A stretch of 41,838 nt of DNA from a virus (Duplodnaviria; Caudoviricetes): IMG/VR virus record IMGVR_UViG_3300032270_000804, positions 1 to 41,838 of that record; one strand, written 5' to 3'. Within the stretch, counting starts at the first letter, position 1; every line of letters begins with the position of its first letter. Shown in pieces: positions 1 through 41,838 of the stretch. Both the position numbers and the translations under genes were made by a program. The notes beneath the pieces were generated by a model. That model did not search any database. It was not told the DNA's origin and saw only the letters and a list, made by a program, of their open reading frames with translations.

Positions 1-147
1 AAGGTTGGCACCTGCCCCACCGGCTGGTACACCTCTGGCTCGTACTGCATCCCCAGTACCAAAACTAGCCCGCCCCTCATCCAAAAGGATTCAACCTGCC
101 ACCTTGGTTGGTACACCTCCAGCGACTACTGCCAAAAAAGTAGATAG
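1..147 (+). CDS. 5'-truncated small Cys-rich protein with two C-x2-GWYTS-x2-YC repeats
   Basis: Frame 1 reads KVGTCPTGWYTSGSYCIPSTKTSPPLIQKDSTCHLGWYTSSDYCQKSR, TAG at 145-147; not in the ORF track. Confidence 0.7.
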   Translation, partial: KVGTCPTGWYTSGSYCIPSTKTSPPLIQKDSTCHLGWYTSSDYCQKSR

Positions 148-177
148 CCGGGTACATTAGATAGACTTCAACAGAAC

Positions 178-750
178 ATGCAGTTTGTGACTGGCACAAT
201 GGAAGAACTGGCGCCCGATAGTGTCGAGCAACAGTCCACAGAGATCGTTAAAAAGACAACCGTCGCCAACGATCCCACCAAACGCTTCAGTAAAGGCCGC
301 CCAATCAACAACGCTCAGATGGAGGAGCGTGTGAATGCGGCCTATACGATGATGCTCAGCGGTGGAAGTCGTCGTGAAAACTGCCAGGCGTTGGCAACAC
401 GGTATGGAGTTAGTTTCCGCCAGGCCGAGAACTATGTTCATGCGGCCAATGAGTTGATGAAAAATGATTTTGCTGGAGATCGCCAGCAACTTCTAAACCA
501 AGTCAACAACATGCGTATGCACGCTGTAAAACGTGCACTCAAAAAAGGCAATTTGCAAGTGGTGGCGCATTTGCTGGATAGTTTGGCCCGAGGCGCTGGA
601 GAGGGGACTGTGGAAGTTAATGCCGCCCAAGTGCCGATGCTCAGCATCACTATTGATGACAAGCGCGCTGGAACTTTGAAATCAGCCGAGGCAGAAGCTA
701 TTCATATGCTTGAAAGTGCTGGCATTGATTTAAATAGTGAAGATGAGTAA
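178..750 (+). CDS. putative terminase small subunit
   Basis: 190 aa with an HTH-like segment (RRENCQALATRYGVSFRQAENY), a helical middle and a C-terminal LSITIDDK strand; lies upstream of TerL; start may be ATG 199. Confidence 0.55.
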   Translation: MQFVTGTMEELAPDSVEQQSTEIVKKTTVANDPTKRFSKGRPINNAQMEERVNAAYTMMLSGGSRRENCQALATRYGVSFRQAENYVHAANELMKNDFAGDRQQLLNQVNNMRMHAVKRALKKGNLQVVAHLLDSLARGAGEGTVEVNAAQVPMLSITIDDKRAGTLKSAEAEAIHMLESAGIDLNSEDE

Positions 751-783
751 TAAAGATTATCAATACAGTTTAAATAAAAGCAC

Positions 784-867
784 CATTCATAATTTGCATT
801 CATAGCCTTGTAAAACCCATTCATGCTGGCTCAAAACCCATTCATGGCTCGCCCAAAACCCATTCAT
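784..867 (+). repeat. five CATTCAT direct repeats, the last three extended to AAAACCCATTCAT
   Basis: CATTCAT at 784, 797, 818, 839, 861; 13-mer at 812, 833, 855 (21-22 bp spacing). Confidence 0.9.
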
Positions 868-993
868 AGGCCTGCCCAGGCTCCTAGCGGTCTGACCGAG
901 CTGGAGTGGCTGGCCTACTTGCGGTGGTACAGGGAGGGCGTGGAGCGGGGGCAGCTGCTTGCCGCTTGCGCTATTGAGAAGGGTTTGCAGTAA
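844..993 (+). CDS. possible small hypothetical protein
   Basis: ATG 844 (in-frame ATG 823) to TAA 991-993, MARPKPIHRPAQAPSGLTELEWLAYLRWYREG... Confidence 0.3.
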   Translation: MARPKPIHRPAQAPSGLTELEWLAYLRWYREGVERGQLLAACAIEKGLQ

Positions 994-1017
994 AAAGCCC
1001 AGGGGGTGAGCCTGGGC
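992..1017 (-). terminator. intrinsic terminator for the minus-strand gene 1043-1507
   Basis: Minus strand reads GCCCAGG-7 nt loop-CCTGGGC-TTTTT. Confidence 0.7.
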
Positions 1018-1042
1018 GGTGTGGGGTGTTGGGGGGGGGAGG

Positions 1043-1507
1043 CTAGGTGGCTGGTGCTTTGGGTCGCTTGCGGGCGATCCCGGCGTCTTTGCGTTTGGGG
1101 CGTTGGTGTTTGTGCGCCGCGTTTTTGTTTTCCACAGAATCAGCCTGGGGAAAACCGCCAGCCTCTAGGACTGCCTCGACCATCAGGGTCTGATGCGATA
1201 CCTTGGCGCGATCCAGAACCTCCTGGAATGCAGCAGCCTTTCTTAGCTGGGCTTGCTTGGCCACGAGCATAGGCAGGGTTTCCAGATTCCAGCGGCTGGC
1301 GCCTATCTTGGAAGCTTCGCTCCGATGTTCTGAGAGCCAAGCGAGAACGGAATCATCGCAGGGGTGGTTCTGAGCCAGCCAGTAGGAATCCTGCCATTGG
1401 ATCACAAGCTGGCGTTTCTCGGCTCGGGCTTGTTCCCGAGCATCGGCAGCGGACTGGCGCCGCTCCTTTTGAGTTACCCATTCTCCCCCGGCCATTGGTT
1501 GCGGCAT
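1043..1507 (-). CDS. hypothetical protein with a basic C-terminus
   Basis: 154 aa ORF followed by a terminator, divergent from the 1643 gene. Confidence 0.7.
   Translation of the reverse strand: MPQPMAGGEWVTQKERRQSAADAREQARAEKRQLVIQWQDSYWLAQNHPCDDSVLAWLSEHRSEASKIGASRWNLETLPMLVAKQAQLRKAAAFQEVLDRAKVSHQTLMVEAVLEAGGFPQADSVENKNAAHKHQRPKRKDAGIARKRPKAPAT
1128..1154. promoter_or_regulatory. inverted pair of DnaA-box-like 9-mers
   Basis: TTTTCCACA at 1128-1136 and TGGGGAAAA (reverse complement of TTTTCCCCA) at 1146-1154. Confidence 0.55.
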
Positions 1508-1562
1508 CGGATTGCCTCAGCACCATACCATCGGATGGAGCCCGGACAAGCCATCGAGCCGG

Positions 1563-1615
1563 TTTGTAAAGTATCACAACAGAGAAAGGCAAGCGGCGGA
1601 CCTGGGGCATACCAT
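1563..1615 (+). promoter_or_regulatory. putative early promoter with upstream HLR1-like motif
   Basis: TGTAAAGTATCACAACAG 1565-1582, then -10 TACCAT 1610-1615, ATG at 1643. Confidence 0.45.
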
Positions 1616-1642
1616 TAACTCAAGCCCAACCAAAGGCACCCC

Positions 1643-1930
1643 ATGAACACCGACCTAACCCTGTCCTATGACCAAGCCCGCGAGCTGATCACTGATCTCT
1701 GGGACTGGAGCCAGAACTTCGATTTTCCTAGCCCTGCCTCCCTGTTCCTGGATCTTATCGGCTACAGCGAGGATGAGTTTGGCGAGCCGCTCTGCTCAGC
1801 TGGTAAGCCTACCCTCGGATACCACGAGCAGCACCTGCTCGGCTGGGCGCTTCTAGCCCATGCCCACCGCCCCGACGATGTGCTGGAGCGTGTGGCCGAG
1901 CTGCTGGCTGATGAGCAGGAGGAAGGCTGA
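1643..1930 (+). CDS. small acidic hypothetical protein
   Basis: 95 aa, D/E-rich, stop overlaps the next start (TGATG). Confidence 0.8.
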   Translation: MNTDLTLSYDQARELITDLWDWSQNFDFPSPASLFLDLIGYSEDEFGEPLCSAGKPTLGYHEQHLLGWALLAHAHRPDDVLERVAELLADEQEEG

Positions 1931-2169
1931 TGACTTGGCACACCTTTGAGACTATCGACGGTCAAGAGTTTGGGAGCTTTGAGGCGTTCTATCTGGGGAA
2001 CGATGGCAGCGCCTATGGGCGATCCTACCTAGACACCGAGACTGGCGAGCCCATCGAGTCCGGCTGGTATTGGTGGCCATGTTTCCCCGGATGCCTGCCG
2101 GATGGGGAGCCTGTCGGGCCCTTCGAGACTGAGAGAGAGGCGATCGAAGATGCTCAGAGCACAACCTAA
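1930..2169 (+). CDS. small acidic hypothetical protein with GWYWWPCFPGCLPDGEPVGPF motif
   Basis: 79 aa, translationally coupled to the upstream gene. Confidence 0.8.
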   Translation: MTWHTFETIDGQEFGSFEAFYLGNDGSAYGRSYLDTETGEPIESGWYWWPCFPGCLPDGEPVGPFETEREAIEDAQSTT

Positions 2170-2241
2170 AAAGCCGCCTCTTTCCCTTCGGGCCCAGAAT
2201 TGCGGCCCTGTTTTCCTAAGTCGGAGTGAGTCCGCTTTACG

Positions 2242-2272
2242 TTTTCCCCAGTTTTTCCACAGGTTTTCCACA
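2242..2272 (+). promoter_or_regulatory. three tandem DnaA boxes with an 11-bp period
   Basis: TTTTCCCCA 2242, TTTTCCACA 2253, TTTTCCACA 2264; intergenic. Confidence 0.7.
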
Positions 2273-2287
2273 ACCGCGAACCAAACC

Positions 2288-2449
2288 ATGATCAACACCA
2301 ACCACGCCACGATCGCCAGCATCGCTGCCACCATCGGCCTAGGCCTCTGGCTAGGGCTGGCGCTCTCATCCCAAACCCGTGATCTCATGGCCCACTGCAA
2401 GCAAGGCCCCGACCCTGCCTCTTGTGAGTTGCGGTTGCTGGGTCGCTAG
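2288..2449 (+). CDS. small membrane protein with a Cys pair
   Basis: MINTNHATIASIAATIGLGLWLGLALS...HCKQGPDPASCELRLLGR; 3' part of track ORF 2102-2449. Confidence 0.7.
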   Translation: MINTNHATIASIAATIGLGLWLGLALSSQTRDLMAHCKQGPDPASCELRLLGR

Positions 2450-2451
2450 GG

Positions 2452-2523
2452 AATGTGAAGAATTGCAACAGTTTGGCCCCTTGCCCTCGGCTTGGGGCCT
2501 TGCGCTGCTAATGTGTCACAGTA
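2452..2523 (+). promoter_or_regulatory. putative early promoter: HLR1-like motif, extended -10 and overlapping operator
   Basis: TGTGAAGAATTGCAACAG 2454-2471; TGCTAATGT 2506-2514; TAATGT-GTC-ACAGTA 2509-2523. Confidence 0.5.
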
Positions 2524-2566
2524 GGCCAGCAACGGACGGCCTACTTAATACATTGCACTGCACACA

Positions 2567-3088
2567 ATGAACACACTCCATGCGCTACATCTTGCGCAAA
2601 ATCTAATCACTGGAGCGGCCAAACTGTACGCTATCGGCGGAGAGATTTTCACAGCAACCGCGATATTGTGGGCGCTTAATCTACTCGCATCTCTCATCCG
2701 CAAAGTGTACCAATCAGGCCGCGCAGTAGGTTACATTTTCTACCGTTACATCAAGCCTACACTTGCACGGATTGACTGGCGCCACGTAACTATCACCATC
2801 GGCCAGGGATTGATCGCTGTTGCTGTTGGCACCTATCTAGCCGGTAAATACACTGGCCAGGCTATCTACAAGGTCAGTGATTGGCTGGCGCAACATTGGC
2901 CAACACGTCCCAACACCGAGCCCGCAACAGTTGCCCAGGCTGTTAAAGACACTGGCGCAACTGTTGAGCGCTGTTTAATACTGAATGCCGCGCAACTGCT
3001 ACGCGCTGACGGTATGTCTCAGCGTAAGATTGCTGCCACGTTGGGTATCACACGCTATCAAGTTCGCAAACAGCTTGCTATGAAATAG
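2567..3088 (+). CDS. membrane-associated protein with C-terminal helix-turn-helix
   Basis: Hydrophobic segments plus GMSQRKIAATLGITRYQVRKQL HTH motif. Confidence 0.75.
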   Translation: MNTLHALHLAQNLITGAAKLYAIGGEIFTATAILWALNLLASLIRKVYQSGRAVGYIFYRYIKPTLARIDWRHVTITIGQGLIAVAVGTYLAGKYTGQAIYKVSDWLAQHWPTRPNTEPATVAQAVKDTGATVERCLILNAAQLLRADGMSQRKIAATLGITRYQVRKQLAMK

Positions 3089-3101
3089 GGCGCAAAGACT
3101 A

Positions 3102-3160
3102 GCCTAGTTTGTATAAAGCATGATCGGCCCTGTGCCCTTGCTATTTTATACAAACTAGGC
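3102..3160. repeat. perfect 16-bp inverted repeat with 27-nt spacer
   Basis: GCCTAGTTTGTATAAA 3102-3117 and TTTATACAAACTAGGC 3145-3160. Confidence 0.9.
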
Positions 3161-3325
3161 CGCACAGTAAGTTATACCGACCGGGGGCAAGGTCCGGGAT
3201 TGAAGGGGGCTGGCCGTGGCCTAGGGAACCTACTGACATATTCGCATTTTTCTCTACTGTTACACACCTCCTAGGGGGTAGGGGTCGAGTTTCTGTACTA
3301 CACTGCAGGCCAGCCCCAAAAATAT

Positions 3326-4573
3326 ATGCACACCGGACCTAATTTGAGCCTTCGTCATGCACAAGGCGAGGTATTTTCAAGCCGCAAACGTTTTCGCGTG
3401 CTGGTTGCCGGCCGCCGTTTCGGCAAAAGCTACCTCTCATGTATCGAATTGCTGCGTGGGGCGATTGAAAGGCCGGGCGAAACATTCTTCTACGCGGCCC
3501 CTACATACCGGATGGCGAAGGACATCGCCTGGAAAGTAATGAAAAAGCTGGTCCCAAAGGCGTGGATCAAGAGCAAAAACGAGACCGACCTGAAAATCGA
3601 ACTCGTAAACGGCTCAACGATCGAACTTAAGGGCACCGAAAACGCCATGGCCCTCCGAGGCCGCAGTTTGGCTGGCGTGGTGCTCGACGAAGCCGCATTT
3701 ATGGACCGCGAGGTCTGGTTTGAGGTCATCCGCCCTGCATTAGCCGACAAACAGGGCTGGGCCCTCTTCATCTCCACCCCGGACGGCACCGCCAGCTGGT
3801 TCTACGACCTCTGGTGCTATGCGGATAGCGGCGACGAGAACTGGGCCCGCTGGCAATTCACCACCGTCCAGGGCGATAACGTCCCCGCCGAAGAGATCGA
3901 AGCCGCCCGAGGCCAACTCGACGCTCGCACTTTCCGCCAAGAATTCGAGGCCAGCTTCGAGAACCTAAGCGGCCTGGTCGCCATCAGCTTCTCGGACGCC
4001 AACATCGACAAAAACGTCCAAGACCTACCCGTCCTACCCCTCTTGCTGGGGGTGGACTTCAACGTAGACCCCATGTCTGGCGTCTGCGCCGTCAAAAAAG
4101 GCAACGACCTCTGGGTATTCGACGAAATTGTAATGACAGGTGGCGCCACCACCTGGGATTTCTGCGAAGAAGTCCAACGCCGCTACGGCGTGGAGCGCCG
4201 CATCATCGCCTGCCCCGATCCCACGGGTGGCGCCCGCAAAACCAGCGGCATCGGCGTCACCGACCACACCATCCTAAAACGCTCGGGCTTCACTGTTTCC
4301 AGCCCCCGCGCCCCCTGGAAAATCCGCGACAAGATTACCTGCGTCAACACTGCCCTCCTCGACGCCACTGGAACCCGCCGCCTCTTCATTCACCCCAACT
4401 GCAAAGAACTCATCAAATCCCTCCGCACCCTGACCTACGCCCCAAACACCGGCCTCCCCAACAAAAACCTAGGCGTAGACCACAGTTTCGACGCGCTGGG
4501 ATACCTCTGCCTCCAAGTCTTCAACCTCGCCAAACCCGAAAACATCGGCAAAACCAGCTATCGTGTCTACTAG
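3326..4573 (+). CDS. terL: terminase large subunit
   Basis: Walker A AGRRFGKS, Walker B VVLDEAAF, coupling motif ISTP, nuclease GVDFN and DHSFDALGY. Confidence 0.97.
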   Translation: MHTGPNLSLRHAQGEVFSSRKRFRVLVAGRRFGKSYLSCIELLRGAIERPGETFFYAAPTYRMAKDIAWKVMKKLVPKAWIKSKNETDLKIELVNGSTIELKGTENAMALRGRSLAGVVLDEAAFMDREVWFEVIRPALADKQGWALFISTPDGTASWFYDLWCYADSGDENWARWQFTTVQGDNVPAEEIEAARGQLDARTFRQEFEASFENLSGLVAISFSDANIDKNVQDLPVLPLLLGVDFNVDPMSGVCAVKKGNDLWVFDEIVMTGGATTWDFCEEVQRRYGVERRIIACPDPTGGARKTSGIGVTDHTILKRSGFTVSSPRAPWKIRDKITCVNTALLDATGTRRLFIHPNCKELIKSLRTLTYAPNTGLPNKNLGVDHSFDALGYLCLQVFNLAKPENIGKTSYRVY

Positions 4574-4586
4574 CTGGAGCAATTAA

Positions 4587-4781
4587 ATGGCCAAAAAACC
4601 TACCAAAGCGCAGAAAAAGACCGCCAAAGTCATGCGCGAGTACGGCAAAGGCGAACTCCACTCTGGCAGCAAAAAAGGCCCCGTGGTAACTTCCCGCAAA
4701 CAAGCCATCGCCATTGCTCTCAGCGAGGCTGGATTGTCCAAGCCCAAGAAAAAACCTGCCGCCAAAAAGCGCAAAAAGTGA
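4587..4781 (+). CDS. small very basic protein (DUF6496-like)
   Basis: KVMREYGKGELHSG...VTSRKQAIAIALSEAG motif, Lys-rich. Confidence 0.8.
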   Translation: MAKKPTKAQKKTAKVMREYGKGELHSGSKKGPVVTSRKQAIAIALSEAGLSKPKKKPAAKKRKK

Positions 4782-4960
4782 TGGGAACCCGGATTTGTCA
4801 GGGCGGCTGCATCCACATGGAAGTGGACGCCCAGACCCGCATGACCGAGGCCACCTTCGTCTTCATGACCCCCAACGACCCCGAAGACTTCGCCAGCCTC
4901 ATGTCCCGCCTAGCTGCTGGCATCGAAGTGCTAATCGAAGTGGAGGACGAAGATGATTGA
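4778..4960 (+). CDS. small acidic hypothetical protein
   Basis: 60 aa, overlaps both neighbours. Confidence 0.7.
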   Translation: MMGTRICQGGCIHMEVDAQTRMTEATFVFMTPNDPEDFASLMSRLAAGIEVLIEVEDEDD

Positions 4961-5225
4961 CTATCGCGGCGAAAAATTTGACGGCTACAACAAACCAAAA
5001 CGCACCCCCAATCACCCCAAAAAATCCCACGTTGTCCTTGCAAAAGAGGGCGACAAAGTAAAACTTATCCGTTTCGGCGAACAGGGCGTCTCCGGCAGCC
5101 CCAAACGCACTGGAGAATCCGCCTCAGACCGCAAACGCCGCGAAGCCTTCAAAGCCCGCCACGCCTCAAACATCGCCAAGGGCAAAATGTCTGCCGCCTA
5201 CTGGGCAAATAAAGTTAAGTGGTAG
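4953..5225 (+). CDS. conserved basic phage hypothetical protein
   Basis: GYNKPKRTP...KLIRFG...FKARH...SAAYWA motif set. Confidence 0.8.
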   Translation: MIDYRGEKFDGYNKPKRTPNHPKKSHVVLAKEGDKVKLIRFGEQGVSGSPKRTGESASDRKRREAFKARHASNIAKGKMSAAYWANKVKW

Positions 5226-5279
5226 TACAAATCTCAGCCCCTAGTCTGTCAAAATAGAAGCAATGTAGGAGTAAACACC

Positions 5280-6725
5280 GTGGTCTACAGCGGCAGCACC
5301 CCGTTCACGCAAGCTGTAGTCAGCGAATCTCCGTTCGTCCGGTCACTGGACGTGATCGGCATGACAACCAACTGGAACGTCATGGCCGCCGTCACCAACG
5401 GCACCGACTACATCCGCGATCTTGCCGACACCTATCTCCCCCAGGAACCCCGCGAGGACGACACCGCCTGGCAAACCCGCATCGACCGCAGCGTCCTCAG
5501 CCCCTATACCAGCCGCCTAATCGAAACCGCTGCTGGCGCCATCCTCCGCAAACCCATCCATATCGAAGGCGACCAGTATTGGCTGGATCTGGCCGAAAAC
5601 ATCGACGGCATCGGCTCCAACCTGAACGAGTACGCCCGCCGCACCCTGGTCAGCAGCCTGACCTTCGGCCATAGCGCCATCCTGGTCGACTACCCACCGA
5701 TCGGCAACGCTCGCACACTGGCCGAAGAACGCGCCCTAGGCCGCCGCCCCTATTTCATCCACGTCGATGCCCCCCAGATCTGGGGCTGGCGCCAAGCCTC
5801 CACGATGCCTGGCTCCCAACTCACCCAAGTCCGCATCCACGAATACACCACCCTCCCCGTCAACGAGTTTGGCGAGGACCAGGTGGAGCAAATGCGCGTC
5901 ATCTACCCAGGCCGCTACGACCTGTACACACTCGGCCAAGAAACCGTCGATATCTACGAGTCGGGCAGCTATAGCCTCGACCAAATCCCACTGGTCCCGA
6001 TCTATAGCAACCGCCGGGGCATGTTGCGCTCCCAGCCCCCACTGCTGGACATTGCCAACCTAAATATCACCCACTACCAACGCCAAGCCGACCTAATCCA
6101 CGCCCTCCACATCGCCGCCATGCCCACCCTCGTCCTCGAGGGCTGGGACGACACCACCGGCCCCGTGGCAATGGGCGTCAACTACGCCATTTCAATGCAA
6201 GCAGGCAACAAGGCCTATTACGTGCAAGCAGACGCCACCAGTTTTGATGCTCAAATGAAGGAAATCCAAGCACTGGAGTCCCAAATGTCCACGCTCGGCA
6301 TCACCAAGTTGTTCGGCCAAAAGTTCGTCGCCGAGTCTGCCGAGGCCAAGCGCATCGACCAAGCCCAATCCAACTCCGTCCTTTCCATTGTCAGCCAAGA
6401 GCTGGAGAGTGGCCTCAACCAAGCATTCGCCTTGGCCGCCCAGTACGTGGGCATTGAACCCCCCGAAATCCATATCGACCGCGACTTCGACTATTACCGC
6501 CTAATCGGCCAAGACATTGCCGTCTTGAGCCAACTTAACGCTGCCGGCAAGATCAGCGACGCCATGCTGCTGGAGATCCTGCGCCGTGGCGAAATCCTGC
6601 CCGACGACACCAACATCGAAGAAGAACTCTCCAACCTCCCTACCACCCAACTGCTTGAGGCCGCCAAAACACCCGAGATGGCCACCAACGACGAAATCGG
6701 CCCCGAAACCAGCCCCGCCTCCTAG
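5280..6725 (+). CDS. portal protein (DUF4055 type)
   Basis: 481 aa after TerL; YLPQEPRE, ILVDYP, IPLVPIY, PPLLDIANLNITHYQ and ESAEAKRID motifs. Confidence 0.9.
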   Translation: MVYSGSTPFTQAVVSESPFVRSLDVIGMTTNWNVMAAVTNGTDYIRDLADTYLPQEPREDDTAWQTRIDRSVLSPYTSRLIETAAGAILRKPIHIEGDQYWLDLAENIDGIGSNLNEYARRTLVSSLTFGHSAILVDYPPIGNARTLAEERALGRRPYFIHVDAPQIWGWRQASTMPGSQLTQVRIHEYTTLPVNEFGEDQVEQMRVIYPGRYDLYTLGQETVDIYESGSYSLDQIPLVPIYSNRRGMLRSQPPLLDIANLNITHYQRQADLIHALHIAAMPTLVLEGWDDTTGPVAMGVNYAISMQAGNKAYYVQADATSFDAQMKEIQALESQMSTLGITKLFGQKFVAESAEAKRIDQAQSNSVLSIVSQELESGLNQAFALAAQYVGIEPPEIHIDRDFDYYRLIGQDIAVLSQLNAAGKISDAMLLEILRRGEILPDDTNIEEELSNLPTTQLLEAAKTPEMATNDEIGPETSPAS

Positions 6726-6740
6726 GATTACAAAAAAGTC

Positions 6741-7076
6741 ATGCCATCTTCCGACGAAAACTTACAAAGCTACAAAACACTAACGTTCGACACCCTCACT
6801 GCTGTCGGCGTCAGTGAAAATGCAATTGGCTATTCAGCCAACACCATTTTATTTCAACTCGAAGTAAGCGGAATCGGCACCAGCATCACAATCCGCCTCG
6901 AAGGCAGTCTCACTGGAGTTAATTACTACAACTTAAACACTAACGGCGACATTGTTATCACTGTTAATGGCACCTACGGCTATTTACTGCCAGCGCCCGG
7001 CCCATTCGTGCGTGTCCGTCTCGTCAGCTATAACGGCGGCACCCCTTCTATCACCACCTACGCCCAAGCAAACTGA
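6741..7076 (+). CDS. small beta-rich virion protein
   Basis: 111 aa with IRLEGSL and PFVRVRLVS strands, in the head module. Confidence 0.7.
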   Translation: MPSSDENLQSYKTLTFDTLTAVGVSENAIGYSANTILFQLEVSGIGTSITIRLEGSLTGVNYYNLNTNGDIVITVNGTYGYLLPAPGPFVRVRLVSYNGGTPSITTYAQAN

Positions 7077-8320
7077 TGGACCTCCTCGTACACGCCCCAC
7101 TGCCTACCAGCAATTTTTCCAGTACCGGCATAAGCAACGGTACGACCGATGCTTTTGGCCGTCTACGTATTGCCGCTCCCACAACACTATTTGATTCCAG
7201 CCATCGCTACAAAGACAACAACCTCTGGAGTACCTCCACAGCTTCTGGAGCAACATCAGCATTCGATGCCAACGCCGGTCTAGTCAACCTCAACGTAACC
7301 ACTACATCAGGTTCTGAACTAATCCGCGAAACAACCAAATGTTTCTCGTACCAGCCTGGCAAGTCTCTGCTTGTAATGTCAACGTTCGTCATGAACGCAG
7401 GCAAAACAGGCCTTAGGCAACGCATCGGCTACTACGGCGCCAGCAATGGTTTGTACATCGAACTTAATAACACATCACTATCTTTTGTCGAACGTAGCTC
7501 GTCCAGTGGCTCTCTAGTTGAAACACGCATTACCCAAAACAACTGGAATGTAGATCCCTTAAACGGCACCGGACCATCGGGCATAACTCTTGACATCACA
7601 AAAGCACAGATCCTATGGATGGATATTGAGTGGCTTGGCCTTGGAACAGTCCGCCTCGGCTTTGTTATTAACGGGCAGTTTGTTCATTGCCACTCGTTTC
7701 ACCACGCAAACCTAATTACAAGTACCTACATCACTACAGCTTCACTGCCTTTGCGGTATGAAATTACAAATACCGCAACAACAGCAAGCGCAAGCACACT
7801 AAAACAAGTCTGTTCCACAGTTATTTCTGAAGGCGGCTACGAATTGCGTGGATTACAGCAAGCAATCGGCACCACAATTACAGCACCACGATCCCTAACA
7901 ACCGCAGGCACATTTTACCCAGTAATATCTATCCGTCTTAAATCAACTGCCCTTGATGCGATTGTAATTCTTAGCGCTCTATCTATTCTAGGTGTGAGTA
8001 ATGCTAGTTACTGCTGGCGTGTGGTTGCAACAGCCACTACTACAGGAGGCACTTGGGTTAGCGCCGGAACAGATTCCAGCGTTGAGTACAACTTGACCGG
8101 CACTGCAACAACAGGTGGTCGTGTTCTTGCCCAGGGGTACTTCACCTCAACTAACCAAAGTTCAGGATTTATTGATGTACTAAAAGAAGCCCTATTTAAA
8201 TTTCAACTTGAAAGAAACGGTCTAACTAGCAGCCCTTTTGAGCTGACACTTGCATTAACGGCTAGTTCTGGATCGTCAGATGTCCATGCGTCTACGGACT
8301 GGGAAGAGATCAGTCGCTAG
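7076..8320 (+). CDS. putative virion structural protein (beta-rich, lectin-like)
   Basis: 414 aa Thr/Ser-rich; DAFGRLR, YQPGKS, EWLGLGTVRLGF motifs; lies between portal and scaffold. Confidence 0.65.
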   Translation: MDLLVHAPLPTSNFSSTGISNGTTDAFGRLRIAAPTTLFDSSHRYKDNNLWSTSTASGATSAFDANAGLVNLNVTTTSGSELIRETTKCFSYQPGKSLLVMSTFVMNAGKTGLRQRIGYYGASNGLYIELNNTSLSFVERSSSSGSLVETRITQNNWNVDPLNGTGPSGITLDITKAQILWMDIEWLGLGTVRLGFVINGQFVHCHSFHHANLITSTYITTASLPLRYEITNTATTASASTLKQVCSTVISEGGYELRGLQQAIGTTITAPRSLTTAGTFYPVISIRLKSTALDAIVILSALSILGVSNASYCWRVVATATTTGGTWVSAGTDSSVEYNLTGTATTGGRVLAQGYFTSTNQSSGFIDVLKEALFKFQLERNGLTSSPFELTLALTASSGSSDVHASTDWEEISR

Positions 8321-8370
8321 ACCAACTGTACTTATGTTGTAGACTAGTCCTGTCCAAGTAACACAATGCC

Positions 8371-9078
8371 GTGCCCGAAATTCAAGCAACGGACGTAACT
8401 CCTGTGGAGCCAACCCCGTCTCAGCCTGTGGCTGAAATACCTGACTTTGCGATCCAAATCGAGGCCCTCAAGGCCAAGAATGCCGAACTGATCGGTGAAC
8501 GTCGCAAGGACAAAGAGGCACGGGAAAACCTCCAAGCCCAACTCGAAGAAATTCGGGTGGCGCAGGAGCAAGCCAAAACCCAAAAGCTCGCTGAAACCGG
8601 CGAGTACAAAACGCTCTGGGAAGAAGCTCAAAAAACTGTTGCTGAGCTAAAGCAACAACTGTCCGAAAAAGAATCCACGATCGAAGAAATTCGCAGCGGA
8701 TTCACCAAGGAACAAATCAAATCTGCCGCCATCGCCCAACTTTCCAGCGCTGGTGCAGTTGCTCCCGAACAGCTCTATCGTTTGTTGCAGGAGAACCTTC
8801 GCGCCAAAGATGGACAGCCCGTGGCTGTCGCTGGAGGCGTCGAAGTTCCGGTTGGCGAATATATCGCCAACTTGAAAAATCCGGGCAGTGGGTACGAACA
8901 TCACTTTTCGGCCACCAACCGCTCGGGCATGGGAGTTGCAGGCAGTGCCCGCCCCTCCGCCGTTCCAGGTCAAAACAACCCCTGGTCCAAGGATTCCTGG
9001 AACGTAACCCAACAAATGATCCTTCTCGGCAAGGATCCCGACATGGCCCGCCTCCTCAAAGCCGAGGCTGGCGCCTAG
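8371..9078 (+). CDS. capsid scaffolding protein
   Basis: Coiled-coil 235 aa with C-terminal NNPW motif, immediately upstream of the capsid gene. Confidence 0.85.
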   Translation: MPEIQATDVTPVEPTPSQPVAEIPDFAIQIEALKAKNAELIGERRKDKEARENLQAQLEEIRVAQEQAKTQKLAETGEYKTLWEEAQKTVAELKQQLSEKESTIEEIRSGFTKEQIKSAAIAQLSSAGAVAPEQLYRLLQENLRAKDGQPVAVAGGVEVPVGEYIANLKNPGSGYEHHFSATNRSGMGVAGSARPSAVPGQNNPWSKDSWNVTQQMILLGKDPDMARLLKAEAGA

Positions 9079-9123
9079 CCCCTGTGGGGCACCCCGCATC
9101 ACTAACCCCACTGGAGCAATCCA

Positions 9124-10227
9124 ATGTCTGCCAACCTCGAAAACTATTCCGGCGGTACTTTCCTGTCGGATCTGGTTACGCGCCCCGAGTTCCTTCAGTA
9201 CACCTCTGAAGGCATCTTCAACCAGTCCAAGTGGATCCAATCCGGCATCGTCTCTCGTAACGCTGCCCTGGATGCCCGCGCTGGCGGCACCCGCGTCCAA
9301 GTCCCCTTCTTCGACCCCATCGCCCCCACCGAAGAGGTAATCACCTCTGCCTCCAACTGGGGCACCTCAACCGCTGGTTATCTGACCCCCCAGAAGACCA
9401 CGGCTGACCAACAGATCATGACCATCCTGCACCGTGGCTTTGCCTACGCTGCCGATGATCTGTCCCAGCTCGGTTCTGGCGCCGACCCCCTGGGTCACGT
9501 CCGCAACCAGCTGACCGCCGCCATCAACAAACTGAAGACCGCCACCCTGCTGGCCCAACTGGCTGGTCTGTTCGGCGGCATCAGCGGCGCTGGTGTGCTG
9601 GGTGCCAACCAAACCAACAAAACCGGCACCACGACCGCATCCGAGTCCAACTACATCTCGGCTGCCAACGTGATCGCCGCCCGCAACCTGCTGGGTGAGC
9701 GCGGCTACGACCTCGACACCATCGCGATGCACAGCAATGTGTACTCGTACCTGATGCAGGTCGGCCAGCTGACCTTCTCCACCTCCTCCCTGGCTGCCGC
9801 CGGCAGCATCACCTGGGGCGGCGGCGGTGTTGGCAACACCAACGTTGAAGTCGCTTACTTCTGCGGCCTCCGCGTTGTGGTGGACGACCAGCTGACCTAC
9901 TTGACTGGTGGCACCGCTACCCACCTGGTGAAGTACCCCGTGTACCTCTTCAAGTCGGGTGTGATCTCCGAGGGCGTGCAGCAGGATCTGCGCCTGGCTG
10001 CCGACCGTAACATCCTGTCGATGCAGGACGTGATCGCTGTGGATTACCACTACGGTTACCACGTTGCTGGCACCAAGTGGGCCGCCAACGGCGACAACCC
10101 CACCAACGCCTCCACCAGCGGCAACCTGGCCGCCACCGCCAGCTGGAACCTGGTGTACGGCACCACCAAAATGGTGCCCATCACCCGCCTGCTGGTCAAC
10201 ACCCCCTTCGATGCCACCGTGTATTGA
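9124..10227 (+). CDS. major capsid protein
   Basis: 367 aa, strong C-ending codon bias, GGTRVQVPFF and GLRVVVDD motifs, followed by a terminator. Confidence 0.92.
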   Translation: MSANLENYSGGTFLSDLVTRPEFLQYTSEGIFNQSKWIQSGIVSRNAALDARAGGTRVQVPFFDPIAPTEEVITSASNWGTSTAGYLTPQKTTADQQIMTILHRGFAYAADDLSQLGSGADPLGHVRNQLTAAINKLKTATLLAQLAGLFGGISGAGVLGANQTNKTGTTTASESNYISAANVIAARNLLGERGYDLDTIAMHSNVYSYLMQVGQLTFSTSSLAAAGSITWGGGGVGNTNVEVAYFCGLRVVVDDQLTYLTGGTATHLVKYPVYLFKSGVISEGVQQDLRLAADRNILSMQDVIAVDYHYGYHVAGTKWAANGDNPTNASTSGNLAATASWNLVYGTTKMVPITRLLVNTPFDATVY

Positions 10228-10243
10228 TCTGGGTTTTACCCAC

Positions 10244-10277
10244 AAAAAAGAGGCCCCCAGTGGGGGCCTTTTTCTTT
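10244..10277. terminator. bidirectional intrinsic terminator
   Basis: AAAAAAG-AGGCCCCC-AGT-GGGGGCCT-TTTTCTTT between convergent genes. Confidence 0.9.
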
Positions 10278-10279
10278 GC

Positions 10280-10543
10280 CTACCCGTCAGGATTAAGCCT
10301 CTTCTCCTCCTGCCCCTTAAACACCTGCACCGAATCAATCAGCATCTTGTACGACTGGAGCACGCACTGATTGACCAGCACGTAGTTCACTTGCAATTGA
10401 TCCGCAATCTCAGGAACGGTTAGTCCAGCTTCCTTCAGTTTTTGAATCTCAGGAGTCACATCCCCCCATTCCCGCACCTTCGAGAAATCCAATCCTGGCG
10501 CTACCTTTGCAGCAGCTTCATCAGTAACTTTTTTGATAGCCAT
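10280..10543 (-). CDS. small HTH-like protein on the antisense strand of the morphogenesis operon
   Basis: MAIKKVTDE...GLTVPEIADQLQVNYVLVNQ; ends at the bidirectional terminator. Confidence 0.7.
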   Translation of the reverse strand: MAIKKVTDEAAAKVAPGLDFSKVREWGDVTPEIQKLKEAGLTVPEIADQLQVNYVLVNQCVLQSYKMLIDSVQVFKGQEEKRLNPDG

Positions 10544-10721
10544 GAACTTGGTAAGGCTTTTTCTACTACAGGATACCAACCGCTGGCACGTAGACGTCCC
10601 ATACGGCAAACATTTTGAAGTTGCCGCCGACCTTGAAATGGAAGGCATCGAGATTTACCACGCCAGCCTGCTGGAACCCCCGAAAAAACGCAGATCCCGT
10701 AGAGTTCGCCGCTACACTTAA
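10542..10721 (+). CDS. small hypothetical protein with basic tail
   Basis: MNLVRLFLL...KKRRSRRVRRYT, 59 aa. Confidence 0.65.
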   Translation: MNLVRLFLLQDTNRWHVDVPYGKHFEVAADLEMEGIEIYHASLLEPPKKRRSRRVRRYT

Positions 10722-10741
10722 GCAAAGTCTTTATGTAGTCC

Positions 10742-11269
10742 GTGGCCGCAGTAATCGACGCCACTCTTGCTGGGGCCTCCTCTAACAGCTACGTGACGCT
10801 GGCCGAGGCCAACACGTACTTCGAGACAGTACCCGAATCCAGCACCTGGACTAACAAAACTGACGACCAGAAAAACCGCGCCTTGATTTCCGCCACCCGC
10901 TGGCTCGATGGCCTCAGCTACTACGGCGACCGCTGCGGAACCACCCAAGCCCTGCGCTGGCCCCGCGACAACTACACCGTGGACGGCATCGAGCTGGCCT
11001 GCACGCTGATCCCCAGCGCCATCAAAGCCGCCACCTTCGAGCTGGCCCGCGCCCTCGCCAACGACACCAGCGCCATCACCAACAGCACTGGAACCGGCCT
11101 CTACGAGCAAGTCGAACTCGGCGACCTCAAAGTCAAATACAACAAAAGCAGCCAATCCACCGGCACCATCAACAACGTATTCGACGTATATCCCTGGCTC
11201 CAGGCTTACCTCGGTCCCTACTGCCAAGGCGGCTCCAGCAACTTCCAAGTCCCACTGGTGAGAGGCTGA
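10742..11269 (+). CDS. head-tail adaptor (DnaT-like domain family)
   Basis: SNSYVTLAEANTYF, ALISATRWLD and QALRWPR motifs; position after capsid. Confidence 0.85.
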   Translation: MAAVIDATLAGASSNSYVTLAEANTYFETVPESSTWTNKTDDQKNRALISATRWLDGLSYYGDRCGTTQALRWPRDNYTVDGIELACTLIPSAIKAATFELARALANDTSAITNSTGTGLYEQVELGDLKVKYNKSSQSTGTINNVFDVYPWLQAYLGPYCQGGSSNFQVPLVRG

Positions 11270-11270
11270 T

Positions 11271-11648
11271 ATGTCCCAGGTAGATACCACTTTTGCTGGC
11301 ATCCCCGCCCCCATCCTCGCCAAATGGGGCCACGACATCACGTACCTCAAAACCAGCCAATCCCGCACCTACAACCCCGATACCGGAGTTGTGTCTGGAT
11401 ATGACACGTCTGTAACCATCAAAGCCGTCATCAGCCGCGTCAATCCCCGCGAATATGAAGGTTTGTATCAAGCCACCGACCTCAAAGTCATCATCGGCAA
11501 CACCGAACTAGGCAGTTACTACCCCAGCGAACAAGACCGCATCCAATACCTCCAGGATGGAGCAACCCGCGAGGCGAAAATCATTGCCATTACCAGCTAC
11601 CGAGGAGAATCGCCCATTCTCCACACCCTCATCGCGAGGCCCCAATAA
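11271..11648 (+). CDS. head closure/stopper protein
   Basis: 125 aa with TYNPDTG motif; synteny. Confidence 0.75.
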   Translation: MSQVDTTFAGIPAPILAKWGHDITYLKTSQSRTYNPDTGVVSGYDTSVTIKAVISRVNPREYEGLYQATDLKVIIGNTELGSYYPSEQDRIQYLQDGATREAKIIAITSYRGESPILHTLIARPQ

Positions 11649-12244
11649 TGGCTAACAGAGGCTTTAAGGGTTTTGTTGATTCTCTGGGTCGCAACCTTGT
11701 TGATGTAGACAAAGTTATTGGCACCACTATCGCTAATGGTCAACGTGCATCCGCAGAAAGAATCGTACGAGAACTGCAGCAGGCGGGGCCCAGCTGGAGC
11801 GGCGAATTTTCTAATTCATGGCAAATAAGCACTACTTCTTCAACATCCAAAGGTACCGGAGCACCTGGAGAACCACAATCAATTAAAGCTCCAGTTGTAA
11901 CTGGACGGGAAGCTACTGCAGCACAAATTTTTAAGGATCCTCTTCTTACCGTTACAAATTTTGCTCCTCATGCTCTTGAGGCTATAGATGCAATTCAACA
12001 TAGTCGGCAATACTACGCACGTCGTAAAACAGCTAAACCTACGACTTCATTAGGCCAAAGTAAATTGAAAGATGACGGCCCTCGTAAAGAAGTGAGCACT
12101 CGTGGTGAAACAGGTGGTGGAACTGAGGGATCTAGCTCTAGCCGCACAGCACCACTAGATTGGTTTGCTGACTACGCAAGCTCTAAGCTAGATAGAGCTG
12201 TAAAAATCGAAATGGATTCAGCTTTTCAAAGGAGATTCGGATGA
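11648..12244 (+). CDS. neck/tail completion protein (HK97 gp10-like)
   Basis: GPSWSGEFSNSW motif; synteny. Confidence 0.7.
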   Translation: MANRGFKGFVDSLGRNLVDVDKVIGTTIANGQRASAERIVRELQQAGPSWSGEFSNSWQISTTSSTSKGTGAPGEPQSIKAPVVTGREATAAQIFKDPLLTVTNFAPHALEAIDAIQHSRQYYARRKTAKPTTSLGQSKLKDDGPRKEVSTRGETGGGTEGSSSSRTAPLDWFADYASSKLDRAVKIEMDSAFQRRFG

Positions 12245-12672
12245 ACTACCAAACCATCCGCGCTGCCATCGAAAACCCACTTCTAACGGCATTTGGTGCT
12301 CTGGCGCCAGCAGTACCGGTCTATTTCGACAACATTACAGCTGCACCAGCAAATACAACCACTGAATACGTCCGCGTAAACGTCACTTTTGGTCTAACCA
12401 CAGATCCGACGCTAACTACCACACTAGACAACGCTCGTGGCGCCATCATCATCCGTGTCTTCACCGAAAAAGGCAAAGGCCCCGCCCGCAATCAAACGCT
12501 CCTAAACACCGCAGTAAACGTACTCGAAACAATCAATAATGCCGGTAAGCCATCTACAGGCGTATTTATCCGCGTTGGATCACTAAACGGCCCAACATTT
12601 TCAGCTACAGAAGACACGCCTCTTTTCATGGGGCGTATTGATACATCCTTCATTGCCACGGTTTTAACTTAG
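12241..12672 (+). CDS. tail terminator protein
   Basis: 143 aa, VYFDN and IIRVFTEKGKG motifs, directly before the tail tube gene. Confidence 0.75.
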   Translation: MNYQTIRAAIENPLLTAFGALAPAVPVYFDNITAAPANTTTEYVRVNVTFGLTTDPTLTTTLDNARGAIIIRVFTEKGKGPARNQTLLNTAVNVLETINNAGKPSTGVFIRVGSLNGPTFSATEDTPLFMGRIDTSFIATVLT

Positions 12673-12742
12673 GTTGCAATCGCGCTAACCTAGTAGAAGC
12701 CGGGCAGTGCCCGCCCCACTGCTCATTCTTTAGGTACGTCCT

Positions 12743-13513
12743 ATGGCCACCACCGTTCTTACCGGCACGTCCGGCGCCCTGTACTACAAACCTGCAGGCA
12801 CCACCTCCACCTTCAGCCCCTCCGACGTCACGACCGCTGGCGCTCTGTTGAACGTTGGCTCCTACTACAACTTCAAAGTAGGCGATCCCGTCAAATTCAG
12901 CGTCGTCAACCAAGCTGGCGGCACCGCTACCGGCACACTGCCTTCCGGCATTACAGCTGGCACCACCTACTACGTCATTGGCTACGTCGCTGCCACCGGC
13001 GTTCTGACTGTTTCCGCCACCCTCGGCGGCTCGGTCATCACGATCACCACCCAAGGCACCGCCGTCAGCCCCAACAAATTCCAAGTCGCTTACGCCGACT
13101 ATGTGGTTGTTGGTCAAGTCCGCGACTGGAGTTTCGACATCAGCCGCGCTGAAATCGACGTCACCACCATCGGTCAAACTCCTGGTCAGTATGTTCCCTT
13201 CAAGAACTACATTGCTGGCTTTGGCGATGGCACTGGTTCCTGCACGGTGTATATGTCCGACGATGACTTTGCGGTCTCTAACCGCATGATCGAAGACGTG
13301 CTGCAACGTCTGCAAGGTGGCGCAGCCTTCAAGCTGTACACCAACCGCATCATCAGCAGTGGCAGCGTGGACGACACCAAATCCCGCTCGATCGCCATGG
13401 ACGCCATTCTGACCAGCGCCTCGATCTCGGTGGATCCAGACAACGCTCAGACCATTGCGATCAACTTCCGTCCCGCATCCACTCCCACCTTCGACTTCTT
13501 GACTACTGCCTGA
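12743..13513 (+). CDS. major tail tube protein
   Basis: VGQVRDWSFDISRAEIDVTTIG motif, highly expressed codon bias, followed by a terminator. Confidence 0.88.
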   Translation: MATTVLTGTSGALYYKPAGTTSTFSPSDVTTAGALLNVGSYYNFKVGDPVKFSVVNQAGGTATGTLPSGITAGTTYYVIGYVAATGVLTVSATLGGSVITITTQGTAVSPNKFQVAYADYVVVGQVRDWSFDISRAEIDVTTIGQTPGQYVPFKNYIAGFGDGTGSCTVYMSDDDFAVSNRMIEDVLQRLQGGAAFKLYTNRIISSGSVDDTKSRSIAMDAILTSASISVDPDNAQTIAINFRPASTPTFDFLTTA

Positions 13514-13536
13514 TAACTTCCCGGTTATCACCACCG

Positions 13537-13564
13537 AGCCCCGGCCTTCCAGCTGGGGCTTTTT
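13537..13564 (+). terminator. intrinsic terminator
   Basis: AGCCCCGGC-CTTCCA-GCTGGGGCT-TTTT. Confidence 0.85.
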
Positions 13565-13606
13565 CATGACTACTGCGCTACAGTAAAGCCATACCTCAAA
13601 AGGTTC

Positions 13607-13954
13607 ATGGCTTCTTCTATTCCCGTGCGTGCGATTGATCGGCTGCGTAAAGCCGCCAACCTCGAACCCGCCAAAAAGCTGGTGGAACTCAGCGATGGCA
13701 GCACGTTTGAAATGTGGGTGGCACCCTTGACGATGGCCGAACGTGAACGCGCCCAGAAAAACGCCAAATCCGACGACGCCAACGCCTTTGCACTCCAGCT
13801 TCTAATCCAAAAAGCCTGCGACGAAAACGGCAGCAAACTCTTCAGCACTGGCGAAATCGACGTTCTTAAAAACGAAGTCAAGGACAAAGACCTCCAGTCC
13901 CTGATGCTGGCAATCTTGACTGACGACAGCGAGCCAATCGACCCAAAATCCTGA
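13607..13954 (+). CDS. tail assembly chaperone (gpG-like)
   Basis: Between tail tube and tape measure genes; ends GAC CCA AAA TCC TGA with slippery CCCAAAA. Confidence 0.88.
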   Translation: MASSIPVRAIDRLRKAANLEPAKKLVELSDGSTFEMWVAPLTMAERERAQKNAKSDDANAFALQLLIQKACDENGSKLFSTGEIDVLKNEVKDKDLQSLMLAILTDDSEPIDPKS

Positions 13955-14139
13955 GTACCGAACTCCGCAAGGACAGCTGGCTCATGCTCCAATTTGGCGT
14001 CGCCAAAGAGCTGGGCCTAACCCTTTCCCAAGTTCGGTCCACAATGACCGCCGAAGAACTCCTCGGCTGGAGCGCCTATTTCGTCATCCTCAATGAGGAC
14101 CAGGAAAAGGCCATCCAAGATGCAAAACGCCGCCGCTAA
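13948..14139 (+). CDS. tail assembly chaperone extension (gpT-like), reached by -1 frameshift
   Basis: -1 frame open from C-CCA-AAA (13942-13948) to TAA 14137-14139: ILSTELRKDSWLMLQFGVAKELGLTLSQVRSTMTAEELLGWSAYF... Confidence 0.88.
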   Translation: MLSTELRKDSWLMLQFGVAKELGLTLSQVRSTMTAEELLGWSAYFVILNEDQEKAIQDAKRRR

Positions 14140-14157
14140 CCACGGCGGCTTTTTATT
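14129..14157 (+). terminator. intrinsic terminator
   Basis: GCCGCC-9 nt-GGCGGC-TTTTTATT. Confidence 0.7.
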
Positions 14158-14190
14158 GGGTACACTAAGGTACCAGGTAGTAGCGGCGCC

Positions 14191-16947
14191 GTGGCTTACA
14201 GAGCCGAAATCGAAATAGGCGTAAGGGGCACAGAAAAGCTCAGAGATCTTCGCAATACAATAACTAATTTAAATGAAGGCATAGTAAGACTAAATGATCT
14301 TGCTAATACTTTTAATGCGCCTATTCAAAGTCTTGCTAACTATAACATATCATTAAAAATAGCTGTTGATAATTTAAATAAAGTTGAATTAGGAACTAAA
14401 GATGCTGCAGATGCTATAGATACGTATGTACGTGCATTGGGGGATCGAAATGAAGCAGAGTACAAAGTAAATAAAGCTATTGCAGATAGAATTAAACTTT
14501 TAGAAGAAGAAGCAAGAGTACAAAAATTAACCGCAGCTGGAGTTTTTGAGACTACGAGGTTTAAACAGCCTATAGGGCCTGCAAGGCCTTCAGGAGTTGT
14601 TCCAGCTGGAGGTTTTCCTGTATCCGGACCGCTGCAGTCGCCAGGTTTTCAAGGTACGCAAAAACAAGTAGGTAAATTTGGCGAAAATCTTGCTCTGGGT
14701 GCAGGCTTTCCGCTTTTGTTTGGAGGAGGCCCTGGTTCAGTAGCTGGTTCAGTTCTTGGATCGTTCGTAGGTAGTGGTTTTGGTGGTCAAATCCTTGGCG
14801 GTGCTTTAGGCGCCATCATTGATCAGACAGTAACTAAAGTAGCTGCATTAGGCACTGCTATTCAGCAATTAGATTTTAAAACTTTAGAATCAAGTGGCAT
14901 TCGCTTAACTGCAGAACTTCAAACACAAGTGCAGTTACTGCGTCAAGTTGGCGATGCTACACAAGCTAGGAAAGTAGTAGAAGGAGAGATACTTAATATC
15001 ACTGGCGCTGTGCCAGGGACAATCGTCGGTATTTCTGATGCTGTAAATCTGCTCACATCTGCCTGGACTGATTTTACAGCCAGCATTGGTGTAACAGTAG
15101 GTATTATTGGAGCGCCTCTAGCCGCTGCTTTAGCTGCAGTTTTAAATACTGTAAATCTAATTCTAAAAGGATTTAATACACTTCTAAGTCTCCTTGCTGC
15201 AGGAATTAAAGCTGTAGGCGAGTGGGTAGTTACATTAACCGCAGGACAACAAGCACTAAAAGCTATAAATGATATTTTAAAATCTAACAACCAGGAAATT
15301 CAAAACGCTCGTGCTGAGTACCAGCCTATACTTTCTGACCTGAATTCTCAAGTTCTTCTAAATCGTGAAATTTTAAATATCGAAAAACAAAAACGTTCAC
15401 CCAATACTGCAGCTGATAAAGAATATAACTCTGTACTTACAGAACGTCAAAATATCATAAGAATCAACGCACAATACGATGAAGAAATTAGAAAACAAAA
15501 TGAAAAAATTACTGAAGCTAATAAAGCACAAGTTGAACAAGCTATTCGGCTGCTTAACGTCAAGCGCAACCAAGCTATTGAAGAAACACAAGTCAGAAAA
15601 AACCTGGAGCAACAAAACCTTGCTTATCAGGCTCAGCAAGCAGCTCTTCGTGCTGCAAAAGCTGCAGCAACTGAGCAAGATAGAGTACAGAAAGCCATTG
15701 CAAATACCCAAAAAGAAATTCTTCAAACTGGACTTGAAAGAGTTAATGTTCAATATGATCTAGATACTTTAGCAAGAGGAGAATACGCTGTACTAAAAGA
15801 CCGTATTGCTAATGCACAAAAAGAATTAGATGTTCGTAATGCAATTCTTCAAAAAGAAGAGGAGGCTGCATTAGCCGCAGCAAAAACTCCCGGAGAAGAA
15901 GCTGTTGTAATCAGACTTTATCAAGAAAAAGCAAGATTACTTAGCGATCAGGCCAACTATCAAAATACCTTAAACTACAATAGAGCTATTGAGCTCAAGT
16001 ACACTAAAGATATTTTAGCTATACAAAATAAAGGTGCAGTACGTAAAGCAAGTTTTTCAGCACAGGCAGACATTGCAACTGCACGTCAAAATCTAGAAAA
16101 ATCCACTGGTGGAACAGGTTTTGGCTTTGCTCAGCAAGAATTAGCAGCACAACAAGCTGCTCGACGTTCTGAACTTGATCTTCAAATGCAGTTAGTTGCG
16201 CGTATGCAACAGCAACTACCAAAATTAGAAGGAGATGCTGCCACTGCAATGCAAACTGCTATTGCACAGCAGACAGATCTAAATGCCATTGAACTTAACC
16301 GTATAGAAACTCTTACTGCACTGGAGCAACAGCAACTACGAGTTAATCAAGTAACAGAACAATACGGCCCTATCGCTTCAAGCATAGGTGATGCCTTTGG
16401 CACATCTTTCAAAGGTATTGTTGACGGTACTATGACTGCTCAGCAAGCACTGGCTAGCTTTTTCCAAAGTGTTGCCAGTTCTTTCTTAGATATGGCAGCA
16501 AAAATTATTGCCAAATGGATTGAGATGACAATCCTCAACTCCATACTTCGAATTTTCCCCGGCGGTGGACTAGCGGGCTCTGGTGGAGCTGGATTTGATA
16601 TGGGTTCACTTAATGGTGTTGGTATGGCCGGATTTAATCCGGGTAATAGTTTCAATCTTGCAGGACGAGCTGCTGGCGGTCCCGTATCCGCTGGAATGCC
16701 CTACATGGTAGGCGAGAAAGGCCCAGAACTGTTCCTGCCTCGCAGCAGCGGTACTATCATCCCCAATAACGCTCTCAGCGCTGGCACCACCAACGTCGTT
16801 GTCAACGTCGATGCCAGCGGCAACTCCAACATCCAAGGCGACCAAGCCCAAGGCAAACAGCTGGGACTTGTCGTTTCTGCTGCAGTTCAGGCAGAATTGA
16901 TAAAACAACAACGTCCAGGTGGCCTCCTGGCTGGAACTCGACGCTAA
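14191..16947 (+). CDS. tape measure protein
   Basis: 918 aa, helical/coiled-coil, Gly-rich hydrophobic patch, C-terminal RAAGGPV...YMVGEKGPELFLP. Confidence 0.93.
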   Translation: MAYRAEIEIGVRGTEKLRDLRNTITNLNEGIVRLNDLANTFNAPIQSLANYNISLKIAVDNLNKVELGTKDAADAIDTYVRALGDRNEAEYKVNKAIADRIKLLEEEARVQKLTAAGVFETTRFKQPIGPARPSGVVPAGGFPVSGPLQSPGFQGTQKQVGKFGENLALGAGFPLLFGGGPGSVAGSVLGSFVGSGFGGQILGGALGAIIDQTVTKVAALGTAIQQLDFKTLESSGIRLTAELQTQVQLLRQVGDATQARKVVEGEILNITGAVPGTIVGISDAVNLLTSAWTDFTASIGVTVGIIGAPLAAALAAVLNTVNLILKGFNTLLSLLAAGIKAVGEWVVTLTAGQQALKAINDILKSNNQEIQNARAEYQPILSDLNSQVLLNREILNIEKQKRSPNTAADKEYNSVLTERQNIIRINAQYDEEIRKQNEKITEANKAQVEQAIRLLNVKRNQAIEETQVRKNLEQQNLAYQAQQAALRAAKAAATEQDRVQKAIANTQKEILQTGLERVNVQYDLDTLARGEYAVLKDRIANAQKELDVRNAILQKEEEAALAAAKTPGEEAVVIRLYQEKARLLSDQANYQNTLNYNRAIELKYTKDILAIQNKGAVRKASFSAQADIATARQNLEKSTGGTGFGFAQQELAAQQAARRSELDLQMQLVARMQQQLPKLEGDAATAMQTAIAQQTDLNAIELNRIETLTALEQQQLRVNQVTEQYGPIASSIGDAFGTSFKGIVDGTMTAQQALASFFQSVASSFLDMAAKIIAKWIEMTILNSILRIFPGGGLAGSGGAGFDMGSLNGVGMAGFNPGNSFNLAGRAAGGPVSAGMPYMVGEKGPELFLPRSSGTIIPNNALSAGTTNVVVNVDASGNSNIQGDQAQGKQLGLVVSAAVQAELIKQQRPGGLLAGTRR

Positions 16948-17351
16948 TGGCTTACTACTACGGCTACCAAGGCTCCGTAAAATTCAACAGCACTGGAGGC
17001 ACTGCAGCGACCATCGTCAAGGTCACTGAGTGGACTATCTCAGTGGAAAAACAAATCTATGAAACTACCCAAATCAATGACACATACTCCAAAAAATGCG
17101 GAGGTCTCATCTCAGGCTCTGGAACTGTCAATTTGATCTACACCGGTGACAACAACTCATTTATCGAAGCTGTCAATACATCTTCCGACGCTGGCCAAGC
17201 TCTGTTTGAGCTGTACCTATCAGAAACTGACACAAAACGTATTGTTTTCAATGGCATCATCACAAAAGCCTCTTACAGTGCTTCAGTAGAGGACATATCT
17301 AAAATGAGTTGTGACTTCGTTACAAACGGCACCATCACACTGGATCTGTAA
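16947..17351 (+). CDS. second tail-tube-like protein
   Basis: Aligns by eye with 12743-13513 (KVTEWTISVEKQIYETTQI vs QVRDWSFDISRAEIDVTTI; FELY vs FKLY). Confidence 0.7.
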   Translation: MAYYYGYQGSVKFNSTGGTAATIVKVTEWTISVEKQIYETTQINDTYSKKCGGLISGSGTVNLIYTGDNNSFIEAVNTSSDAGQALFELYLSETDTKRIVFNGIITKASYSASVEDISKMSCDFVTNGTITLDL

Positions 17352-17689
17352 TGGCTACTTTCCCTAGCATCGCACCAACTTACGGTGCTCAAAAAACAAG
17401 TCAGCCACGTGTCCGCACTACACAGTTCGGTGATGGTTACAGCCAAAGAATACGTTTCGGCTTAAACACCAACCCTAAAAGCTGGTCCCTTACCTGGGAA
17501 GTGTCAGAAACTGACGCAGACACGATCGAAACATTCCTCGACGCCCGTGGTGGTGCTGAATCGTTTGACTGGACTCCACCCGGTGGCGAAAGTGCTGCTA
17601 AATGGATCTGCCAGCAATGGAACAAAGCAATTCCCTACCTAAATCGCGCCACCATAACAGCAACATTTACTCAGGTATTTGAATCATGA
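17351..17689 (+). CDS. distal tail protein (lambda gpM-like)
   Basis: FGDGYSQR, FLDARGGAESFDWTPP and ITATFTQVFE motifs. Confidence 0.92.
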   Translation: MATFPSIAPTYGAQKTSQPRVRTTQFGDGYSQRIRFGLNTNPKSWSLTWEVSETDADTIETFLDARGGAESFDWTPPGGESAAKWICQQWNKAIPYLNRATITATFTQVFES

Positions 17690-19248
17690 GTGAAATGTTC
17701 CAAGAGCTTCTTAGCTCTAACCCTTACGCAATCATCGAACTATTTGAACTGCATCTTGATGCAACGCTGCACGGCAGCAGTGAAATTATTCGATTTCATG
17801 CTGGTGTAAATCAGACATCAACCAGTGGCGACGTTTACTGGCAAGGAAATCCTTATCAGGCATTACCGATTGAAGTCGAAGGCTTTGAATATATGGGCAA
17901 TGGCCAGTTACCTAGACCCAAAGTACGCGTATCAAATTTGCTCGGCAGTATTTCAGCACTATTACTTGGTGTCAATGAAATTACTCCAGGCAATGATTTA
18001 ACCGGCGCTAAGTTTATTAGGATCCGCACGCTAAGCCGGTTTCTAGATCCAGTAAATTTTGAAGGCGGAATCAATCCATATGGCATACCAGCCAACGAAG
18101 AGATGCCCCGCGAAATTTATTACATAGATCGCAAATCACTTGAAAACAGGGAAATTGTTGAGTTTGAATTGGCGGCCATATTTGATTTGGCTGGTGTAAG
18201 AGCACCCAAACGGCAAGTAATTGCCAACATTTGCCAATGGAAATATCGCAGTGCAGAGTGTGGTTACACAGGATCAAATTATTTTGATGAATACGACAAT
18301 GCCATTGGCGCAGTACCGGCAACAAACTTCAATACCACGGGCTTTGGCTCTCAAGTAGTCACAAATCAAGTTCTAAATGAAGGTGATGCAATCGTCTCGT
18401 CCAATGGCTGGTATCGAGCCATCCTTCAATCTGACGGTAATTTTGTTACTTACAACAAGGCCAACACGCCCGTATGGTCTACTAATACTGTGCGTGGCGA
18501 TGGCTACTATCGGTTGCTAATGCAGTCAGATGGAAATCTAGTGCTCTACAGCGGAGACCTAACGGTAACTAACGCCATTTGGACATCAAACACAAGTGGC
18601 AGGGCCGCACCGACTGGTATTAGCTTTCTTGGCTGGTATCCAAGTGATGCTGGTCAAGGGCGTGCAAGTGGGTTTGGCTGGGAATGCGTAGGCTTTTCCC
18701 CTACTGCATCAGGGCAAACCAACACGCAAACTGAAACGTTCACAGTTAGTGGAAGATCCATAACTGTCCAATTTGTATTTGTAGCTGGCATCCTGAACTC
18801 AACTGGTCCCCATTACAGCGGTGAAACCTATGGCTGGAACGAGATCTCAAGCGTTAGCATCATCTCTAGTACTGGCACTTGGTATAGTAACGAGGTAGTT
18901 AGTTTATTCAAAACGCTCTCATCAAATAATCCATTTAAGTACAACAATCCTAAGGTTGGCACTTTGTACGAGGCCGGGGCCAATTACCAAGTTACAAGTG
19001 TCACAGGCAATACAAACAATTACCTGAGTTTGAACACTTCTGGAACTTTGATTGTGTACACCAGTTCCAATGTCCCTTTGTGGTCATCTGGTTATAGCAA
19101 CGCATCGGAACCACTGGTACAGTCTGGCACTGTCAATGCTGCCCAAGACGTATGTGGAAAACGTATCAGCAGTTGCAAAAAGCGTTTTGGTGAATTTGCT
19201 GAACTACCATTTGGATCATTCCCCAGTGTTGGTACGTTCTACGGATGA
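17686..19248 (+). CDS. tail tip protein (lambda gpL-like) with inserted bulb-type lectin domain
   Basis: [37 protein letters not shown] and [14 protein letters not shown] motifs; two QSDGNxVxY repeats. Confidence 0.92.
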
Positions 19249-19955
19249 CTTACTGGAAAATTAAAGCTCTGGAACATGCACTGGCCGAGGCACCGCGTGA
19301 GGCATGTGGTTTGGTCGTGGTCATCAAAGGGCGGGAACGTTATTGGCCATGTAAAAACCTTGCTCCTGAGCAGGACTTTTTTGTATTGGATCCACAAGAC
19401 TACGCAAAAGCAGAAGACGCTGGCGAAATAGTTGCAGTCTTTCACAGCCACCCAAAATCACCAGCGCAACCAAGCCAAGCCGATTTGATGGCATGTGAAA
19501 AATCCGGCTTGAAATGGCACATCTGCAATCCTGGCACCGAAATGTGGTGTGAATTTAGCCCTACTGGGTACAAGGCTTCCTTAATTGGAAGAGAGTGGGT
19601 TTGGGGCGTGTCGGATTGCTGGACATTAGTACGCGATTGGTACAAGGAAACATGGGACATTGATTTAAAAGACTGGACACGACCAATGTCCATGCTGGAT
19701 TTTCATGAAGCTCCAATGTTTGCAGACTGCTTTCAAAAAACAGGTTTTGTTGACCTTGGCTTGGAACAGCCCGAATACGGCGATGGAATTTTGATGCAGC
19801 TTGATGGATCTCCTGGCTTGAATCATATGGCTGTCTACGTTGGAGACCAAATGATCTTGCACCATTTACGCGGCCGCTTAAGCAGTCGTGACGTTTGGGG
19901 CGGCTATTATCAGAAGAGCACAGGTTTGATTATCAGACACGAGAGCAGGTGCTGA
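19245..19955 (+). CDS. tail tip assembly protein (lambda gpK-like; JAB/MPN + NlpC/P60)
   Basis: PREACG, HSHP...[21 protein letters not shown] and ILHH motifs. Confidence 0.93.
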
Positions 19956-19958
19956 GTA

Positions 19959-20594
19959 ATGCTTAAGGTCATCAAGGTTTACGGCAAACTTGCCAAGCAC
20001 CTTCAGCAACGCAGCTTTAAGGCATCGGTCAAGACACCAGCTGAAGCCATTCGTTTTCTACTGGCTAATTTCCCCAGTCTTCGCAACGTCATGACCGATG
20101 GTGACTACAAGGTCACCGTTGGCCGTAACGAGTTAGACATTGGCGATCATCCAGAGCAGTTGCATTATCCAAGTGCATCATTTGAAACCATCAGGATTGT
20201 GCCCGTTGTCGCTGGTGCTGGCGCAGCAGGAAAGATCCTGGGTGGCGTAGCTTTGATCGCAGCAGCAATCTTGCTCGCTCCTGTAGGTGGTGGTTTCCTG
20301 GGGCTAGGAACTAATGCTCTTGCCGGTTCTTTTACACTTGGCGCGTCAGCGTCCATGGCAATTGGTTCAATCGGTGCAGCTTTAGTTTTAGGTGGTGTTT
20401 CTCAACTATTGACGCCAACGCAACGAATCTCAAGTGGCGACGATGGCACCAACGATCCACGTAAATCGTATAGCTTTTCTGGGATTCAGAACGTAAGCAG
20501 ACAAGGCGTTCCAGTTCCCGTAATTTATGGCGAAGTTTTTACTGGTAGTGTTGTAATTTCTGCAGGCATTAACACAGAAGAGGTAGCCAGCTAA
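19959..20594 (+). CDS. tail assembly protein (lambda gpI-like)
   Basis: IKVYGKL, IVPVVAGAG, SYSFSG and GVPVPVIYGE motifs. Confidence 0.92.
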   Translation: MLKVIKVYGKLAKHLQQRSFKASVKTPAEAIRFLLANFPSLRNVMTDGDYKVTVGRNELDIGDHPEQLHYPSASFETIRIVPVVAGAGAAGKILGGVALIAAAILLAPVGGGFLGLGTNALAGSFTLGASASMAIGSIGAALVLGGVSQLLTPTQRISSGDDGTNDPRKSYSFSGIQNVSRQGVPVPVIYGEVFTGSVVISAGINTEEVAS

Positions 20595-23500
20595 TGGACG
20601 AAAAACTAATTGCTGGTTCTGGTGGAGGCGGCGGTGGCGGCAAAGGCCAAAGTGGTGGCAGTGGCGGCGGCGCCAATGTAACTAAAGACAATCTTGATTC
20701 GCGCCAGGTTGCAAGAATTATTGACATGTTGAGTGAAGGAGAAATAGCAGGTTTCCCCTCCGCACGCACTTATTCACCTGGAACCACTACATATAATAAT
20801 GCACTGCTCAAAGATGTTTACTTTAACAAAACACCTGTATTACGCAAAGGTGCAAGCGACAGCAATCCTCAAACTTCTGATTTTAACTTTGATCTCACTG
20901 GTGCTGTTTTTGAGTTTCGTACAGGTACACAAAACCAAACCTATACCACAAATGTTGGTGCTGCAAACCAGCAAATATTTCAAGTTTCAACCAAAGTAAC
21001 TAATACATCACCAGTAACACGTTCTATCACAAATCCAAATGTAAGTAATGTTCGCGTAACTATTGGCACCCCTGCTCTACAAATTTTCAAATCAAATGGC
21101 GATGTAGAAGGCGCAAAAATTCAATATGAAATTCGTGCCTCATATAGCGGCGGACCATTTACAACTGTTGTAAGCAGTGAAATTGTTGGTCGTACTGCTG
21201 ACCTTTATCAACGCGTCCATCTGGTAGCCCTCACAGCACCACCGCCTGTTGATATTCGAGTCGTTCGCATCTCTCCCGACGCCCCAGTTTCGGGAACCAC
21301 CACTGAAAACAGTGACTTTTATTGGTACGACTACACCGAAAGAATTAGCGCTAAAACAACCTACCCCAACACAGCATTACTAGCGCTTAAAATCAATGCT
21401 GAACAATTCAGTAACATCCCAGACCGCAGTTATCGCATTCGTGGTGTAAAGATAAGCATTCCAAACAATGCAACTGTCGATTCGGATAACGGGCGTTTAA
21501 TTTATGCCGGAACATGGAATGGTACATTTGCTGCAGCGCAGTGGACCACCGACCCCGCATGGATATTATGGGACTTGCTAACAAATAAACGTTTTGGATT
21601 AGGCGACCATATTGATGGCAATCAACTGGATAAATGGAGTTTTTTACTGGCAAGTCAGTATTGTTCAGAACTTGTTCCTGACGGTAAAGGCGGACAAGAA
21701 CCACGTTTTTCATGCAATGTGGTCATCCAGACTCAGCAGGAAGCGTTTGAACTCATAAACAATCTTTGTTCAGTATTTCGCGCCATGCCGTTCTGGTCGG
21801 CTGGAACACTTGAAATCTCACAAGATCGCCCTCAAGATTATCAGTACTTTTTTAATCAAACCAACGTTACCGAAGAAGGTTTTAGTTATAGTTCCAGCGG
21901 TTTGAAAACTCGACATACAGTTGTTGTTGTCCAGTATTTTGACATGGAGTTACGCGACCTTGCCTACGAGGTTGTAGAAGATAAAACTAGCATCAATAAA
22001 TTTGGCATTGTAAAAACAGAAATCAGTGCTTTTGCTTGCACCAGTCAAGGTCAAGCTCGAAGAATTGGAGAATGGTTACTTTATACCGAACAGAATGAAA
22101 CCGAAATTGTTAGTTTTGCCACCAGTATTACCGCCGGTATATGTGTCCGCCCTGGAGATCCAATAAAAGTAGCTGATCCAGTTCGTGCGGGTGTGTCTCG
22201 ATCTGGCCGTTGCATTGATGGATCTACCACTACAAGTGTCAAGCTAGATCGTAGTGATGTGGTGTTATTTCCTAGTGGTCCACCATCTAGTTTTACGTTC
22301 AATGTGATTTTGCCCACTGGTCAAATGACTGGTATTGCAAATTCAACCCTTGTAGGCAACACAGTAAGTCTTGGTGGCACACTTCCTGCAGCACCTATTG
22401 CTGGTGCGCCATGGACAATCGGGACACCTCAACTTGGTATGTCCACTTGGCGTGTCTTAAGCGTCGTCGAAGATCAAGATATTTACAGAATCACTGCTGT
22501 TGCATACAACCCCAGTAAATATAACTATGTGGAGCGTGATGTTCCGCTGTTTATCCGTGACGTTTCAGATCTAAACGAGCCACCAGTAGCACCCAGCAAT
22601 CTTGCTGTAAGTGAAGTCTTGTACGAAAGCAATGGGCAAGTGCTTTCAAAATTGATTGTTACCTGGCGTGCTGCAGACCGTGCGCTGACGTATGAGTTGC
22701 GGTACCGCTATAACAACGGAAACTGGACAACCCGCACTACACGATCTATTGACGCCGAAATTCAAAATAGTGACGTTGGTACTTATGAAATACAAGTAGT
22801 TGCTATCGGTGCTATCAACAGTAAACGTTCAACACCAGCTTCAAGCACCTTTAATGCCCTAGGCAAAACCGCTCCGCCAGTTACAATTCCAGATTTATTT
22901 ATTGCACCTATCGACGAACACACAGCAGAACTGTACTGGCCGCAGTCCGTTGATATTGACGTTCGGATTGGCGGCAAAATTCGTATTCGACACTCGCCCC
23001 TTGTAGATGGCACAGCAACTTGGGGACAAGCAAACGACATCACACCAGCTGTTGCTGGTAGCAGCACTAGAAAAATTGTCCCTTTACTTGAAGGCACCTA
23101 TTTTATTCGTGCTGTTGACTCGTTAGGCAATGAATCTGCTGGTGTTGCTACGGTCATTGTTGACCTTCCAGCCCCACAAGATTTGCTGCTGGTACAGCAA
23201 TACCGTGAAGAAGACAATAGTCCACCATTTAACGGCACTGGGACAAACCTCTATTACAACGACACAGAAATCGGTTTAGTTTTGTCGGCTGATGTGTTGA
23301 TTGATGATATGGCAACAGATGGAAATTGGGATGCATTAGGCGTTATTGATTACATTGGTGGCGCAGTAAGTGAAGGCAATTATGTCTTTTATGAAACATT
23401 GGATCTGGGCGGAGTCTACGATCTTGGTTTGCAGCGCATTCTCAAAACTCGCGCTTATGAGCCAGGGAATACATGGGATGAACGGCTGGGTGATATCGAC

Positions 23501-23971
23501 CTCTGGAATGATATTGATGGTGACGATTTGGGCGCTGCCAACTGTGATATGTACGTTCGCACAACGGCTGATAATCCAAGCGGCTCTCCAGTGTGGAAAG
23601 ACTGGCAACCCTTTGTCAATAACTCACATCGCGGACGTGGTTTCCAGTTCAAAGTAATTGCCACCAGCAACAACCCTGCTCAAAACGTTGTCATCGAAGA
23701 ACTTGGCGTAGAAACGCATTTTGAGCGACGCACAGAACAACAACGCAATTTGACCAGTGGCGCCGGATCGTATGTCGTGACCTTCCCGACCAAGTTTTAC
23801 GGAACACCCAGCATTGGAATCACAGCTCAAGACATGAGTACAGGTGACTACTTTACGATCAGTAGTGCCAGCCGTTCAGGGTTTACAGTGACTTTCCGCA
23901 ATAGTAGCGGTACGATAGTCAGTAAGACCTTTGATTACCAGGCTGTCGGCCACGGCAGGGAGATCACCTAA
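20594..23971 (+). CDS. central tail fibre / host specificity protein (lambda gpJ-like)
   Basis: 1125 aa; LSEGEIAG, WTTDPAWILWDLLT, EPRFSCN, CTSQGQARRIG motifs; FN3-like repeats. Confidence 0.95.
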   Translation: MDEKLIAGSGGGGGGGKGQSGGSGGGANVTKDNLDSRQVARIIDMLSEGEIAGFPSARTYSPGTTTYNNALLKDVYFNKTPVLRKGASDSNPQTSDFNFDLTGAVFEFRTGTQNQTYTTNVGAANQQIFQVSTKVTNTSPVTRSITNPNVSNVRVTIGTPALQIFKSNGDVEGAKIQYEIRASYSGGPFTTVVSSEIVGRTADLYQRVHLVALTAPPPVDIRVVRISPDAPVSGTTTENSDFYWYDYTERISAKTTYPNTALLALKINAEQFSNIPDRSYRIRGVKISIPNNATVDSDNGRLIYAGTWNGTFAAAQWTTDPAWILWDLLTNKRFGLGDHIDGNQLDKWSFLLASQYCSELVPDGKGGQEPRFSCNVVIQTQQEAFELINNLCSVFRAMPFWSAGTLEISQDRPQDYQYFFNQTNVTEEGFSYSSSGLKTRHTVVVVQYFDMELRDLAYEVVEDKTSINKFGIVKTEISAFACTSQGQARRIGEWLLYTEQNETEIVSFATSITAGICVRPGDPIKVADPVRAGVSRSGRCIDGSTTTSVKLDRSDVVLFPSGPPSSFTFNVILPTGQMTGIANSTLVGNTVSLGGTLPAAPIAGAPWTIGTPQLGMSTWRVLSVVEDQDIYRITAVAYNPSKYNYVERDVPLFIRDVSDLNEPPVAPSNLAVSEVLYESNGQVLSKLIVTWRAADRALTYELRYRYNNGNWTTRTTRSIDAEIQNSDVGTYEIQVVAIGAINSKRSTPASSTFNALGKTAPPVTIPDLFIAPIDEHTAELYWPQSVDIDVRIGGKIRIRHSPLVDGTATWGQANDITPAVAGSSTRKIVPLLEGTYFIRAVDSLGNESAGVATVIVDLPAPQDLLLVQQYREEDNSPPFNGTGTNLYYNDTEIGLVLSADVLIDDMATDGNWDALGVIDYIGGAVSEGNYVFYETLDLGGVYDLGLQRILKTRAYEPGNTWDERLGDIDLWNDIDGDDLGAANCDMYVRTTADNPSGSPVWKDWQPFVNNSHRGRGFQFKVIATSNNPAQNVVIEELGVETHFERRTEQQRNLTSGAGSYVVTFPTKFYGTPSIGITAQDMSTGDYFTISSASRSGFTVTFRNSSGTIVSKTFDYQAVGHGREIT

Positions 23972-24780
23972 TGGCACAGGCTACGGATTACTCACTAGCC
24001 AACCAATCAGGCGCCAACTTTCGCGCCGAATTAAATACCGTCTTGGCGGCTGTAGTCAGCCAAAACTCAGGCAGTACAGCGCCAACAACAACGTACGCTT
24101 ACCAGCTATGGATTGACACCAGTGTCAGTCCAAACCCCCTGCTGAAACTACGCAACGGGGCCAATAGCGGCTGGATCACGATTGGCGATGTAACCGTTGC
24201 CAATTTGGGCCTAGCAGCCCTAAGTGGAGCTGTATTCACTGGCGACATTACGCTTAATGCTCAGTCCGATTTACGTTTTGCAGACTCAGATAGCAGCAAC
24301 TGGGTAGCATTGCAAGCGCCTGCCACGGTTAGCACTAATGTCACTTGGACTTTACCAAGTGCTGATGGCAGCTCATCGCAAGCACTTAGCACCAACGGCT
24401 CTGGAACTTTAAGTTGGGCTAGTTTTGCGGCTCTTGCAACTGCTCAAACGTTTACTGCTCAACAACGTGGTGCAATTTCTGCATTAACCGATGGCGCTAC
24501 CATCACACCTGATTTCAGTCTGGCCAACAATTTCAGCGTTACATTGGGTGGGTCAAGAACACTTGCTAACCCGACAAATTTGATAGCTGGAGCCAGTGGA
24601 TGTATTTGGATTACGCAAGACGGAACAGGTAGCCGAGTCTTGTCTTACGGCAGTTATTGGGACTTTACAGGCGGAACGGTGCCTACACTCAGTACCGCAG
24701 CTGGCGCCCGTGATTGCCTAGTGTATTCAGTCCAATCAACAACACAAATTACGACCACCCTTATCACTAACTTGAGCTAA
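23971..24780 (+). CDS. side tail fibre protein
   Basis: NQSGANFRAELN N-terminal anchor; TLANPTN and ITQDGTGSR motifs. Confidence 0.8.
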   Translation: MAQATDYSLANQSGANFRAELNTVLAAVVSQNSGSTAPTTTYAYQLWIDTSVSPNPLLKLRNGANSGWITIGDVTVANLGLAALSGAVFTGDITLNAQSDLRFADSDSSNWVALQAPATVSTNVTWTLPSADGSSSQALSTNGSGTLSWASFAALATAQTFTAQQRGAISALTDGATITPDFSLANNFSVTLGGSRTLANPTNLIAGASGCIWITQDGTGSRVLSYGSYWDFTGGTVPTLSTAAGARDCLVYSVQSTTQITTTLITNLS

Positions 24781-24783
24781 GTC

Positions 24784-26463
24784 ATGGGAGTTCCTGGAAA
24801 CGCAAATGCCTTGCTGCTTAAAAGTGTAGGCGCTGGTGACACTGCTTACAAAATCGAACGCTCACTGCGTTTCTCAAGTGCGGATAGTTCATACCTCAAT
24901 CGAACTTTTTCATCAGGAAATAGAAAAACCTGGACCTGGGCAGGATGGATCAAAAGAATAAGTCCATCTGGAAGCTTTATGTTCTTGTTTGGCCGATTTA
25001 ATGTTGATGGCACGATTGGCCATGTGATTGATTTTGGAAACGATACCATTCGTGTTAAATATGCACCTAGTGGTTCTTATTCAAACGATACTTACACAAG
25101 TGCTGTTTTTAGAGACTACTCTGCCTGGATGCACGTAGTAGTTGCATTTGATACCACACAATCAGTACAGGCTGACAGATTAAAGATTTATGTTAATGGT
25201 ACGCAGCAAACATTGACCAATAATACCTGGTCACTAAATACAGACTATCTGATCAACGGTGCAGATTCTCATAGTATTGGAAGAGCTGGTGACTATACTA
25301 GTCAATATTTTGACGGTTATTTAGCTGATATTTATTTTATTGATGGGCAAGCATTGACACCATCAAGTTTTACCACTACTGATGGTACTACTGGTCAGCT
25401 TATACCTAAAGCATTTACTGGTAGTTACGGAACAAATGGGTTTCACTTAGACCTGGCAGATAACAGCAGCCTGACAACTAGCTCCAATGTTGGTATTGGT
25501 AAAGACACTAGTGGTAATGGCAATTATTGGGTCACAAACAACCTAAGCATCACCGCTGGTACAGGGAATGATTCCCTTGTCGATAGCCCCACCAACTACG
25601 GCACAAGCACCGGGATAGGGGGTGAAGTGCGTGGCAATTACTGCACGTTAAATCCAATTGATTCAAACAGTGGTCATTCACTAACTAACGGTAACTTAAC
25701 CATCAGTGGAAGCACGTCAAATTGGAGGCATACGCGAAGTACATTTTCAATACCAACATCTGATAAATGGTATGCAGAGTTTACCATTTCTGCCTTGAAT
25801 GTCACAGAAAACACTATCATCGGATTTGCCCCATCCACCTTAAGTCTCTCCACCTATGTTGGTGGAGGTAGCAATTCGATTGGATTTCAATGCAATTCAA
25901 ACATTTGGACCAATGGATCCTCGGCAAGTGGAGGTGCAACATACGCTGCCAATGACATCATGCAGATTGCCGTTGATCGTGCAACCGGTAAAGCTTGGCT
26001 TGGCAAAAATGGCACGTGGGTAAGTTCAGGAAACCCAGCAGCTGGAACAAATGCCACGAGTTCCTCTGTGGCTACATCTGGAGAGTTATTTTTTGCTGTT
26101 TCCATTTACTCTTCATTCAATTCCGTCGTTTGTAATTTTGGACAACGTACCTTTGCTTACACAGTTCCAAGTGGGTTTAAGGTGCTTTGCTCAACAAACC
26201 TGCCAAGCACTACAATTACCACCAGCGGTACCTACACCGGAAATGGAAGTGCCGATGGACCATTTGTATTCCTGAATGGCGTACCAACTGCAATGACGGT
26301 AGGAGGCAATGCCGTGACATTCGGTACCCACGCCGATAAATTGAGCAACGGCTTTAAGATTCGCACTACAAGTACCACCTACAATCAAAACACTAGCTCT
26401 TACAGCTACAGCATCACAACTGCAGGCGATGCGTTCAAATACGCTAGAGCGCAGCCTAACTAA
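24784..26463 (+). CDS. receptor-binding protein with ConA/LamG-like and SPRY-like domains
   Basis: IERSLRF, WTWAGWIKR, WMHVVVAFDTT, GNYCTLNP, KWYAEF and NFGQRTF motifs. Confidence 0.8.
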   Translation: MGVPGNANALLLKSVGAGDTAYKIERSLRFSSADSSYLNRTFSSGNRKTWTWAGWIKRISPSGSFMFLFGRFNVDGTIGHVIDFGNDTIRVKYAPSGSYSNDTYTSAVFRDYSAWMHVVVAFDTTQSVQADRLKIYVNGTQQTLTNNTWSLNTDYLINGADSHSIGRAGDYTSQYFDGYLADIYFIDGQALTPSSFTTTDGTTGQLIPKAFTGSYGTNGFHLDLADNSSLTTSSNVGIGKDTSGNGNYWVTNNLSITAGTGNDSLVDSPTNYGTSTGIGGEVRGNYCTLNPIDSNSGHSLTNGNLTISGSTSNWRHTRSTFSIPTSDKWYAEFTISALNVTENTIIGFAPSTLSLSTYVGGGSNSIGFQCNSNIWTNGSSASGGATYAANDIMQIAVDRATGKAWLGKNGTWVSSGNPAAGTNATSSSVATSGELFFAVSIYSSFNSVVCNFGQRTFAYTVPSGFKVLCSTNLPSTTITTSGTYTGNGSADGPFVFLNGVPTAMTVGGNAVTFGTHADKLSNGFKIRTTSTTYNQNTSSYSYSITTAGDAFKYARAQPN

Positions 26464-26478
26464 CCAACTCTCCCACCT

Positions 26479-27000
26479 ATGGCCTCCTACGAACTGCCAG
26501 ACGGACGCACTGTTTCAGACAGCATGGCATTCACGCTTGCCGGGATTCAATATCCCAGCAACTGGCTTCTGTTATCAACGCCAGAGGATCGTAAACAGCG
26601 AGGCATTCTGGGACCGTTGCCAGAACCGCCTTGGTACGACCAGCGTTTTTATTGGGGGCCCAACAAACCCAAAGACCACACCCAACTCGTTGATGAATGG
26701 GTTGGCCAAACGCGCATCACCGCCAACACCCTGCTGGCACCTACGGATTGGATCATCATCCGCGAAGTTGACAATGGCAAAGCAGCTGACCCGGTACTCA
26801 AGACTTGGCGTGAGGACATTCGAGCGGCCTCTGGCGTCAAAATAGTTGCAATTCGTAATACTGCCGACACAGCCGAGCTGGCAGCATACATTACTGGTAC
26901 TGATTACCCTATATGGCCAGCTGACCCTTATGCTGCTGTTCCTATTAAGTCTGTATCTGCTAGTGATGTGGAGTCTGCTGGCAATGGCGAAGAGGTGTGA
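26479..27000 (+). CDS. tail fibre assembly/chaperone-like protein
   Basis: QYPSNWL, YDQRFYWG, LLAPTDW and WREDIR motifs. Confidence 0.75.
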   Translation: MASYELPDGRTVSDSMAFTLAGIQYPSNWLLLSTPEDRKQRGILGPLPEPPWYDQRFYWGPNKPKDHTQLVDEWVGQTRITANTLLAPTDWIIIREVDNGKAADPVLKTWREDIRAASGVKIVAIRNTADTAELAAYITGTDYPIWPADPYAAVPIKSVSASDVESAGNGEEV

Positions 27001-27140
27001 TGGCGGTTAAATCAAAGATTGGTACAGCTCGTATCGAGCACAAACCAGGGGCTCCTAAAACTACCAGTCAAGGTCAAGGACAGCATTCTCGACCTAGGCG
27101 CCGGGGCCGCAAAGCAATGCGTGGACAAGGAAAGGGCTAG
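27000..27140 (+). CDS. small Arg/Gly/Lys-rich protein
   Basis: MAVKSKIGTARIEHKPGAPKTTSQGQGQHSRPRRRGRKAMRGQGKG; start overlaps upstream TGA; missed by the ORF track. Confidence 0.75.
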   Translation: MAVKSKIGTARIEHKPGAPKTTSQGQGQHSRPRRRGRKAMRGQGKG

Positions 27141-27149
27141 ACTGCCACT

Positions 27150-27488
27150 ATGGCAATCTCACCCGGCACATATAACATCAGCCTGCAGCGCCGGGCGGAC
27201 TACAGTATCACACTGCAGTTCAAAGACAGCACTGGCACAGCCATTAACTTGACCGGCTGGACTGTCGCAGCTCAAACCTGGAACCAAGCCCGAACCACAA
27301 AATACGCTGACTTCACTGTTACCTACACAAATCGCAGCACTGGAACAGTTGCCATTGCTCTAACCGTAGCCCAAACTGCTACTTTCCCAAATGAAACCTA
27401 TTATGACGTACTTTTAACAAACACATCTGGTATTAAAGAATACTACCTAGAAGGCATTATTTATGTATCTGAGGGTTATACAGCATGA
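27150..27488 (+). CDS. virion protein (BppU N-terminal-like beta domain)
   Basis: FKDSTGTAINLTGWTV, YYDVLL and YYLEG motifs. Confidence 0.7.
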   Translation: MAISPGTYNISLQRRADYSITLQFKDSTGTAINLTGWTVAAQTWNQARTTKYADFTVTYTNRSTGTVAIALTVAQTATFPNETYYDVLLTNTSGIKEYYLEGIIYVSEGYTA

Positions 27489-27817
27489 CAACAGTAAATG
27501 TCACAGCTGTTGAAAATACAGTTGTAGTAACTGAAAACGGCAGCACAACAGTTGTAACAGTCCCGGTAACCTCAACAGTTACTGCTATTACCGCCGGACC
27601 ACAAGGTCCAAAAGGCGATGCTGGTGCTGGGTACGATTTTATTCAATCTAGTTCTTCTACTACTTGGACCATTAACCACAACCTCGGGTTCAAGCCTGGT
27701 GTTGATGTGTATGACAGTGGTAGCCAGCAAATTCAAGCTGAAATATCACATCCCAGCTTGAATCAAACTGTTATCCTATTGACAGCACCTACTGCAGGCT
27801 TTGCGAGGCTAACCTGA
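27485..27817 (+). CDS. virion protein with a short collagen-like segment
   Basis: GPQGPKGDAG and TWTINHNLG motifs. Confidence 0.75.
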   Translation: MTTVNVTAVENTVVVTENGSTTVVTVPVTSTVTAITAGPQGPKGDAGAGYDFIQSSSSTTWTINHNLGFKPGVDVYDSGSQQIQAEISHPSLNQTVILLTAPTAGFARLT

Positions 27818-27818
27818 C

Positions 27819-28607
27819 ATGGCCAAGAAGATTTTTACCGATTTTGATTTTCAGTCGGTCTCAAAGGTTATCAACCTCCCCTCGCCCAGTAGCAACGGCG
27901 ATGCAGCTAGTAAGTCCTATGTGGATTCACTGGTTGAGGGTCTTGCTTGGAAAGACTCCTGTCGAGTTGCCACTCAGAGCAACTTGAACCTGAGCAGCCC
28001 CGGTGCCACGATTGATGGCATCACAATGGCCAGCCAGGATCGCGTGCTGGTGAGGTCACAAACCACAACTGCTGACAACGGAATCTATGTCTGGAATGGT
28101 GCCAGCAGCGCCATGACCCGCTCGCTGGATGCCAGCACCTTTGCCGAACTTGAACAAGCTGTCACAACTATTGAAGAAGGCACCAGTGCGGGCAGCACTT
28201 ATCGGCAAGATCAAGTCAACGGCACTCTTGGCAGCAGCACCATCAGTTGGGTCACGTTTGGCACCGCTGCCCCATCAGCAAGTGAAACAACTGCAGGTAT
28301 TGCCGAAATTGCAACTCAAGCCGAAACAGATGCTGGCACTGATGATGCTCGCATTGTCACTCCGCTGAAACTGGCCACTTGGTCAGGCCGGATTAAAAAA
28401 TACTCAGTGGCAATTGGAGATGGTAGCGCCACTAGCTATACAGTGACCCACAACCTTGCCAGCCGCGATGTGCAAGTGACTGTGTATAACGCCAGCACTT
28501 ATGACGAAGTGATCACTGACGTGACCCACGCCACCACCAACACGCTCACCATCGTGTTTGCCACTGCTCCTGCCTCAAACGCATACCGCGTGGTGGTGAT
28601 TGGCTAA
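27819..28607 (+). CDS. fibre/decoration protein
   Basis: DAASKSYVD, KDSCRVAT, DRVLV, NGIYVW, ASETTAGIAEIAT and VTHNL motifs. Confidence 0.75.
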   Translation: MAKKIFTDFDFQSVSKVINLPSPSSNGDAASKSYVDSLVEGLAWKDSCRVATQSNLNLSSPGATIDGITMASQDRVLVRSQTTTADNGIYVWNGASSAMTRSLDASTFAELEQAVTTIEEGTSAGSTYRQDQVNGTLGSSTISWVTFGTAAPSASETTAGIAEIATQAETDAGTDDARIVTPLKLATWSGRIKKYSVAIGDGSATSYTVTHNLASRDVQVTVYNASTYDEVITDVTHATTNTLTIVFATAPASNAYRVVVIG

Positions 28608-29308
28608 TGGCTAGAGAGATCAGCAATGGCGCAAACCTAAAAGGCCCTTTGCAGCTTGCTGCTGGCACTACATCGCTGTCGCCGCTGACATTTCAATCAG
28701 GAACCAACCTGACATCGGCTACGGCTGGTGCAATGGAATACGACGGGAAGGTGATCTACTCGACGCCAGCAGCGCGTGGTGTTTCGCCGTCGATGATGTA
28801 TTACAGGCTTAATTCAGATCTGGCTGGTTCAAACGTGAATACGGCTCAAAGCATTTTTGGTGTTGGCGCAACCCTGCAAGCTAGTACCGTTTATGCATTT
28901 GAGATCATATGTGCTTTCGGCAAAACAGCTGGCGCAACTAGTCATAATTTCTTTTTGGCTTTTGACGGTGGAACAGCAACTTTCAATAATTTTATTGCCA
29001 ATGTCTTTGCTCCTATTGTTCAAGCAGCCCCGCCAACTAACAATAACGTAGCTAGTGGAAGCATCTTTTATGGTGTACAAAATTCCACCACTGAACTCGC
29101 ATACATCAATACCATTGCTGGTGCAACAAGGACTATTCCTGTTTCACTTTTTGGAACATTAAGCGTGGCAAACAGTGGCACTTTTATTCCTAGGTATCGA
29201 ATGAGCACCGCACCTGGCGGTGCCTATTCAACACTTGCAGGTTCATATATTGCCATCTGGCCAATCGGTGCTGCTGGCGCCAACACCTCCGTTGGGCCCT
29301 GGGCATAA
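28607..29308 (+). CDS. fibre-associated structural protein
   Basis: 233 aa, Ala/Gly/Thr-rich, GAMEYDG motif. Confidence 0.7.
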   Translation: MAREISNGANLKGPLQLAAGTTSLSPLTFQSGTNLTSATAGAMEYDGKVIYSTPAARGVSPSMMYYRLNSDLAGSNVNTAQSIFGVGATLQASTVYAFEIICAFGKTAGATSHNFFLAFDGGTATFNNFIANVFAPIVQAAPPTNNNVASGSIFYGVQNSTTELAYINTIAGATRTIPVSLFGTLSVANSGTFIPRYRMSTAPGGAYSTLAGSYIAIWPIGAAGANTSVGPWA

Positions 29309-29353
29309 CCTACAACAACTTCAAGCTAGACTGAAAATACCTAAATCAGCGTC

Positions 29354-29602
29354 GTGTCAACTCCTGAGCCACAACCAGGATTTTGGCGCGGCGTCAAACA
29401 AGAGACCGTGGCAGGTCTTGCTGTCTTAGCTGTTGGCTCTGCTGCCGCCGGCATTTTTTACCTGGTCTACACAGTCCCCACCAAACTCGACGATCTCCTC
29501 AGCAATCAGGAAATTATCCAAAAGAAGCTTGGTGAGATAGATGACAAAGTTCAAGACCATGACGTGCGTATTATCAAACTTGAAATGTCTCGTTACCGAT
29601 GA
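29354..29602 (+). CDS. single-pass membrane protein with coiled coil (lysis-associated)
   Basis: TM segment VAGLAVLAVGSAAAGIFYLVY followed by heptad repeats. Confidence 0.7.
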   Translation: MSTPEPQPGFWRGVKQETVAGLAVLAVGSAAAGIFYLVYTVPTKLDDLLSNQEIIQKKLGEIDDKVQDHDVRIIKLEMSRYR

Positions 29603-29784
29603 CCGAACGCCTAATCGTCAACACCATCGAACTAGGTCAAGGCTTCACACTGGAGCAACTAGAAAACGAGCGTGGCGACACCTATTACCGTGTTTGCCAC
29701 AAAGGAATCTGCCGTTACTGCGAAGACGCCTACATGGCCTATATGTACGCCGAGGGCATGGGCTGGAACAAGCCTACTGACTAA
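29599..29784 (+). CDS. hypothetical protein
   Basis: 61 aa, YYRVCHKGICRYCED motif, ATGA overlap. Confidence 0.7.
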   Translation: MTERLIVNTIELGQGFTLEQLENERGDTYYRVCHKGICRYCEDAYMAYMYAEGMGWNKPTD

Positions 29785-30082
29785 TCCAAAAATGAATTGC
29801 ATCCTCCAGGTACGGCTCCCAAAAATGCTGCATTCTGTACCATTCTTTCCAATCACTGGAACTTTTTCTGATATTACAATTAAAACAGGCTGCGATCAGA
29901 TTTGATACTGATGTCTCACCACCTTTGGATTTTGGCCTTACGTGATCAAGCGTTCCAGACTTACCTAAATCTTCTTGACAATATGCGCATTTATAGTCCC
30001 AACCCTTCAGTATTTGATCTCGAAATCGAGCCTTAGCCTCACGTTTGCTTAAGAATCCCAGTTCCTCGTCGATGTAGTCCAC
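29774..30082 (-). CDS. HNH endonuclease
   Basis: CAYC...TLDHVRPKSKGG...NLIAACFNCNIRK. Confidence 0.92.
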   Translation of the reverse strand: MDYIDEELGFLSKREAKARFRDQILKGWDYKCAYCQEDLGKSGTLDHVRPKSKGGETSVSNLIAACFNCNIRKSSSDWKEWYRMQHFWEPYLEDAIHFWISQ

Positions 30083-30178
30083 ATAAGGTCGACGCTGCAG
30101 TCATGGTAGCCACAAAAACCAACCGCACTGGAACTTTTACCCGTTAGCCTCTAGACTTGCACAAGTTACTTTGTAGTA

Positions 30179-30322
30179 ATGGACATTCTCCATAACGCTG
30201 CCTTCTGGATCGTGGTAGCAGCCGCCTCCGAACTGATCGGCCTCAACCCCAAACTCAAAGCCAACAGCATCATCCAGCTGGTGCTTCAGATCCTTGAGCT
30301 GCTCCGCCCAAAAAAGCGCTGA
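30179..30322 (+). CDS. putative holin (47 aa)
   Basis: MDILHNAAFWIVVAAASELIGLNPKLKANSIIQLVLQILELLRPKKR; hydrophobic with basic C-terminus, upstream of endolysin; missed by the ORF track. Confidence 0.7.
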   Translation: MDILHNAAFWIVVAAASELIGLNPKLKANSIIQLVLQILELLRPKKR

Positions 30323-30546
30323 ACGAAATAGGAGCCGATGCTGTTCGTCGTGCCATACGACAAGAACAGTTTGAAACGCTCCTACCAGCCAGGATCACCT
30401 TGGCCGAAAAAGAGTGGCTGGCAACTCAGCCCTCAGCCCCAGAACCCATTGTCATTAACGAATCTGTAGATCACGAGCAACAAACTGGAGACTCCTTAGA
30501 TTTGGGAGGCCCAATGTCCATCCATGCACCCTGGTCCCGTGGCTAA
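30316..30546 (+). CDS. start-less ORF, probable -1 frameshift extension of the holin
   Basis: 76 open codons directly after C-CCA-AAA-AAG; an upstream in-frame TGA at 30295-30297 leaves no start before it. Confidence 0.7.
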   Translation, partial: ALNEIGADAVRRAIRQEQFETLLPARITLAEKEWLATQPSAPEPIVINESVDHEQQTGDSLDLGGPMSIHAPWSRG

Positions 30547-31660
30547 CCCCAACACCATCAGGCTGCTGGATCTCATGCGGTTTTACCGCAGCCTTCCCCA
30601 CCAGATGGCTGCCGTATCCGAGCTGGAGGAGGCTATCAACAAAGCCAACCCCAACATCCTGGGCCGCAATCAGCAATGGTTCAAAACCTGGAGCCAATCC
30701 GGCAAACAAATCCAAATTGAAAACAACTGGGACGGCATGGTCACAGCTGGCCGCATTGCCGGCGCCAAGTACCCAGAGCTTGTAGCTGCCCAATGGGCAC
30801 TGGAATCATCCTGTGGAAAACTCGTCTCAGGCCGCAACAACTTTTTCGGCATCAAGGGCGATGGAACCCTGACCACCACCCAAGAATTCATCAACGGCAA
30901 CTGGATCACAATCCGCGACAGCTTTCTCGACTTTCCCGATATTCAAACCGCTGTTTGCTATCTCGTAAGCCGCTGGTACAAAGACTATAAAAACTGGAAA
31001 GGCTGCAACAACGCTCCAAGCCGCAACGAAGCTGCCCAATGGCTTAAGAACGAAGGTTACGCCACAGATCCGAGCTATCCCAAAAAGCTGATCGAACTGA
31101 TGGACTCCCACGACTCACCCACTGTCCATCCCAAAGAGCACCTGCTAAAAGTCCCCTACGAATACCAGCTCGACAACAAATCCGGCACCGGCTACCGGGA
31201 ATGCTTCAGCTCCAGCTGTGCCATGGTTGCTCGCTACTGGGGCAAGATCGGTAACGACGACAGCTATAACCTCGTCCGCAAAAAGTACGGCGACTCTACC
31301 GACGTTCATGCCCAAGTCTCAGCATTAAAAGAGTTGGGCCTGATCGCCACCTTTATTCAGGATGGAACTGCCGCCAGCCTGGAATCCGAGATCAACATGG
31401 GCTATCCAACCCCCATCGGCTGGCTCCATCGAGGCCCCGTCAGCAATCCAAGCGGCGGCGGGCACTGGAGCGTCGTCATCGGCTACACCCCAAGCCACTT
31501 CATCCTGAACGACCCCAACGGAGAAGCGGATCTCGTTGCTGGCGGTTACAGCAGAAACAAAGGCGGCGCCGGAATTGCGTATTCTCGAAAGAACTGGCTG
31601 CCCCGTTGGCTTGTGGATGGAGCAGAATCCGGCTGGTTCCTACGCATTAGACCTAAGTGA
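30539..31660 (+). CDS. endolysin: GH73 glucosaminidase + C39-like peptidase
   Basis: AAQWALES, NNFFGIKG, GYATDPSY; then YQLDN, CFSSSCAM, GHWSVVIGY, NDP; GTG 30539 or ATG 30524 start. Confidence 0.9.
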   Translation: MANPNTIRLLDLMRFYRSLPHQMAAVSELEEAINKANPNILGRNQQWFKTWSQSGKQIQIENNWDGMVTAGRIAGAKYPELVAAQWALESSCGKLVSGRNNFFGIKGDGTLTTTQEFINGNWITIRDSFLDFPDIQTAVCYLVSRWYKDYKNWKGCNNAPSRNEAAQWLKNEGYATDPSYPKKLIELMDSHDSPTVHPKEHLLKVPYEYQLDNKSGTGYRECFSSSCAMVARYWGKIGNDDSYNLVRKKYGDSTDVHAQVSALKELGLIATFIQDGTAASLESEINMGYPTPIGWLHRGPVSNPSGGGHWSVVIGYTPSHFILNDPNGEADLVAGGYSRNKGGAGIAYSRKNWLPRWLVDGAESGWFLRIRPK

Positions 31661-31878
31661 ATTTGATCACCCAAAGCCTTGAAGCCAAACTGAGCGAGCG
31701 CACCACTGCCGACATGCTCAAAGCCCGCCATGCCGCCGGCGACTGGAACGGCCTCCTCGAAGCCGCTCTACTGTTAAACACGCTCCATCACATGGAACGC
31801 GCCAAATCCGCCTGGGCTATCCGGGAAGCAGCTGACAACCTGTCCAGCCAATTCGGCATGGACTGCGACTCGGCCTAA
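31657..31878 (+). CDS. hypothetical protein
   Basis: 73 aa, GTGA overlap with the endolysin stop. Confidence 0.7.
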   Translation: MNLITQSLEAKLSERTTADMLKARHAAGDWNGLLEAALLLNTLHHMERAKSAWAIREAADNLSSQFGMDCDSA

Positions 31879-32036
31879 ACCGCAAAAATCCCCTTGTACT
31901 TCTGCGCCAACCCGGTGTAGGTCGAGTGGAGCGGATGGGACTTTTCATCCCGCTTATCCAGCAAATACAGCCAGTCCAAAAATTCCTGCTTGTCATCTTC
32001 ACGAACGACAAGCTGCCAATTTTTAAGCTCAGACAT
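31875..32036 (-). CDS. small hypothetical protein
   Basis: MSELKNWQLVVREDDKQEFLDWLYLLDKRDEKSHPLHSTYTGLAQKYKGIFAV; missed by the ORF track. Confidence 0.7.
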   Translation of the reverse strand: MSELKNWQLVVREDDKQEFLDWLYLLDKRDEKSHPLHSTYTGLAQKYKGIFAV

Positions 32037-32253
32037 TGCGATTAGAACGATTTTTCTGGGGAATGGGGTTGGTGTGGTGCCTAGACCGGATCAACTTTAG
32101 AGACGTGGCTGGCGGTGGCACGATGACTAAACAGCCTCTGTAACGAAACTCAGCCAGCGCCACAGCATCTACCAGCGTCTCAGCCTTAAACACATCTCGC
32201 AACGGCCCTCTACCTGGCAACCAGATCTGAAGCTCAAAATACTCCTGCTTCAT
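32029..32253 (-). CDS. hypothetical protein
   Basis: 74 aa, overlaps neighbours in the operon. Confidence 0.65.
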   Translation of the reverse strand: MKQEYFELQIWLPGRGPLRDVFKAETLVDAVALAEFRYRGCLVIVPPPATSLKLIRSRHHTNPIPQKNRSNRNV

Positions 32254-32471
32254 ACCTTCAACCAGCTTTTCGGATAGTCCGGCTCTTCAACTGCGTGGAT
32301 CGCAACTGGAGACCCGCTCCACTGGGCAACAGCTCGGGCTGCCTCGACCACCCGCTCGTACGTCACCCAAGATCCAGCATCCTCTCGTATCCCAGTGAGG
32401 CTGACGATCCGTGTATCCGGCTGGTACGCCGCCACATACCGATCCTCACAAACAATGATGTACCGCTGCAC
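32250..32471 (-). CDS. hypothetical protein
   Basis: 73 aa, GTG start. Confidence 0.7.
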   Translation of the reverse strand: MQRYIIVCEDRYVAAYQPDTRIVSLTGIREDAGSWVTYERVVEAARAVAQWSGSPVAIHAVEEPDYPKSWLKV

Positions 32472-32489
32472 CAGTCAAATCCATGTGAC

Positions 32490-32504
32490 TACTGTGCAAC
32501 AGTA
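32490..32504. promoter_or_regulatory. perfect palindromic operator TACTGT-GCA-ACAGTA
   Basis: Intergenic; best copy of a genome-wide motif. Confidence 0.7.
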
Positions 32505-32552
32505 ACAGATCCAAGCCTGCTGGAGCAGACTATTACGATCTGCGACTGAGAA

Positions 32553-32828
32553 TCATGCGTCCAACTCTGAGACACCCGAGGACTGCTTGGTGCGCATCCT
32601 TCCTTCTACCCGCCTTTTTACTGAATCCGCCCAGGCTTCATGATCCGCTTCCTCAGCGCTCTTGTATTCAGACGTTGGAAACGCCACCTGCAATGCTGCA
32701 TAAACCATATCCCGCAACAGAGCCGTCACCCGTTTGCCTTGCTGCTCAGCCATCTTTTCCACAAGCTGATAGCGGTGCTTATCCAGCAGCAACTGGCAAT
32801 AAAACTTCTGTCCGTGCTTAAGAGGCAT
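32553..32828 (-). CDS. ribbon-helix-helix-like DNA-binding protein
   Basis: Strand KFYCQLLLD, helix RYQLVEKMAEQQG, helix VTALLRDMVYAAL. Confidence 0.7.
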   Translation of the reverse strand: MPLKHGQKFYCQLLLDKHRYQLVEKMAEQQGKRVTALLRDMVYAALQVAFPTSEYKSAEEADHEAWADSVKRRVEGRMRTKQSSGVSELDA

Positions 32829-32875
32829 CACCCTGTGGTCTAGTCTGCTACACAATAGCACCGTGTACCACAGTA

Positions 32876-33088
32876 TCAGCCCCAGCGCACGTCCTCATCC
32901 ACCTTTTTCCGCCACGCACCGAGCTGGGACTTCCGACTGGTACGGCGATTGTCCGTACAACCTTTCCTAATCTCCCTAGCCCACGCCAAAAAACCGGCCA
33001 TACGCTGGAGATCAGCAGTACGAGCCTGCCGAATCTCCGCATACAGCCAGTCCAAAACAATCTGCCTACCCGTGCGGCCTGGACTCAT
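32876..33088 (-). CDS. basic hypothetical protein
   Basis: RTGRQIVLDWL...ARTADLQRMAGFLAWAR. Confidence 0.75.
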   Translation of the reverse strand: MSPGRTGRQIVLDWLYAEIRQARTADLQRMAGFLAWAREIRKGCTDNRRTSRKSQLGAWRKKVDEDVRWG

Positions 33089-33093
33089 GCGTC

Positions 33094-33243
33094 TCAACCT
33101 GAGACTTCGGTGATTTTGATGACGGTTTCCTTGGGAAAGCAGGCCAATGCTGATTGCATAGCCATGTACGAACTATCAGCCTCCACAGTATGAGTATGTA
33201 TTGCGCCCTGCTTGGGGCGCAGTAATACCTGGTAATACCTCAT
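33094..33243 (-). CDS. small hypothetical protein
   Basis: MRYYQVLLRPKQG..., ATGA overlap with the pol stop. Confidence 0.65.
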   Translation of the reverse strand: MRYYQVLLRPKQGAIHTHTVEADSSYMAMQSALACFPKETVIKITEVSG

Positions 33244-35063
33244 TTGGCCTCGTTCCATGATCCTCCTACTTTTGCCTCGGCTAGCGGTGGAACATCTCCA
33301 AGCCATTCTGCTTCGGCATCTTCCATGACGCTGGCCAGCTGGAGCGCCCAAGTTTCAGCATGATCCTCCCGCACCAGGAGGATCACTTCATCGTGAATCA
33401 CGCCAGCTAGGCGCACGATCTCTTCACCGTCTGCCTGGAGCAGTGGCCACAGTTTGCCGAGCGTCCGCTTGAGAACCGCTGCGCCAGCACCCTGGATCGG
33501 AGTGTTGCAGCGCGTGGTGAGTTTGTTGTGCTCGCCCGGAAGAAACCGCCGGAACCCGGAGTGACGAATGAAGATAGGGGCAAGGCCCGAAGTTGCATTA
33601 GCCGCTGCAGCATTAGCCCGCTGCCACTTGCTGATGCCCTTGTAAGCAGCGTGAAATTTTTGCCGAATTTCTGCCGCTTCATCCAAATCCATCTGGATCC
33701 CCATGGCCGCCGCGTAATTACGCAACCCCTTTGCGCCGCTTCCATACAGCAAACCGAAGTTGGCCGACTTAGCAATTTGTCGCTGATCTTTTGTGACATT
33801 TCCTTCATCAACCCCATAAATCTGCATCGCGGTGAGTGTGTGCAAGTCCGTCCCCTGCTGGAACGCCTCAATCATCAACGCATCGTTTGCCTCAGCTGCT
33901 GCCAGCCTCAGCTCCATCTGCGCATAATCCGCAACCACCAGTTTGAATCCCTTAGGCGCCTGTACACATGCCCGAAACCTTGAATCTCTCGGTATTTGCT
34001 GGAGGTTGGGGCTCATACATGACATACGCCCCGTATCAGCGCCAAGCTGCAAATAACTAGCCCTAATAAACCCATCCTTATCTATATTTTTCATCAAAGT
34101 TTCAGCCATCTGCCTCCGCTTTTCCAGTCTCTTCCACCTCAAATACTCAGCAATAACAGGATGATCCCCTGCATATTCTTCCAACGCTAATTTGCTGGCA
34201 CTAGGCTTACCAGTCTTCTGATTAACTGGTGCTTCCCCAAGCAAAGCAGTGAACTTTTTAAGCAGTTGAGCAGGACTATTTAGATTGAAAAACTCTTTTG
34301 TTCCAGCGCGGTCAGCATCTTCTTTTTTATACAAGATAATGCCATGTTCAGGGGCTCTGGGTAACTTGTGATCATCAGGTAAAGCAGCATCAAAATTAGT
34401 GATAAAAGTTTCTCCCGCCTCAAAGTGATCATCGTCCAGATCATCAATCAATTTGTCCAAATCAGCCTTGTTGAACGGCAACCCAGTCCGCCAAAGCTGT
34501 GCCATCGAGTTTAGAGCTGCACACTCTAAAAACCAGGCTTTATGCAAACATGCTGACGCCATGCGCTGGTTTATCGGACCATCCAGCTGCACCAACAAAT
34601 CAACATCCTTAGCCGCATACTCCAGTTGCTCTGGAGTTAAATCACCAGACCAATCACTTCGCTGCTGTTCTTTAGAAATAGTCAGCGACAAATACCGCTT
34701 AACTACTTGCTCCAAGCTATTTTTGACGTTTGGCATCCCATTAGTCAGGATGCGACTCGCCAGCATGGTGCACAGAACTTTGCCCTGTGGATAAATGCCA
34801 TGCTCCTGAAGCCAGCCAAGATCAAACACAGCATTGTGCGCCAGCCAAAACCGCTCCTGATTAAAAAGCGCCTGGAGCGCATCCCAGCCATTATCCTCCA
34901 GTTCCCAGCAGTCAATAACAACCGGCAGCCGATCCAATGCTCCGAACTGGAGAAGCCGCATCCCTCCAGCAACAGGCTGGAGACCGGTCGTTTCACAGTC
35001 AAATGCCACTGTCGCAGCATTTTGCATCGAGCCGATGTGCTCTATGCCAAATAGGTAATTCAA
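33240..35063 (-). CDS. polA: family A DNA polymerase with 3'-5' exonuclease
   Basis: Exo motifs FDCETTGL, HNAVFDL, YAAKD; pol motifs DYAQMELR, RQIAKSANFGLLYG, IHDE. Confidence 0.97.
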   Translation of the reverse strand: MNYLFGIEHIGSMQNAATVAFDCETTGLQPVAGGMRLLQFGALDRLPVVIDCWELEDNGWDALQALFNQERFWLAHNAVFDLGWLQEHGIYPQGKVLCTMLASRILTNGMPNVKNSLEQVVKRYLSLTISKEQQRSDWSGDLTPEQLEYAAKDVDLLVQLDGPINQRMASACLHKAWFLECAALNSMAQLWRTGLPFNKADLDKLIDDLDDDHFEAGETFITNFDAALPDDHKLPRAPEHGIILYKKEDADRAGTKEFFNLNSPAQLLKKFTALLGEAPVNQKTGKPSASKLALEEYAGDHPVIAEYLRWKRLEKRRQMAETLMKNIDKDGFIRASYLQLGADTGRMSCMSPNLQQIPRDSRFRACVQAPKGFKLVVADYAQMELRLAAAEANDALMIEAFQQGTDLHTLTAMQIYGVDEGNVTKDQRQIAKSANFGLLYGSGAKGLRNYAAAMGIQMDLDEAAEIRQKFHAAYKGISKWQRANAAAANATSGLAPIFIRHSGFRRFLPGEHNKLTTRCNTPIQGAGAAVLKRTLGKLWPLLQADGEEIVRLAGVIHDEVILLVREDHAETWALQLASVMEDAEAEWLGDVPPLAEAKVGGSWNEAK

Positions 35064-35113
35064 GGGGTGGGCCTCTGAGTGGGCTTACCGGACTACTGTA
35101 CTACATCTCCTGG

Positions 35114-35596
35114 CTACCGGGCCTCGAACAAAACACACTCTGTAGCAAAGTCGTCGCCAGCCTCCGGGAACTCAAAGCCGCACTGGTCCTTATTCCAGTT
35201 CTGGCACTCCCGGCAGTACAGCATTTTGCCCACACGAGGCGGATGCAGCTCCCAGTACACGTCTTTGTACATACGCCCGGTCTGGATCAACGAGATAGCC
35301 TGGCGCGTAATGCCGTAGATCGCTGCGAGGTTGCGCTGGGGTAGCTCGGACTGGATGATTGCGCGAGCATCTTCACGCGAAAGACGACGCCACGCATCAC
35401 TCCGCCCAGATTGCGTATCCCACTTGGACCGATAAGGCCGCCCCTCGTTTTCCTTGGTGAACACGGTCCAGCGATGTGAGCACACATTGCACTGGAGCCG
35501 CCGCCTTCGCTCTCCCCTAACCGTCATCCGCGTTTCCTTGACAGTCCAATCCCGCATCCCACACTGCTCGCATTTAGTCACTTTGTTGTTCTTCAA
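35114..35596 (-). CDS. Zn-ribbon + HTH + Cys-cluster protein, putative regulator
   Basis: CEQC...ETR...RRRRLQCNVCSHRWT (NrdR-like ribbon); QRNLAAIYGITRQAISLI; CREC...C...C. Confidence 0.75.
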   Translation of the reverse strand: MKNNKVTKCEQCGMRDWTVKETRMTVRGERRRRLQCNVCSHRWTVFTKENEGRPYRSKWDTQSGRSDAWRRLSREDARAIIQSELPQRNLAAIYGITRQAISLIQTGRMYKDVYWELHPPRVGKMLYCRECQNWNKDQCGFEFPEAGDDFATECVLFEAR

Positions 35597-35813
35597 GTTT
35601 TGTAATTAGACGATTCAAATACCAGCGAGCTTTTTGTAGATCTTCAACTGGATCTTTTTTTACCCAGCATCTTTCGACGTATTTGAGGATTTGCCACTGG
35701 AGGCCACCCAAGATAGGATCAGGCGCAAAACGAACGGCATCCTCAATTTTGTCGATAACTTCAAATTTCCTATCCTTGGCATAGTGGGATGGGGAGTTAA
35801 CAGCATCGTTCAT
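35574..35813 (-). CDS. DUF3310 family protein
   Basis: VNSPSHY...LKYVER...EDLQKARWYL. Confidence 0.88.
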   Translation of the reverse strand: MNDAVNSPSHYAKDRKFEVIDKIEDAVRFAPDPILGGLQWQILKYVERCWVKKDPVEDLQKARWYLNRLITKLEEQQSD

Positions 35814-36322
35814 AATTTAGAAGCGGTTACTGTTTTGTCGTTGTTGTAGTGGCCAGTAATTGAATAATCACGCACTGGAGTTTGCGACATACGATGAAAT
35901 ACAATCTGCCCAATACGCATCCCAGGCCAAATAGCAACAGGGTGCATAGAACGTGCATTTTGCAGCTCCAAAGTAAGCTTCGATCCACTCCAGCCTGGGT
36001 CACAATACCCAGCCATCAGATGCTCAATACCTGATCGAGCTCTGGAACTCTTAAGGGCAAATTGCCCTGCGATATTCGTAGGCAGAAAGAACGTTTCCTC
36101 AGTACAAGCCAACACAAACTCGTGGGGCTGCAGATAAAACGGTTCTGCTTGCGAATGTCCAGTGATGTCAACCGAAGTCATGGTAGACCACTCGGCCATT
36201 TCTACCATTAGCTCACAGCCAAGTCTCACATCAAGACTCGCTGGATTCACCAGGTCTGGATCATAAGGAGTCACAAGGCCCTGCTCACACAGGGCCCGGA
36301 TCTCTGCATCACAGAGAATCAT
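35810..36322 (-). CDS. dcd: dCTP deaminase
   Basis: NPASLDVRLG, KSSRARSG, AGYCDPGW, LTLEL and IGQIVF motifs. Confidence 0.93.
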   Translation of the reverse strand: MILCDAEIRALCEQGLVTPYDPDLVNPASLDVRLGCELMVEMAEWSTMTSVDITGHSQAEPFYLQPHEFVLACTEETFFLPTNIAGQFALKSSRARSGIEHLMAGYCDPGWSGSKLTLELQNARSMHPVAIWPGMRIGQIVFHRMSQTPVRDYSITGHYNNDKTVTASKL

Positions 36323-36690
36323 GCTTCACTCTGCTGGAGTTGAACATGACCCCAGGTCTTGCCGTATTTAATGGCATTGATGGTGGTCACATGCACTTTG
36401 TACAGCTGCGAAATAGCACCAGCCTTCTCACCAGCAGCCAGCCGCCGCTTGATCTCCAGCACCTTTTTCTCAGTCAACGAAGCCCTCGCCTTGCGGCGAG
36501 ACTTACGAGACTTGGTTTGAGATTGCGGCTTGTCGGCTTGGGACAGCACTGACTTAACTGGAGCTGGAGTTTCAAGTTGAACGGTCTGGGCACCAGCAAT
36601 GATGTATGTGATGTTGTCCAGAGCAGTCGTGATCTCGGTCACATAGGAAGCCAGTTGATGGGCTTCACGATCAGAAAGAAGAGTAATCAT
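36319..36690 (-). CDS. protein with C-terminal HTH
   Basis: LTEKKVLEIKRRL...ISQLYKVHVTTINAIKYGKTW. Confidence 0.75.
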   Translation of the reverse strand: MITLLSDREAHQLASYVTEITTALDNITYIIAGAQTVQLETPAPVKSVLSQADKPQSQTKSRKSRRKARASLTEKKVLEIKRRLAAGEKAGAISQLYKVHVTTINAIKYGKTWGHVQLQQSEA

Positions 36691-36728
36691 GGTTGAGTTG
36701 TGAACGGGTGGAGTGTACAAGAGAAGAG

Positions 36729-36986
36729 TTACATGCTGTTCTTCTCCACGAGGATGGCAGCCTGGAAATAGCTAGCCACTTTCATGCGGTGAAAAATTTG
36801 ACCTGACTCTGGAGTTTTACGATTCTCAGCTTGTGCATAGTCATGACGAGCATCACTAAGTGCTGAGAGCGTTTCGATATTAAGAGTTTCCAGATCCACG
36901 TCTGACAACTCTTTAATATCCTCCAATGAAAGAGTTTTACCAAGAAGGTAAGACTTAAAAAATGGCTGATTAGTGCTTTGCGTCAT
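36729..36986 (-). CDS. hypothetical protein
   Basis: 85 aa in operon. Confidence 0.75.
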   Translation of the reverse strand: MTQSTNQPFFKSYLLGKTLSLEDIKELSDVDLETLNIETLSALSDARHDYAQAENRKTPESGQIFHRMKVASYFQAAILVEKNSM

Positions 36987-37296
36987 CGAATTGGTTCTTT
37001 AGATCTTGTACAACAGAATTGGGTAGCTTGAGAATCTCGGAAATTGCCAAGCGTGCCAGCTTCTGGCTATCTACAGTATCAGCCATTTCAAACTTGGCGA
37101 TCATGTGATGGAGGAGCTGGGACAGATTTTTAGGTTTGACCCAGCTGGTATCCGAGGGGATCGGCTCAGTGCCGTAGGACCAGTCATCGTAGTCCTCGTC
37201 ATTGCGCAGATCCCTGGCGCTACTCGCTCCAATCCGACGTGTCCACCAGCTCCCAGTTGTCGATTTTTTCGGCAAGCAGTCGTTTGAGTCCAGCAT
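36970..37296 (-). CDS. hypothetical protein (start uncertain)
   Basis: DYDDWSYGTEPIP motif; 5' end overlaps the upstream gene by 77 nt. Confidence 0.65.
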   Translation of the reverse strand: MLDSNDCLPKKSTTGSWWTRRIGASSARDLRNDEDYDDWSYGTEPIPSDTSWVKPKNLSQLLHHMIAKFEMADTVDSQKLARLAISEILKLPNSVVQDLKNQFDDAKH

Positions 37297-37483
37297 CGGT
37301 TGCAGGGATCACGTCCTCTTCAGAAAAGTAGAAGGAGCCTCTGCACAAGGCAGGGCAATACTCTTCTGGGTCGTCCATAGTCTGCCGCGCTGCGATTGCA
37401 GCGTCTTCAACAATGGCCTCAACAGTACAAATGTTGTCATGGCTAAAGCTAATGTCGTAGATCTCCAGCACATCAGGGTTCAT
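37220..37483 (-). CDS. acidic hypothetical protein
   Basis: MNPDVLEIY...DDPEEYCPALCRGSF. Confidence 0.75.
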   Translation of the reverse strand: MNPDVLEIYDISFSHDNICTVEAIVEDAAIAARQTMDDPEEYCPALCRGSFYFSEEDVIPATDAGLKRLLAEKIDNWELVDTSDWSE

Positions 37484-37704
37484 TTGACCTCCTGGCGGAT
37501 GGTGGCTGCAAGGTCGTCCATCCAAGTGTCCCATGACATCTTGAAAAATTGTTCCATGTCAGTCAGTTGCTTGAGATTGTGCTGGTCGTAGGCGCTATTC
37601 AAGCCGTGCACAGCATTTTCAGCGATGCGCTGCTGGATCACCAGGGACGCATAGCGGACTGTGAAATACCACGGGCTTAGCTTTTCGTTCGGAACTTCAG
37701 TCAT
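37480..37704 (-). CDS. hypothetical protein
   Basis: MTEVPNEKLSPWYF..., ATGA overlap with the next gene. Confidence 0.75.
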   Translation of the reverse strand: MTEVPNEKLSPWYFTVRYASLVIQQRIAENAVHGLNSAYDQHNLKQLTDMEQFFKMSWDTWMDDLAATIRQEVK

Positions 37705-37811
37705 GGTGTAGTACAGAGAAAAGGTGAGAAGCTCTCGCCCCTCACCAGTAGTGTTACACAGAATGACCCCAGGAGCAAGTAGGCCAGTTACAAAAGTACA
37801 CACTCGCAGGG

Positions 37812-38150
37812 CTACCCATCGGTTGGAACCCCCAGCTCCTCGGGCTCATAGGTGGTGAGCACGCAGACATCAGCTCCACGTCGCAGGGCTTGCCCCACGG
37901 TATAGCGAAAGATCTGCTCGGCATCCGGGCACTCCTCGATCTGGAACTCATCCACCTCGACAGGCCGCCCTTTTTTGAACCAGGCAAGCCGCACCACCGA
38001 ATGGATGCCATCCGGCGTGGGGCCAGTGGTAAAGCCCAGCGTGGGGATCCTGCTGGGCTCACCAGGGCGTTTTGGTTTCAACGTAGCCACGGGTTCTCTC
38101 CAAAGTAGCCAGGCGGCTACGCGGAGCAGCCCCAGGAAAAAGTTAGGCAT
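37812..38150 (-). CDS. hypothetical protein
   Basis: MPNFFLGLLRVAAWLLWR... Confidence 0.7.
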   Translation of the reverse strand: MPNFFLGLLRVAAWLLWREPVATLKPKRPGEPSRIPTLGFTTGPTPDGIHSVVRLAWFKKGRPVEVDEFQIEECPDAEQIFRYTVGQALRRGADVCVLTTYEPEELGVPTDG

Positions 38151-38164
38151 TTTCAAATCGTGGA

Positions 38165-40579
38165 TCAGTCCCATGCGCGTGCGGCTTCCTCCATCAAGGA
38201 CTGCAATTCAGCCTCGCTGCGCTCCTCGCGCGCGTGGGGATATGTCCCAGAGGTGTCCCCATGCCCAAAACTGTTGGTATCAGAGGGTTCTGCAGTGGGA
38301 CACCCCTTTGTTTTCGAGGCAATGTGTCCCCCTCCTCCAGCAAGGGGGACACTTTCCTGAAAATTACCAACGTGTCCCCCTGCTAAATCCTTGTCACCAC
38401 AAGGTTTTTGCCTAGGGGGACACACTTCTACTACCTCTCCCCGCGAGGAGGCCACAACGGCTTGGTACACATTGGGGCGACTGCCGCCTTTTTTGGAGCC
38501 TTCACGAGTTCCAACAACCTCAATCAACCCCCGCTTCTCAAGACGCTGGAGCGATTTTTTGATTCCGGCCACGCTGCCCCCGCAAATCGGGTCGCTATTC
38601 AGCTCCTCACGGGTCTTACCAGCGGGATACACCACACGAAGGCGCTGGAGCACCCTGTCTGTGATCCCAGAGGGCGTGGTTTCGCTCGGGTCGATCTGTG
38701 GAGTCCAATCCTCCAGCGTGAAGCACAGGTCCACGTCCTGCCGCATCAGGAGGCTGGTGCCACCACGACCTGACCTGGACTTTTCCACAGTGATGATCCG
38801 AGCGTTGTTGCCTGTCTGCTCCAGCTGCTTATCCGTAGGCCGCCTGAGGCTCCAGGTCTCGTCCACAGCATCCCGAATAGCGCTGGTGCCCCGGAACCCG
38901 CCCGTTTTGTTGGCGTGATGAATGATCAGGATCGTGGTGGCAGGGAACAGCACCCCGTTGTTGCGAGTCAGCCAGTAGAGCGGCGTGGCGAAGTCAGATT
39001 TGTTTTCGTCAAACGCCCGACCACCAGAACAGCCGATCAGTGAGTCAATGACCACGAGCTTTGGCCGCACCCGCTCCATGAGCTTTTTGAAGCGTGCATA
39101 CGACTGGAGCGTCCAGTCCGTCCGCAGCGTCACAGGCGCATCAGGCGGCATCTCAACCTCCTGGAGCTGCTCCTGCATCTGCCCAAGCGGCTGATCGCCA
39201 TTCAGCAGCAACACAGGCCCCTGTTCAACTGGAACGTGATGCCCCCGAATCACAAAGGGCGTTCCGGTGGCAACGTGCTTAGCCAACGTCCAAGCGGCCA
39301 TGGATTTCCCATCACCACCAGCGCCATAGATCAGCACCACCGAGGGATTGGGTAACAGATCAGGAATCAAGTAAGTCCGCTTGAAGTCTTTTTCAAACAG
39401 CTCACTGAGAGTCATCGTCTCAGACTGCGACTCGTACTGGACCTGATCGACATACATTTTCTCCAACTCGAACGCATCCCGCATCCGAGCCTTGTATGCA
39501 ATTTTGTGTAGCTCGTACTTTTGCTCAGCTGGATTTTCAAGCTCCAGAGCCTTTTTCGTTGCCAGCATGATGTCACTAAACACCGGCAACTTTTCTGGAT
39601 CAGCTTCTGCTTCGAGCTGCGCAACAACTTTCCGCAGATCCTCAGCCAGCCAAAGCCGCCCCGGCATCTGCTGATCCGCCATCCAGAACAGCGAGCCAAG
39701 CGTTACGGGCCCTTTTTTGAACGACTTCCAAACCTCATCACAGGGATTGGAGCTGGCCCATTCATCGGAGTATTCAGGATCGTCAGCAGACCAGGCACTC
39801 CACAACGTCAGGCCCAGATCCGTGGGCAACTCGCTGTGGATCGCCATGCCCACCTTGACCCAGTGATCCCGACTCCCAGCACCCTGCCCAGGAATCACCC
39901 GCAGAGCCGACTGGATAATCTCAGCCACCTCACCCGGATCTCGATCTGAGAAGTCGAGCGCCCGACGATTTTTGATGAAGCCCCCGTCAGCCAGCTCCTT
40001 ACCAGCCGCCTCCTTCATCTCCGCGATCAACCAACCTGGAGCCTCTGGAATGGCCCCCAGATCGCCCTCAAAGCCATACTCACCCTCCAGGCCCTTCTTA
40101 TCGGTAGAACCCGGATACGCCCCGTACAGGAGCCCCTGGCGGCCCCAGAGCACCTCATAGCCCGCCCCGGTATCCGACAACCCAAAACCCTTGACCTGGC
40201 CCCACAGCTCCTCAGGTACCAGGAACAGGTACTTAGCCGCATTGGGCTTGGTGCTTCTTACGACTGGGGCACCCTCTAGCGTGTTGCCCCATTTTTTGAG
40301 CAGCCGAGCCAGGTTCTTATCCACATCCAGGATCACGAGCCCCTTGCTACGAGCCCCGGTAAACACACCAACGGCCTGAAACACCTCAGGCTTGCGCTGG
40401 ATCTGGAGGGCCACATCCTCCGGGGTCATCACAACGTGATGGCTTTTCTCCAGTGGCGTCTTGCCCTTCGAGATTTTCCCGGACTGGAGCGCACAGTCCT
40501 TGGCGTAAATCGGCGCGTAAGCAAACCCAGCCGGCAGCTGGCGAACAAACGCCAGCAACTCTTGCGACTTTTGAGACAC
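38165..40579 (-). CDS. primase-helicase (Prim-Pol + PriCT-2 + AAA_25/RecA-like helicase + winged helix)
   Basis: GKTP, ILDVD, WVKVGMAIH, WKSF, Walker A GAGGDGKS, VVIDSL, IIHHANK and RGTSAI motifs. Confidence 0.93.
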   Translation of the reverse strand: MSQKSQELLAFVRQLPAGFAYAPIYAKDCALQSGKISKGKTPLEKSHHVVMTPEDVALQIQRKPEVFQAVGVFTGARSKGLVILDVDKNLARLLKKWGNTLEGAPVVRSTKPNAAKYLFLVPEELWGQVKGFGLSDTGAGYEVLWGRQGLLYGAYPGSTDKKGLEGEYGFEGDLGAIPEAPGWLIAEMKEAAGKELADGGFIKNRRALDFSDRDPGEVAEIIQSALRVIPGQGAGSRDHWVKVGMAIHSELPTDLGLTLWSAWSADDPEYSDEWASSNPCDEVWKSFKKGPVTLGSLFWMADQQMPGRLWLAEDLRKVVAQLEAEADPEKLPVFSDIMLATKKALELENPAEQKYELHKIAYKARMRDAFELEKMYVDQVQYESQSETMTLSELFEKDFKRTYLIPDLLPNPSVVLIYGAGGDGKSMAAWTLAKHVATGTPFVIRGHHVPVEQGPVLLLNGDQPLGQMQEQLQEVEMPPDAPVTLRTDWTLQSYARFKKLMERVRPKLVVIDSLIGCSGGRAFDENKSDFATPLYWLTRNNGVLFPATTILIIHHANKTGGFRGTSAIRDAVDETWSLRRPTDKQLEQTGNNARIITVEKSRSGRGGTSLLMRQDVDLCFTLEDWTPQIDPSETTPSGITDRVLQRLRVVYPAGKTREELNSDPICGGSVAGIKKSLQRLEKRGLIEVVGTREGSKKGGSRPNVYQAVVASSRGEVVEVCPPRQKPCGDKDLAGGHVGNFQESVPLAGGGGHIASKTKGCPTAEPSDTNSFGHGDTSGTYPHAREERSEAELQSLMEEAARAWD

Positions 40580-40611
40580 AGTGTTAGACTCCTACAGAAC
40601 ATTGGAAAGCC

Positions 40612-40645
40612 ACACCCCGGAGGCCTAGGCCCCTGGGGTGTTTTT
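40612..40645. other. long GC-rich hairpin in the divergent intergenic region
   Basis: ACACCCCGGAGGCC-TA-GGCCCCTGGGGTGT followed by TTTT. Confidence 0.75.
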
Positions 40646-40731
40646 GTATGGTAGCCAGGTGACCACCACCGTGCTAGTGTGTCACAACCGGCAGGACAAA
40701 ACCTGCTGGAGCAAACCCTAGAACCACCATC

Positions 40732-41319
40732 ATGGCTTTTCTTTCCAAGTCCGCCACAGCGGCCATCAGCACCAATTCAAGTGGCGGCGGCTACCTGAAC
40801 CTGAGCAAACTGCCCGACAAAGGCTCTGTCCGCATCACGGTACTAGCCGACCAACCCCTCGAATACTTCGAGACCTGGGGCACTCTCGATGGAGCATCCA
40901 AACCCTTCCGCTTTGGTTACGAGCCCACCCCCGACGACATTGCAGCTGAACTGGGTGACTACGAGGCCCGCGAAGGCCGTGGCGGCCCCGGCACCGTGGA
41001 CATTAAGTTTTGCATCAGCGCCCCCGTCTTCAACTACGACACCGGCAACGTCCAGGTCTGGAGCATCAACCAAAAAACCATCCTGAAGGAGCTGGATTCC
41101 ATCTCCCAAATGGATGACTACGACAACGATCTCACCAGCATCGACCTAATCATCGGCAAAGAGATCCAAGCCAACGGCATCCCCAAGTACACGGTCCGTC
41201 CTGTACCCAAGAAAAAGGGCAGCCAAGAGCACGTCGTAGCTGCCTGGGTCGAAGCCCAAGAGGCAGGCTTTGACCTGGAACGCCTCCTCACCGGCGCCAA
41301 CCCATTCAAGGCTGGCTAA
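40732..41319 (+). CDS. putative single-stranded DNA-binding/annealing protein
   Basis: 195 aa, GGYLNLSKL, PVFNYD...VQVWSINQKTI, KYTV, C-terminal NPF; highly expressed codon bias; next to primase and exonuclease. Confidence 0.7.
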   Translation: MAFLSKSATAAISTNSSGGGYLNLSKLPDKGSVRITVLADQPLEYFETWGTLDGASKPFRFGYEPTPDDIAAELGDYEAREGRGGPGTVDIKFCISAPVFNYDTGNVQVWSINQKTILKELDSISQMDDYDNDLTSIDLIIGKEIQANGIPKYTVRPVPKKKGSQEHVVAAWVEAQEAGFDLERLLTGANPFKAG

Positions 41320-41362
41320 GTAGTCGCTTTACTGATAACTGCCAGTTATTCAATATTTCAAT

Positions 41363-41389
41363 AGCCCCCTCTAGCCAAGGGGGCTTTTT
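41363..41389 (+). terminator. intrinsic terminator
   Basis: AGCCCCCT-7 nt-AGGGGGCT-TTTT. Confidence 0.85.
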
Positions 41390-41422
41390 CGTGGTATTGT
41401 TAAATGGGGAAATAGTATTTAA

Positions 41423-41838
41423 ATGCCTTCTGCACAAGACACACTAGCAACACTAAGGCGCTGGAACCTTGTGCAGGACAACAGCGGCCCCCACCGAACG
41501 TACTATTTAGCCTCGAACCCCAGCGTTAAATACGCTAGTGTTACACACATCCTGAAGGAAACCAGCGACACGACCGGGCTGGTGCAATGGGAGAAGCGGC
41601 TTGGCGCTGTAGAAGCAGCCAGCCAACGTAATACCGCCGCAACACGCGGCAACATGGCCCACTCCCAGGCCGAATACTTGCTTAAGACTGCTTCTGCACT
41701 GGCGCGTCGAGCAGCAAACAAACGCACCCTCAAATTCGACGAACGAGGGCTGGCACAAATCCCCCCAGCCCTAACGAAGTGGGCCCTCAATCGCATTCAC
41801 GCCAAGCTTCCACCAGTTGGCTGGAGCGCTGCTGGATA
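41423..41838 (+). CDS. 3'-truncated putative PD-(D/E)XK exonuclease
   Basis: MPSAQDTL...YASVTHILKET...LVQWEKRLG...AATRGNMAH; open to the window end; extended -10 TGGTATTGT upstream. Confidence 0.75.
   Translation, partial: MPSAQDTLATLRRWNLVQDNSGPHRTYYLASNPSVKYASVTHILKETSDTTGLVQWEKRLGAVEAASQRNTAATRGNMAHSQAEYLLKTASALARRAANKRTLKFDERGLAQIPPALTKWALNRIHAKLPPVGWSAAG

Follow-up and report, generated by a model that had tools for sequence, protein, structure and literature searches.

A slippery site conserved together with a −1 frame extension at the end of a holin-like gene of cyanophages

A small holin-like gene of cyanophages, here called H, very probably ends in a programmed −1 frameshift that gives a short product of 47 aa and a C-terminally extended product of 122 aa. 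The DNA analyzed, hereafter the window, is the whole 41,838-nt virus record IMGVR_UViG_3300032270_000804 from IMG/VR, which carries terminase, portal, capsid, tail chaperone, tape measure, DNA polymerase and primase genes. The frameshift and its product of ~122 aa had been proposed in a first-pass annotation of this sequence, and our comparison of homologous loci strongly supports the proposal through the association of the slippery site with the extension, called X, and through the protein-like evolution of X. Among isolates, the relatives of the window have Synechococcus as their host; the sequencing runs that hold at least half of the window are freshwater or unlabelled metagenomes, and no RNA dataset was found among the listed runs holding it.

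Materials and Methods

H or X served as queries to gather homologous loci from IMG/VR, GTDB and GenBank phages. The best 80 of 399–484 confirmed relatives were taken per scan, and the locus set therefore leans toward close relatives. From 374 loci, 282 were kept after the removal of 6 without an H match and 2 that were cut short, and after the merging of identical 240-nt junctions. Matches from genome collections are phage-like contigs in MAGs, which do not name the host. The X profile was iterated over all three downstream frames of each locus. Loci were scored as X+ (243 loci) or X− (39 loci); the X+ set comprises 234 profile matches and nine short podovirus-type X frames that the profile missed and that were scored by eye from the C-terminal motif.

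Results

In the window, H occupies positions 30179–30322 of the plus strand, as do all features described below unless noted, and encodes the would-be short product of 47 aa from a single ATG at 30179, so that the second form differs at its C-terminus and not by a second start. The gene ends with CGC CCA AAA AAG CGC TGA. As annotated in the first pass, this end holds two overlapping in-frame heptamers, C_CCA_AAA (30307–30313) and A_AAA_AAG (30310–30316), the latter one codon ahead of the H stop. The −1 frame extension X (30316–30546) is open for 76 codons after the shift, up to the TAA at 30544–30546, giving a long form of 46 + 76 = 122 aa. The −1 frame is closed upstream of the slippery site by the TGA at 30295–30297, and no start codon precedes the site, as had been stated; possible starts do occur later, with a CTG at 30319 over the H stop, a TTG at 30400 and an ATG at 30514.

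The window's tail assembly chaperone gene has its own slippery site, C_CCA_AAA at 13942–13948, in the sequence GAC CCA AAA TCC TGA. It is the same heptamer as the first of the two at H, as had been noted, and it has the same layout of a heptamer, one codon and TGA. The −1 frame of the chaperone gene (13607–14136) comprises 62 codons and matches tail PHROGs. Among the 210 ORFs of at least 45 aa on both strands of the window, real and spurious, only five end with a heptamer of the X_XXY_YYZ form, and a −1 frame of at least 60 codons follows such a heptamer only at the lysis and tail-chaperone sites.

The slippery site and X are conserved together. An in-frame X_XXY_YYZ heptamer was found in the last codons of H in 240 of 243 X+ loci, as opposed to 3 of 39 X− loci, and the association persisted after clustering at 80% identity (90/91 X+ vs. 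2/17 X−) and in the loci that came from H queries only, or from isolates and genomes (170/172 vs. 3/39). The sharpest control is the subfamily in which H ends in F-P-K, because there the residues are the same and the slippery codons go with the presence of X: TTC CCA AAG was used in 51 of 52 X+ loci but in 3 of 22 X− loci, the X− loci using CCC, CCT, CCG or TTT instead. The heptamers of the X+ loci are AAAAAAG (179), CCCAAAG (51), GGGAAAG (8) and AAAAAAC (2), and the heptamer ends 0 or 1 codon ahead of the H stop in 239 loci, with all three stop codons represented among X+ loci. Of the two heptamers proposed for the window, A_AAA_AAG is thus the conserved one, whereas C_CCA_AAA recurs in only 4 of the 179 A_AAA_AAG loci.

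A full heptamer is missing from three X+ loci, L092, L173 and L239, which read GTA AAG AAG, GGG AAA AAG and CCG AAG AAG, respectively, and in a further X+ locus, L372, the heptamer lies three codons ahead of the stop; these atypical sites are possibly single-tRNA slips or decaying sites. The three X− loci that retain the heptamer also have it three codons before the stop.

The state of X changes 12 times on the H tree, a quick tree of 41 columns with most forks open, and at least five of these changes are forced by well-supported branches. Near the window, loci L040 and L041 have lost X and the site together, and H is joined straight to the endolysin start. The frameshift break is present in seven GenBank isolates: S-CBS1, S-CBS3, KBS-S-2A, S-EIVl, S-B28, WH11-B and 7B11-B (L031–L035, L037 and L038). 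In the GenBank annotation of these isolates, H is missed in S-EIVl (L031, 1501–1641) and S-B28 (L035, 1495–1638), X is missed in KBS-S-2A, S-B28, WH11-B and 7B11-B, and truncated X genes are given in S-CBS1, S-CBS3 and S-EIVl.

Immediately past the H stop, with no start codon available, X evolves as a protein. All 234 profile matches to X lie in the −1 frame, which is open across the H stop. Over the first 25 codons after the stop, 39 disjoint pairs that lack a nearby start showed 90, 60 and 272 changes at codon positions 1, 2 and 3, and the ratio of synonymous to non-synonymous changes was 223:118 in the −1 frame, compared with 40:302 and 36:297 in the other frames.

These data make it highly improbable that X forms a gene apart from H, started at a codon of its own such as the CTG over the H stop, or that the break is a sequencing artefact or the result of polymerase slippage. 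Although the −1 codon overlapping the H stop is CTG in 133 of 243 loci, gene callers start truncated X genes in three isolates, and standalone relatives of X exist, this codon is CTA, TTA, GTA or ATA in another 94 loci and ATG in none, the first possible starts in X are scattered among loci, and 15 X+ loci have no ATG, GTG or TTG anywhere in the X frame. The slippery site, moreover, is lost along with X. An assembly indel in the A run had also been considered; the contigs of all four runs compared, one of them possibly the source of the record, show no insertion or deletion at the site, and the seven isolates share the break. Polymerase slippage is improbable, since the heptamer is G_GGA_AAG or C_CCA_AAG in 59 loci, which have no long A run. 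Fused H-X proteins present in a protein collection were discarded as evidence, since the same search gave many wrong-frame read-throughs of the A run and indel errors explain both. In sum, the three outcomes named in advance as fatal to the proposal, a site that is not conserved, a separate start in the homologs and an assembly indel, did not occur.

The shift at E. coli dnaX uses an upstream Shine-Dalgarno sequence and a hairpin; at H, no conserved upstream Shine-Dalgarno sequence is present and the hairpins are lineage-specific. A Shine-Dalgarno-like match was found upstream in 7% of 90 loci and in 2.5% of control windows, a comparison of fractions only, control windows without a duplex having spoiled the mean energy. 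In the window, an RNA hairpin is predicted at 30329–30384, 13 nt past the heptamer (−24.3 kcal/mol, z −4.26), and is a candidate stimulator, but it is not conserved as one structure across the family. Folding 5–65 nt past the site was modestly stronger than in shuffles (mean z −1.19; X− loci, −0.95).

H is predicted to form a two-helix hairpin (helices at residues 7–22 and 30–42) with a basic C-terminus, the last six residues having an average charge of +2.8. The family has an invariant Ser-Glu in helix 1 and an invariant Asn, and the hydrophobicity of H is marginal (best 19-residue mean, 1.5). H lies before the endolysin in siphoviruses, and beside the lysozyme or the terminase small subunit in T7-like cyanophages, which in the T7 gene order is the gp17.5 position; by position, this small gene is holin-like. 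H matched only PHROG 22542 and 15106, whose function is unnamed, as did its remote relatives. A search of Pfam, NCBIfam and PHROG for named holin families with the query, 96 members and 65 remote relatives gave a single hit, of one member to a holin PHROG (E 0.01); a viral fold search with H found nothing, and Atlas look-ups returned unnamed clusters only. The earlier label “holin-like” is based on position and shape and not on a match to a named holin family, and we lean toward H acting as a holin or a holin subunit. The H homologs of P60/S-CBP-type podoviruses (L208–L216) measure 65–77 aa and have a charged C-terminal tail encoded in frame, without a slippery site.

The lysis region of the window comprises, in order, an 82-aa membrane protein, a 61-aa ORF, an HNH gene, H and the endolysin. 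The 82-aa protein (29354–29602), the second membrane protein of the cassette, has one strongly hydrophobic segment and a polar tail. It exceeds H in hydrophobicity and is a candidate rival holin to H, or a candidate partner of it. The 61-aa ORF and the HNH gene, the latter on the minus strand, separate the two genes in the window (29599–30082); in many relatives the 82-aa membrane gene directly adjoins H.

The endolysin (30539–31660) has glucosaminidase and C39-like peptidase domains. Its start is more likely the GTG at 30539 than the ATG at 30524, since this ATG is absent in L001 and changed from A to G in contigs of two runs. X had been described as filling the gap exactly up to the endolysin; it does reach the endolysin start, but its stop overlaps that start by 8 nt. 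The N-terminal domain of the endolysin, ~55 aa (30539–30712), has no Pfam name; it occurs close to H in 206 of the 282 loci, joined to different catalytic domains.

X is predicted to form a long helix, a Pro-rich linker and two short strands (pLDDT 90), and its core (30382–30543) ends with the motif GGPMSIHAPW (30505–30534). A fold search with X returned, after the truncated X genes, weak matches to several Synechococcus phage proteins, the first being S-PM2 p159 (E 0.033); solved structures gave no match by either fold or sequence. Seventeen of 84 X members matched PHROG 3316 (best E 1.1e-6), with no direct match from the X of the window itself. The X core also matched standalone proteins of 120–155 aa in nine T4-like cyanophages (E 2e-9 to 9e-4, Z = 1000), and comparison with this myovirus family gave an hhalign probability of 97.5 (E 5.6e-12). 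By these sequence comparisons, the X core is homologous to the C-terminal half of the standalone cyanophage family PHROG 3316 (T4-like GC 852), which includes S-PM2 p159, a relationship that is new here. The two share the helix, the Pro-rich linker, a strand and a GGxMxIxAPW-like end. They differ in that the PHROG 3316 proteins stand alone, with their own start and a hydrophobic or amphipathic N-terminal part that showed no homology to H (hhalign probability 0.2).

The standalone genes are often found beside lysins. In the myoviruses, seven of the nine are no farther than 2.5 kb from a gene annotated as lysin, endolysin, lysozyme or RlpA-like, a share that is no estimate of prevalence, the phages having been picked by sequence matches; those of S-CREM1 and B3 are not beside lysis genes. 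H was not detected in any of eight T4-like myoviruses with a standalone X that were tested, while both positive controls matched. A T4-like cluster of an endolysin, a secreted-looking lysozyme or RlpA-like gene and a PHROG 3316 gene occurs in L375–L377, L379 and L381–L383, and is a candidate lysis cassette of phages without detectable H.

Of nine T7-like phages with an unshifted H, six carry a standalone X-like gene of ~100 aa away from the lysis genes: S-SRP01, S-CBP1, S-CBP2, S-CBP3, S-CBP4 and DSL-LC07. The S-CBP2 match is weak: at its E value of 0.002, matches also came from 2 of 14 control genomes. The H of this phage, missed by the profile, was counted from a tblastn match and its annotation. 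Most of these podovirus genes come after a thymidylate synthase-like gene. All 16 shifting records compared, the window included, hold one X match each. X is dispensable, none having been found in P60, S-CBP42, MedDCM-OCT-S37-C6, S-CBS4 or one complete X− contig; a match in P60 inside a 1003-aa ORF was discarded.

Discussion

A close parallel to the arrangement at H is given by the tail chaperones G/GT of lambda and their relatives, where a small gene shifts −1 close to its 3′ end and yields a short and a C-terminally extended product at a set ratio (PMC5009743). H would likewise yield a short and an extended form, and the tail-chaperone site of the window itself has the same layout; in contrast to the lambda case, H is a membrane protein encoded in the lysis cassette, and X is unrelated to gpT and forms a separate gene in other cyanophages. 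The heptamer A_AAA_AAG is shared with E. coli dnaX, where it is highly shift-prone with a single lysine tRNA, according to the same source, although the shift shortens the dnaX product and lengthens that of H. For phage MS2, a frameshift was proposed to control the lysis gene (Kastelein 1982, as cited in PMC10885494 and PMC5009743). MS2, however, is an RNA phage whose lysis gene would be reached by premature termination and reinitiation, with no fused product, and a later title in the same reference list ascribes the activation of the gene to termination.

We propose that most ribosomes would stop after 47 codons and release the short holin-like protein, and that some would slip by −1 at the two lysine codons and produce the 122-aa form; we infer this share from the conservation of the site and the known shiftiness of A_AAA_AAG (PMC5009743). 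The slip would be a tandem one of two lysine tRNAs, as at E. coli dnaX, and, by analogy with lambda G/GT, would fix the ratio of short to long form, the shift rate setting the number of H molecules that carry the X core. The long form would tether a cyanophage-wide X core to the membrane and assist or tune host lysis, in a recurrent cyanophage design of a membrane anchor plus an X core in which the anchor here is H. The basic C-terminus of H and the podovirus standalone forms, which lack an export signal, weakly suggest that the X core may face the cytoplasm. Its partner is likely not H and may well be a host membrane component, since phages without H or with an unshifted H put the core on a different hydrophobic N-terminus. 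The N-terminal domain of the endolysin is not a likely partner, being as common without X as with it. We consider the whole explanation, lysis function included, about evenly balanced between right and wrong, the link of X to lysis coming from gene neighborhood.

Dual-start holin/antiholin pairs, such as lambda S105/S107 and that of P21, are two products of one small membrane gene before the endolysin. By the logic of such pairing, the long form could be an antiholin that co-assembles with H through the shared N-terminus and delays holes, with the rate of shifting doing what the dual start does in lambda S. The lambda S isoforms differ by two N-terminal residues, whereas the H forms would differ by 75 C-terminal residues through a frameshift, and H falls outside the named holin families. 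The shared N-terminus, the fixed ratio, the position before the endolysin and the repeated loss of X would all suit an antiholin; the X core, however, is conserved and is a separate gene in phages where no H is detectable, and an H-specific inhibitor needs neither, which makes this reading unlikely.

It is less probable again that the X core has no role in lysis and uses H only as an anchor for a late step, for instance assembly or the takeover of host membranes. The podovirus standalone genes away from the lysis genes, the two of nine myovirus genes without an annotated lysin nearby and several marine loci with no endolysin domain within the fetched DNA agree with such a role, but the core is fused to a lysis-cassette gene in both siphoviruses and podoviruses, and the other seven myovirus genes lie near lysins.

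We regard as very unlikely a spanin-like long form in which the X core would be periplasmic and help to breach the outer membrane. Its long helix and Pro-rich linker recall such proteins, no convincing lipoprotein candidate was found near the cassette, and a lipobox-like LSSC or LASC is present in S-PM2 p159 and 115 of its 120 listed relatives, four of the myovirus proteins with that Cys also having Cys pairs near the motif. This Cys is not conserved in S-B68, B3 and S-CAM7, however; the podovirus standalone forms have no signal, H-X has no lipobox, Cys occurs in just 6 of 243 X frames, and the positive charge at the C-terminus of H favors the cytoplasmic side.

We give little credence to metering of the endolysin as the main purpose, whether through coupled translation at the X stop or through binding of X to the endolysin. 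The next gene starts 4–32 nt inside the end of X in most X+ loci, and in loci that have lost X, such as L040 and L041, it is the H stop that forms the overlap, but such overlaps are ordinary gene packing, and podoviruses have the terminase small subunit as the next gene. The N-terminal endolysin domain stands beside X− loci (27/35) about as frequently as beside X+ loci (164/221), which also weakens the earlier suggestion of an endolysin tether. Frameshift-coupled translation of the endolysin is possible and may occur as a side effect, but it would not explain the conservation of X as a protein.

In the literature examined, most of the programmed frameshifts in tailed phages belong to tail chaperones. 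PMC10885494, in the part consulted, lists lysins among the genes known to contain a frameshift, after Shearman 1994, and does not contain the word “holin”; neither “holin” nor “cyanophage” occurs in the consulted part of PMC5009743. A full-text literature search, whose coverage did not extend to the S-CBS, S-CBP and S-EIVl genome papers and supplements, found no description of a frameshift in a cyanophage lysis gene.

A conserved frameshift in a membrane gene of the lysis cassette, in widespread cyanophages of fresh and marine waters, would be a new use of recoding, and would link the unnamed families PHROG 22542, 15106 and 3316 to cyanophage lysis. Seven cultured phages carry the site, with the genes annotated as truncated or missing, so the proposal is directly testable. 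More tentatively, and with the balance of probability against it, cyanophages of all three tail types may share an undescribed membrane-tethered lysis module, the X core, directed at a peculiarity of the cyanobacterial envelope, for example thylakoids or a host membrane complex. Such a module would be encoded by its own gene in myoviruses and some podoviruses and grafted onto some of the holin molecules by a programmed −1 frameshift in siphoviruses and other podoviruses. If this is true, recoding would set what the lysis machine is made of, and perhaps the dose of endolysin.
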